A stretch of 63,742 nucleotides of DNA, the filler included, from Folioceros fuciformis (lineage: Eukaryota), in the NCBI GenBank assembly GCA_049999805.1. It is 9 parts of 9 records of this genome, joined end to end, with 100 filler letters (N's around TTAATTAATTAA, not from the genome) between each part and the next. Parts side by side here need not be neighbours in the genome. Positions count along the whole stretch, not along the records: positions 8,003 to 18,162 come from JBNGIO010005102.1; 8 more parts are not named here. One strand, written 5' to 3'. The notes under the pieces were generated by a model. That model had not been told where the DNA came from and did no database searches. It worked only from the letters and a program-made list of their open reading frames with translations. Made by a program: the position numbers and the translations under genes. Shown in pieces: positions 1 through 63,742 of the stretch (the first letter of the stretch is position 1; each line of letters starts with the position of its first letter).

Positions 1-23
1 GTCTCAACGACAGTGGGATAAGT

Positions 24-1770
24 GTGGCCACTAAAGGTGGAACCCGTTGGAAATTAGTGCCCGGGGTTTTGCCTTCACAAGGGGCCGTTAAGAAGAAAAC
101 TTCCCGTCCTCGCAAATCCCTCGTGGGGCTTGCAGTGGAAAATGGGAAGGGAGCTCGTCAGAAACGAGGCCAAGCTACAAGGAAAGAAGTAGTTAAGGAG
201 GAGGACGTTGTACCTGATCCACTGCATACACCCACACATGGAGCAACGGAGGTTGAGCCTGCTATGAATTTGGATGCGGATGTGGGCTTAGAACGAGAAG
301 TAGAATTCAAATCCCGCGTTGAGTCCGAGGTTATGGCCATGATCCAGCAAACCTTGCAAGCTCAACAAGAGAAGCACGAATTTTTTTTAACTAATATTCT
401 AGCTCAAAATGCGGAGAGGGAGAAGGCCTTACGTGAGATGCTCCTTGGACATGCCACTGGCTTAGTCCAAGAAGAGTTGCATGTGCCGAGAGATGAGGTG
501 AACGAAGGCGCTAGTCCAAGCTTGTCTAGATTCAAAGCACGCATGGAAGCCGAAGCTCAAGCTATTCTACATCAATCATTGCAAGAACAAAAGGAACGAC
601 ATGAGAAGTTGGTAGCAAATTTGCTCGCTCAAAATGAAGAGAAGGAGCAAAATTGGAGAAGCATTCTAGCACAAGTCATGAAGAGACCCGCTTCTGGACA
701 AGACAGCACACTAGAGACTGTTCGCGCACAAAACGACAACAGAGATGGAAGGCCCACACCAGCTAGGACTCCCATCATCAACACGATCCTGCCAACAACA
801 TTGAAAAAATTTCGAGTGCAAGGATTAGCGCAGGAAGAGCAAGAGGACCCCAAAATTGCTGAGATTGCTAGGCGACTGCAAATTGCAAGGCATGAGAGAG
901 CTCAAGCCCAGGAAGTCACTGACCTTGCTTCTAGAGAAGGGATGTCATTCGATGAAGGTCCAGAGCCAACTCGAAACGATGATCTGAGAAAGAGGGCTAA
1001 GTTTGAGGTGCTCACGTGCCAAGATAGGAGCCCGAGTAAGTTTCAGGAGTGGAGGCAAGCCTTCACCACATACTTTGAAGCAGTCAGCATGCAAGAAAAG
1101 GAGAAGGTGGACTTTGCAGCCCATTACACGAGCCATCTAGCCAGAGCTTGGTGGGAGAACAGGAAGGAAGCTGGGAAGATTGGAGAGAAGCCACCCATAC
1201 AATCATGGGAGGTGATGAAAGCAGAGCTTCTTCACAACTTCTTGCCCAAGGATCACAAAGAAAGGTGTTGGTCGGCGTGGTATGCTCTCAAGCATACAGG
1301 TACACTCGAAGAATTTCATCTGCAGTTCTTGAAAGCTATGCTCAAAAAACCGGACCTGGAGCAGGAGGCAAAGCTTGCTAGGTACTGTGATGCCATCAAG
1401 CAAGAGTATAAGCTCAGCATTAAGCAACAACGCTGCACCACTATTGAAGAGGCAATGCAAGCTGCAATGGATGTCGAGAACTACGGAGTCAGACCAACTG
1501 GATCCACAACCATGACAACTCAACAATTCGGGCAACAACAAGGTGTGTTTCACAGACCATACCAAGCTCAAGGAGCCAAGTACAACCCCCCTCACGCTTG
1601 GAAGCCTAGAGGTTCAGAGCTTGCAGCAAGATCCATTGCACACACTGGTCAGCAAGTTGAGCTCAAGCCTATTGAATTTAGATAGCGTGATGAAAAAGAG
1701 AAGGAGTACATGGCAAAAGGCTTGTGCTTTATTTGCTCTGCTTCTGATCACATTTCCAGGCAGTGTCTGT
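24..1770 (+). pseudogene. gag: Ty3/gypsy gag with one in-frame stop (TAG at 1683-1685) before the CCHC zinc knuckle
   Basis: Retrotrans_gag-like motifs (ARAWWEN...IQSWEVMKAELLHNF...LEEFHLQF). ORF 1710 is in the same frame and begins MAKGLCFICSASDHISRQC (CX2CX4HX4C). Confidence 0.9.
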
Positions 1771-4700
1771 ATGGATCAATGTATGGGAAATGGTTGAGAG
1801 GGAGGAGGGGAGCTGATCCTGCAGGGACGCAAGCCAAGACAACAGTCAATGCATGTGAGCTGTTCGAAATGAGCCCATGCGTACGAGCAGGCCACAAAGA
1901 CAATTTTGCCAGCAAGGACCCACCCGCAGTCGCTGGAACAGAGAGCGATAAGAAGGAGAGTTGTGAGCACCTCAAGCACCAATCCCTAATAGTGAAAGGA
2001 TTGCTTGGTGGGAAGAAGGCATCATTTCTCATAGACGGCGGGTCATCTCACAGCTACATGAGGTTCGAAGCAGCTCGAGATTCCCCAGAAGCCATGTGGT
2101 ACTGCCTGGGGACAAAGCAACAGATGAAGTTGGCCAACGGAACAGTGGAGCAAATTGTTGTGCACGAGATAATGACAGAAATTAGTTTTCAAGGGTATGC
2201 TGATCAAATTCGACTGGAGGTCATTGATGCACTTGCTCCCGAGGTTTTGCTTGGGCAAGATTGGCTCTGGAGAGTAGATCCAAACATATCTTTCAGGAGA
2301 CACGTGATGAGCTTGCAGTGGAAAGGCAGAGAGTTGGAGATACACGGAGCTGCGCAAAGACAAGACAACAAATTGTTTTCATCCAGAAATGCTAGGAGAG
2401 CTATCCAAAGGGGAAAGTTGGAGTATGCTGCTGTGCTTTTCAACTGCTATCAGCTAGAGCAAGTGGATGAAAGCAAACTGGAGGAGGAGAGGCACCACCT
2501 GAGATGTTGGGACTTTTGTCCAAGTTTGCAGATGTATTCTCATAACTGCAAGGGCTGCCATCGAGAAGAGAAGTGGACCACGCCATCGAGCTGGTACCAG
2601 GAGCAAAGCCTGTGGCGAGGCCACCTTATAGGCTAGCTCCCCCAGAGAACATGGAAGTTCAAGCTGCAGTGGATGGACTGCTGAAGAAGGGGCTGATTGA
2701 GGAATCAGTATCACCTTATGCTGCTCCTGTTCTCATAGTCAAGCACAGAAATGGTAAGATCAGAATGTGCATTGACTACAGAGGGTTAAATGCATCCACC
2801 ATCAAAAATAGGTTTCAAATGCCCAGGATAGAAGAGATTTTGGATAACCTTGTGGGTGCCAAAGTCTTTAGCAAGGTCGATCTTCATAGTGGCTTTCACC
2901 AAATCAGAATTCGTGCTGGAGATGAATACAAGTCCGCCTTCAGAACTAGGTATGGGCATTACCAATTCATGGTACTGCCCTTTGGCATGACAAATGCACC
3001 TACCAGCTTCACAACCTTGATGATGAAGATTCTGAGGCCCTATCTAGGGAAATTTTTTGAGGTGTTTGTGGATGACATATTGGTCTACTCAAAGAACGAA
3101 GAAGAGCATAAGGAGCACTTGGAGTTAGTGTTCACAGCACTAAGGGAAAACCGGCTATTCGCTAGACAAAAGAAGTGTGAATTCTTTAAGAACAAAGTGA
3201 ACTACTTAGGGTTTGTGGTCTCAACTGATGGAGTGGGAGTTGACCAGGAGAAGGTGAAGCTCATCCTCAACTGGCCGCAACCTGCGAACCTAAATGAGCT
3301 TCAACAATTTCTAGGCATGGCTGTCCAAATGAAGAGCTTCATTTCGGGGTTTGCAAGACATGCTGTGCCATTGACAGACCTGACTTGTAAGAATGCAAAG
3401 TTCCCTATGTCAGAGCTAGCAAAGCAAGCATTTGAAAGGTTGAAGGGAGCTGTGGCATCAACCACCATTCTGACCCTGCCTGATCTCAACAAAGCCTTCA
3501 TAGTCAGATTTGATGCATCAGACTATGCCTTGGGTGTTGTGCTGCAACAAGAAGGGAGAAATGTGAGTTTTTTGTCCAGAAAGCTTCAAGGTGCTGAGAA
3601 GAATTACAGTACGCATGACAAGGAGATGCTTGCAGTAATTTACGCTTTAAAGACTTGGCGACATTACTTATATGGCTCGGAATTCACAGTGTTCACAGAT
3701 CATAGGAGTTTGGAGCACTTCTACAAGCAACCACTATTGAACCCGAGGCAGAGAAGATGGGCTGAGATAATTGCTGACTTTCATGTTACCATTTCTTATA
3801 GTCCAGGAAAGGCAAATTTGATTGCTGACGCATTAAGCAGGAGACGCTATAGCAACATGACACTAAAGTTAGAATCAAACTTGTGGAAAGAGGTGCGTCA
3901 CAAATTACCTGAAGATGCTACTTTGAGCAACATCTTGCAGAGGCTAGAAGATAGTCTCTCAACTGGCAGACCAACGGAGTTGGGAGACTGCTACAGCATC
4001 CACCAAGGATGTCTGTTCAAGAAGGGAAGGTTATGCATACCTGAGGATTGCGTGGAGTTGAAGCTTTCCTTATTGCATGACGCCCATGATGCACCAACAG
4101 CAGGACATATGGGGATAGATAAGACATACCAGCGCTTGAAGGAGCATGTATGGTGGCCAAGCATGCAGAAACAGTGCATCAAATATGTGCAGGAGTGCTT
4201 ACCTTGTCAACAATCCAAGGCAGTTAGAAGAGCACCAGCAGGCTTGCTCATGCCATTAGAGGTGCCATCAGAGAAGTGGGCCAGCATGGCTTGTGATTTT
4301 GTGACTTGCTTGCCGAGAACGCAGAAAGGGCATGATGCTATGTGGGTGTGTGTAGATAGAGCTACCAAGCTCGCACACTTTATTCCCATCAAGGGCACCA
4401 TCAAAGCCAAACAACTTGCGCCTTTGTTCTTGAAGGAGATAGTTCGCCTACATGGTGTGCCGCAAGAAATTGTGTCAGATAGAGATGCAAAGTTCCTCTC
4501 TCGATTTTGGAAGGACTTTTTTTCGAGCTTGGGCATGAACCAATGTTTGAGCTCAGCTTACCATCCTCAGTCTGATGGTGCCAGCGAGAGGCAAAACCAA
4601 ACAATGGAGGATCTGCTGCATCCTTACTGCCATGACCGTCAGAGAAATTGGGAGGAAGCATTGCCACTTGCTGAGTTTGCTTACAACTCAGCCCGTCACT

Positions 4701-5462
4701 CTGCAACTGGGTATTTGCCATTCAAGCTAACATACGGAAAGAATATTCCACCACCAAGTATGTGGCCAGTGTTGCAGGGACAATAAAGGTCCATCACCGA
4801 GCTGAATGAGAGCATGTGCCAAGATTTCCGAGAAGCTGTGCAAAGAATGGCAACAATCAATGATTAGAGAGCAAAGCTTGCCAACAAGAAACGAAGAGAT
4901 GAGCAGCACGAAGTCGGCGACTGGGTGTAGTTAAGAGTGCAGCCGAACAGGTATTCTAAGCTGCAGGAGGGCAAAGCCAAGCTATCCTACAGGTATGTAG
5001 GCCTGTTTTGTGTCACAAGGAAAATCTCACTTGTAGCGTATCAGCTTGATATGCTTGCTAGCTAGCGCATTTGCAAGAGCTTCCATGTTTCCTTGCTAAA
5101 GAAGTTCGTGGGTGCTACCCCAATCCAACGAACTGACCCCAGGACAAAGAAGTGAGACTGTCAAGCTACCAGAGTTCCAACAATTGGGCGAGTCGCACAC
5201 AACCTCCCAAGAGCTCGTAGCTGCAGAACAGAAGAAGGGGGAGGATGCGAGAGCCAGACACGAGCCAGCAAAACATAGGAGTTTCAAAACTGGCGATAAG
5301 CTCATCTGCCAACCAATTGCTATTTTGGATAGCAGAGAGAGGCAATTGCGAGGACGAAGCATCAAGGAGTACCTGGTCAGTTGGGAGAGCGACCATGAAG
5401 AGGAACCGAGCTGGGAGACTCGGGCTTTCGTCGATATGTTTCGACATTTGAACAAGTCTTAA
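1771..5462 (+). pseudogene. pol: Ty3/gypsy chromovirus pol (PR-RT-RH-INT-chromodomain), disrupted by a frameshift near 2480-2570 and stops after 4786
   Basis: Protease FLIDGGSSH; RT RMCIDYRGLN, MPFG-like LPFGMTNAP and FVDDIL; RH FDASDYALG and TDHRSL; INT HHCC (GHMG...CLPCQ) plus YHPQSDG; chromodomain-like PIAILDSRERQLRGRSIKEYLVSWE...PSWE in ORF 5112-5462. Confidence 0.93.
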
Positions 5463-5512
5463 GAACGTGATGAAGAGCAACGTCTTCATAGTCCCGTTCA
5501 AAGGGAAGGGGA

Positions 5513-5908
5513 TGATGCTACGGCCAGCGATCGTAGCGAGCTGAAGAGCAGCTCAACGAGAAGGACTGGACACCTGATCAGCGTCCAGATGGTGCTATTG
5601 GCATACGGGGAATGGTCGCAGCAAAGTACGCGTAGGGCAGGCCTAGGACATAGCCGCTAGAGCTAGACGAAGGAAACAAGGTCAAAATTAGAGGTTAGAC
5701 TGAGCAGGATTAAGCGAACACCAATCAGTTGCTAACCAATCCAGTTAGTTAACTTAGCTTAGGAAACGAAACGGTCGGACCCGGAACGTAGGGTACAAAG
5801 ATTTGAGGGCTCCTCTAATCAGGGCTCTCGATTCCTAGATGGACGCCTCCTTGCTTCTGGCAGTCGGACCCCACGTTTGCGAGATGTCTCGGCGCATCTC
5901 CGCTTACA
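5513..5908 (+). repeat. Putative 3' LTR of the chromovirus, preceded by a PPT (AAAGGGAAGGGGA, 5500-5512)
   Basis: Polypurine tract followed by TG; ends ...CTTACA exactly where copia RT sequence begins (5909). Confidence 0.6.
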
Positions 5909-7144
5909 GAACTTGTCCAGATGGATGTGAAGTCGGCATTTGTGCATGGTGACCTCAAGGAAGAGGTATACATGCAGCAACCAGAGGGTTTCATTGAGAA
6001 GGGCAAAGAGAATCTGGTGTGCAGGTTAAAGAAGAGCCTTTATGGTTTGAAGTAGGCACCCAGGGAGTGGTATTACAAGTTCCACTGATTTATGCTATCT
6101 CCAGGCTACAAATGTAGCAATGAGGATAATTGGCTCTATACAAAGCAATCTAAGGATGGAAGCTTGCTCATTTTGGTCCTCTATGTGGATGATATGCTAA
6201 TTGTTGGGAAGTGCAATGATGAGATTGCAGAGTTGAAGTCAAAGTTGAATGCTCGATTTGACATGATAGACTTGGGAGAGGCAAGCCATATTCTTGGCAT
6301 GCGTATTCGTTGAGACAAACGTAAGCATTTGCTTTACTTGTCTCAAACAGAATACATCAATAGGGTCCTTCAACGTTTCAATATGGAGAAGGGGAAGGTA
6401 TTGAGTACTCTATTGCCTCCATATGTGAAACTTTTGAGCAAGGATTGCCCAAGCTTTGCGGAGGACAAAGCTGAAATGGAGAAGGTTCCATTCTCATCAG
6501 CTGTAGGGAGTTTGATGTATGCAATAATTGTTACACGTCCTGACATTGCTTTTGCAGTGGGAGTGGTTAGCAGGTTTATGTCAAACCCTGGCAGGAAGCA
6601 TTGGGAGGCCGTGAAAGGAGTTATGAGGTACTTAAATGGTACAAAAGCTTTGTGTATATGTTTTGGTAGTGAAGATGCATCTGTTGTGGGATATACGGAT
6701 GCTGATTATGCAGGGGATACGGATAAAAGGAGGTCTACATCAGGTTACGTCTTCATGTGCGCTGGAAGGGCAATCTCAAAGTGACCTTATTTGCAATCGT
6801 GCATAACACTATCTACCACAGAGGCCGAGTATGTTGTTGCAGCGACTAAGGCTTGCAAGGAAGCCATGTGGCTTGCTCGTTTAGTGGGAGATTTAAGGAT
6901 CAAGGTTGAGCTGCCAATGTTGCATTTTGGTAGCCCAAGTGCTATCTAATTGGCGAAGAATCCAGTGTTTCATGTGAAGACTAAACATGTGAAAGTGAAG
7001 TATCACTTCATTCAAGAGGTGTTGGAAGACAAGAGGGTACAGTTTGTCAAAGTTCACACCAGTCAGAACCCTGTAGATATTCTTACCAAGGGGCTCTCTA
7101 CGGAGCAATTCGCACAAGCTCGAACACTCATGGGCATGAGGTAG
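5909..7144 (+). pseudogene. Ty1/copia RT-RNase H 3' fragment (Tnt1/Tork-like), with stops
   Basis: [43 protein letters not shown]. 5909-6060 is nearly identical to 28505-28656, so same family as the element at 24809. Confidence 0.92.
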
Positions 7145-8099
7145 ACCACTCTCCTATGAAGGTAAATTGGCCTTTGTGAACCTCCAAAGTTTGGGGTAGT
7201 AGTTTGTTTTGGTTGAAAAAGGGTTAATAGTGGTATGGTTTGGTTTTCTTTTTCAACTTATTTTCCCTAATTTTCCTTGATTTTCTGGTCATTTTTCCTA
7301 TTTTTCTTTGTGCTAATTAAGTTAATTGACTAGGAAATAGTTGGTTTGGTTATAAGAGTGGGTATAGGTTTGGTCCCAGAGCTGGGAAGGTTTAGGTTCG
7401 GTACCGGGCCATAGGGTTGGGTGATTAGTTTAATATTAGTTAAAGATATATAATATTAAATAATAAATATTAAAATAATATAATAATATAATAATGGTTT
7501 GAACATAGGAACGGGTATCTGGGTATGTCAGTGTCAGGGGTCAGGGTCTGACGATAGGCTGGCTGATTGCTTGGCTGACATGAACGGCTGTGGAGGCCAT
7601 GCCCTAGCTAGAGCTAGAGGCAGGGGTTGCAGCCGCCCCCATCCCCTTTTCTCCCTTTCTCCCTTCCTCCTCCATTCCCTTCTTGCCCCCTTCCTCTTCT
7701 TCCTCCCTTCCTTCTCAATCTACCCTCCTTGTTTCTTCCATTGGATCCAAGTTGCAGGTAGGGATGCTGGCTAGGCTATCGACACCAAGTGTTGGAGATC
7801 ACAACGGATTGATGCAGGTCCAGCCAGGCTTCTCATGAGCTGTTGGGTCCAGCCTGCTAGCTGCTGACCAAGGAGCAAGGAGGCTGCAGCGCTGAAGGAG
7901 AGNNNNNNNNNNNNNNNNNNNNNNNNNNNNNNNNNNNNNNNNNNNNTTAATTAATTAANNNNNNNNNNNNNNNNNNNNNNNNNNNNNNNNNNNNNNNNNN
8001 NNTCATAACCTTAATCACTCTTACCACTAATTAGTACAAACTCAATAAGATGGATTAGCGCAAATTAATCTCAACATTAATTATGCTTAACACGCTACC

Positions 8100-11000
8100 A
8101 GCTTCCCCACACCCTGCTATAGCGTCGTCCACCTTGACTACTTCAAGGAGGTAACCAGCCCCCAAGTCTTCCCCTCCCTGAGAGGTTCCATCTTAACTCT
8201 CCTTTCTCTTGAAGGCATGAGGACGTTCCTCCTCTAAATGCCTAAAACTATTTGCATCCACCACCCTTGAAGGCTTTCCGGACTCCAGCCCTTGGCTGAC
8301 ACCCGAAGGAGATACCTCCATCACACCTTGAGGGCTAACCCCCTGGGAAGAGAGACAGTGGTCGCCACTACCTCTCCTCCCGTGCATGCCCACTGCTCCA
8401 CCCCAATCTTGGCGACACGGGATCTATTTTTCCTTCCAGCCACCCGGTCACCCTCGTGGAGCGCGTCCTGCACCTCAGGGGTTGTCGTAAGCTCACGACA
8501 CGATTCCACCACCTGATCATCCTCGACAGCGTCCCCGAGAACAGAAGTAGTAACCGCTGTTGTGCGCTTGACAAGAAGACCTTCAGTCACCACCACCTTC
8601 CCTCCCTGAACAGAACCGGCCTGGGAAGCTCTGTCCCTAAGAGCCTGCGGCTCCTCCGCCTCGTACTTCTTCCTTGAAATTCCTCCACCCCCCGAGCATG
8701 AGGCATCTTGCCCTGGTCCCCAATTCGACTGCGAAGAAGACAAATCCTCCACACCTCGTAAGCGGACACCATGAGAGGGTATCCCCAACGTGACTCCACA
8801 AAAAAACCTGGCTATTGCAGCTTCGCCTGTGAACGCCCGCACATCCTCCCCCATGCCTAAGGTCTAGGACCTTTTAACTCCTTCTGCCACCGTATCACCT
8901 ACCAGCGTATACCTTCCTTCACCGCCGAACTCGTCTTTTGCTCACAAGCAGAGCATAGCTCCTGGTCACCCATCGTGGCATCCCTACGAACGGCATCAAC
9001 ATACTCAGTCTGGAGCAGGGCGGTGAGGTTGCCAGCCGAATCCCCTTCCAGATCTGCCCTTCCCCTTGCTGGTTCTTCATCCAACCCAAGGCTCTTCTCC
9101 CCTTGCCGGACCAGAAGCTCACCGCTAGGCCCCAGTCCCCTAGAGGGTTCAAAGCCACTTCCTTCCGTTCACGAAGAAGATCCTCCACCTAACCTCCCAC
9201 ATTGTCAACCCCGAGGATTATCATAGGATTTACACTTTGGAGCTTGGCCGGGGGGATTCTGGTCGAAACCACCTCCCTTCCCTGAGAAGTCCCCACCTAG
9301 GAAGTTCTAACCTTGGATACCGGCAGATCGTTGGAGCATGTCAACTTCGTTGCAGTCGTTCTTCACAAATCTCATGCTGTGCTCACCGGCTGAGCTCTCC
9401 CCCTGTCCTCCCGTCGTGTCGTCCCCACATGCTTTATCAGCAGATGTCATTTGGAGCGAGCCGCTGAGACTTCTAGCCAACACCTCCATCTCTCCCTGAA
9501 GAAACCCAGCATGGTCTCCTTTATCACTGGAGATCAGCTGGTCTCCCGTTTTCCCCCGGCCTGACTGGTCACACCCTACACCGCTTCCCACGCATATCTG
9601 TGCTCTTGACTTGGTTTGAGAGCAAAGCCCAGGAGCCCCATGGCCTTTTCCATTGTGTTGTCCACACTCCCCCCGACTAGCACCATCTTGTTCCAGCCCC
9701 GCCTCCAAATCCGGGGCAAACTCAACATTCTAGCCCTCCCTTACGAATTCCACTTGTGCTTCATGGCCTTGTTGGGAGGCAACATCCTTACCCACCCCGG
9801 CACTGTTGAGAACCAATGGAGAGTATTCACCATCTGCCCACTGCCTCCTGAGAATTTGTAGAAGCTACCTCTAGGATGTTCTATAGCCCTAGCTCCACCA
9901 ACTGATTGACTCTCCGCCATGCCCCCACCGTTCTCCTTGGTTTCACACTCTTTCTAGTTCGGTATCGAAGGGTTGGCCCCTATACCCGGGAGCCGAAGAG
10001 CCTAGCATCCAAGGACTGGGTAGTGGAGCACCCCTGGGCCAAATTCTTTACGTAACCTCCCCTCCTCGACGACTCCCCGGTATCACCTTCTTGAGTCGCC
10101 TTTCCTCTGGCAAGCCCATGGGAAAACTCACCTTGCCTTGCTGGGCCAGCAGGACCACTTTACCTCCTGAACCTTCAGGCTGATCAGAACCACCTTTAGC
10201 TCCTAGTCCTTGGTGGCCGCCTAGGCGACACCCACAATCCTCAATACCCCCCTGCTGTAGCATTGGATTACGATGTTCCAACCTAGCACTATTTTTTGTG
10301 TACTCCCCTGCCTTGGGGTTTTGACCCCCCAGCTGAAGCTCCCCCTGAAGGCCTAACCAAGGTTTCTGCCTTGATCCCTGGCTATCCAGTGTGCAAGACC
10401 GTCTCACCCCACCTCGGATGGCCTCCTTATCAACTGCCATAAGTACTTCGCCCTTCTCTTGTTCTCCTGAGGGCTCAAAACATGCTTCTACCCCGACCTG
10501 GCTTGCTTCCTGGGAGATTCTTGAGGAACCCTCATGCGATTCGGGGTGAGCAAGTTGGTAAGCACCCCTACTTTGGTAAGGTCCCCCGGTTATAATCTTG
10601 CCATCATTTGCAGGGCCGATGGGACCCCTTGCTGGTGACGACCTAGTTGTCCGATTAAGCACCACCCTATCAAGATCCTCCTCCATAGGTACCGCCTCCT
10701 CATACATCAAATCTTCTACCCATTTAAGCTCCCAACTGGAAGTTTGATCAAAATTGGAGCGTTGAGTAACCTGAGAAAGCCAAGGTGTGCTTTGCAGACC
10801 ACTTTGGAGGCGAGCGTGACCCTACCCTTGCCAAACTTTGCATCTTTAATATTAGCCAGCAGCTAAGGCTCCCCCATCCACTGCGACACCTTAAATTCCC
10901 GAATGTGGCACTCTTCCCTCAGTTCAATAAGAGTGTTCACAAATAAGATAGACGAGCTATCCTCCTGTCTATGACACACCAGACTATGTTGAGCTTCCTA

Positions 11001-12370
11001 TAGAATCATTCCTCCTACCTGCTCATCAAATCCCAAACCGGCCTGCAACATACTCCAGACTTTCAGCTTAACTGTACTCCAAAGCTTAGGTAGCTGACCC
11101 TTCGACGACCCCCTTATCTGGAAAGATCGTGTAGGCAAGGCTCTAAGTTCTCCCCCCATCGGCATCCAATAGAAGTACTTATCATCCACTTTCTTCCTGA
11201 GGAGCACACAAAGCTTAGACTGTGCACTATTTACCACACCGTTCCCCGAGAAGAAGTCCTTCTGAATTTTGATTGCCCACCGCCGTGTGCCAGGGTTAGT
11301 CTTCCAGGGCTTCGAAGGGGCTCCTTAGAATCCCGGCAGGAGGCTTGGCGGCACCTGCGCCTGCTTCGTCTTGTCCCTACTGCTTCTCGATCCAGCTCGA
11401 AGAGGACATGCCTGCTTAAGATGGTTATGCAAGCCACACACACCGCACCTGATAGGGAGGTCAAGGTAATCAAAAAGCTGAGTAAAGCACTTAGCTAGGT
11501 CCTCTGGATCCCGAACAACAACTCCTTCCGGTAAAGCGTGAAGGCTATCCACCCTCACCCCACAGCGAGGTGGTTTGCTGCTATCGAAGAAACGAGAATC
11601 CACCTTAGGTACCTCCACCACCCTGCCAATGGTCTCCAGGATTTTGCGAATCATGGAGACAAGCTTAACCGGCAAGGCTGGAAGACCTATCCACAAAAAA
11701 TGCCGCTTGATTTTAGACTGCATGATTGCATTCCCAGGGGACCAAACCTCCACCACCACTGGGATAGAGTCTTAAACTGTCAGCGTTGTTTGCAAAAGGG
11801 CCTAAGCCCCAACAGCCTCATCTGAAAGGAACCGTCTACTTTCAGGAAAACATATGCAAGGGGGCATCCCGTTACTTGAGCCACCTAGTCCTCCAATTCC
11901 TTTACGGTAGGAGGACCACTAGACAGAAGCCTCCCCACAACCGAGCTGACAGCAAGCTTGCCCTCTTCCTTTTGAAAGAATCTCGCCTCAGTAAGCACAT
12001 CCGTGAGCGGACCCATCCGTAACCCTGAACCCTCTTTTGTTGAACCAGAGGCATATTCTTGGGAAGGGCCCGGCTGTACCTGTGCCTGTGCCTGTGCTTG
12101 TGCAAAATCCAACTCATCAAACCGTACCTGCGAGCCTTTCTCTACCGTGACATTTTTCCGGCTATCATCGGAAGGGTTAGATTTTTTCTCCCCCTTGTTT
12201 ATCCCCTGCGCCTTCTGTTTATTAGAGCACATACCAACTGCTGCCGCCCATGTGCTAACTGTTGAGCTCCCTCGTGGGGAGCTCATCGACTCCATTGAGC
12301 CATCGGGCTAGATCCTTCCCGGCGCCATCGTCACCCTACCGCGCGCTTGACTTAGGGGCTTCCGCTTCAA
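8100..12370 (-). mobile_element. Degenerate LINE-1-like ORF1 region (DUF4283-like plus zf-CCHC_4), paralogous to 28757-33180
   Basis: WIGLPALPV...IGRVVEV...DYLDLPIRCGVCGLHNHLKQACP (11325-11759). ORF fragments 10048-12295 align by eye with ORF 28776-30635. Confidence 0.75.
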
Positions 12371-12374
12371 CAAG

Positions 12375-14986
12375 GTTTAAAATGTTTTCAACATTGGATT
12401 TGAGGGGTGGTTTTAATCATATTGAAATTGAAGAGGAAGATAAGAAGAAGACTACTTTTGGGGTAATAGATGTTTGTGGGAAATGGGTGGTTATCCCAAT
12501 TGGATTGAAGAATGCTCCTAGGGCTTTTCAGAGAGCGATGGATCAAGCATTGAGAGGTTTGTCATTTACTAGATGTTATATAGATGATGTAATAATGTTT
12601 AGTAGCAGTGTGGAAGAACGTAAGGAGCATGTTAGGCGAGTGTTGGATAGACTGAAGGAGGTTGGTTTGACATGTCATCCACAAAAGTGCAGGTTTGGAT
12701 CCTCCAAGATAGCATATTTGGGACATTTTATAGTGCCTAGGGGTACGGCACCGTCTGATATCAAGGTTGAGGCGATAGCAAAAATGATGCCACCTTCAGA
12801 TGTGGGAACTTTGCGCTCCTTTTTAGGATTAGTAAATTATTATCGCAATTTTGTGGCAAACCATAGTGTGGTGGTGAAACCAATGACATTGTTGTTAAAG
12901 AAAGATGCAGTGTGGATTTGGGGAGAAGATCAGCAAAGAGCATTTAAGGAGATAAAGGACATTTTGATGAGCAAGCCTTTATTGACAAGACCCAATTTTG
13001 ACAGGAAGTTTAAGTTATATACAGATTAGAGTAAACTTGGTTTGGGAGCAGTGCTGGCGCAGAAGGATGAGAGTGAGGTGGAGCATGTGGTAGCGTATGC
13101 AAGCAGGAGTAACAATTCTACAAAGAGTAATTATTCCTCATATCATGGGGAATGTTTGGCGGCGGTATGGGCAGTATCACATTTTAGGCCTTATTTGTAA
13201 GGAGCTCAATTTGAGTTGGTGACGGATCATCAGCCTTTGAAGTGGTTGATGAAGAGTGAAAAGTTGACAGGAAAGTTAGCAAGGTGGGCACTTATTTTGC
13301 AGGAGTATAATTTTCTATTGAGCACAGGGCGGGGGTGAAACATGCAAATGCAAATGTATTGTCAAGGAATCCATTAGGAAGTTCAGAGGATTCAACAATT
13401 GCCAAGCAGGATTTTAATAAGAATATTAGGGTTGACTATAATCTGGTGGTGTCCAGATGGACACCGAGTGCATACTTGGTGAATTTGGTGGAGTTGGGAG
13501 TTCCTTCAGTGTCAGTAGATGTGTGGGAAGATAAGAATACATTGGAGAAGGTGATGACGGGTGGCAATCGGGAGGCGTTAGCGGTGAAGGAGAATGATAG
13601 GGTGACAAAGTGAAGTAAGAGATATGTATGGGTTGACAATAAGTTATTGTTTAAGGATGACATGAAGGTGGTACCAAGACTTGAAGAAAGAATGAATTTG
13701 GCAAAAAGATTCATGTAGAGTTAGGGCATTTTGGTACAAAAAGAACATTGAGTTTACTCATGAACAATTATTATTGGAAAGGAATGACGGATGTAGTTGA
13801 GAAGGTGGTGTCTACTTGTGAGGTTTGTGATAGGGTGAAGGCAAGTTTTCCAGGAAAAACTTCTCAGCTTCATCCGCTGCCTATTAGGGGGATGTTTTAT
13901 AGGTGGAGTTTGGATTTGGCTAGAGAGTTACTAGTTACGCGTAGAGGTTTTAAATATGTGTTGGTGATGATAGAACATTTTTCTAAGTGGATCGTTCTGG
14001 TGCCTTTGAGGGAGAAGAAGTCGCATGACATTAAGGAAGCATTTCTTAATCATGTGTAGAGTGTTTTTGGGGCTTGTGCAGAAGTTCCGATAAATCAAGG
14101 CATTGAATTTATGGGAGAATTTGATGAATTTTTAAATGAGTATCTTCTTGATCATAGGGTAACTTCAAAAAATCACCCGGAGGCTGATGGTTTAGCAGAA
14201 AGAATGGTACAGACATGTAAGAGTGCTTTGAGGAAATATTGTCTAGTAATGGACAAGAGTGAGTGGGATAGGATGTTACCTTTTCTTGCGATGGGTTTTT
14301 TGGATGAGTAGGCAAGCATCGCTGGGAAAGTTTTCACCGTACATGTTGTTGTTTGGGCGTAGACCATAGTTATCTGGATGTTAGAAGACAAGGTGAATGC
14401 TATGGTGGATTTGGACGATCTTAATAAGTGGTTAAAGATAGTCACGCATATAAGTGGTTAAAGATAGTCACGCATAGAGCGGAGTTGTTTAGAAGGATAA
14501 TGCCTATGGCAATGGATAATATGTTAATAGCTCAACATAGGGATGAGCTAAGATACATGAAAACAAGGAGTGGATATTTCAGGCCCAAGGTGAAAAAGTT
14601 TGAAGTTGGAGATTACGTATATTTGTAGAGGAAGACGATGACAACAATTGATGCAAGTGCGAGTAAAATACTATTAAGGGTGAGAAGTGTGAAGTTGAAT
14701 GGAATCTTGGAGATGGAGGGAAAGGATGGTACAACTCGTTTGGAACACATAAAAAATTGTGCACCATGTCATTTACCTCACTTGAATCCGATAATTGGTG
14801 TGCAAGCTTTTGTGGCGAGGAAGGGATTTGCTTGTACAGGTTGTGGAGATTGGAGATTATCATTGCATGTTGTTGTGTGATAGGTGCAATGATGGGTGGC
14901 ATACTTTTTGTTTGGAGCCTCCACTAGAAGTAGTGCCAGATGGGCAGTGGTTTTGTCCAATGTGTGTAGCGGTTGATACATTGTGA
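12375..14986 (+). pseudogene. pol: Non-chromoviral Ty3/gypsy pol fragment (RT-RH-INT) ending in a PHD finger
   Basis: FSTLDLRGGF, GLKNAPRAFQR, CYIDDV; RH LYTD*SKLGLG and TDHQPLKWL; INT YYWKGM...CEVC, HPEADGLAER; C-terminal CTGC...[12 protein letters not shown]...WFCPMC. Confidence 0.9.
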
Positions 14987-15075
14987 AGGGCAGTATGTTC
15001 AGCGTGTATTTATGTTGATGAAAAGTTTGTTAATCTGGCTTACCAACGAAAGATGGTCAGCAGATTAAGGGGGGG

Positions 15076-15677
15076 AGTGAAGGTGTCAGAGCGAGGGAGA
15101 AGGAGTAGAGGATAGCTATTCCTTTCGTTGATCTCATATGTAACAAACCACCAAAGAGTGGCAGGATGACCAATAGCCTTGGTATGCACGACGGAGAGGA
15201 AGCATCCAAGGGGAGGCATCCAAGTGCATTGTTGACAAGAATATACGCGTATATCATATAGGGGCTGGCCACCCCATATACACATGAATGCATACTATAT
15301 ATATAATATATATATGAGTGTTCAGAGATATCTGGGGTTAAGTTCACATGTTGAGGAGCAAGACCTCTTGAAGCACGACAGCTATCATGACTTAGAGAGT
15401 CTATTAGAGTTTTGCATTTGTGAGAACTTTCTGTGCAGGTTGCAACTGCAAAAGCTATTTGCTTGGGACAAATACACTGGCAAAAAGGGGTAATCCCTTA
15501 AGTTTTGACTAAAGAGACAGTTGGCAAGCAAAAGTTCTCGTGGAGGAACTGTTTAAGAGTAAGTGAAGGTGTCGCAGCGAGGGAGAAGGAGTAGAGGATA
15601 GCTATTCTTTCGTTGATCTCGTGTGTAACAAACCACCAAAGAGTGGCAAGATTACCAGTAGCCTTGGTATACACGAC
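15076..15677 (+). repeat. Imperfect ~117-bp direct repeat (15076-15192 / 15562-15677), probably LTR pieces of the PHD gypsy; 15384-15560 also resembles the sequence starting at 39496
   Basis: AGTGAAGGTGTC...GAGAAGGAGTAGAGGATAGCTATT occurs twice. TCATGACTTAGA(G/A)AGTCT(A/G)TTAGAGTTTTGCAT is shared with the 39496 region. First block ends TTGTTGACA near 15237. Confidence 0.65.
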
Positions 15678-16494
15678 TGAGAGTTCAAGTTGGATCAAGC
15701 CAGGCCAGTATCCACTCCCTACGCTCTGGGCACTAAGCTCACAGCTGATCAGTGCCCACAGATTGAGGAGGAAGCCAAAGAGATGCAAGGGATTCCCTAT
15801 CGTCACGTTGTAGGTAGCCTCCTCTTCGTCAATGGTTGGACAAGGCCTGACATCCAATATTACGTCTCCACGATATCCCAATTCTTGGATTCGCGTAGCA
15901 AGGCGCACTGGGCCACCATCAAGAGGGTGTTTCGCTACTCGAAGGGAACCCTAACATATGGGCTTGTATACTTAAGCGGAAGAATAGGCAAGCTCTCACT
16001 CACTGGCTATACGAATGCCGACAGGGCATCTGATCCAGACTCAAGGAAAAGTTTGAGCGCACATTGCTCCCTCTTATCCGCAGCCACAGTGAACTGCAGT
16101 TGCAAGAAGCAGACCTCCATAGCACTCTCTTCCACGGAGGCCGAATATAATTTTCTTACAGACGCCTCCAAAGAAGCTGAATGGAAAAAGGGCTTTTCTA
16201 TCCGATATAGGCTAGAAGCAAGATGAGCCCACACCCCTTCACTGCGACAACATGTCAGGCTTGGCATTGATATCCAACCCCAAATTTCACGCCAGGACAA
16301 AACATATAGAGATTCAGCATCACTACATCTGTGATGTAGTGGAGCGCAAGGTGGTACAAGCTGGCTATGTGCCTACAGAAGAAAACCTAGCAGACCTTTT
16401 GACGAAGGGCCTGCCCAAGTCGAGACATTACCAGCACATGCAGAGAATGGGACTTGTGGATTACTCACCCTACCTCTCTACCCACCAAGTATAA
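15678..16494 (+). pseudogene. Ty1/copia RT C-terminus/RNase H fragment, followed by PPT (16570-16578) and LTR start TGTTAAG at 16579
   Basis: PYRHVVGSLLF...TRPDI, IALSSTEAEY, FHARTKHIEIQHHYI, ENLADLLTKGL. Confidence 0.9.
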
Positions 16495-16859
16495 GGCAGG
16501 ACTCACCCCGATAGAGGGAGCATGACTGCTACTTAGCTCTTGACTATTGAGTTAGGTTATGTCTCATTTAAGAGGGAGTGTTAAGAATAGGGTTCAATTA
16601 AGTAACCCATAACCCTAGTCATCGATCAGTCAAGTTAGGTTAATCTCAGAGTTACCTTGAACAATCACACCCCTAGCGAAGTGGTGCGACTAGTACCTAC
16701 ATAAGAAACACTCATCTTGTATTTCTGATTATTATGCTAAATAAAGAAATGTAGTTTAAGTGCACAATGTTCCCCTACTTTCTACTAATAGGAAATTATT
16801 AAGCCAGCCCTAACTTTCTTGCAACCTCAGCCGATCTCACCCCTTCTACTGGCGTTGTT

Positions 16860-17800
16860 TCCTTGAGTTCAATCGAAGGGGTGCTCGGTTGCCTGTCGCA
16901 TATTTTCCGGGCAGAATTCTACAGCGCCAAATCTCCTACCGCTCTGGTGGTGTGCCCACTGACCTTCCTCTTCTTTGCGGGGGTCTTCCGCCCACTACCT
17001 GCCTTCCTCTTCCTGCTAACAACCGTCTCCTCCTCTAAACTTCTTGTGGCCCCAAACTCCCAGCTGCTGGACTCGGCCTCCTCCTTAGGCTCCTCCGCCT
17101 TCCACTTGACCTCCTGAGCTGGTTTCCACATATGCAGGGAGGCAACGACCTCTATCTCTGGTAGACTATTAGTATAGCAATACAAATGGACCAGGAAGGG
17201 TGAGATCAAAGACGGGCGGGGAGTGGGGGAAGTCAGATTCTGCCTCTCCTTATTCAGTCTATCGTAAATAATCTTCCCCTAGTCAATCCTACTTCCCTTG
17301 ACCACTTCGTGCAGGAATAGTAGCATGTGGTCCGGCAGGTAGTCTTGCTTCCTGTTCTGCAAAAAACACAAGAGCCACCTGGCCAATCCCATGAGCTTGG
17401 TAGTCGCATCTCTCGCGCTAGCCAGCCATTGGCCTCCCTTCTGATTCTAGCCTTAAACAGTGCCGCTGCCGTCGCCGTGGTGCTGCGCTTCCTTAGGGAC
17501 TCGATCACCAGTCCCCCAGCTTCCTCCCATACACCGTCCTGACCAGCTCGACGTCCCAATCTTGGTCCCTTCCCCTCTTGTCCTATTCCGCAGCCGATGC
17601 GCGCACTCCTGCACCAACGTAGGAGTCACGTGGTTCCATCTCTGGGCCATGGACCCGAGGCCTAGCTCCTCTACCAGCCCTCCGGCTCTGGCCTTCCAAT
17701 GGTCCATATTTGGCCAGAAGGCTACCTCCACCTTAGGCATCAGCTCCTGCGCTGTATCCCTGGACGTCTTCGCCTGCGCCAACTCCGTGGTCGTCCCCTC
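16860..17800 (-). pseudogene. Divergent degenerate copy of an uncharacterised repeated ORF family (see 35040 and 60260)
   Basis: WPNMDHWKARAG, QRWNHVTPTLVQECA, EANGWLAREM, ISPFLVHLYCY, ASLHMWKP match the other copies. Confidence 0.8.
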
Positions 17801-18262
17801 TGTTGAGATGTCACCCCCGCCATGCTCAAAGGAGGTTAAAACAAGTTAGTTGAAGCAAGATGCAGAATCCCAAAACTAAGAGCACTATAACAAGGCTCTT
17901 AAACTAAAATAAAAAGGAGAATTACAAAAACAACACAATACAAGTGAAGAGGGAGTTAGACTGCCTATACTAAGTGGGTTCATCCCTCCTTTTATGGACC
18001 TATGGGTGGCACTCTCATTTTGTGCCCAATATGGGATAAATGACCCCAACCAAACCCTACAATACTTCTTTTGCCCAACATAGCAAAGTCTAATAAGCTA
18101 TATATATATATATTAATCATAACCTTAATCACTCTTACCACTAATTAGTACAAACTCAATAANNNNNNNNNNNNNNNNNNNNNNNNNNNNNNNNNNNNNN
18201 NNNNNNTTAATTAATTAANNNNNNNNNNNNNNNNNNNNNNNNNNNNNNNNNNNNNNNNNNNN

Positions 18263-20363
18263 GGAGGTGCGAACGGAGAAGAAGAAGAAGGAGAAGCAGG
18301 ATTTGCGGCGTTCGCCTGCTTGCGGGAAGTCCTTGCTCAGGTACCTCCCGCACACTATGTACAACTTCACCATGAAGCCGCACCACCGGGCTCCCGACGG
18401 ATCCGTCAGGCTGGTGAGAGTGGGCGTCGGGAAATGGTACACCGCTGCCTTTCATGTGGCCACCACCATCGCCACTCCTGCCGCCTTCGCTCCCCTGCCC
18501 TTCGCCGTCGCCGCCTTGAGCTGGTCCGGAGGTTGTCCTGGTTCCTTCCTTCCACTCCACGTCCGTTCGTCTCTTGGGGTGTTGTGGGGGGCGCTGGTTT
18601 CTTCCCGCGTGCGAGATTTTTTGGCGGTTCAATCCGATTCTGTTGGCTCCGAAATGTGGTAGAATTGGCATGTGAAGGAGAGCTGAATTCGATGCGCATA
18701 TGTGCAGGGGCCGTGGCGCTAGTGGTCAGCACCCTGCTGGCCTGGTACTGCAGCATTCTGGTGGCCTCCTTGTGGGAGTTTGACGGCAGGCAGTACATTT
18801 CCTACAGGGAGCTCATGCATGCCATCTTTGGTGAGATAAGATTCGGGTACTGTCTTTCAAAGTTGTTTGTCGAGGATCAAGTGCTGCCAGCGTGCTGATT
18901 GTGCGTCAGGCTGTTGAAATCACGTGGACAGGGAGGTGGGGTTTCCGGCTTACTGTCTTCTTCCAGCAGGTTGCTTCCATAGGGAACAACATCGCCATCC
19001 AAATCGCGGCCGGCATCAGCATGAAGGTTTGGTACAGTGCCACGAGTTTGTGCAGGCTGGACTGAGTTCGAGTCTGGTAGCCAAGACGATGGTAGGCTGT
19101 ACGAGTTCATGAATTTCTGCGATCATGGCAGGCTGTCTACACGGTTTCCCACAAGGACCACAACTTCAACCTCCAGGAGTTTATCGTTCTCTTCGGAATG
19201 GCGCAGCTGGTGCTGTCTCAGCTCCCTGATATTTATTCTCTTCGTTTTGTCAACCTCGTCTGCATGTGCTGCACGGTGGGGTTTGCAGCCATTAGCACGG
19301 CCATGTCCATCCACAACGGTTAGTCCACATCCATGGTTCTTTGCTCGAAGGATAGTCCAGAATCTTTGCTAATCTTGCCCCCAAAACTGTTTCATCCTCT
19401 GTGTCCTACGTTTCAGGAAAGATGATGGATCGATCAAGTGTCGACTACGACTTGCACGGCTCAACGCCCGCCAAGGTGTTTGGCGTGTTCAGTGCTCTGG
19501 GAACAGTCGCCTTCTCCTTTGGCGATGCTATGCTGCCAGAAATACAGGTGACGTGGCTTGCCGTCTTCTTCTCCGTCTTGTAACTCTCCGTCACATGCAT
19601 TCACACAGTATGATAAGGGCCGGAAACCTGCTACTGCATTCCTCCAGGCGACTATCCAAGAGCCGACGAGGAGAAACATGTACAAGGGTGTGTCTGTTGC
19701 CTATACTATTATAGTCATCTCTTACTGGTCGGTGGCCTTCGCTGGCTACTGGGCCTTTGGATCAGGTGTTCAACCCTATCTCCTAAGCTCCCTTTCGACT
19801 CCAACATGGCCCATCGTCATGGCCAACATTTTCGCAGTGTTGCAGATGATTGGCTGCTATCAGGTAACCCGATGGAATGAGATCAGGCATTTCTTATTTG
19901 GTGGAAGCGAACATCCTGACACTCTGCTGGCATCCTCTGGCACGCATGAGATAGAAGATCCACTCAGGTGATTGCATCTTTGCAGATTTATTGCCGCCCA
20001 ACCTATGAGTACTTCCTCATCAAGCTCATGGACCCTGACCAAGGCCCCTACAGTGCACGGAATGGGTTGGGTCGATTATTTGTCACTGCTACCTACATTA
20101 CCTTGGTGACTCTGGTGTCTGCTGCGGCGCCTTTCTTCGGTGACTTCGTGTCCCTGTGTGGAGCTCTAGGGTTCACACCTTTGGACTTCGTGCTGCCTGC
20201 CTTGGCCTTCCTTTTTGTGAAACGGCCCAAAAATATCTTCTTCGTCACGTTCAACCTCGGAATTGCGGTTGCTTTCTCAGCTGTAGCCCTTCTTGGATCT
20301 GTCGGGGCAGTGAGATTTATAGCCACAGATGTTAAAACTTACAAATTCTTCAAAGATCTTTGA
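18263..20363 (+). CDS. Amino-acid transporter (Aa_trans family, GABA transporter/ProT-like), 5' end missing. Exons <18263-18531, 18708-18830, 18932-19026, 19132-19318, 19417-19547, 19648-19863, 19986-20363
   Basis: Six GT-AG introns join in phase. Motifs AAFHVATTIATPAAFAPLPFA, FFQQVASIGNNIAIQIAAG, LSQLPDI.SLR, AFSFGDAMLPEIQAT, YWAFG, IYCRPTYE, PFFGDFVSLCGALGFTPLDFVLP. Confidence 0.93.
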
Positions 20364-21294
20364 AGTACACCTGGGTACAACGCGGTGCATCTTTCCATAT
20401 CTCATCCATCCAAACTGCAGAAAGTCGGACTAGAAATTAGGTTTCATGTCTACTATGTCTATTGACCAGTAGTGCTCAACACAGCAGCCTCCTCGGTGGC
20501 CAATCGACCTCATGTACAATACCCTGGCTTCGACAAAACGTTTTTTCACACGCTGTGAAACTAAAATTTGATCATGTCGTCTACACTTGAAGCAACGTTT
20601 AGGAATGGAAACGACCAGGTGAAAGAGATCTGGCTGCATGTTTTCAGCTACAATGGATAGAGCAATGGCGACGTCCTCAGTTTTTGTGGTCGACGCTGAC
20701 TTATTTCTATGGCATGGTTGAATCAACATCTGACATCTGCGCTCTCTGGACAGAAGCAGACCCTGTCTTAATTGATGGGCATAAAACCCGAACTACCCCG
20801 AGAACATGCTTCCTGACAGCGGCGACAGCACAAAGGAGAGAAAGGGTGCCTGACGATGAGTCTGGCGTGGTCACCATGTTTTGCTGCCACCAACATCCCA
20901 AAAGAAACCCTTCATGAGAACACTTGGGACCAACTCTAAAGCCTTCACGCTGTGGAGAAAACAGTGCTACTCAAAGCGTTGCCAAAGCCACTCTGCACAC
21001 TCCATCATCGCGTCCACCTGATGGACATTACCTTACCTGCAAGCTCTTGTATGCTGCCATGCTTGGCTTCATAATCTTACGTGGTTGCCTTATCAATGTC
21101 AATTACTTCCCTTGTTATCTTCGTATACTTAGTCCTTCCTGCTTCTTCATGTTTCAGATAAGATTTGAAACCTTTCTTTTCTTCCACTTAACTATGCAAC
21201 CATGATTGAACGTCATATTTAGTACGCTATCTGCTCACAGAAAAGTAGTGAGATACATGTATGAAAGTGGTGAGAGAGTAGCATGGTAGTGTGT

Positions 21295-21360
21295 ATGACA
21301 CATAGAGAGAGACTGTCGCTTTAGACTATCGCAAAGCGATAGTCTCTCTCTATGTGCCAT
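21295..21360. repeat. Near-perfect inverted repeat (28-bp arms, 2 mismatches, 10-nt spacer)
   Basis: ATGACACATAGAGAGAGACTGTCGCTTT / AAAGCGATAGTCTCTCTCTATGTGCCAT. Confidence 0.9.
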
Positions 21361-21869
21361 CAGGGACATCCATTTTCATTTCTCGTTTGTGAAGAAGAAG
21401 CGACAACCTTCTCTGTGATATGATTATAACAGGGTCATATAAACATAAGAAAGGCTTTATAACAAAAGAGCAAGAGTACAAAGACAATAACAACAAGAGG
21501 CTCAACAACAAGATTATCCAATAGCCTCATTGGAGATCCTTTACATACCCTAGGGTGACCACTATACTATATTCTAGACCATAGACCTTTGGGACTTGCC
21601 AAAAGCCCTAGAATACTAGTAACCAATATAATTCTCTCCCCTTAAACTAAGGAGCCTTAAACTAAGAAGGAGAGCGCTCTAAGTGGCAGTGAAAACCTCA
21701 CATCATTACATCGGATTGCAGCAGGTGCGTAGGAGAGGAGGTGGTGTCACCCTTCCTTTGCAGTTGGTCCCTGCAGGAGAAGACTTGTTGTCGCTTGACA
21801 ATGTGTGGATTTGCATGCAGGATGAAGGCCTTCGCAACATCAATGCTGGTCGGGGTCGGGGTAGGGCGG

Positions 21870-23006
21870 ATGGTGGCTGTGGATTGCAGGGTTGGCGGGG
21901 CCTGGGATGGTCCGCGTGCAGGACCAGGCCTTGGCTTGTGGATACGCGTCACGCTCATGCTGACATGCAGTTTGCTGTTGGCAGTGTGCCGCTTTGGAAG
22001 CCATGCCGGTGCCGAGCTCTCCCTCGATGGACAGATCCTGTTGAAATATACGATCCATAACCCGGATGACACGACTCTGGGGAACTGCGATTCCACCTTC
22101 GCAAGCTGGAACGCTAGCGACGATACGCCGCGTGGTTGGATTCGGGTGTTTTGCAATGACGATTCTGCTGTGCGCAGGGTCGATTTTTCCGGTTGCTCTC
22201 CTGGCCTTTCTACTGATAATATGGTGCACCATTTGAGTGGTATACGAAGCCTCCAGGAGTTGAACTTGTCCTCCAACCCGCGACTGTGGAATATCGAGTT
22301 CGGTGATTTTGCCAATTTCACTGAGTTGACGTGGCTGGATGTTTCCGGAAATTGGTGCTTGGACTACCCCGTTTTCAGCGGGGTATCAAAGCTTCGCTAC
22401 CTATATACGGACGGAGGGTGTGGAACTGTGGTTTGTCCCAAGACAATCATCCCGAGCTGGAATTGGCCGCGGGACCTGGTGGAATTGTCTCTTTCGGACA
22501 GTTATCTGACAGGGCGCTTCCCACAGGAATTCACCAAACTCACCAAACTAGTGAGCCTGGATGTGTCTCACAACTTCTTCAACGGCAGCATCCCCAATTT
22601 GAAAGGGCTTACGTGCCTTAGCCGCCTCTCTCTTACCCGCAACAACTTTGGCGGGGAGGTGCCCGCTGCCCCGACTCTGCGATCCCTGGATGCCGCCCTC
22701 AACAATTTCACAACCTTCCCCCAAGACTTCTTCCAGATGCAGCCTGCTCTACGGTTGGTGAACCTTTCCCGGAACCAACTTGGAGGACAAATACCGGATT
22801 TCGTGGGCCTCAACGTTTACAGACTTGAAACGCTGGACTCGTCAGGGAACCATCTGCACGGCCGTATCCCGTCCTCCTTGTCGACCACCTTTTTCCTGGA
22901 CCTGTCCCACAACAACTTGTCTGGCCCCATCCCTCCGAACATTCAGGTTGGCGACACGGGATGGATCATTCTGTCTGGAAATCAGCTAAATAGCAACCAT
23001 TCCTGA
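21870..23006 (+). pseudogene. LRR receptor-like kinase/protein ectodomain, truncated near 22990 by a copia fragment
   Basis: Hydrophobic signal-like segment, LRRNT-like FASWNASDDTP..W..V.C, and repeated plant LRRs (LxxLDVSHNFFNGSIP, LDLSHNNLSGPIP). No TM or kinase domain follows. Start codon uncertain. Confidence 0.8.
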
Positions 23007-24800
23007 CTCTTTGCTATATATTCATGATCCATGCAATATGATTTATGCGAATCTCTCCGGAAATTCTCTGGCGGGTAGTATACCCTCTTAACAAGTATAC
23101 GGCCAATCTACACCCTGTACTTGCGTAAAGTCTCGTGCCACGAGACGTGACTTGTAGCGTGCTATATCTCCGGCTGCACTAAGTTTGGTCTTAAAACCCA
23201 CTTACAACTAATTCTTTTTCTACCTGCTGGCAATGGACATAATTCCTATGTATTATTTTTTAGGAGCGATTGATACTCATCTTCTATGGAAGGTATCCAG
23301 TGTGGTTTATCCTTGCCATTAACAGCTTCTAAATAAGACATACGTTCTGGCCCATGAATTGTACTAATAGAAAAACTAGTAGGTTGTAGGTTGGGAGGTA
23401 GTAAAGGGTCCTGAACTAAAAGATCATCTAAAACATGAGTACGTGTTCGAGGAAGTGGTGGTTCAGGTGACCATCTATTCGGGGGTCTACACTCATGGGT
23501 AGGATACCTACGTTCTTGTAAAGTTGGGGGGTCAGGTGCAATGAAAGCGGGCATAGGAAGAGGATCTGCTATTGGCTGGTCAAAAACATCATCGTGATCT
23601 GACTGATCTGGGTTCATCGACAACAACGGGAAGTGGAACAACTAGTTCAACTTCTATGTCTGCTTCCACATCAACAAATCCAAAAGTATCCTCATCAACA
23701 TCGGGAGCTTGAATATAATCAATATCTTGATCATGCCCATCACCCCCTACAGGTCCAAATGCTGGATAATTAGTATCCTGAGGATAAAAGGCCTGAGTAC
23801 CCTCGGAGTCAGCAAAACCAAGGGAGTCGAATCCATCTGAAGCTGGACTTGAAGCATGAGGAAAAAGTTCCAAAGCAGGGCTTGACAACTCCTTAAAAGT
23901 GACGCTACAAGCAAATATTTAAGTGTTGGAAACAGGGTCATATAGCTTGTACGCCTTAGCCTCCTCGCCATAGCCGAAAAAAATAAGAGGACGGGCTCTG
24001 TCTTGCAATTTCTTTCGTTTTTCAGCTGGAATGAAAGCAAAAGCGAGGGCCAAATACCCGTAGGTGAAGGATGCTGGGTTTCTTACGCCAAATCACCTCA
24101 AAGGGTGTCTTCCCTTCAACTGCACTGGTGAGTACCCGGTTCAAAACGTAGGTGGCAGTCACCACACACTCTGCCCAATAAGCCTTGTCAAGCCCAGACC
24201 AACCTAGTATACTCCTTGTCATGCCGAGCAGGGTCTGATTCCGACACTCAGGAACTCCGTTTTGCTGTTGGGTGTAGGGCACTATGAGCTGTCGAAGAAT
24301 CCTTTGAGTCTCCAGAAAATGGTTGAATTCAGCATTCACAAATTCGGAGCCATTGTCTATGTGCAGGCAGCGTAGCAGCAGTCCAGTCTGTCTCTGAATC
24401 ATAGGTAGCCACTCTTTAAATGCAACAAAGGTGTCAGATTTATGCTTGAGCGGATATGTCCAAGAATAACGACTATGGTCATCCGTGAGTGTCAAATAAT
24501 ACTTGGCGCCTCCAAGTGAGGGAACATGAATTTTCCTAGAGATATCGGCGTGCACAAGATCAAGAGGTGCAGAGACACGGTGTGCTACTTGCTCGGGAAA
24601 GGTGATTCTTTCTGTTTTGCTATGATGCAGGACTCACAGAGAGGGAGGTCGTTGAAACACTTGGGGAGAGGTTTCTGTAACAGTCGGTGTTTGCCATCTT
24701 CACAAGCTTCTGTTTGTTCACATGTCCCAACCTAGCGTGCCATAACTATGCCTGAAGCCCCATGATGAGCAGTGGCAGCAATATGCGTCCTATGGAGGGA
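22990..24800 (-). mobile_element. Degenerate Ty1/copia pol fragment (GAG-pre-integrase, integrase, start of RT)
   Basis: HADI...SLGGAKYYLTLTDDHSRYSW, LHIDNGSEF, QQNGVPE, EDEYQSLLKNNT. Confidence 0.88.
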
Positions 24801-24808
24801 GAGCATTG

Positions 24809-25185
24809 TGTAGGGTTATTAAAGCCCAATGTGCTTAGGCTAATGTGTTTAGTCTAAGATTAGTGTCTACTTAATGTGCTTAGACTAATGTGTTTAGTCT
24901 AAGATTAGTGTCTACTTAATGTGCTTAGACTTATGTGTTTAGTCTAAGATTAGTGTCTAGTTAAGTATCATTAGTTTAGATTAGCTTAAGCTAATCTGTA
25001 GGAAGCTTCTTGTGCAGCTTCCTGTGAGCTTCTTGTGAAGCATCCTAGGGAGCTCTTCTAGAGGGTATAAATACCCCCTTGAGCTCCCTTGCCAACCACT
25101 CTCAATGTGACCTCTTTTTCTCCTCTCCTCTCTGCCTCCTCTTCTCCTCTCCTCTCCTCCACTATGCTCCTCTAGTGATCTTACA
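24809..25185 (+). repeat. 5' LTR of a copia element, containing 3 x 45-bp tandem units (24828-24962) and a TATA box
   Basis: TGTAG...TTACA termini; GGGTATAAATA near 25062; PBS follows immediately; homologous solo LTR at 59418-59708. Confidence 0.9.
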
Positions 25186-25187
25186 AG

Positions 25188-25199
25188 TGGTATCAGAGC
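25188..25199 (+). promoter_or_regulatory. Primer-binding site for initiator tRNA-Met
   Basis: TGGTATCAGAGC 2 nt after the LTR CA end. Confidence 0.92.
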
Positions 25200-25789
25200 A
25201 GGTTGTGGAGCAGGTTGTGGAGCAAGACCATGAAGATGGCCATCTAGGAGGGGGAGGGGCGCCACACAGGCGCCACCTCGACGCCATGCAGGCGCCACCT
25301 AGGCGCCAGTGAGAGCCACTTGGGCACCACCTAGGCGCCATGTGAGCGCCAGCGGGCGCCACATCAGCGCCGCATGGGCACCACGCGGGCACCACGCAGG
25401 CGCGACTTGGGCACCATGCGGGCGCCACCTTGGCGCCACTTGGGCGCCACTTGGGCGCCACTTGGACGCCACCTAGGCGCCACTGGGCACCACGTGGGCG
25501 CGCGTGATGCGCGAAACGAGCGTGCCAGTGAAGCGAGGACCCGATTGACGAGCGTCGGAAAGTGAACAAATCGCAGACGCCGGGAGCGAGAGTGTGGGCG
25601 CCGTATTGACCCCGGCTGAGGAAGTCAGGATCTCGATCAGACGTAGAGGACATTCCTGTTATGAGCGATAGAGGCCCAAGTTGTGGACATACGATTCGGA
25701 AGAAGTTGTGAGGGTAACCTGTAGAATCTACATTTCATTTCGACCAATTTCAAACTAGCCTTTTGGTTGATTTGGATCGATTTTGAAGC

Positions 25790-28656
25790 ATGACGTCCTC
25801 AGAAAACGTCATGTTCAATATCGAGAAGTTAGATGGTACTAACTTCCCGTTCTGGAAAGAACAAGTGTATAATGTTCTAGTACAGAAGAAGCAGATCAAG
25901 CCCATCAAGCTGCTAGGAGTGAAACCTGTTAGCATGACTCAGGATGAGTGGCAGGATCTAGATGAGCTTGCTATGTCTACCATCATGCTAACAGTGTCGA
26001 AGTCGGTCTACTTCAACGTGAAAGACAAGACCACAAGTTTCGAGCTATGGCAGAAGCTGTGTGACTTGTATGAGAAGCAAAGTGCGGCTTCTCAAGTGTA
26101 TTGGTTGAAACAGCTGGTGGACTTGAAGATGAAGGAAGGGACGAGGATGTCCGATCATCTGAATGAGTTGAATACCATTTTCAGCCAGCTCTCATCTCAA
26201 GGTATCTCGTTCCCAGATTCCGTGAGAGCTATGTTTCTGTTGGTCACATTACCAGAGAGTTGGGACACCTTCCGTACGGCTCTGAGTAATTCCGCTCCTG
26301 CCAGTGGTCTTACCGTTGTAAATGTAGAAGGTAGCCTGTTAACAGAGGAGGTGAACAGGAAGAATATGGAACCTTCGAAAGGTTCTAATGCCCTCATGGT
26401 GAGAGGAAGGTCCACTTCAAAGAGGAAGTACAAGGAGCGAAGTTCTTCCCGTAGCGAATCTCGTAGTCGTAACAATGTTGAGTGTTACCATTGTCACAAG
26501 AAGGGTCACATCAGAAGGGACTGCGAGAAGTTCAAGAAGGAAAAAGGCAAGGAGAAGAAGCAGAGCGACAACAAGGCAGATTCGAGTATCGAGCATGATG
26601 AGGTGAACTCTGTTGACGATGAAGATGTTCTTATCTCTTCTTCTTTTGGTTCTGCACAACTGACTGCCATGGAGAGTCACTTATTCTCTAATTGGATAAT
26701 TGACTCTGCAGCATCTTTCCATATTACTCCGCATAGGGAGTGGTTTAGCACTTATGATGCTACTAGGAAAGGATGTGTTCGGCTTGGAAATAACTACGCG
26801 TGCGAGATAGCAGGCGTTGGTGATGTGCAGCTGAAGTTCGACAACGGATCTTCATTCACACTAAAGGATGTCAGGCATGTTCCGAAGTTGACCAAAAGCA
26901 TGATTAGCGCAGGGCAGTTGGATGACGCTGGCTACCACTGTTGGTTTGGAGATCGTTCTTGGAAGATCTCCAAAGGTTCTCTTGTGATAGCTCGTGGATC
27001 GAAGTGTGGCACTTTGTACTCACTTCAGGTAACCACTGTCAAGGATCATGTGATTTGTGTAGCGGAACAGCTAAGTGTTTCCTTGTGGCATAGTCGGTTA
27101 GGACATATGTCTCAGAAAGGAATGAAGATCTTATCTCGTTTTGGTTACGTCCTTGCTCTTGACTTCTCCGGTTTCTCCGTGTGTGAGCACTGTTTGTATG
27201 GAAAACAGACGAAGTCACCACATGGAGCAAGAGGTAAACACAAAAGTAAACCTCTTGAATTGGTTCACTGTGACATTTGTGGACCTATGCCCACTGTGTC
27301 GTTAGGCGGTGCATCTTATTTTGTCACTTTCATTAATGACTTCTCACGCAAGGTGTGGGTTTATCCTTTGAGGAAAAAGGATGATGTTCTGACAGTGTTT
27401 CAGAAATTCGTCACCCTTGTGGAGAATGAGTCTGGCCTCCGGCTGAAGTGTCTAAGGACAGACAATGGGGGAGAGTATGTCTCGAAGGCTTTCCAGTCAT
27501 TCTGTGATTCCAAGGGAATCAAGAGAGAATTGACTGCATCGTATACTCCTCCCCAGAATGGTGTGGCTGAGCGGATGAACATGACCATCCAGGAGAGGAT
27601 GCATAGTTTGTTGTCAAACTCTGGATTGCCTAACGGATTTTGGGCAGAAGCGGTGGTTATGGCAGTGCATCTTATTAACAGATCTCCTAATAGGGCTGTG
27701 GATGAACAGGTTCCAGAGAAGATGTGGTCTGGAAAGAAGCCGTCATACAAACATCTATGAGTGTTTGGCTGCGAGGCATACTACCATGTTCCGAAGGAGT
27801 TTCGCGACAAGTTGGCTCCTAAGTCAAGAAAATGTATTTTTCTTGGCTATGGTGAATCTGGTGAGATGGGATACCGTCTGTGGGATCCAGAAGCCAAGAG
27901 GATGGTTCGCAGCAATGATGTGTTCTTCAATGAGACCAAGATGCACAAGAAGCCTACTCCAACTGTGGAGGTGCGACGGGTGGTCTTCCAAGAAGATGGA
28001 CTTGACCGCCCCGCGCAGGCTGAACATCGTGATGTGCAGGAACAAGTTCCTCCACTTGTAGACGCGGAGAGAGTGCAACCAGCTCCGGTCGAGGCGCCAG
28101 TGCTTCGTAGGTCAGGAAGGATCTCACGTCCTCCTGACAGGTATGTTGCATCTCTTGATTATGTCATGCTGACGGATTGTGGGGAGCCCTCTTGTTACGA
28201 AGAGGCCATGTCAGTGACTGACAAAAACAAGTGGGAGAAGGCGATGCAGTCGCAGATGGATTCGCTCCATAAGAATCAAACTTGGGAGTTGGTTCGGTTG
28301 CCTAAGGGCAAGAAGGCGTTGCCATGCAAATGGGTGTATAAGATGAAGGACATACCCTATTATGGCAAACCCAAGTACAAGGCACGATTGGTTGCTAAAG
28401 GTTTTAAGCAACAGCAAGGTATTGACTTTGATGAGATTTTCTCACCAGTTGTCAAAATGACTACCTTGAGATGTGTTCTTGGTCTGGTTGCGAGGAACGA
28501 CATGGAACTTGTCCAGATGGATATGAAGTCGGCATTTCTGCATGGTGATCTTCATGAAGAGGTATACATGCAGCAACCAGAGGGTTTCATTGAGTAAGGC
28601 AAAGAGAGCCTGGTGTGCAGGTTAAAGAAGAGCCTTTATGGTTTGAAGCAGGCACC
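25790..28656 (+). mobile_element. Ty1/copia gag-pol (Tnt1/Tork-like) with in-frame stops at 27758 and 28595; runs off the contig end
   Basis: IEKLDGTNFPFWKEQ; knuckle CYHCHKKGHIRRDC; PR WIIDSAASFH; INT LELVHCDICGP, RTDNGGEY, PQNGVAER; RT ALPCKWVYK, KARLVAKGF, QMDMKSAFLHG. Confidence 0.95.
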
Positions 28657-28756
28657 NNNNNNNNNNNNNNNNNNNNNNNNNNNNNNNNNNNNNNNNNNNN
28701 TTAATTAATTAANNNNNNNNNNNNNNNNNNNNNNNNNNNNNNNNNNNNNNNNNNNN

Positions 28757-31700
28757 GCAGGTACGGCCTCCTGAGGTGGACTGTGCGCAGGCTCAGGTAC
28801 AGCCGGGCCCCTCCCAAGCATATGTCTCGGACTCCACAAAAGCGAGTACAGGGTTAAAGTTGGGTCCGCTAGCGGATGTGATCACGAAGGCGAGTTTTTT
28901 TCAAAGAGAGGAGGACAAACTCTCTGCCAGCTCAATTGTGGGGCGCCATATGTCTGGAGGTCCTCCTACCATGGAGGAACTAGAGGAGTGGGTGGCTCGG
29001 GTAACGGGATGCCCTCTAGTGTATGTTTTCTTGAAAGCAGATGGTTCTTTCCAGATTAAGTGTGACGAGGCCACTGGGGCGCAGGCTCTTCTACAAACAA
29101 CACTGTTCGTCCGAGATTCAGTACCGGTGGTGGTAGAGGCCTGGTCCCCCGGGAACTCCATCATGCAATCTAAAATCAAGCGGCATTTCCTATGGGTGGG
29201 TCTGCCTGCTTTGCCGGTTCAGCTCGTCCCATTGGTTCGCACAATTTTGGGGACCATTGGCAGGGTGGTGGAGGTCCCTAAGGTGGACTCCAGATTCTTT
29301 GACAGCACCAAACCACCTCGTTTCGGGGTGAGGGTCGACAGCCTCCAAGATCTGCCTGAAGGCGTAGTTGTTCGTGATGTGGAGGACCCATCTAAGAGTT
29401 TTACACAACTTTTCGATTACCCGGATCTTCCCATCCGGTGCGGAGTGTGTGGCTTGCATAATCATCTGAAGCAGGCTTGTCCTTTACGGGCTAGATCGGG
29501 ACTTCGGGGCGAGAAGGCACATTCTAGCCCCCTGCTTGGCTTCAAAGGTGCCCCTACAAAGTTCTGGAGGACTAACCCAGGAATGCAATTGTGGGCAAAA
29601 CAAGTTCAGGAAGTGTTCTTTTCGGGGAGCGGGGGCGTACACAATGCACAGGCTAAGCTGCGTGTTCTCCTAAGGAAGAAAATGGATAACACTTACTTTT
29701 ATTGGATGCCGAAGGGAGGAGACCTCAGAGCCTTACCTACACGCTCATTTCAGACCGGCGGGTCGATTGGGGGTCAGCCTCTTGAGCTCTGGTCTACCGC
29801 TAGACTAAAAGTCAAGGGCATGTTGCAGGCGGGTTTGGGGATGGATGAGCAAGCTATTAACATGATCCTGCAAGAGGCACGGCATAGTTTGGTGTGTCAC
29901 ATAGTGGAGGATAGCTCCTCTATCGTATTCGTGAATACCTTGATTGAATTGAAGGACAAATGTCGAATCCGAAACTTCAAGGTTTCGCAGTGGATGGGGG
30001 AGCCCCAGTTGTTGGCTCACATCAAGGATGCAAAATTTGGCAAAGGTAGGGTGACTCTAGCCTCTAGAGTGGTGTTCAAGGCACATCTTGGTTTTCTTGG
30101 GCTTATCCATGCCCTGATATCGATTAAACTCCCCGGCAGTTGCGAGCTAAGATGGGCAGAGGATATGACAGCTGAGGCTATGATGCCTATGGAAGAGGAC
30201 TCCAACAGTGGGGACGTAGGTAGTGCGGCACCAGCAAAAGGTTTTAAAGGTCCTGCAACTGAAGACAGGGGTTACATCGGGGGGGCCCATCAAAGGGGAA
30301 ATGCTCATCAGCTCAACAACCCCGCACCACAACAAGCGTCTTTTACTACCGGGCAGGAAGCAAGCATTGCAGGGATCGGACTCCGAGCTACACTATCAGG
30401 AGGAAAACTACAGGGTGGGATAAGTAAGGCAGCTGGTAGGACGGGCTTACAGGGGGAGTTGGGTCAACCTCATACACTGGGGAACCAAAGACAAAGGCAG
30501 ACATCCTGGTCAGCCTCTCATGGGGAGCAGCAGAGGGATCTTCAGAATCTAAAGGCAGGGAAGCTCCATAGCTTCCCGGATAAGATTGAGAAGCGCAACC
30601 TAGTGCCTCATCTGGGGAACGCGGTGGGCAACTAAGTCTTTCCAAGCTGTCAGCAGGGGGTTGGAGGTGAAAGACAACCTGATCAGTGTGTAGGTCCAAG
30701 GGGTAGGGCTGCTCCCTTGGCCCAGCAAGGTGGGGTGAGCCCTCCACTGGACGATGTGCCACTTAACAGGAAGGGAATTGGGGAAGGAGCTGATGGTACG
30801 TCGTCGGAAGTGGGGGGCAGCGCAGGGAACTTTGCCCCGGGGATTTCCACCTCCCAGCCTCTAGATGCATGGCATGTTGGCTACCCGTTGCCTGGTCCCA
30901 GCACTAGTTCTGCCTCGGCAATGGAGGAGGATGAACCTACTGATTGGGAGAGGCAAGAGGTGGAGCACACCAGTGATAAAGGAGTGGTCAGGTAGGAGGC
31001 CTTGCAAGCCTGGCAGTCACAACGAGCCTCCTAGGAGACGTCTGGAGGGTGTCAAGTTGGGGAGCTTCCGAACGGTGTTGCGTTCCAATTTGGCGAGGAG
31101 CTGTTCGGGCACCGGCTCCAAACCCTCCCTACGGCATTGTCCAAGAAGGGAGAGCAGTGCAAGGGGGAAGGATGGGGCAAGGTGGCGATCCATCCAGACG
31201 TTGGGGCCAGTGCTATAGAGCAGCCCATGCAGGTTTTACGAACGCACGTGTGTCCGAGCACTGAGAATGAGCTCCTCTCATCGCTTTCTAAGCGTGTTGA
31301 TGCAGGCACGGAGTTGGGCTCTTTGAGAGATCAAGACGCCGCAGTGGTTTTTGTTGAGGAATGCTTGCAAGTTGAGGCCTCCACGACCCCCATGGAGGGT
31401 CAGGATCAGGGTGGGGTGTGGCAGGGATTTGGTGGACATCAATATGGAAGAGCTCAGGGAGGTTTTGTGCCGGTTCCTCAAGCCAGGTCGGAAGCGAGGG
31501 TCCTGATAGGGAGTACTGCAGGCTGTGATCAGTCTGGGCTCGGGGATGTGGTAGACCGGTTGGCTTGCACCGACTCAACTCTCCAAGCAGAAAGTTTGCA
31601 GGGTGAGGCAGGTTCTTCGGTTGGCAGTCTCACCGACAAACTCAAGAAGGAATCCGTGGAAGCAGTAGAGTGTGACGCCTTGGTGGGAGAGCAAGCTGTG

Positions 31701-33180
31701 AGCTCTGCTGAAGTGCAAAAGGCATGGCCTGAGGCGCAAGATGAAATGCTTGCATGTGGTTCGGTGGTAGACGGGTGTAAAAGATCCTTGGCTTTCGGCA
31801 TGGAGAAGGAGATGTGGGATTGCTCGGGCGGTGCCCCTGGCTCACTTTATTTTTCTGGAGCCACATAGGAGCTTCCCTCTAGTGGTGTTGGCTCAAATGG
31901 CGCAGAGGCTGTGTCTTCATCGTCATCGTGCTGGGATTCAAAGCAAGAAGAACCGGGCACGGAGGGTGGCAAAGCCTTGGGGAGGAAATGTGTGGATGGG
32001 CTGGATAGTTGGCCTAGCCGGCTAATTCAACAAGACCCTCTCGGGGATATGGAAGATAGGCTTTTGAGGGAGCGATCTGGTGAGGTTTCTCCAGGAACTG
32101 GGCTTGGGGGATGTGGGGAAGCGGTGCAAGTACCTCCCGTCGAGACAGCTTGGGAGGACGAGGGCATGGTTGCAAGAACGGCTGTCGAGGCAATGGTCCA
32201 GCCTGACGAGGGGGCCTTGGCGTCGGTGCAAACAGAACTATCACTCCCTTCTATTAAGGCTCAGAAGAACTGCTCCAACTTGGCCACAGGTGCAGGCTGG
32301 GTTGGGGTGGAGGGTGTCTCGAGGGCTGGCCACAGCCCGTTGACGGGTGAGCACGAGAATTTTGGGGTCGTGGCCGACGATAGAGCTGACTTTGTGAGGC
32401 GTCCGAATGGTGTGGCCGGATGTCGACAGGGTGACCTGGGTGAGGCGAGGGCATTGTCGGCTCTCAGTGCCGGAATTCTCCAGACAGTGGCTGTCCAAGA
32501 GGGAGAAGTGAGTCCGGCTCCTAGGGCGCATGCTACTTGCCAGAAGGCACCCTGTGGGTTTGACCCTGGGAAGGAGGCCGTGGATCGGCATGTGGAATTT
32601 CCGGTTGATGGGCTAACGATGAGACATGTGGTGACGAGCAGGGCAGGACGTAGGTGTTCGGGGTCACTCAGTCACAAAGGGACGGGCTACTCAGGCAAAA
32701 GGCAGCAGGATGTCACCGGTGGGGGGGAACGGATCCGGTCCCCTGGTTCCGGAGAATCGCCCGACCAAGGCCAAGATCGTAAAGACTCAGCAACCTGGTC
32801 TCTTGGATGGGGTTTTCGAGCTCCCGTCCCGGCAGCTGGGCGGGGAGGAGGGGGAAGTGTCGGTGGTGCCGCCTGTTTGCGATACTAGCTCTGAGGACGG
32901 GTGGTGCAGCCTGGTGAGCGCTCCAGGTGTATGGCAGCAGCTGTTTTCCTCTGAGGCATCTGACAGCTACCAATCTCTAGCTCGCGACAGTAAGAACTCT
33001 GTGGAGGAGGAATATTTGAGGTGTGGGGAGGTGCACCACCAACCTCACTCGGCGTTGAAATGGAGGGAAGAGGTACCTGAGGAGAGTGAGGCAACTGGAC
33101 TGGGGATTCAACATGCCGACCAGTCCCAAAACAAGGAGGCGGCTTCGGATCCCTCAATAGCGAAGATGCAGGACGGGAAG
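28757..33180 (+). mobile_element. LINE-1-like ORF1 (open 28776-30635, then degenerate low-complexity continuation)
   Basis: DUF4283-like GSFQIKC...PVVVEAWSP...WVGLPALPVQL...IGRVVEV and zf-CCHC_4 DYPDLPIRCGVCGLHNHLKQACP. Confidence 0.75.
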
Positions 33181-33283
33181 NNNNNNNNNNNNNNNNNNNN
33201 NNNNNNNNNNNNNNNNNNNNNNNNTTAATTAATTAANNNNNNNNNNNNNNNNNNNNNNNNNNNNNNNNNNNNNNNNNNNNGGT

Positions 33284-34470
33284 TCAGCTACCGGTAGCCC
33301 CGTCGGCTACCGGGGTCGTCGTTTGACTCGGGCGCCCAGCCTTGCTCTTCCCCTTCACTCTCTCTCTGGCCTCATCCCGCTCCCGCTTGTATCTGTCAGC
33401 TAACTTCTGAGCCCGCTCCACAGCGGCTATCTCCATCTCCTGTGCCTTGGCCATTTCCTGTTGCAACTTCAGGTTAGTCTCGTGAGCCTCCCTCACCTGA
33501 GCTACCAGGGCCCCCTGTTGCTCTTTCAGCGCCTGCACTTCCGCCCTCGCCTCGCGCGCCTCTTCCTCGGCTTGAGCCTTCTCCCTGTCCAGAACCCGCT
33601 GCTTCCCCTCCAGCAGTTGCCGCGCTGTCTCCGACTCCGCCAGTTGCCTTCTTACTTCAACCTCTCGCTCACGAGCCTCCTCTTCCTTCACCTGAGCCTC
33701 AGTTTCTCGCTCGGCTTGTGCACTTAACCAGGTCAGGGCCCTAGCAGCCTGATCCAGGAGGTCTGCTTGGGCTTGTACCATTGCAGCAGTCAGTCCGGGC
33801 AAGTCCACCTCCTGCACCCTTTCAGTGCCCATTCCTCTCACCGTGATTTGTCTGCCCAGGAGTTCTCGCAACTTGTCCAGGTCCCCCACATGCAACCTGT
33901 CTCTCTGAGGCCTGCACCTGAAAATGTCCTCCCACCCTGAAAAACCCTCCTGTGCTGTAACGCGCCCTAACTTATCCTCCTGTCTGGAGGAAACTGTGTC
34001 GGCTGCCATCACCTGATCCCGTGGCTCCTCGGGTTTAGGGTCAGCCCTGACCTTGTTCCTTCAACCTTCGGTCCTCGATTCCCTGGACAGCTGGTTCTCG
34101 TTCTCCCTCCTGCTGGCCTGTCTGCTCCAGGGCTGTCCCCCCTTCCTCCTGATCAGCCCCCATGCTCACACTTGGTCCTCTGATCCTTTTCCTCCTGGTG
34201 GGAGCCTTCTTTTGTGGGGCCATCCTCTTCCTGGGCTTGGCTGGGGTTTCGATGTGATTTGTCTGCCCAGGAATTCTCGCAACTTTTCTAGGCCCCCCAC
34301 CTGCAACCTGTCTCTCTGAGGCATGCACCTGAAAATGTCCTTCCACCTTGAGAAACCCTCCTGTGCTGAAACGTGCCCTAACTTATCCTCCTGTCTGGAG
34401 GAAACTGTGTCAGCTGCCATCCCCTAATCCTGTGGCTCCTCGGGTCTTGTCTCACCCTGACCTTGCTCCT
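33284..34470 (-). pseudogene. 5'-truncated copy of the repeated coiled-coil ORF family, with an internal ~220-bp duplication (34250-34470 repeats ~33845-34060)
   Basis: Protein nearly identical to the C-terminal half of 35230-36825; AADTVSSRQEDKLG segment appears twice. Confidence 0.85.
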
Positions 34471-35039
34471 TGTGAACGAAAAAAAACTTTCAGAACCCCC
34501 ATTTTGAGCAACGGAATGAGCAGGTTGTGATTCTTTTGTGAAGGGACAGGCGAACCGGCTTAGTAAGCAAGTAAGACCGGGGTGTTTACCCCCAAAGTCC
34601 ACCTTGGGCTTCGGGGTTTGGGGAGTACGGGAGATCGGGACAAGGAGGGGGAAGCAGCGAGTGCCTCCTTGGCCCTCCGGTCATTGAGAACATTAAGGTA
34701 GGCAAAAGTAAGGGCCCGAGGTGACGGGGCAACGGTAGCCGGCAGGGCAACCGTTACCGGAGGGACGACTGGAGGTAGCCCGACGGGCGTAAGGGGAGAA
34801 AGCAGGCAGGGTATAAAAACCTAGAGAAAGGGGGGCTCTGTCCAGCATCCGAAAGTACGGGGAGCGGGCGTAACTTGAAGCGTGAAGCGGCTGAAAGAGG
34901 GGAAAGCGCCAGGACGACGGGAGAGACGGCGCAGGGTGTGAGAGGAGGAGGACAGGCAGGATGAGGGCGCGGCATGAACTGATCCTTGGAGCAGCAGCCT
35001 CTGGACAGGAGGGGAACCTCTTGTCCCCCAAATTGACCT

Positions 35040-36667
35040 ACTCCTGTGGCCCAATATGGAGCACTGGAGGGGCAGGGCATGGAAGTTGGTGGCAAAGCGG
35101 GGTCTGAGCTTTATGACCTAGAAGTGGAACCATGCAGCACCCCAGCTGGTCAGGGAGTGTGCCCTGAGGCTGATAGAGCCTGTACGCGAGGAGGGGATCA
35201 GAGGCAGACCCCAGGAATGGAGCCTAGAGTTGATTAGGAAGGTCTACGGGCGCGACCAACAGGAGGAGGGGGGACTGGTGCTGGAGTCCCTGAAGAAGCG
35301 TGGCGGGAGGGGAGCCGCGGAAACCTTGCTCAAGGTAGGCACGAAAAAGGAAGCGAACGGGTGGCTGGTGCGCGACATGGCAAGTCCCCAATTGTTGGGA
35401 TTGGCCAGGTGGTTCCTGAGCTTCTTTCGGGTGCGTAAACAAGATTATCTGTCCGACCAGATGCTCCTGTTTGTGCATGAAGTTGTAAAGGGTACCAGGA
35501 TCGACTGGGGGCGGATTTTATATGTCCGGATGGATGAGGAGAGGCAGAACTTGATCCGACCCAATCCTGAACCTTCTATGATTTCCCCATTCCTAATCCA
35601 TGTGTACAGTTACGCTAACCTAGTCACTAAGTTAGAAATGCTGGCCTCGCTGCACCTATGGAAGCCAGTTCGCGATGTGAAGTGGAAGCCCGCTGAGCCA
35701 GCAAGGGCTGCCTCCAGCATTTGGGAAGCTGACAGTGGAAATAGCTCGCAGGAGGAAACCCCAGTCAAGCCCAGGAAGAGGATGGTGCTACAGAAGAAGA
35801 CTCCTGTCAAGAGGAAAAGGGCCAGAGGACAAAGTGTGAGCATGGGGGCTGATCAGGAGGAAGAGGGGGCAACCCTGGAGCAGAAGGGCCAGCAGGAGGG
35901 AGGACGAGAACCAACAGTCCAGGGAATTGAGGACCGAAGGTTGGAGGAGCAAGGTCAGGGTGAGACAAGGCCACAGGACCAGGTGATGGCAGCGGAAACA
36001 GTTTCCTCTAGACAGGAGGATAAGTTAGGGCGCGTGTCAGCACAGGATGGTTTCTCAGGGTGGGAGGACATTTTTAGGTGCAGGCCTCAGAGAGACAGGT
36101 TGCAGGTGGGGGACCTGGACAAGTTGCGAGATTTCCTGGGCAGACAAATCACGGCAAGAGAAATGGGCACCGGAGGAGTGCAGGAGGTGGACCTACCCGG
36201 GCTGACTGCTGCGATGGTGCAAGCCCAAGCAGACCTCCTAGATCAGGCTGCTAGGGCCCTGACTTGGTTAAGTGTACAAGCGGAGCGAGAAACCGAGACT
36301 CAAGGAAAGGAGGAGGAGGCTCGTGAGCGAGAGGTTGAAGTAAGGAGGCAACTGGCGGAGTCGGAGACAGTGCGGCAACTGTTGGAGGAGAAGCAACGGG
36401 TCCTGGACAGGGAGAAGGCTCAAGCCGAGGAAGAGGCACGCGAGGCAAGGGCTGAAGTGCAAGCGCTGAAGGAACAACAGGGGGCCCTGCTAGCTCAGGT
36501 GAGGGAGGCTCACGAGGCTAACCTGGAGTTGCAACAGGAAATGGCTAAGGCACAGGAGATGGAGATAGCCGCTATGGAGCAGGCCCAGAAGTTAGCTGAC
36601 AGATACAAGCGAGAGCGGGATGAGGCCAGAGAGAGAGTGAAGGGGAAGAGCAAGGCTGGGCGCCCGA
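35040..36667 (+). pseudogene. Uncharacterised repeated ORF (conserved N-terminal domain, basic/acidic linker, long coiled coil) with a nonsense codon at 35119
   Basis: WPNMEHWRGRAWKLVAKRGLSFMT*KWNHAAPQLVRECALRL upstream of ORF 35230; DWGRILY, MISPFLIHVYSYAN; E/Q/A/R-rich heptads; TATAAAAA at ~34814. Confidence 0.85.
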
Positions 36668-39495
36668 GTCGAGAAAGTTCCGATCATTGGTTTCTTGATT
36701 CTGGAGCTAGTGCACATGTGTGTAACAATCATCAGCTCTTCTCAACATATCACAAACAAACAATGCCACAATCTATGTTTGTTGGTGACTCACGTGGTGT
36801 TGGTAAAAGGGGTAGGTGTCGTTAACATTCCTTTGCTAGATGGCACCACTCTGCATCTAGAAGATGTCTTGTATGTTTCGGCCATGAGTAAAAACTTGTT
36901 GTCCATAAGAGCTATTGCACAGAGTAAGTTGTATGGGTTCCGTTTTGAGGACAGAAAGTGTTATATGTATCACTTGTCACACCCTGATAAGCACATAGCA
37001 AAGGCAATTTTGGTTAATGACTTGTCAACTAGTCACAGTTGCTAAGTCTAAGGCTAAAGCCTTGTTTGCTGCTTTTAATGTTGAGGCTAACCTTTGGCAT
37101 GCTAGGCTTCGACATGTTAACGGGGCTAAGTTAGACCTCATGTCGAACTCCAATCTCTATCAAGAGAAATTGCCTAGTTGCTTCAAGCATCTGTCAACAT
37201 ATGCTCCTTGTATTTTGTCAAAACAAAACGAGCAGCCCTTCAGAAATAAGGAGCCTACACGGGCTAAAGAGATTCTGGAGCTGATACACGCTGACATAGT
37301 AGGCAAATTACCTGTCAAGAGCTTAGGTGGCCCTGAATATTATCTGTCTTTGACTGATGACTACTCCAGAGACACTTGGACCTTTCACTCAAGCTGAAGA
37401 GCGATGTCTTTGAACACATCTCCAGTTGGATTCACATGGTTCAGAGGCAGACAGGAAAGTTAGTGAAGTGCTTTAGAACAGACAATGGAGCAGAGTTTAT
37501 AGGTCACAAGTTTGACGACCTGTTTGAGTAGTTTGGCATCACATGGCAACTTTATGTTCCTTATACACAACAGCAGAACGGGGTTGCCGAAAGGAAGGAC
37601 CAGACGTTGATGGGGATGACAAGGAGTATGCTGTCTTGGGCCTCTCTACCTAAATCCTATTGGGCAGAGGCTGTAGTAGCAGCTACCTACATCCACAATC
37701 GAGTTGTTACATTAGCTGTTCCAAACAAAACTCCCTATGAAGCTTTCTGTGGTAGAAAACCAAGTCTGAAGCACTTACGTGTTTTTGGGTCTCCTGCGTA
37801 TGCTTACATACCTGAACCTAAACGCAACAAGTTAGAAAACAGGGCCAAGCGCCTAGTGTTTGTAGGTTATTCTGAAGAGCCTAAAGCCTACAAGCTACTT
37901 GACCCTGAGACTTCGAAGATAACTTTAACATGTAGTGTTACTTTTGACGAGTTGCTCAGCCCTCAGATTGCACAGTCCTCTAATCCCTTATTACATTAAG
38001 ATAAAGCATCATCATCAGATAAGGTAGGAAACTTATCTGATTATCCACAGTCTGATGGAGAAGCTCCCGATCCTATAGATCACGCTGAACTAGATTATCA
38101 GTTAGGCCTACAGGCTCTTGTTGATGGTGCACATCACAATCCTCAGCCAGATGTTGCAAACTATGAGGGGGATGTTCCACCTGAATAGGATGCAGTTGTT
38201 GTTGACCTTGCAGAGGAGGAAACTTTTGATGACCCTCCAGCAATTCTGGCTCCAAACTCACCGAGGTACCCTGTACGCGAAAGGAGGTCACAAGATCAGT
38301 GGTTAGAAACACCTTACCAGTCTATTGGTTTCAGAAGACCAGCTGCTCATGTCACAAACATACATGTCCCTGAGGTGAGGCCTGATCCTTAGTCATATGA
38401 TGAAGCTTTAAAGGGACCTGACGGTGCACATTGGCGTGCCTCTATTGATGACGAATACAACAGTCTAGTTAAAAATAACACTTGGGAACTTGCCGATCTC
38501 CCACCAAGCAGGAAGCCTATCACCTGCAAGTGGGTGTTCAAAACTAAGCTACAGGCTGATGGGACAATAGCACACTATAAGAGTAGACTTGTAGCTAGGG
38601 GGTTTTCTCATATACCTGGAATTGACTATGGTGACACCTTTTCTCTAGTTGTGAAACCACCCTTTGCCCGCATCCTTCTTGCTCTGGCAGCAGAACTTGA
38701 CTTGGAACTTCACCAGATGGATGTCTGTACGGCGTTCTTACATGGTGAGCTAGAGGACGTTCTCTACATGGTGCAACCCCAGGGTTTTGTTAGCAAGAAG
38801 TGGCCAAACAAGGTCTGTAAATTATTGAAGACCATATATGGCCTTAAGCAGAGCCCTCGAGCATGGTTTAAACGCATCATGAAGTTTCTTTGTAAATCAG
38901 GGTTTGCACAATCACCAGTAGATAGCAATGTGTTTTACTTATCTAAGGGAGGTCTCTTTGTTGTGCTAGCATTGTATGTTGATGATGCTATACTCTTAAG
39001 CAACAACACGGTACAGCTTGATAAGGTGAAGGCTCTCCTTCGTAGTGAGTTTGAGATGACAAACTAGGGTCCTCTTCAGTTTTGCCTTGGAATCAGATTC
39101 TGCGAGACCGAGATCAGGGTGTTATTACCCTACATCAGATTAAATATATCAAGGAGATTTTAAAGAGGTTCAACTTACATGTGGCCCAGCCTGTCACTAC
39201 TCCATGTGTTGTTGGCGAGAAGCTTACAACAGCTCAGTCACCTTGCACAACAGAGGAGGAAGAACATATGTCCAGTGTTCCATATGTTGAGGTTGTAAGG
39301 TGCCTGATTTTTTTGGCTAATTGGACTCGTCCCGACATTAGTTTTGTTGTTAGCGTTGTTGCCCAGTTCATGCAACACCCAGGTTCTCATCATTGGGCTG
39401 CTGTCAAGCGCATCTACCGCTATCTGAAAGGGACAATCACCTATGGCCTATGCTATACTGCTAGTGGCAAGTGCGAGTTCTTACTTACTGCCTTC
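36668..39495 (+). mobile_element. Degenerate Ty1/copia pol (PR, INT, RT)
   Basis: WFLDSGASAHVC, LWHARLRH, LELIHADIVG, RTDNGAEF, QQNGVAER, KSRLVARGF, QMDVCTAFLHG, LYVDDAI. Confidence 0.92.
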
Positions 39496-42400
39496 TGTCA
39501 TGACTTAGAAAGTCTGTTAGAGTTTTGCATCTATGTGAACTTGCTGTGTAGATCGTGGTTACGCAAGATGTTTACTCAAGATAGATAAGTTCGAAGAAAG
39601 GATAAATCTCTTGCGTTTTGACCAAAGAAATAGTTGACGAGTGGAAAGTTCGCACAAAGGAACAATTGGACAGAGCGCGTTTTAGTGGTTAATTTTGTGT
39701 ACGGTTGAGAATGGTTTAGGAATGACCATCCAAGTTGTTGGTAACGGAATGTAGGGAGTACATAGCGATCGGGAGTGAATGATAAGACATTCTTTTGATA
39801 GTTCGCTTAGAAAGCTTGATATAGAGAACTACGCACAAAGTGTTATAGAATCATCCATTTTAAAAGCTCATGGTAGACTAAGCAATTGAATCATAGGTTT
39901 TGCATTACAACTTTGCATATGCACAAATCTCTGCCTAGAAGAACGATGCAATGCCATGACGCAAAGCAGAGTCAGCTTGACATCTTAAAACTTGTTATAA
40001 TAAAAAAGAATGAAGTTCTTGAACATTAGAAATTGAGCATGTGTATGGGTTTCTCATGTTTTGGGAGCAAAGTGTTTTGTTTGTGAAAAGGGTAGCTAGG
40101 TGAGAGTGTTGTGGCGGTGCTGCAAAGTATTGTTTAGTTTCAGTTTATGTGATCGAATGGGTAGCCTTGTTGAAGTTTGAAGGGTTTGGAAAGTTTGTAA
40201 GCGTGATTGTGGAGAAGGGTTAGGCATTGAGTAGGCTAGAGGGATTGTGGGAGTGTTAGTGGAGCAAGTTTTCTAAAAGTTTTGTCTAGGGATGAAAGTT
40301 GCCAAGGTCAAAATGTGTTGGGTTGAGGTATGAGCAAAGTTTTTCTTTCATCCTGTTGAAAGATGAAGAGAGAGAGAGGTTGTCCCGTAGTACTGGAGAG
40401 GGAATTTAAGGCGATGGAGCGTGAGGCAGCGGGGCAGTGCATGAGGAGAACTTTGCGGAGAAAGGAAAGCAGTGGAAGGCGCAGCTATGGGGGGCAAGGG
40501 GAAGGAGCTTGCCGGAGGTTCGGGAGCTTCTAGGGCACGAAGCAAGAAGCAAGCAAAAGGTCGCTCCGGAGCAGCGATTGCGGCCAGGGTCACGAAGGCT
40601 CAACTTCTCCAGCAGCTTGAAGAATAGAAGGCAGAGTTGGAAAGGCTCAGGTGCGGCCTGAGTCCTAGGTTGGAAAGATTGAGAGACGTGGTGACAAATG
40701 TATGTGGACCACCTGTGTTGCCTGCGGTGATGGGTAGCCCAACTGTATCTCAGTCGGAGGGAACGGGAAAGACTTGCGCGGGGAAGTTGGGAGAAGCAAA
40801 TGTCATTGTGTTGACAGATCACGAGCAAGAAAAAGGGGCGCGGTGTGATTGCGGTGAGGTTTTGCCGAAGGGGTTGCTGCCGATAGCGTGCGAGCAAGAA
40901 AGCGTGGCAGAGCTGGCAAGAAGTGCTCCGCCAAAAGTTCAGGGGGTTGAAAAAGTTGCAGCGTTTCCAAGAAACGGGAAGGAGGCAGTGCATGCGTCTG
41001 GAGAGGAGAGCGAGCCGCCAAAGAATGATGCGCCAGTAGCATGCAAGGCAGGAGAGGAAGGTGGGCTTTCGGTAGGAGTCCTTCCGGTGACGTTGGTAGG
41101 AGGGGTCGAAAGCATACTGTTGGGAGAGGGTTTTTTAGGGGTGTTGACAAAGGGGAAGGAGGGTGCGACACCAGGGGAGAGTTTCATGGCAGCATTGTTA
41201 GCATGCAAGGAAGACGCGCCTAGGGAGAGCGAGTTGTCGAAGGAAGGCTCTTTAGCAGGCAAGGGGCTCACATCGAAGGAAAGTGTTATTTCCAGGATGG
41301 GATTTTTTGGCAACGCCAACAGTAGGCAAGGAAGATACGCTACCAAAGGGAAGTTTTTCTGTGGTGCTAACAGCAAGAGAGGAAGATGCGCTGCCAAAGG
41401 GAAGCCTTTTTGTGGTGCTGACAGCAAGAGAGGAAGACGCGCCGCCAAGGGGCTTTGCGGTAGTTGTAGCAACAGGAGTGGGAGACGAATTCTTAGAGAA
41501 GGTGTCGCCAGTAGCATAGGCGACTGAGGGAGGTGGTGGGTTGCTAGCGAAGGGTTTTGCAGCAGCGCACGCGGTGGACGAAGGGCCTACCAGCGGAATT
41601 TACTTACCCGATAGTTGCACCTGCAACACTAGACGCCGAGTTGGTGCAGGAGGAGGTTTCGCCAGTAGCGCTGCCAAGGCCGAGGCAAAGACGGTTGCTG
41701 GAATACAATTCCTCGTCTCAAGAGGTGAGCAGCGCCAGCAAGGAGTTGACAAGGGAGGAGCAGAAAACGGCTACAAAACCGCGAGAAGTGGACGTTGGAG
41801 CGGAAGAAGAATTTTGTGGTGGTGATCAGGATTCTTTGCCACTTCAATGGAATTTGCTGCAGACGCATAGGTTTTCCAGAGAGGAGCTGCAATAGTTGCG
41901 AGAGGAGACAGAGTGGGAGGTGGAGGAACTTGCGACAGAGATCGCTGAGCGGATAGCAGAGAGAGCCAGGCTTGCAGTGCTGCTAAAGGATTTGCGAACA
42001 AGGGAAGTGGAGAAGAGGCATCAGTTGGAGGAGATTGTCTCCACAAAGTTGCTGTCCGAAGGGGGAGCGACTTCCGTTTTCAGCACACTCAAAGGCAGAT
42101 AGTTGGATGTCGCCTATGAGGTTATAACTAGGCAGTTTCAGCAGCTCAAAAAGAGCGAGTCGCCACAGGTGAAGGGCAGAGTGGGGAGCAAGCGAAAAGC
42201 TTCAAAGGGGCCTAGATGGGTTGAAGACTATCACGAGCGGGACCCGCCCAGGAGGAGCTCAAGTTATCAAGCCAAAAGAGGAAAGACATATCGAAGGGGC
42301 TTCGCCAGATGGAAGGTTGGTGAGGGTGCAGTAACTGGGGACCTTCTTGTGAGAAGGTCTAAGAGACTTAAGTTAGAAAAGTTTGAATCAGAAGCTGCAG

Positions 42401-45185
42401 TTGATCATGTTAGCGTGAAAACGATAAGTAGCAGCAAGGAGGGAGGGTCTGTGATATAGAGACAACCCAGTAGTGAGGCGAGGTTAAAGTTTTGTTTGTG
42501 TGTAAAAGCTTCTTGGAAATATTAAGTGGAACTTGCCATTTGGCAGGGTAGAAATAGCTTGTGAGTCTTTGTTGCTATAAGAGTGGCAAAAGTTGTGCAG
42601 AGGAGGTTCGACTGGATGAAGAGCGTGGACTGAAGAAGAACAATGGAGAAACAGAAGAAGAGAAAAGAGAATTAAGTGATCAAGTTTTGAAAAAGGATCA
42701 GGAACTTAGCAAGGAGGAAGAAGAAGAAAAGGAGAGAAGACAGCAAAGTTTGCGACGTCTTATAATAGGGTGTTCCAAACCGGGTAGCTGGAGCCAACTT
42801 GATGTATTTTGTGATGACCTAATAGTGTTTGGAAGACATTTTTCAGATGTAAAACGTTTAGTAGCGAGTTTAAGAAGAAGAGAGGGAGAAGTGAACTTAG
42901 TGTGGAATGCTACAAGACGTCCAGTTTTTGAGCTAGTATATTCAACATTGTTTCCGTGTTGGTTTGGATACAAACCGGTGTAAAGCTTGATTAGCTGTAA
43001 AAGTTATCAGACTCTAGTGTGTTAATTTTTATTTGAAGTGGTGCTGAACATTTAAGATGAGGATACCTATGTCCAAGGGTGTAAGAGTAAGGCGGGCAAG
43101 TGTGAGGCAAGCGTGTGTATTGCCTAAATCGAGAAGTGGGACTGATGGTGTAAAAGTTGAGAGAGTTGAGAAAAGGGTGATAGAAGATAAGAGTGCAGAT
43201 AGAGGATTTAAGAAAAAGGCTGGGCGGCCAAAAATGAATATTAAAGGAGGAAACGTTAAAGGTCTGGGGAGGAGTTACGTCTCAGGCAGTGCATTGGATG
43301 AGGAAGGAGGAAATTTGCATAGAGCGAGTGCTTTGGGTAGAGAGATGGAGGGAGAAGTTGGAAATGCAAATCTTGGTGGGGACACAAATAAGAGATATAA
43401 AACATGTGAAGGAGTAGAAACAAGAGAAGGGAGACTACAACTGTCTGACGAGGAGTGAAGGTATTTGTGCAAGGAAAGAGGGTTTGTAATCAAAGATAAA
43501 GAACTTGTTATGGATGTACAAAACCGGTCTGTGGAGCTTATGGAGGTGCAAGGACAGCCATGAGAAGTAAATGACATGGGAAAGTTGGTGAGAAGACCAG
43601 AAAGCCAAATATTGAGCTTGTCAACTGAGAAAACTTTTGGGTTGGAAAGAAAGGGCAGAGGGGGAGTAGTATTGCCTGCAAAAAGTGAGAAGTATTCAGG
43701 GCATCCCAAGTCATCGGTGTCTATTAATCAGCTAATGTGTATGTTTTATATGATTAAGTTGCAGGAGTGTGGAGGTGAGGACATTGAGTTAGATCCTAGA
43801 TATAAATTTTCTTTGTTAGGGAACTTGTTGTGTGGAGATGCTTACAAGTTTTATCTAAGAAGTTTCATGGATTTGGTGGTGACTAGTAAGCATGCTGAGC
43901 CAGTAAAAGAATTCTTCATTCGGTTGGAAATGAGATTTCCATCGGTTAATGCTATGAAGATAGAAGAGTTAGCAAACTTGAAGAGAAAACCTGATGAAAC
44001 GACGCTTATGTTTTATAATCAAACTAGCCAGTTGGTGACAGATACAAGGATGCACAATGAGATGGAAGTGTGCTTTAAATACATTTGCAATCTGGATGAG
44101 GATATCAAGGAGGATGTTTTTAGAGAGTTGACGGCACTGTATGGTAAAACATACACATTGGATCAGGTGTTCCCAATTGCAGAAAAAACATGAGCAGGCA
44201 AGAGCGTTGCTAAAGGCTATGGGAAGAAAAGTTGGAACAGACAGGAGAGGAGGTGCATTTTCAGCAACAATCCCTCGACATAATTATTCACCTAATTGGA
44301 GATTAACTTGGCAACTGTTGTTTATGAACAGCAAGTAGATTGTAGTAGGCGCACGCGCGCTAGAGACATGTAGGCGAGGAAGCGATAGAATTAAGAATAG
44401 AATTAGATGGTGAAACGACGTTCGTGTGTCTTTCACATGACACGGCAGTTACCAACTACCAACCGTCAACGTGCCCTAAAAATAAATGAAACTATTCATA
44501 TCTACTCGCCTAACCCTAATACACTTATTATTTAATACAATGATTATTTAAAGGGTAAGCGAATCCTCATCCAACAGCAACAACAATCGAACATGTCAAG
44601 AGTGGACAATAGGTATTTGAAACCTGTCATGAATGTAGAGGCAGAAAAGGGGATAAAGTGCTTGTGCTGTGGAAGTGGTACACATGTGATGATGGCGTGT
44701 TTAATTAAGAGGGATGTGGGCTGTAAACATTGTGGAAAGAAAGGTCATTTGGAGAAATTCCGTTGGCAAAAGTACGCATCTCTCAAGCCTACAAAGTTGG
44801 TCTTAAGGGGCAGAATATTAAGAATGTAAGGCAGGTGCAAAGAGCAGGAGGAAATTAATTTGGGGGATCCAGTGGAGATGACTTGGGTCAGATGGACAAG
44901 TCTCACAGATTTTTAGAGTTACATATAGCAGATTTGAAAGCTGAAATCGATAGGTTGAAGGCAATTAGTAGCCAGAATAGTGGAGTCAAGATCAAGGAGG
45001 TTAAAACAATGGAGAAAAGGATAGATTTGGGTGAGGAGGAGGAGGAGGAGGAGGAGGAGGCTTATAAGGAGTTTCTACGAGATGCATTTGTTTGTGAGGT
45101 CACCAAGAACATCATCCGCACGAGAAAGATTACCCAGGATAATATATTGTTTAACCTCCAAGTAACTACTCCATATGGACTTGAA
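39496..45185 (+). mobile_element. 5' part of a large degenerate gypsy-like element: LTR-like start, extra upstream ORF remnants (40400-43450), gag remnant (43576-44193) and zinc knuckles (44660-44770)
   Basis: Starts TGTCATGAC, interrupting copia RT. Gag-like FFIRLEMRFP...ELANLKRKPDETTLMFY; CLCCGSGTHVMMAC and CKHCGKKGH. Confidence 0.6.
44316..44576. mobile_element. Solo LTR (261 bp) with 5-bp TSD GCAAC
   Basis: TGTTG...CAACA termini; GCAAC at 44311-44315 and 44577-44581. Confidence 0.85.
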
Positions 45186-46823
45186 GAGTGGGGAGCATTC
45201 TGCAGTATCGAGTAACGGTTTGTCAGCCAGAATGTTGTCTATAGATCCTCTTCCCCTGGAGACAGCTTGGGTGTAGTCCAGATGCTGTGTTAGGAGACTC
45301 TTCCAAGGATAGTATGCTAGATCAACTGCCCTGACAACCCATTGCGCATGCAAAACTTTCATCTTGGCAACCGGGTCCACCACCCCGAGACCCCCCAGAC
45401 CATCTGCCTGAATAATATGCTACCAAGCCACTTCAAAGCACCTAGCCATACTATCCCCCGAGCATTTCCACAGGAAAGAGGTCAGCACCTGTTGTAAGCG
45501 CTTCACCTCTATCTTGGAAAGGGCCCACAAAAACAGATAATACCATAAAGAGGCAGTAAGGATATGATTAATCACCACCAGCCTACCTGCTAGATTGAGC
45601 TCCAGCAACTACAAACTAGCCGCTTTGCGAATGAACCTGAGGTAGACGTATTTCCCTATCTCCCCATTCTCATCCCCCGCTTGGAAAGGAAGCCCCAAAT
45701 ACTTGTGGGTAGACCGCAGAGTCACTCGCTTAATGTGATTAATACACTGAGGAAGCTCCCCATCCATGTGAAGACACATCATGCGCGTCTTGTTCCAATT
45801 CACCTTACAGCCCAATAGCTCCCCAAAGACCTTAACTTGTTGGAGCAACGCTTTTCAGGAGGCCTCCTCCGCCGAGGAAAAGAGGAGAGTATCGTCTGCA
45901 AATGCACAGACCCTTAGCTGTGTTCCATCTAGGTTCCGAATGCCCACCACTGCCGGGTCTTGCTTGACTGGTCTGAGAAAGAAGTTAGTGACAATAATAA
46001 ATAAGAATGGAGCAAGGGGGCAACCCTGACGTACCGATCGAGAGATGCCAAAGCGCTCCGTAAAAGACCCATTTACAGCCACCTTGGCTCTTGCATCTTC
46101 ACACAAAATGGCTATCCATCTGCAGAAATTATTCCCGAACTTGAAGCTACGCAGGCAACGCCACAGGAAATGGCACTCAACAGAATCATAAGCCTTGTAA
46201 ACGTCAAGGGAAATAAAAAAGGTGGCTTTCTTCTATACCTGAATGTTGTACTTAGCTTCCCTCAGGAGCAGGAGGTTGTCCAGGATGCACCTATTTTGAA
46301 TGAACCCTCGATGCACCTATTTTGAATGAACCCTCGATGCACCTATTTTGAGTGAACCCTCGCTGCTCTTTCTCAATCCAATCATCAAGAAATGGTGTAA
46401 TTCGGTTAGCTAGTACCTTAGCAATCACCTTGTACGTGGTAGTGAGCAAGGTAATCGGACGCCAATTGGAGATTGATAAACTGGCATCTTGCTTAGGAAG
46501 GAGGGAGATAACCCCCATATTGAACTAGCTCCCCATGCTACCTTCCTCCCAAAACATATTGACTGCCTCCATAAAAAACAGCTGCATAAATTCCCACCCC
46601 CAGAGCAGGAACTCAGGAGGAATACCATCATGCCCTAGGGATTTCTCCCTTGGCATCCCCTTCAGGGCCTGGAACACCTCATCAGTAGTTATTGGCTTAT
46701 CTAGAGCCCTGCGCTGGTCCTCGGACACTTAAGCCGAAAGTGCGCCATGTGAAGAAGACCAAAGCCATTCCCACCCTGCCACCTTCCCAACACTGGAGAA
46801 AATGCCAACAAAGAAGAGGGTAA
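45186..46823 (-). mobile_element. LINE-1 ORF2 reverse transcriptase fragment, degenerate
   Basis: KSLGHDGIPPEF, NWRPITLLTTTYKVIAK, VRQGCPLAPFLF, CAFADDTLLF, KYLGLPF, GRLVVIN. Confidence 0.92.
46284..46362 (+). repeat. 3 x 26-bp tandem repeat that frameshifts the L1 RT
   Basis: GATGCACCTATTTTGA(A/G)TGAACCCTC x3. Confidence 0.9.
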
Positions 46824-46923
46824 NNNNNNNNNNNNNNNNNNNNNNNNNNNNNNNNNNNNNNNNNNNNTTAATTAATTAANNNNNNNNNNNNNNNNNNNNN
46901 NNNNNNNNNNNNNNNNNNNNNNN

Positions 46924-47299
46924 AATCAATAGCTTGTAGATCCCTTACTCCCTCATACTTATCTGGCACGACCAACTTCAAATTTGCCCTCGGAATTGCT
47001 TCGAAGATATGAAAAGGATCTTGATTGTCTTTCGCTTCCTCATTTTGTAGAGCTATAGGTTGTGGATCCTTCCTTGCCTTTTTCCGAGATGCTGTCAAAT
47101 CTTGGAGAACTTTCGGCAATACTTCGGGGAGAATTTGTCGTAAAGCGACCATCATCTGCGTCTTCCAATCTTCAGATTTGTCTCCGGATGGTCCTGCTGA
47201 GTCGGAAGGCGGCATCTCCTTGCCTTGATTTTCCTCGAGTTGTTGAGGCGGGGGATTAGGAGAAACCTCTCGTATTTGCATCCTCTGGCGCTTAGCCAT
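46924..47299 (-). mobile_element. gag: Ty3/gypsy gag N-terminus (runs off the contig)
   Basis: MAKRQRMQ...LKLVVPDKYEGVRDLQAID, a typical gag P..Y.G.RD motif, just downstream of an LTR. Confidence 0.7.
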
Positions 47300-47332
47300 C
47301 TTGGAGGAATAGACTATGCTCTGAGCTCTATC

Positions 47333-47932
47333 AGTAACGCCCCCTTCCTTGTGTAGCGTAAAAGGAAGCAACGGCCTTGAATCTCGTCTAAACACTCCGC
47401 AGCGCTCCACTTACAAATCACTCACTCCCTCTCACACGACTCAGCACTAGGCTCCAAGTAGCCCGCCGTCCACTGTCGACTCGCAGACCACCTCCTCTGG
47501 GTGCTGCTCTTTATTCCAGATACTTACAAAAGAGTCTGGCGATCTACGCCCCACTGGCTACTGCCCTAGACTCTATCTGACAAGCTTGCTCTTCAAGCCC
47601 TCCACAGCTATGCCTCAAGGCTAGACTTCTCACTGTCTGCCTCTTTGTGTATCAGTGTATCACCGTATCCTTAAGAACCTAACATTGGCCTATTTATACT
47701 CCACAGCTAAGCCATTGTTAGAGCTGGGAATGATACACACCACTCATCTTAGAATACTAGTGGTCATTACAACTCCATCCTTCTTAGGAGGTTTTGCCTA
47801 GAACACACATTTTGTTTCCAAAGGCAGCAAGAAGCATACTTGCTTCTTCATCAACACAGCTCTAGATTTAGCTTTCACCTTTCTACTTTTAACTTTCACC
47901 TTGTTTCACTTATGCCACCTTATGCCATTACT
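47333..47932 (-). repeat. Gypsy LTR (~600 bp) with apparent AGTAA...TTACT termini; PPT at 47933-47942
   Basis: Minus-strand GGGGAGAGAG directly before it; TATAAATAGG at ~47688-47699; lies between the pol end and the gag start. Confidence 0.65.
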
Positions 47933-47963
47933 CTCTCTCCCCACTAGGAAGATGTCATTGTCC

Positions 47964-49362
47964 TCAATGACCTGCAGTATAACGTGAGATCATCCATGAT
48001 CCTTGTTGCACATCTTGAAGTGAAACCCAGACAGGATCTACAAAATCACGAAGTCTTACTAGATACTCTAGAACATTACCATGGACAGAAGGCACTTCTC
48101 TTTCTGCTAGAAATTCAACAATCTCTTGCAGACTATGGTTATATTGAACCAGGATAACATAGTCTTTCCTGTTCATGTCTTCATTCTCTTTCGAAATCAC
48201 AAACGGTTTCAACAAAGAGACATGAAACACATAATGAGAGAAGATCCAATTAGGTAGTTGTAGTTTGTAAGCCACATTCCCAATGCGCTTCAGAACTACG
48301 AAAGGACCTCCATACTTAGGCCTTAACTTTGAGGACAATCCTTGAGGTAGTGGGAAGTGTTTCAACTTTACCCAAACCTTGTCACCCACTTGAAATTCTG
48401 CCTCTTTCATGTGCCTATCAACAAACTTCTTTTGCCTATCTTGAGCTTTGGCCAAAATCCTCTTAGCAATTTCATGCCTGGCCCTTAATTGCTCAATAAA
48501 TTCACGTGGCTCTCTTGTTGCTGTCTCAAACACGTCAGCATTCAACATGGAAACTGCGTCCATTGCTTCGTTACCTGTCATCTGAAAAGGTGTATAGCCT
48601 GTGGAGCTATGTATAGTATTGTTATAACAAAACTCTGCATCCTCAAGATGATTACTCCAGTTCCTCTGGTCCATCTGTACATAGTGTCGTAAGTATTCCT
48701 CTTGGATTCTGTTTACCCTTTCTATAGATCCATCTGTATCAGGGTGATATGCTGTGCTTAAACATAGTTGCACTCCCAAGCTCTTCATAAGCTGTTGCCA
48801 AATTCCCGCTGTGAATCTGGGATCTCTATCACTCACAATTTGCATAGGCAATCCATGTAACACATAGATATGCTTCTTAAACAATTGAGCAACTTCTAAA
48901 GCCTTCACTTGCTTCTTCGTGGGGATAAAGTGTGCTTGCTTGCTGAACCTATCAACAACTGTCATGATAGCTGTGTATCCATTACTGGGTGGCAATGGCA
49001 TAACAAAATCCATTGATATATTCTTCCAAGGCCCACTTGGAATAGGCAGGGGTTGAAACAAACCTCGTGGATTTGTCTGCTCTACTTTATCCTGCTGACA
49101 ATCTACACAAGACTTCACATACTCTATAGCATGTTTGTACATTCCAGGCCAGTAAAACAGCTTTTTCAACTTCTCATAAGTTGTGTCAATTCCCCGATAA
49201 CCAGAACTTAGCACATCGTGACATTCTGCAAGCAACTTTTTTCTCAACTCTTGAGAATCAGGAATCACAATCCTGTTTTGCTTGAACATTAACAAGCCTT
49301 TTCTAAGCTTAAACTTAGACCCCGGTTGCTCTATCTCGTTGATCCAATCTTGCACTAATGGA
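47964..49362 (-). mobile_element. Ty3/gypsy integrase with GPY/F motif and degenerate chromodomain, 5'-interrupted by a copia LTR
   Basis: FYWPGM...CVDCQ, ISMDFV, VVDRFSK, IVSDRDPRF, AYHPDTDG, KYGGPFVVL, VFHVSLLK, LEYLVR...VWV. Confidence 0.92.
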
Positions 49363-50337
49363 TGTTGAGTTATCGAGCTCTATATGAGCTAAACTCATGT
49401 GGTGTTAGTTATCCCAGTTGAGTTCATACTAGACTAGTTCTAGTTATTAGTGAACTTAGGATAGTGTAGATTATCCCATATTGAACCTGGAAGTTGTGTA
49501 GCCCTAAATGTACTACTTAAATGGAGACCTCGGACCTCCATAGTAAGACAGTGGTGATGTGTATTGTTTTCATGGTTGTGATCACCAATACCACCCTCTC
49601 TTCTCTCCTCTCCTCTCCTACACTTGCACGTAGATTGGAGTCGATCCTATTGACATGGTATCAGAGCCCGGTGCAGGCGGTGCAAGATCGGCCAGAAGCT
49701 AGAGCAGCTACGAGAAGTTGAAGCTAGAGCAGCTACGAGAAGTTGGAGCAGCTTGGAGGGAGATCGGCAGCAAGCGTCCCGGCAGCTAACTCTCATATCG
49801 GTGTGTGCAGGAAGTGAGGAGAAGGGCGACAAGGCCCTGTCAGCTTACTGGACTAGCTGTTGATCCCCAGAGCTCTGTGGAAGGGCTGACAAGTGGAGGC
49901 AATAGCTGCAATAGCCTCAGCAGCTGCAAGAAAGTGTGCTAACCCTATCTTGGCAGCAGGGAAGGAATTGACAGGAAATCTCACGGGAGCTTTGTGGGCA
50001 GACAGTCAAGAGTCTGTAAGGACACGGAGCTTGAGACAATCTGGTTCACGCAGGGCAGCGTGATTCCGCACCAGATTGCTCTTAGGAAGAAGAGACTTAA
50101 GGTCTTGTGAGTAAAACTCTAGTCAGAAGCAGTCTGGTTCTTTCAGACATTTATCAGGTGTGAGTACTCAAGAAAGGATTGAGTGTCAACCTTGAGTGGT
50201 GGCAAGAATGGCCAGTGACAGTATTAACCAGATCGTATAGGAGAAGCTGGACAAAAACAACTTCCATGCCTGGAAGTTTCGTTTTACAAACTTTCTTATG
50301 GGAAAGGGTTATTGGGACTACATTGAGGGGGAGCATG
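49363..50337 (+). mobile_element. Ty1/copia 5' end: LTR 49363-49655, tRNA-Met PBS 49656-49667, gag start at 50208 (with an early stop)
   Basis: TGTTG...TGACA then TGGTATCAGAGC; MASDSINQIV*EKLDKNNFHAWKFRFTNFLMGKGYWDYIEG. Confidence 0.88.
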
Positions 50338-50989
50338 NNNNNNNNNNNNNNNNNNNNNNNNNNNNNNNNNNNNNNNNNNNNTTAATTAATTAANNNNNNN
50401 NNNNNNNNNNNNNNNNNNNNNNNNNNNNNNNNNNNNNCCTTTCCTGGCTGTTCCTGGCTCCCCGAGCTACCGGACCTGAGTCTATAATCCTTGTACTACT
50501 GATGAGTCTGCTTGTCCCCTTCATGGCCCTTAATGGTAAGAGACTAATGAATGGATCCCAAGTGACTGCAGCACTGATGGTATCCTCGTCCGACCAACCA
50601 GATCAACTCGAGGTGCAGCTATCTCCTCTCTTACTCCTGATCCCATGCGATCCGCAAGAACTGCCTTTGCCTGACCCAAGGCTTCCTAATGACAAAGAAT
50701 GATATGCCCGCTTGCTTGCTTTCTGTTCGCCTTGTTCCCCCTTTCTTCAGTTCCAGCATGGTGTACGCTAGTTTCTCTCCGTTAAGGGATGAGATAGAAG
50801 TAGAGAATGGGACACCGAGGACTGGGAAGGTGCAAGCTACTTTCCTCTCCGTGAAGGGGTGACACAGAAGTAGAGACTTATACCTTGGACTGGGATGGTG
50901 CAAGCTTGTTTCCTCTCCGTGAAGGGGTGACACAAAAGTAGAGATTGGGACACCTTGGCCTTCCCAGTCCCTATCTCGACTCTCTGGTG

Positions 50990-52138
50990 GACAGCCTCGT
51001 ACTCTATGAGACGTTCCATTCAACAGAATCTTGAATATGTGCCCCAAGGTCTCACAACAAGGATCCAAAGGTTTAGCTACACAGAGTCTTCCCCCATCCT
51101 ATTGTTGGAGTTTCGAGACGGTCATCATCATCCCTGCTCTAGTCTCCTTCAACCATTTATCAATCTTGAGAGACCCTATTGAAAGCTGAAGGTGTATGTT
51201 TGGAGATGTGAAAAGTTGCCCTACATCCCGAGGCCATGTCTGGAGATGTGAAAAGTTGCCCTACATACCAAGGCCATGCTGGGTTTGCATCTTCGTATAA
51301 GTAGAAACCCATAGAGGTGGAATCTGAGAATTGCTTCATGAGAGCATCTGAAGTGTTGTTGTACATGAGAATTGCTTCATGAGACTAGTTGTCAAGAGTG
51401 GAGCATTGCTTCATGTGAGCAGCTGTCAAGAGTGGAGCAGCTAAGGGAGGCAATTGACTAAAAGAGAGCAACTAAGTAGGGCAGCTAAGTAGGGAATCCT
51501 GATCACAAGACATACATTATCTCTTAGACCTATTGTCCCGCACCTAATTTGACCAGAATCCTTCTTTCACTACGTTATGTTCAATTGCGGCTGCTGGCAT
51601 TGGGATGGAAAACGTTAACAAAGAGCTTGCCCACATATTTGCACCCTTAGCACCACATGTCGAGGTGAGCAAATGTTCCCACAACCTACAAATATAGATT
51701 ACAAGATTTCGTCTTAACTCTCTTTCATAATATTCAATTCCTACATAAAATGTTAAGCTAACTGACACTGGATTACACTATTTTTTATCATTCATAGAAT
51801 GAAATACAAACATGCTTTTGAATCCAAATCCTTGGGTACAATGTATGATTAATAACAATGCATTGCGATGCTACATACAAAGTGGCATAGTAAAGCAAAC
51901 CTATTATATTTCATACTCCTAATCTTTGAGAATCAACAATCTACAACAAGCTCCTTATCCTTGCACTTCAATATGCATTCATCACAAAGTACAACAAGCC
52001 CCTTATCCTTGCACTTCAATATGCATTCATTGAAAAGCCACGCTGTTTTCTTATCTTCCATGTACATATCTCACTCGTGTCAACCAAATAACTCCCACAT
52101 TCAGCTATGACATTGAAGGGACTTAGAGAAGCTCTTTC
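50990..52138 (+). repeat. Diverged direct repeat of 54061-55256, including a degenerate copy of the last ~50 codons of the TRN1-like gene
   Basis: Shared blocks such as GGTCTCACAACAAGGATCCAAAGG, AAGTGGCATAGTAAAGCAAACCTATTA and GAGAAGCTCTTTC. Confidence 0.85.
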
Positions 52139-52770
52139 TCCTTTCAGGCGTCCCGACTTCAACAGCAACAACAAGCTTGGAGACTCGGACAAACACGTCA
52201 CCGGATTCCTGAACTCCTCACGCAAGCATGGCAGATGGAGTGGTTCAGACGAATGTGCTCTACAGTGACACGGCTTGAGACTTGGATCCTTTCGAACTTG
52301 TTTCCTCCCCTCTCGCGATCGGCTGGGCCTGGACATAAGCAGCACCAGACAACGACGCAAAACCATCGGAAATGGAGCTTTCTTTTTCATCGCATCCTTG
52401 AACGAAACACCTCTTGTCGATCGGTCGTCTCGGCATCGAACCTCGCAGGTCGAGGTACTAGGGATACATACAGAAGGAAACTTTACGAACTTAACGGCAT
52501 ACGCGCTTGATTTCTTTTCACGTAAGACAATTGCTAGTCTTAAGTAACCACCAGGCGATGAGGTGCAGCCCCGAGGTGACAGCAGCGCCAACACCATTGG
52601 CCACACCATATCACAGCCTATCCGCCACAAGTGATGGAAAACCGGGCATCCTTTCGTCATCCGTGGACAGTCGCTTCTCGCTGCTCTGCCTGCTCCACCC
52701 GCCGCGACTCAAGAGACCGGGAAGTGAGGAAGAAGGCGGGAGCAAGGAGTGGAGGCGGGAGGATTCAGCG

Positions 52771-53425
52771 ATGGCGGCTACCACTGCACTTTCCACCTCG
52801 GTGGCGGCTTCTCTTGCAACGCGCGACTTTCAGGGCCTCAAGGCCTCCACCAGCTTCAGCACCAAATGCAGCGTGGTAAGTCGAGTCTCCTGCTGGAGAC
52901 CGTATTTGAATTCCTCGAAGCACTTCTCTGCCTGACGGAGGAACATGACCCTGCGTCGTTGCCGTGACCTCGTTTCTTAATGGCCAGCCTATGCTGTCCA
53001 CCAAAAGCGTCAAGGGGAAAGGAGCTCTCGGCGTGAGGGCGGACTACATCGGTTCTGCCACTAACTTGGTGAGACTTTTGGTGCTGCGCAAGTACGAATG
53101 CGAGCTGCATTCTGGAGATTCAACGGGTTGCGTGCGGATTCCTTATGTCTTGATTTTGCGGGTTGTTCAGTGACTTTCTCTTGTGTTGCTGTTGCAGATT
53201 GTTGTAGGATCCACCACTTTGTTCTTGATAGCTGGCCGCTTTGGTCTGGCCCCCTCAGCCAACAGGAAGTCCACAGCCGGGCTGGCCCTGGTGGAACGGG
53301 ACTCCGGCCTGCAGACCGGCGACCCCGCGGGCTTCACTGGCACCGACACCCTGGCTTTCGGTGCCTTGGGTCACATCTTTGCTGTAGGACTAGTCCTGGG
53401 CCTGAAGGCAGTCGGCGGCCTTTGA
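52771..53425 (+). CDS. psaK: Photosystem I subunit K precursor, 137 aa. Exons 52771-52875, 52988-53068, 53198-53425
   Basis: Ser/Thr/Ala-rich transit peptide; [38 protein letters not shown]...[23 protein letters not shown]; two phase-0 GT-AG introns. Confidence 0.96.
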
Positions 53426-54460
53426 TTGTACATCTTCTAATCCTAAGGAGTGTTTATTTTCCATTTTCATCGTCCGGACAATTCCGATTGCCATCTCGTG
53501 TCTGTCCCTTCACCTTGTTTCCTCTTTCCCTAGCTCCCGCACGGTGCAAGCCAGTTTCATCTCCATTAAGGGGTGACAGAGAAGCGAAAACCGGGACATA
53601 TTGGTCTTACCACCCCTCCCTCTACGCTCTGGTGGATTTGGGCTGCCAAGATTTGACGGAGGATTCGTCGAGTTCATCACTCTGCTTTGAAAGAAACAAG
53701 ATTCGGGTATGGATCGCTTTGGTGACCTAGTTCCTTCTACTGCAACATCAATGGACAAGGACACCAAGTGCCTTGAGCTTTCCGTCGCAGCAGACCTTAG
53801 GCCTTCTTCGTCCGTGTTCAGCTTGTATGGACGACGGCTAAACCGGAATGCCAAAAAGACTACAAGGATCAGATTATGAGCCTTGGCACTGCCGTACGCC
53901 ATCTTCTAAAGCTGATACCATCCCAACCGACTGCAAGAAATGACACAATCGGACCCTGCACTTTGGATACCTTTAATACTATTGGCTGTTGAATCACAGT
54001 GAGCTGGGTAGACATCTTGCCAAGCCATAGTTGAGGTCATTCAAGTACCAGGCCTGCAATGACAGCCTCATTCTCTATGACATGTTTATTTCAGGAGGAT
54101 CATGAATATGTGCCCGAGGTCTCACAACAAGGATCCAAAGGTTTTGCAACACACAGCCTTCCCCATCTTATTATTGTTGGAGTTTCGAGATGGTCATCAT
54201 CGATGGCCTCCAGCTCTTGTCTCCTTGAACCATTTGTCAATCTGCAGCGAGCCTATTGAAAGCTGAAGGTGTATATTTGGAACCGCAGTGCATCTCGAGG
54301 CCATCTCGGCTTGGCATCTCCATATAAGTAGAAACTTAAAGAGGTGGAAGAATAGTCAGTCCAGATAACCACCTCTGAACTGTTGCTGCACATGAGAAAT
54401 GCTTCATGTGAGCAACTATAGGGATCGGAGCACATGAGAGACGCAATAGTTTGAAAGGGA

Positions 54461-54825
54461 GCAACCGAGAAGGGAATCCTGAGCACAAGACATACGTTAC
54501 CCTCTTAGACCTACTGTCCCGACACCGCCACGCCCGTGATCTAACCGAATCCTTCTTTCACTGCGTCACGTTTGATTGGGAGTGCTGGCATCTGGATGGA
54601 AAACGTCAACAATCAACTTGCCCACATATCTGCACCCTTAGCAACCGAGCATGGAATCCTGAGCACAAGACATACGTTACCCTCTTAGACCTACTGTCCC
54701 GACACCGCCACGCACGTGATCTAACCAGAATCCTTCTTTCACTACGTCATGTTTGATTGGGAGTGCTGGCATCTGGATGGAAAACGTCAACAATCAACTT
54801 GCCCACACATATGCACCCTTAGCAC
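54461..54825 (+). repeat. ~180-bp tandem duplication (2 copies)
   Basis: GAGCACAAGACATACGTTACCCTCTTAGACC... at both 54481 and 54661. Confidence 0.92.
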
Positions 54826-55102
54826 CGCATGTCGAGGTCAACAAATGTTCCCACAACCTACAAATATGGATTTAGGCTTCCGTCTTCACTCTCTTTCATA
54901 ATATTCAATTCATAAAATATTATGCTAACTAACATTGGATTACACTATTTCTCATCCTCATTCATAGAATGAAATACAATCATAGTTTTGAATTCAAACC
55001 CTTCATTATAATATATGATTAATAGCAGTGCATAGCAATGCTACATATAAAGTGGCATAGTAAAGCAAACCTATTACATTTGATACTCCTAATCTTCGAA
55101 AA

Positions 55103-56626
55103 TCAACAATCTTCAACAAGCCTTTTATCCTTGCACTTGAATCTGCATTCACCACAAAGCCATGCTGTTTTCTTGTCTTCCAAGTATCTCACTCGCGTCA
55201 ACTGAAATAATTTCCACATTTCGTTGCGAGATTGAATGGACTCGAGAAGCTCTTTCAACCCTCCATCCATGGCCACTTCCCCATCATTCCTATCCGTGGC
55301 TTCCATTAGCACCAATTCACTATTGGCCAACATGGATTCTGTCCCTAATGCAAGTCCTTTCATGTCATTTGGTATGTCTATCCCAGCAGCGACATGAAGC
55401 CCTACTTTGACTAGGAAAAGGAACATCTTGGCACCATTCACCGAAAGCTTGCGAATCCACTTACAATTTTTCTCATCTACAACCATAGCATAGCCAGGTT
55501 GTCCTTGCACAACGTGATTCCCGCCCCTCTCTTCACACATGAGGCATAGACGAACCACACCAACTTGAACCAAAGCTTTTAGCATTTCTACGACAGACAC
55601 ATTATCACGAGAAATGTAAGGACGACAAGGTAGTGTGGAGGAACTATGATACCCAATAATGTCACTCATGAGTGACTCCAATAAACCCAAAGTATCCCTT
55701 TTGAAATTTGTTAGCTTCACTTCACTACACTTGATGGCCCTCAACATCTCCTCTTTATTGCAATCTAATTTTCTCATTAGCTCCATATGTTGTCTTGTTC
55801 CCTCCTGGTGATGCATGACTTGGTTGTCCTTGATATTCTTCACATCGTTGTGCATATTCTTCAACGCATATTCAATGCCTTCCAATCTTGTTCCACCCAA
55901 AAGATCAGAACGACACCTTACAAAAGGAGAACTTGTTGAAGTCACACTTGCAGAAGGATCTTTTGACTTTGAGCTCGTAATTGTCTCACCATCACCATCA
56001 CCTCCACCTACACCTTTTTGCTTGCCATGTGTAAGATCATCCGCCGTTTTCAATATGGAATGATGTTGATCCTCATGAAACTTAGCATTCTCCCACACTA
56101 TCTTGTTCAAGTCTTCTGCGTCCAAAAGTTCTACTATGGCATTGGATGTCACATGTGGCACATGTCCAGGAATTTCAGGCCAATAATATATACGATCCGA
56201 TATGTTGCTCATAGTAAAGTATCCTTTCCCGCACTTCACATCTTGCTTTTCATCTAGAAGACAATCTCTATAATCCTTTTCCAACCATGCTTGCCCATGT
56301 CTATCATTGCAAGGTATCAAGTTGCGTACACAATAGGGATTGATGATACCTTGCACCAATGTAACTCCCGGGCAACCTTTCGGTGAAGCACAAAAAGCTC
56401 TCAACCCGTCAAGAATGTGATCTTTCACAAATGCATTAGCCCAACTTAGACTTTGTCTTGATCTGATGAGTACTTCGACGTAATCACCAATCAAGTCTCC
56501 ATCACTCAATTCTATCAAAATATCGATGTTGTCACAAGCCATTGAGATAAGATTGTAACCAAACTTGTATTGATGATCCTTCATTCCAAGGTTGGGCTTA
56601 GAAAAGAGATAATTTCGTAAGACCAC
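55103..56626 (-). CDS. Terminal exon of a TORNADO1-like/plant Roco (C-terminal of Roc) protein
   Basis: 507-codon open frame after a GTTGTAG acceptor at 56627. C-terminal LPCRPY...RLCLMCE...HVVQGQPGY...LTRVRY...AWLCGEC recalls TRN1-like proteins. Family call is from memory of motifs. Confidence 0.7.
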   Translation of the reverse strand: MVLRNYLFSKPNLGMKDHQYKFGYNLISMACDNIDILIELSDGDLIGDYVEVLIRSRQSLSWANAFVKDHILDGLRAFCASPKGCPGVTLVQGIINPYCVRNLIPCNDRHGQAWLEKDYRDCLLDEKQDVKCGKGYFTMSNISDRIYYWPEIPGHVPHVTSNAIVELLDAEDLNKIVWENAKFHEDQHHSILKTADDLTHGKQKGVGGGDGDGETITSSKSKDPSASVTSTSSPFVRCRSDLLGGTRLEGIEYALKNMHNDVKNIKDNQVMHHQEGTRQHMELMRKLDCNKEEMLRAIKCSEVKLTNFKRDTLGLLESLMSDIIGYHSSSTLPCRPYISRDNVSVVEMLKALVQVGVVRLCLMCEERGGNHVVQGQPGYAMVVDEKNCKWIRKLSVNGAKMFLFLVKVGLHVAAGIDIPNDMKGLALGTESMLANSELVLMEATDRNDGEVAMDGGLKELLESIQSRNEMWKLFQLTRVRYLEDKKTAWLCGECRFKCKDKRLVEDC

Positions 56627-57462
56627 CTACAACAAGGAAACACGAGGAGTGAATGCAAGTAGCTACACTNNNNNNNNNNNNNNNNNNNNNNNNNNNNNNN
56701 NNNNNNNNNNNNNTTAATTAATTAANNNNNNNNNNNNNNNNNNNNNNNNNNNNNNNNNNNNNNNNNNNNACATATCTCCCTATAATCAAGGGAAATGCGA
56801 AGCTCTGAACACTTAGCCTCTGGTATTGTTGAAGATCTGTTTCGCCGACCTCGTCAGTGATCTAAGGGAGTTTCGATCATGAACTTCGACACCGGCTTGC
56901 GATTAAAGCTCAACCGCTGGCTTGGTGTTTGTCTTGAGCTTGAACACTCTTGATTGCAACGCCCCTCTTCATTGACATTCATGGAATCGTTCACTTCCTA
57001 CATCCGTGTTCCAGTATCTAGGCCCCAACCATCTGCGCCACTCCCTCCTGAGAATCTACAGACATCGGCGTTTTCCCTTAGAGGTGTTGTCTTCATCACT
57101 GCGCCTACAAATGGGTGTTGCGGGCTTGACGGGCTTAGACAACTATGAATTTCGTCCAGAAGACTAAGTCAATTTTGCGACGACCTCAACTCATTAGATT
57201 GATGTCTGCAAGGATGGTCTCCTAGAGTTAAGAATCATCCATGCATGAGTAATACATAAGCAAATCAAATTCATCTGAAACCACGAACGCAACGCAACGT
57301 TCGTTCTTTCAAACCTTCGTCGCTGCTATCGTCACAGAACTTCTCATCACCGCGACACAATGATAAAGGTTTGTTGGCCATGGAAGCAGAAAAGAAAGTA
57401 GGTTGAGTATCAACTTCAGCTGGACTTGCTTTCAAATCTACAACGTTGTAACGGCGCCAAAA

Positions 57463-58797
57463 TGTGGAGTGATTTCTTGCACACCCAAGAACCACCAAGG
57501 GGCCACACTTCCCCTTATTATCGTTGCAGTCTTATGATTCGCTCCCAAGGGAGTGAACTAATGTCAAGGTTACCTACATCTCCCTAATCTCACCCTATCT
57601 ATCAGCATATACCAAGTGCTACAGCAATAGGTCAGAATTCTCGGTCCTGTCTTCGGCTCCTACCACAACACCAACCCTAGCCTCAACAAAATGAGAACTC
57701 CAGCATTGTCTTCAGCCCTCGTTTCCAACTCCAAGTATCAATCACTTCAGTGCTGAGAGGAGGCTCTAGCCCCAAGTCTGGCCTCCAACTCTCAGCACCT
57801 AGTGCTAGCTACCTCCACAGCTGAACGAGAACCTCAACTTTAGCTAGCTCCTCACTCCAGCTTCAACACTTCATTCCACCACTTCAGCACTTCACCCCAG
57901 CATTTCAATCCTTCACTTCAACACTTCAGTCCTTCACTTCAGCACTTCACTTCACCCTCCAGCCCCTCACTTGAGCTCAACTCCTCACTTCAACACTTCC
58001 ACTTCCAAAATGTGCAACTCAACCCTTCTCTCCTGCAATTTGGAACATAACAACCTTCCCTCTTGCAACCTTCCCTTCAAGGCAGAGGCGAGGCCTAGGG
58101 CTGGGTAGCCTCCTTGGCTCACGGCCCTACAACCTCACCTCAACCAGCATGCAAGGTGGTCAGCCATTGCGGATCTGGCCACACGAATCTTGGCAGCCTT
58201 GGGATCCTCCACGTTCCCCTAGTGGCAAGGGAAATCAAGACCTTGGTTTAGTCTCAACCAGCTCAGCGCCCTAAGCCAAGAGTTTTGCACCCAAGGTCCA
58301 GGGAAATCGCACCGTAGACAGCCCCCTCCTCAATGGCAAATCTAGCCTCTTATACTATCTTGGCCCAAACCTCCATCTCTATCTATTAGGGTTAGCCTCA
58401 GTCAACCACCCAACAATCTCTCTCTGACCTAAGCTGCCCCTAATTCTGACCTAAACCTAACTCTGACCTAACCCTAACTTTGACACAAACCTAGTTCTGA
58501 CCTACTAGGGGTTGTGTCCCATGGACACCACTGGGTGCCCTTACCAAAATTGACCAACCTCTCAAGACTACCAAAATGGTCAGTGCCTCTCAACACTCTC
58601 CCTCCTCTCTCAAATCATTCCATCCCTTCTCTCATATCATTCCAGCAACCCTTCAAAGACGCGCCTCACCTCACCATTAATCTAGCTACTAATCTAACCT
58701 AATCTTTTAACCATTTCGCCACAGGGTTCACTTAGAGATTCCCAAAAAGAGAAATCCTACCATTTTCCAAGGACCTATTCAGCATGTGGAGTCCACA
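57463..58797 (-). repeat. Probable ~1.3-kb LTR of an Athila/Tat-type element, with PBS TTTTGGCGCCGTT (~57449-57462) and PPT-like GGTTGAGGGG (58798-58807)
   Basis: TGTGGA...TCCACA inverted termini; internal CACTTCA and CTCTGACCTAA micro-repeats. Confidence 0.6.
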
Positions 58798-58847
58798 CCC
58801 CTCAACCAAGTCCCAAAGCGCTGGTGTTTAATGCAATGTGAACGTTA

Positions 58848-58988
58848 GAGCAAAAATAGAACTAGCTCTTCAACGAGAATCACCGCTTGATACGACCCTG
58901 ATCACGCTAATTCAATTTGAGCGTTTGAGCCAAAATAGAACTAGCTGTTCAGGAAGAGTCGCCGCCTGATACGACCTTGATCACGCTA
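58848..58988 (+). repeat. Two imperfect direct repeats, 79-bp period
   Basis: GAGC(A/C)AAAATAGAACTAGCT...GATACGACC(C/T)TGATCACGCTA twice. Confidence 0.85.
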
Positions 58989-59417
58989 TAAATGCATTGG
59001 CGGTCGGCAACTTTGGATATTCTTTTTTAAGCTGCACAATAACTTTTTGAATTTTGTCTTGCACAAATCCATTGCATGGGCACTTCGTCTACAACATTTT
59101 CCTTCTCCAGTAAAGACTACGTGCATTTCAACTCTCCATATTTTTGGTTGCACAACAATGGCAGGTAGTCGTCGGAGCAACAAACTACTGCTTGTGGATA
59201 GGGATGTCGAGGTGCTTCCCCAATTACGAAAGCAAAGGCAAGCCAGCAAAGCAACTGCGCAAGTGTCGTCTGGTCACTACATTGAAAGAGATGGACATCG
59301 ACCTCCACTACCCGCTGGCGAAGAGGCTTCTCCCAATGCCCAGACCGCTAGAGGAAGAAAGGATAACTGAGGTGGGAGCGTGAGAGCATCCAATTCAAAA
59401 GCAAGCGAAGGGCCCAT

Positions 59418-59708
59418 TGAAGGATCGCTAGAGGAGCCACATGGTGAAGAAGGAGAGGAGGAAGCAAGGAGGAGAGGAGAAAGAGAGGTCTCACACTGTC
59501 GCAATGTCTATATTGCAAGGGAGCTCAAGGGGGTATTTATACCCTCTAGAAGAGCTCCCAAGGAAGCTTCACAAGAAGCGCATTGGAAGCTGCGCAAGAA
59601 GCTTCCTACATATTAGCTTAAGCTAATGTAAACAAATGATACTTAACTAGACACTAATCTTAGACTAAACACATTAGTCTAAGCACATTGGGCTTTAATA
59701 ACCCTACA
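59418..59708 (-). mobile_element. Solo LTR of the 24809 copia family with 5-bp TSD CCCAT
   Basis: Reverse complement aligns to 24809-25185 but has one 45-bp unit; CCCAT at 59413-59417 and 59709-59713. Confidence 0.9.
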
Positions 59709-60259
59709 CCCATGAACCATATTCCTATGAATGTGAATCAAGGTGGCAATACAGGAGGAAGTCAGAATTACAACATTTCGAATGCCTACAACTTTGTGGA
59801 GAGATTGAAACTGAAGAAGTTAGAAGACACTCTGGCCAAAAGATTCAACACTGATAAGGAATGGTTTTTGATAGCTAAAGATGAGCTTGATGACTTGAAC
59901 TTGCCGTGGATTCCTCTTGTTGCTTTGTGGCTGAATGGTTTTCAAGGCTTGGCGGAGGACGAAGCAGGAAGAGTAGGATGGATTCTTTGTGCGTCAGTGA
60001 ATGGTGTAGATGACGAAACTCACGTGAATTTCATCCTTACCCAACACCCATGTGGGGTTAAAATATGGTACCCGGGGGTACCGCGAGGTCCACACAAGCC
60101 CTCTATGTCGTTGTAGCTCTGGGATTCGATCCCAAGGGAATGATTCGTGCTAAACTACACGGGTTAGCTTCTAAAGTCAATTAGCACCCAAACTCGATTG
60201 ACCCACGCACATGCGTCCCGTGCTCGGTCCTTACCCAGTCCCCATAGCCTCTCACCCTC

Positions 60260-61872
60260 AAACTTCTGAGCCTGCTCCACAGCGGCTATCTCCATCTCTT
60301 GTGCCTTGGCCATTTCCTGTTGCAACTCCAGGTTAGTCTCGTGAGCCTCCCTCACCTGAGCTAGCAGGGCCCCCTGTTGCTCTTTCAGCGCCTGCACTTC
60401 CGCCCTCGCCTCGCGCGCCTCTTCCTCGGCTTGAGCCTTCTCCCTGTCCAAAACCCGCTGCTTCCCCTCCAGCAGTTGCCGCGCTGTCTCTGACTCCGCC
60501 AGTTGCCTTCTTACTTCAACCTCTCGCTCACGAGCCTCCTCTTCCTTTACCTGAGCCTTGGTTTCTCGCTCGGCTTGTACACTTAACCAGGTCAGGGCCC
60601 TAGCAGCCTGATCCAGGAGGTCTGCTTGGGCTTGTACCATTGCAGCAGTCAATCCGGGTAAGTCCACCTCCTGCACCCCTCCAGTGCCCATTCCTCTCGC
60701 TGTGATTTGTCTGCCCAGGAGTTCTCGCAACTTGTCCAGGTCCCCCACCTGCAACCTGTCTCTCTGAGGCCTGCACCTGAAAATGTCCTCCCACCCTGAA
60801 AAACCCTCCTGTGCTGTAACGTGCCCTAACTTATCTTCCTGTCTGGAGGAAACTGTGTCGGCTGTCATCACTTGATCCCATGGCTCCTCGGGTCTTGTCT
60901 CACCCTGACCTTGTTCCTCCAACCTTCGGTCCTCGATTCCCTGGACAACTGGTTCTTGTTCTTCCTCCTGTTGGCCTGTTTGCTCCAGGGCCGTCCCCCC
61001 TTCCTCCTGATCAGCCCCCATGCTCACTCCTGGTCCTCTGATCCTTTTCCTCCTGGTGGGAGCCTTCTTCTGTGGGGCCATCCTCTTCCTGGGCTTGGCT
61101 GGGGTTTCCTCCTGCGAGCTATCCCCACTGTCAGCTTCCCAACTGCTAGAGGCAGCCCTTACTGGCTCAGCGGGCTTCCACTTCACATCCCGAACTGGCT
61201 TCCACAGGTGCAGCGAGGCCAGCCTTTCTAGCTCAGTGACCACGTTAGCGTAACTGTACACGTGGATTAGAAACGGGGAAATCATAGAAGGTTCAGGGGT
61301 GGGTCGGATCAGGTTCTGCCTCTCCTCATCCATCCGGGTGTATAAAATCCTTCCCCAGTCGATCTTGGTGCCCTTCACTACTTCATGCACAAACAGGAGC
61401 ATCTGATCGGACAGATAATCCTGTTTGCGTACTCGGAAGAAGCTCAAGACTTTTTTTTTTTTTTTTTACAGCTGGGGACTTGCCATGTCGCGCACCAGCC
61501 ACCCGTTCGCTTCCTTTCTCGTGCCTGCCTTGAGCAGTGCTTTCGCCGCTCCCGTTTCGCCACGCCTCTTTAGGGACTCCAGCACCATCCCCCCTTCGTC
61601 CTGTTGGTCGACCCCGTAGACCCTCCTGACCAACTCCAAGTTCCATTCCTGGGGTCTGCCTCTGATCCCCTCCTTGCGTACGGGCTCTATCAGCCTCAGG
61701 GCGCACTCCCTGACCAGCTGAGGTGCTGCATGGTTCCACTTTTGGGTCATAAAAGTCAAACCCAACTCTGCCACCAATTTTCCTGCCCTGGCTCTCCAAT
61801 GCTCCATGTTGGGCCACAGAAGCAGGTCGATTTGGGGGACAGGAGGTCCCCTCTCCTGTCTAGAGGGTGCTG
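60260..61872 (-). pseudogene. Copy of the repeated coiled-coil ORF family, 3'-truncated, with a stop created by an A17 tract
   Basis: ORFs 61466-61807 and 60164-61447 are in the same frame and closely match 35040-36600. Confidence 0.87.
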
Positions 61873-61972
61873 NNNNNNNNNNNNNNNNNNNNNNNNNNNN
61901 NNNNNNNNNNNNNNNNTTAATTAATTAANNNNNNNNNNNNNNNNNNNNNNNNNNNNNNNNNNNNNNNNNNNN

Positions 61973-63742
61973 CCTCGGCACTCAAGACATCGTGGCTCCT
62001 TGACTCTGCGGCTACTACTCACATTTGCAGTTCCAAGCATATGTTTACTACCTATGAGGTTTCTTCTAATCCTCCACGGTACGTGCTCCTAGGAGATGAT
62101 TCCGGTCTTGCCATTCATGGCATAGGGACGGTAACCTTCAAATTAGAAGATGGTTCTATCCTTATGCTGAAGGATGTACTGTATGTTCCACAAATGGCCA
62201 AGAACCTTATCTCCATTCGTCATCTTGTGCACGATGGTTTTTATAAATTGGAGTTTGACAAATCCGCTTGTCTACTCTATCGCTCCTCTCAGCCACACAA
62301 GGTGGTTGCTAGAGGTTGTCTTCATAGCGATCTCTATATCTTTTCAGGCACCCTTGTGTCTTCCTCCAGTGTTTCTGTGGTGGACTCGACTAAGGATGCA
62401 GTGGCTGCAAGGCACTCACCCACCGAGCAAGTCTTTTTATGGCATTGTAGACTTGGGCACCTTAACTCTGCCAAGCTTCTTGCCATGTCCATGCAGGATC
62501 TCTACAGAGACAAGCTTCCCGCCTTGGCCAAGACTCCCCCATTTTGTGAAGCCTGCGTGTTGGCCAAGCAGCGTAGTGCTCCATACACTAGTCTTCCTGC
62601 ACACAGGGCGTCTCAGCCCTTGGAACTAGTACATGTGGATCTGTGTGGACCTCTACCTGTACCTTCTGTAGGCGGAGCTCGCCATTTTATGACGATTGTT
62701 GATGATTACTCTCGTTATACTTTTGTGTATCCGCTCCGTCTCAAGAGTGACTCCTTTGCTGTGTTCCAGCCTTTTGTCTCAATGGCCGAGTTGCACACAT
62801 GCTGCAAGCTGCGGTGCATTCGTTCAGACAATGCTGGGGAACTCAACAACTGGCTCTTCCAAGCCTTCTGTGAAGATAGAGGGATTACTCGCCAGTTTAC
62901 TGTCCCTTACACTTCTTCTCAGAATGGCATTGCCGAGAAGGCCAACGGTGATCTTATGGCCATGGCTAGAGCAATGCTCACTCAGTCTAGTTTGCCGAAG
63001 TCCTTCTGGGCTGAGGCTATCTCCACAGCTTCTTATATTAAGAACCGGCCGCTTACGAAGGCTGTTACTGGTCGTACACCTTTTGAATGCTGGTTTCGAT
63101 ACAAGCCTCTTATCTCTCACCTTCGGGTTTTTGGCTCTCCCGCCTATGCCTATATCCCTTCCCCTTTTCGAGATAAGCTTTCTTCTCGTGCACGAAAACT
63201 TGTATTTGTTGGCTATGGGGAGGACCGCAAGGCTTATAAGTTAGTAGATACTCAATCTCATGCACCGGTCTATGCTCGTACGGTAACTTTTGACGAAGGC
63301 TCTGTGTTGTCTCGTGGCCCTGTTCTGGATGGCGATGAGGATGATAGTTCTCACACTTCTAGTCCTCATCCCCTAGACGATCTATCCATTTCCTTTGACT
63401 TTACTTCTTCGTCCTTTCCTGATGCTTCTGTTCCAGAGGCACCTTCATCTCAAGCAGCTCCGAATTCTCCGGATGCTGCTCAAGGGGTGGAAACTGACGA
63501 TGATGAAGACGAAGACGTTGCATATCCAGACATAGATCCACCTTCTTCAACTCCTGTACCAGATGTGCCTATGACAGGTGACAGGACAGGGGATAGTGCT
63601 CCAGAGCGGAGGTATCCTTCACGTTTAAGACAGCCAAGACATTTGTGGGGGGAAAAACCATTTGATTTAGAATTTAATCAAGCTGGATTTATTGTTGTTG
63701 ATCCCACTATGTATTCTCTAGCCATAACCTCTGCTCTTTCAG
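61973..63742 (+). mobile_element. Ty1/copia pol (protease, GAG-pre-integrase, integrase); frame appears open to the window end
   Basis: SWLLDSAATTHIC, LWHCRLGH, CEACVLAKQ, LELVHVDLCGP, IVDDYSR, RSDNAGE, QNGIAEKAN, HLRVFGS. Confidence 0.92.

Follow-up and report, generated by a model that had tools for sequence, protein, structure and literature searches.

Chromodomains are the textbook means of chromatin choice in gypsy elements. A gypsy copy of Folioceros fuciformis carries a PHD finger at the end of its integrase. The copy lies on the contig at 8003-18162 of the 63,742-nucleotide stretch of contigs, joined by N linkers, that was analysed here (the window). It raises the question of whether the PHD finger is a genuine part of the integrase and, if so, what it does there.

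The PHD finger of the window copy

Pfam profiles of RT, RNase H, H2C2 integrase and catalytic core are matched in gypsy order in the window copy, and the order PR-RT-RH-INT, the H2C2 integrase and 4-bp target duplications mark the family as Ty3/gypsy. The features of the window copy are as follows.

12379..13026, + strand: reverse transcriptase, 5'-truncated (RVT_1 92.4 bits)
13030..13335, + strand: RNase H, interrupted by stops (RT_RNaseH matches)
13685..14308, + strand: integrase H2C2 and catalytic core, broken (Integrase_H2C2 56.2 bits, rve E 8.7e-5; tblastn to sister copies)
14599..14778, + strand: putative integrase SH3-like beta-barrel C-terminal domain, stop at 14626 (model, conservation)
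14833..14965, + strand: PHD finger (C4HC3), frameshift near 14851 (PF00628 38.7 bits, copy survey)
14984..14986, + strand: pol stop codon, six residues past the last PHD Cys (same position in sister copies)
15067..15077, + strand: polypurine tract adjoining B1 (same tract before B at 10 other loci)
15078..15380, + strand: repeat B1, TG...CA (similarity to other copies)
15381..15382, + strand: two-base spacer of the B|A junction (palindrome of CA-GC-TG type, one base decayed here)
15383..15561, + strand: repeat A2, with an internal deletion (repeat A is ~503 bp when full)
15564..15683, + strand: repeat B2, interrupted by an unrelated copia-like piece (91-92% identity to the start of B1)

The original prediction was of a C4HC3 PHD finger spelled by two frames directly after the integrase C-terminus, and both frames are found as described. 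The frame of the integrase tail (from 14629) runs on to C-T-G-C, with Cys at 14833 and 14842. This first Cys pair (14833-14844) belongs to one frame; the remaining six ligands (14876-14965) follow in the next, which ends with W-F-C-P-M-C before the stop. The second half alone scores 38.7 bits against PF00628 in a Pfam profile search of the window (cut-off 24, E 1e-9) and is therefore not a chance match. The C4HC3 ligands together with a score above the curated cut-off identify a PHD finger, and open-frame copies match the whole profile, so that the Pfam test proposed with the prediction gives a positive answer.

Two bases are deleted near 14851, and the resulting frameshift is private to the window copy. 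A DNA search of the same genome gave 45 matches, and in the best 20, that is, the window copy and 19 others, none of the 19 has the deletion; the break is shared by 0 of the 28 other copies that span all eight PHD ligands. Further stops and frameshifts lie in RH and INT (e.g. stops at 14057 and 14626), and the copy is truncated at its 5' end inside RT at 12378, where similarity to sister copies starts. The window copy is a dead, 5'-truncated Ty3/gypsy element.

The block between the catalytic core and the PHD finger has neither a GPY/F motif nor an SH3_Tf2-1 Pfam match, and we read it as SH3-like from its sequence and strand pattern. It is all-beta in a model of the natural copy L011 (pLDDT 81-87 in most 10-residue blocks), a model that leaves the mutual arrangement of the domains undefined (pTM 0.34), and its identity is 45-58% across seven distant relatives. 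No Pfam match to Chromo is found in the window pieces, in L004 or L011, or in the 2386-residue frame of the sister family described below.

The integrase–PHD fusion in other copies

The original prediction proposed to look for intact copies in which integrase and PHD finger form one open frame, and named copies that lack the PHD finger, or carry it out of frame, as the sign of a one-off captured host exon. In a survey of 39 loci, one per contig, 38 extend into the PHD finger and one match stops before it. All eight ligands are spanned by 29 copies, and 17 of these keep every ligand; 17 of the 29 have no indel from the SH3-like domain to the PHD finger, and nine have neither indel nor stop. The copies beyond these 29 and the match that stops early are partial. 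In two copies, L004 and L011, the reading frame stays open from the region of the integrase core to the end of the PHD finger, and the full PF00628 profile (1-47) is matched. A sister family, with about 48% RT identity to the window family, encodes PR-DNMT-RT-RH-INT-PHD in one frame of 2386 codons (L138 2209-9369, G000:C5196). Whole-profile PHD scores are 35.8-44.8 bits in the open frames of L004, L011 and the sister family. With these open fusions and a frameshift that is private, the pattern named as the sign of a captured exon is not what is seen. The sister family is young, several of its copies being 97-100% identical (L168-L175), and such copies suit dating and insertion-site comparison.

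In 245 distant pairs among 33 copies, dN/dS is 0.12 for the PHD finger and 0.11 for the core end. In close pairs (n = 283) it is 0.42 versus 0.17-0.22 elsewhere; the pairs of both sets are not independent, and the sample includes decaying dead copies. The high value in close pairs may reflect Cys and Trp codons that are decaying in dead copies. Identity to seven distant relatives is 47-62% in the PHD finger and 6-28% in the linker. These data support a genuine PHD finger that is shared across the family, reads in the frame of the integrase and is kept by purifying selection.

The DNMT3-like domain and the split terminal repeats

Complete copies read Gag-PR-DNMT-RT-RH-INT-PHD and are about 11 kb long, one contig giving about 11.2 kb from A1 to B1. 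The DNMT motif I and motif IV region is found between PR and RT in three copies of the window family, and all solved matches of the sister-frame DNMT are to DNMT3A/B/C (29 of 29, best E 9e-10). The window copy itself lacks this domain, being 5'-truncated. Motif IV of DNA methyltransferases is usually P-C; here it reads E-C-Q. The domain lies at these positions:

L027 4028-4822; L030 4111-4794; L138 5173-6138: DNMT3-like cytosine methyltransferase, encoded after the protease and before RT

The stop after the PHD finger had been predicted to be followed by LTR-like repeats. The stop is in place; an ordinary 3' LTR is not, as the repeats are split into B1, A2 and B2. The layout of the window family is A1-ORF-B1-A2-B2, of which B1-A2-B2 is seen in the window copy, with an internal deletion in A2 and a truncated B2. 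Complete copies start at their 5' end with repeat A (~503 bp), for which the genome gives 29 matches, and repeat B (~460 bp) directly follows the polypurine tract; other copies have an extra ~160-bp tandem unit within B1 that is absent from the window copy. The sister family has the same A/B layout, with repeat sequences unrelated to those of the window family. Of its ten distinct copies in which the end of B1 is read, four run on into A2 and five or six end there. Its B|A junction forms a palindrome with CA-GC-TG at the centre, which extends over 16 bases in the best copy. The window type of junction is also present in L030 and in three of the four sister copies with A2, the fourth having one change. 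DIRS-like split repeats with a palindromic B|A junction are found in both related families (window 15078-15683; L030, L042, L052, L061, L170, L172, L173, L176). The DNMT3-like domain together with these repeats places the family with the Gypsy-DNMT3 elements.

Exact 4-bp target duplications flank three of six solo A-B units examined; the other loci are a near-copy of an exact one, a mismatched one and a truncated one. One A-internal-B copy, the interior of which is partly unread, also has a 4-bp target duplication. None of the four exact duplications is of the NCGN type. A conserved stretch follows the end of A in the 5' ends; it is a candidate primer binding site, to which no tRNA has been assigned.

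As the polypurine tract is directly followed by B, a canonical repeat of the form B-A would be expected. Inserted copies nevertheless have A at their start and B at their end, that is, they start and end in the middle of the repeat relative to the expected reverse-transcription ends. The arrangement suggests integration from a circle, on the palindromic B|A junction. Circular cDNA would be opened by the DDE integrase at the palindromic B|A site inside the terminal repeat, and A-internal-B-A-B would then be an opened two-LTR circle and A-internal-B an opened one-LTR circle, both opened at B|A. With a DNMT3-like domain and permuted end repeats, such a lineage would be missed or mis-bounded by ordinary LTR finders.

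Distribution among relatives

Two protein searches (best 120 of 198 and best 120 of 171 matches) gave 221 distinct proteins, which with the sister frame make 222, and their domains were mapped by BLAST. Because the queries contained the PHD finger, PHD shares among the fetched proteins are biased upward. Among the matches listed, 195 of the 222 proteins have the order core-SH3-PHD, and a PHD finger is present in 198, with all eight ligands in 194 of them and an SH3-PHD gap of typically 14-22 residues. It is terminal (tail shorter than 20 residues) in 35 of the 198 listed, and chlorophyte-type members are long-tailed. Named hosts among the matches listed include Coleochaete, Marchantia, Haematococcus, Volvox, Pleodorina, Tetrabaena and Monoraphidium. 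Closterium-type members have the DNMT domain and lack the PHD finger, which, judging from these proteins, is dispensable in part of the lineage. Of 13 candidates in a metagenome search for related DNA, two were weak loci of no further use.

A quick RT-RH tree of 76 rows, made up of hand-picked fetched proteins and 13 rows of the same genome, was built without bootstrap and with long branches flagged. In it, 56 rows of the DNMT/PHD type form one clade (SH-aLRT 96), within which the Coleochaete and Closterium proteins both fall. This clade is apart from the SH3_Tf2-1-bearing (chromovirus-like) and Athila-like elements of the same genome; the tree holds no named REXdb references and is therefore not a formal classification. 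Inside the clade, 20 rows with the DNMT domain between RH and INT form a clade of their own (support 100). Given this position in the chlorophyte relatives, the domain has either moved or been gained twice. The predicted replacement of a chromodomain by a PHD finger holds only for the position in the integrase: the lineage groups apart from the chromovirus-like elements in this tree, and two proteins (P0159, P0175) carry DNMT, integrase, PHD finger and, right behind it, a chromodomain in one polyprotein.

Some relatives (P0033, P0078, P0108, P0128, P0155) have a G-patch domain before the integrase. The Marchantia gene Mp7g09570 (P0021) was considered as a domesticated gene and rejected, its sequence looking like a patchwork of protease-end, DNMT, INT and PHD pieces; a gene model laid over an element appears more likely. 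Mp7g09570 is not named in the literature searched.

What the PHD finger reads

The closest solved PHD fingers (70 matches) are those of KMT2D, KDM5A/Lid/KDM5B PHD1, KMT2C, ATXR5, CHD4, WSTF, BAZ2A/B, UHRF1 and BHC80, and a fold search returns the PHD fingers of BAZ2A, ATXR5 and BHC80 with rmsd 1.4-2.5. The residue two before the His, the position of the aromatic-cage Trp for H3K4me3, is aromatic in only 2 and Gly in 176 of 194 relatives among the matches listed; the aromatic cage of H3K4me3-reading PHD fingers (ING/BPTF/TAF3) is absent. The finger resembles those of KDM5A/KDM5B PHD1, BAZ2A, ATXR5, BHC80 and UHRF1 in the 11-residue first loop (172 of 194 relatives), the M/L-L-L-C-D strand, the P-x-G-x-W pocket and the lack of a cage. 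Unlike them, the window family has no acidic residue before the first Cys, and its reading is predicted from sequence.

In KDM5A PHD1, H3A1 is held by L309, P331, G333 and W335, H3R2 by D312, and K4 is contacted by E305 and L308 (10.1101/715474). At the positions of L309, P331, G333, W335, D312, E305 and L308, the alignment gives L, P, G, W, D, D and M, respectively, for the window family. Among the 194 relatives in the matches listed, the R2-binding Asp is kept in 188, the Trp in 190, the Pro in 171 and the Gly in 157. An A1 pocket and an R2-binding Asp of the KDM5 PHD1/BAZ2A type are present, and we infer from these residues that the PHD finger fits a histone H3 tail reader of the unmodified-H3 type. 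The E305 position is E or D in just 91 of the 194 relatives listed. Selectivity for K4 is less sure because the position of KDM5A D292 is Lys in the window family.

Proposed role of the integrase PHD finger

The PHD stretch is the normal integrase C-terminus of a lineage of the Gypsy-DNMT3 type. The integrase consists of catalytic core, SH3-like domain, a linker of ~18 residues and the PHD finger, which would stay on the integrase after protease cleavage. The PHD finger would bind the free N-terminus of H3 through A1, R2 and K4 if the latter is unmethylated or lowly methylated, and would so hold the integration complex on nucleosomes that lie outside promoters marked by H3K4me3. It would thus do the job that the chromodomain does in chromoviruses, with a different mark. 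On balance, we think it somewhat probable that integration is tethered to H3K4me0 nucleosomes through this predicted H3-reading finger. If this is true, the PHD finger that green algae and land plants have at the chromodomain position would solve chromatin choice in a second way, by sensing that an active mark is absent. As the PHD finger is small, testing with peptides is easy.

Host DNMT3 reads H3K4me0 through its ADD domain. The PHD finger might likewise bind H3 and yet have no part in site choice: it might instead act for the DNMT3-like enzyme, or on chromatin at the new insertion, so that reader and writer would be paired as the ADD and catalytic domains are in host DNMT3. Such a role, which we consider rather unlikely, would agree with the exclusive DNMT3A/B/C matches of the methyltransferase and with the order RT-RH-DNMT-INT-SH3-PHD in 86 of 222 proteins (among the matches listed), because a DNMT domain between RH and INT could form one processed protein with INT-PHD. 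However, the DNMT domain of the window family precedes RT, far from the PHD finger in the polyprotein, Closterium-type members keep the DNMT domain without a PHD finger, and the PHD finger always adjoins the SH3-like domain of the integrase.

A role that does not involve histones, such as folding, multimerisation or binding of a host factor or of DNA, perhaps at the B|A junction, would fit the poorly conserved K4 pocket, and the unusual ends of the lineage may need extra recognition; some PHD fingers do have other targets (PMC10124903). On the other hand, the exposed A1/R2 pocket residues are almost invariant from algae to land plants, which a structural role alone would not need, and split ends are known from two families of the same genome, both of which bear the PHD finger. 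We regard a non-histone role as unlikely. That the motif is a captured host exon or a chance product of a decayed copy is suggested by its being out of frame in the window copy, but the break is private and open fusions occur here and in many other organisms; with the 2386-codon sister fusion and the core-SH3-PHD order in most of the proteins listed, this idea was rejected as highly improbable. Tethering to H3K4me0 nucleosomes by the integrase PHD finger is the reading that we prefer.

Relation to known elements

In the element KnitGypsy-Dnmt3 (de Mendoza et al. 2018, PMC5890265), Pol includes a DNMT3, and the repeat structure is called 'the same as that of a DIRS retrotransposon'. The window family matches this kind: a DNMT3-related domain in a gypsy Pol, DIRS-like repeats and a streptophyte host are common to it and to the streptophyte Gypsy-DNMT3 elements, and the relatives found here also include chlorophytes with the DNMT domain between RH and INT. 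Because no named K. nitens sequence is among our matches, shared descent with KnitGypsy-Dnmt3 is inferred from architecture. The word 'PHD' is absent from the text and three supplements of PMC5890265, although Fig. 4c of that paper may show one. A PHD finger at the integrase end of Gypsy-DNMT3 elements is not mentioned in the available text of PMC6317226, PMC3350952, PMC5890265, PMC6338049 and 10.64898/2026.05.21.726589. A PHD finger at the integrase terminus was not found as a lineage hallmark in the literature searched; figures, Repbase, theses and large supplements could hold it.

A PHD finger in a gypsy polyprotein is already published, in the Gag-Pol of Gypsy-7a_cRei of Chlamydomonas reinhardtii, which favours intergenic sites (Craig et al. 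2022, PMC9940879). The legend order RT, RH, PHD, INT suggests that this finger lies before the integrase, unlike here, and, again unlike the window family, no DNMT domain is listed and the LTRs are ordinary (PMC9940879). A Tetrabaena protein (P0222) with a PHD finger before the integrase, like that of Gypsy-7a_cRei, falls outside the 56-row clade in the quick RT-RH tree. PHD fingers are common accessory domains of green algal transposons (PMC8557442, PMC6673714) and follow gypsy-like integrases in Ginger1 (PMC2836005); REM1 is cited in PMC8557442, PMC6673714 and PMC9940879. Chromoviruses (Tcn1, Chlamyvir, Galadriel, Tekay, Reina, CRM; PMC6317226) share with the window family a chromatin reader at the integrase C-terminus as a presumed insertion guide. 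They differ in that the reader here is a PHD finger and not a chromodomain, that no SH3_Tf2-1 or GPY/F match accompanies it, and that the RT-RH groups apart from that of the SH3_Tf2-1-bearing elements of the same genome in the quick tree.

The original prediction had named the Selgy clade as an example of PHD-bearing gypsy elements. The word 'PHD' is absent from the main text and five supplements of REXdb (PMC6317226), where Selgy is described as 4.4-6.7 kb long with a tRNA-Ala PBS and no extra domain, so that the link to Selgy is unsupported. Phygy is described there as 7.7-10 kb long with an NCGN target and no extra domain. Both clades are, like the window family, gypsy elements of non-seed plants without a chromodomain and with a 4-bp target duplication, whereas the window family is about 11 kb long and has DNMT and PHD domains, non-NCGN duplications and split repeats. 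Compared by these REXdb descriptions, identity with Selgy and Phygy was rejected on size and extra domains, and that with Phygy also on the target duplications. Troyka was rejected as a source of the odd ends, as it has CG..CG ends and 3-bp duplications, and neither plant nor PHD occurs in the text of PMC12440569. We suggest only tentatively, and with more doubt than assent, that an old green-plant gypsy lineage outside the REXdb clade descriptions combines a PHD integrase that would read H3K4me0 with a DNMT3-like writer and integration of circular cDNA.

Neighbouring sequences

A decayed L1-like element on the - strand (window 8000-12378) adjoins the gypsy RT, with DUF4283 (E 2.4e-5) and a weak zinc knuckle at 11328-11771, and a related L1-like copy lies near 28785-30133 in the opposite orientation. 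The piece that interrupts B2 (window 15681-16580) gives no Pfam match at E 0.1; its motifs suggest a copia-like RT/RNase H. A second, more diverged family member starts at window 39495-39641 (G000:C5105) with repeat A and has a gag-like frame ~3.6 kb downstream. Elsewhere in the assembly, a short contig (L149, G000:C6199) holds an Athila-like Pol in an open frame of 1168 codons, which looks like seed-plant elements; this contig is possibly assembly contamination. The contig next to that of the window copy carries a host amino-acid (GABA-type) transporter gene (window 18200-20363), a piece of which has at most 61% identity to any of 52 matches and so points to a plant host distant from seed crops; these matches include lycophyte, seed-plant and algal sequences.
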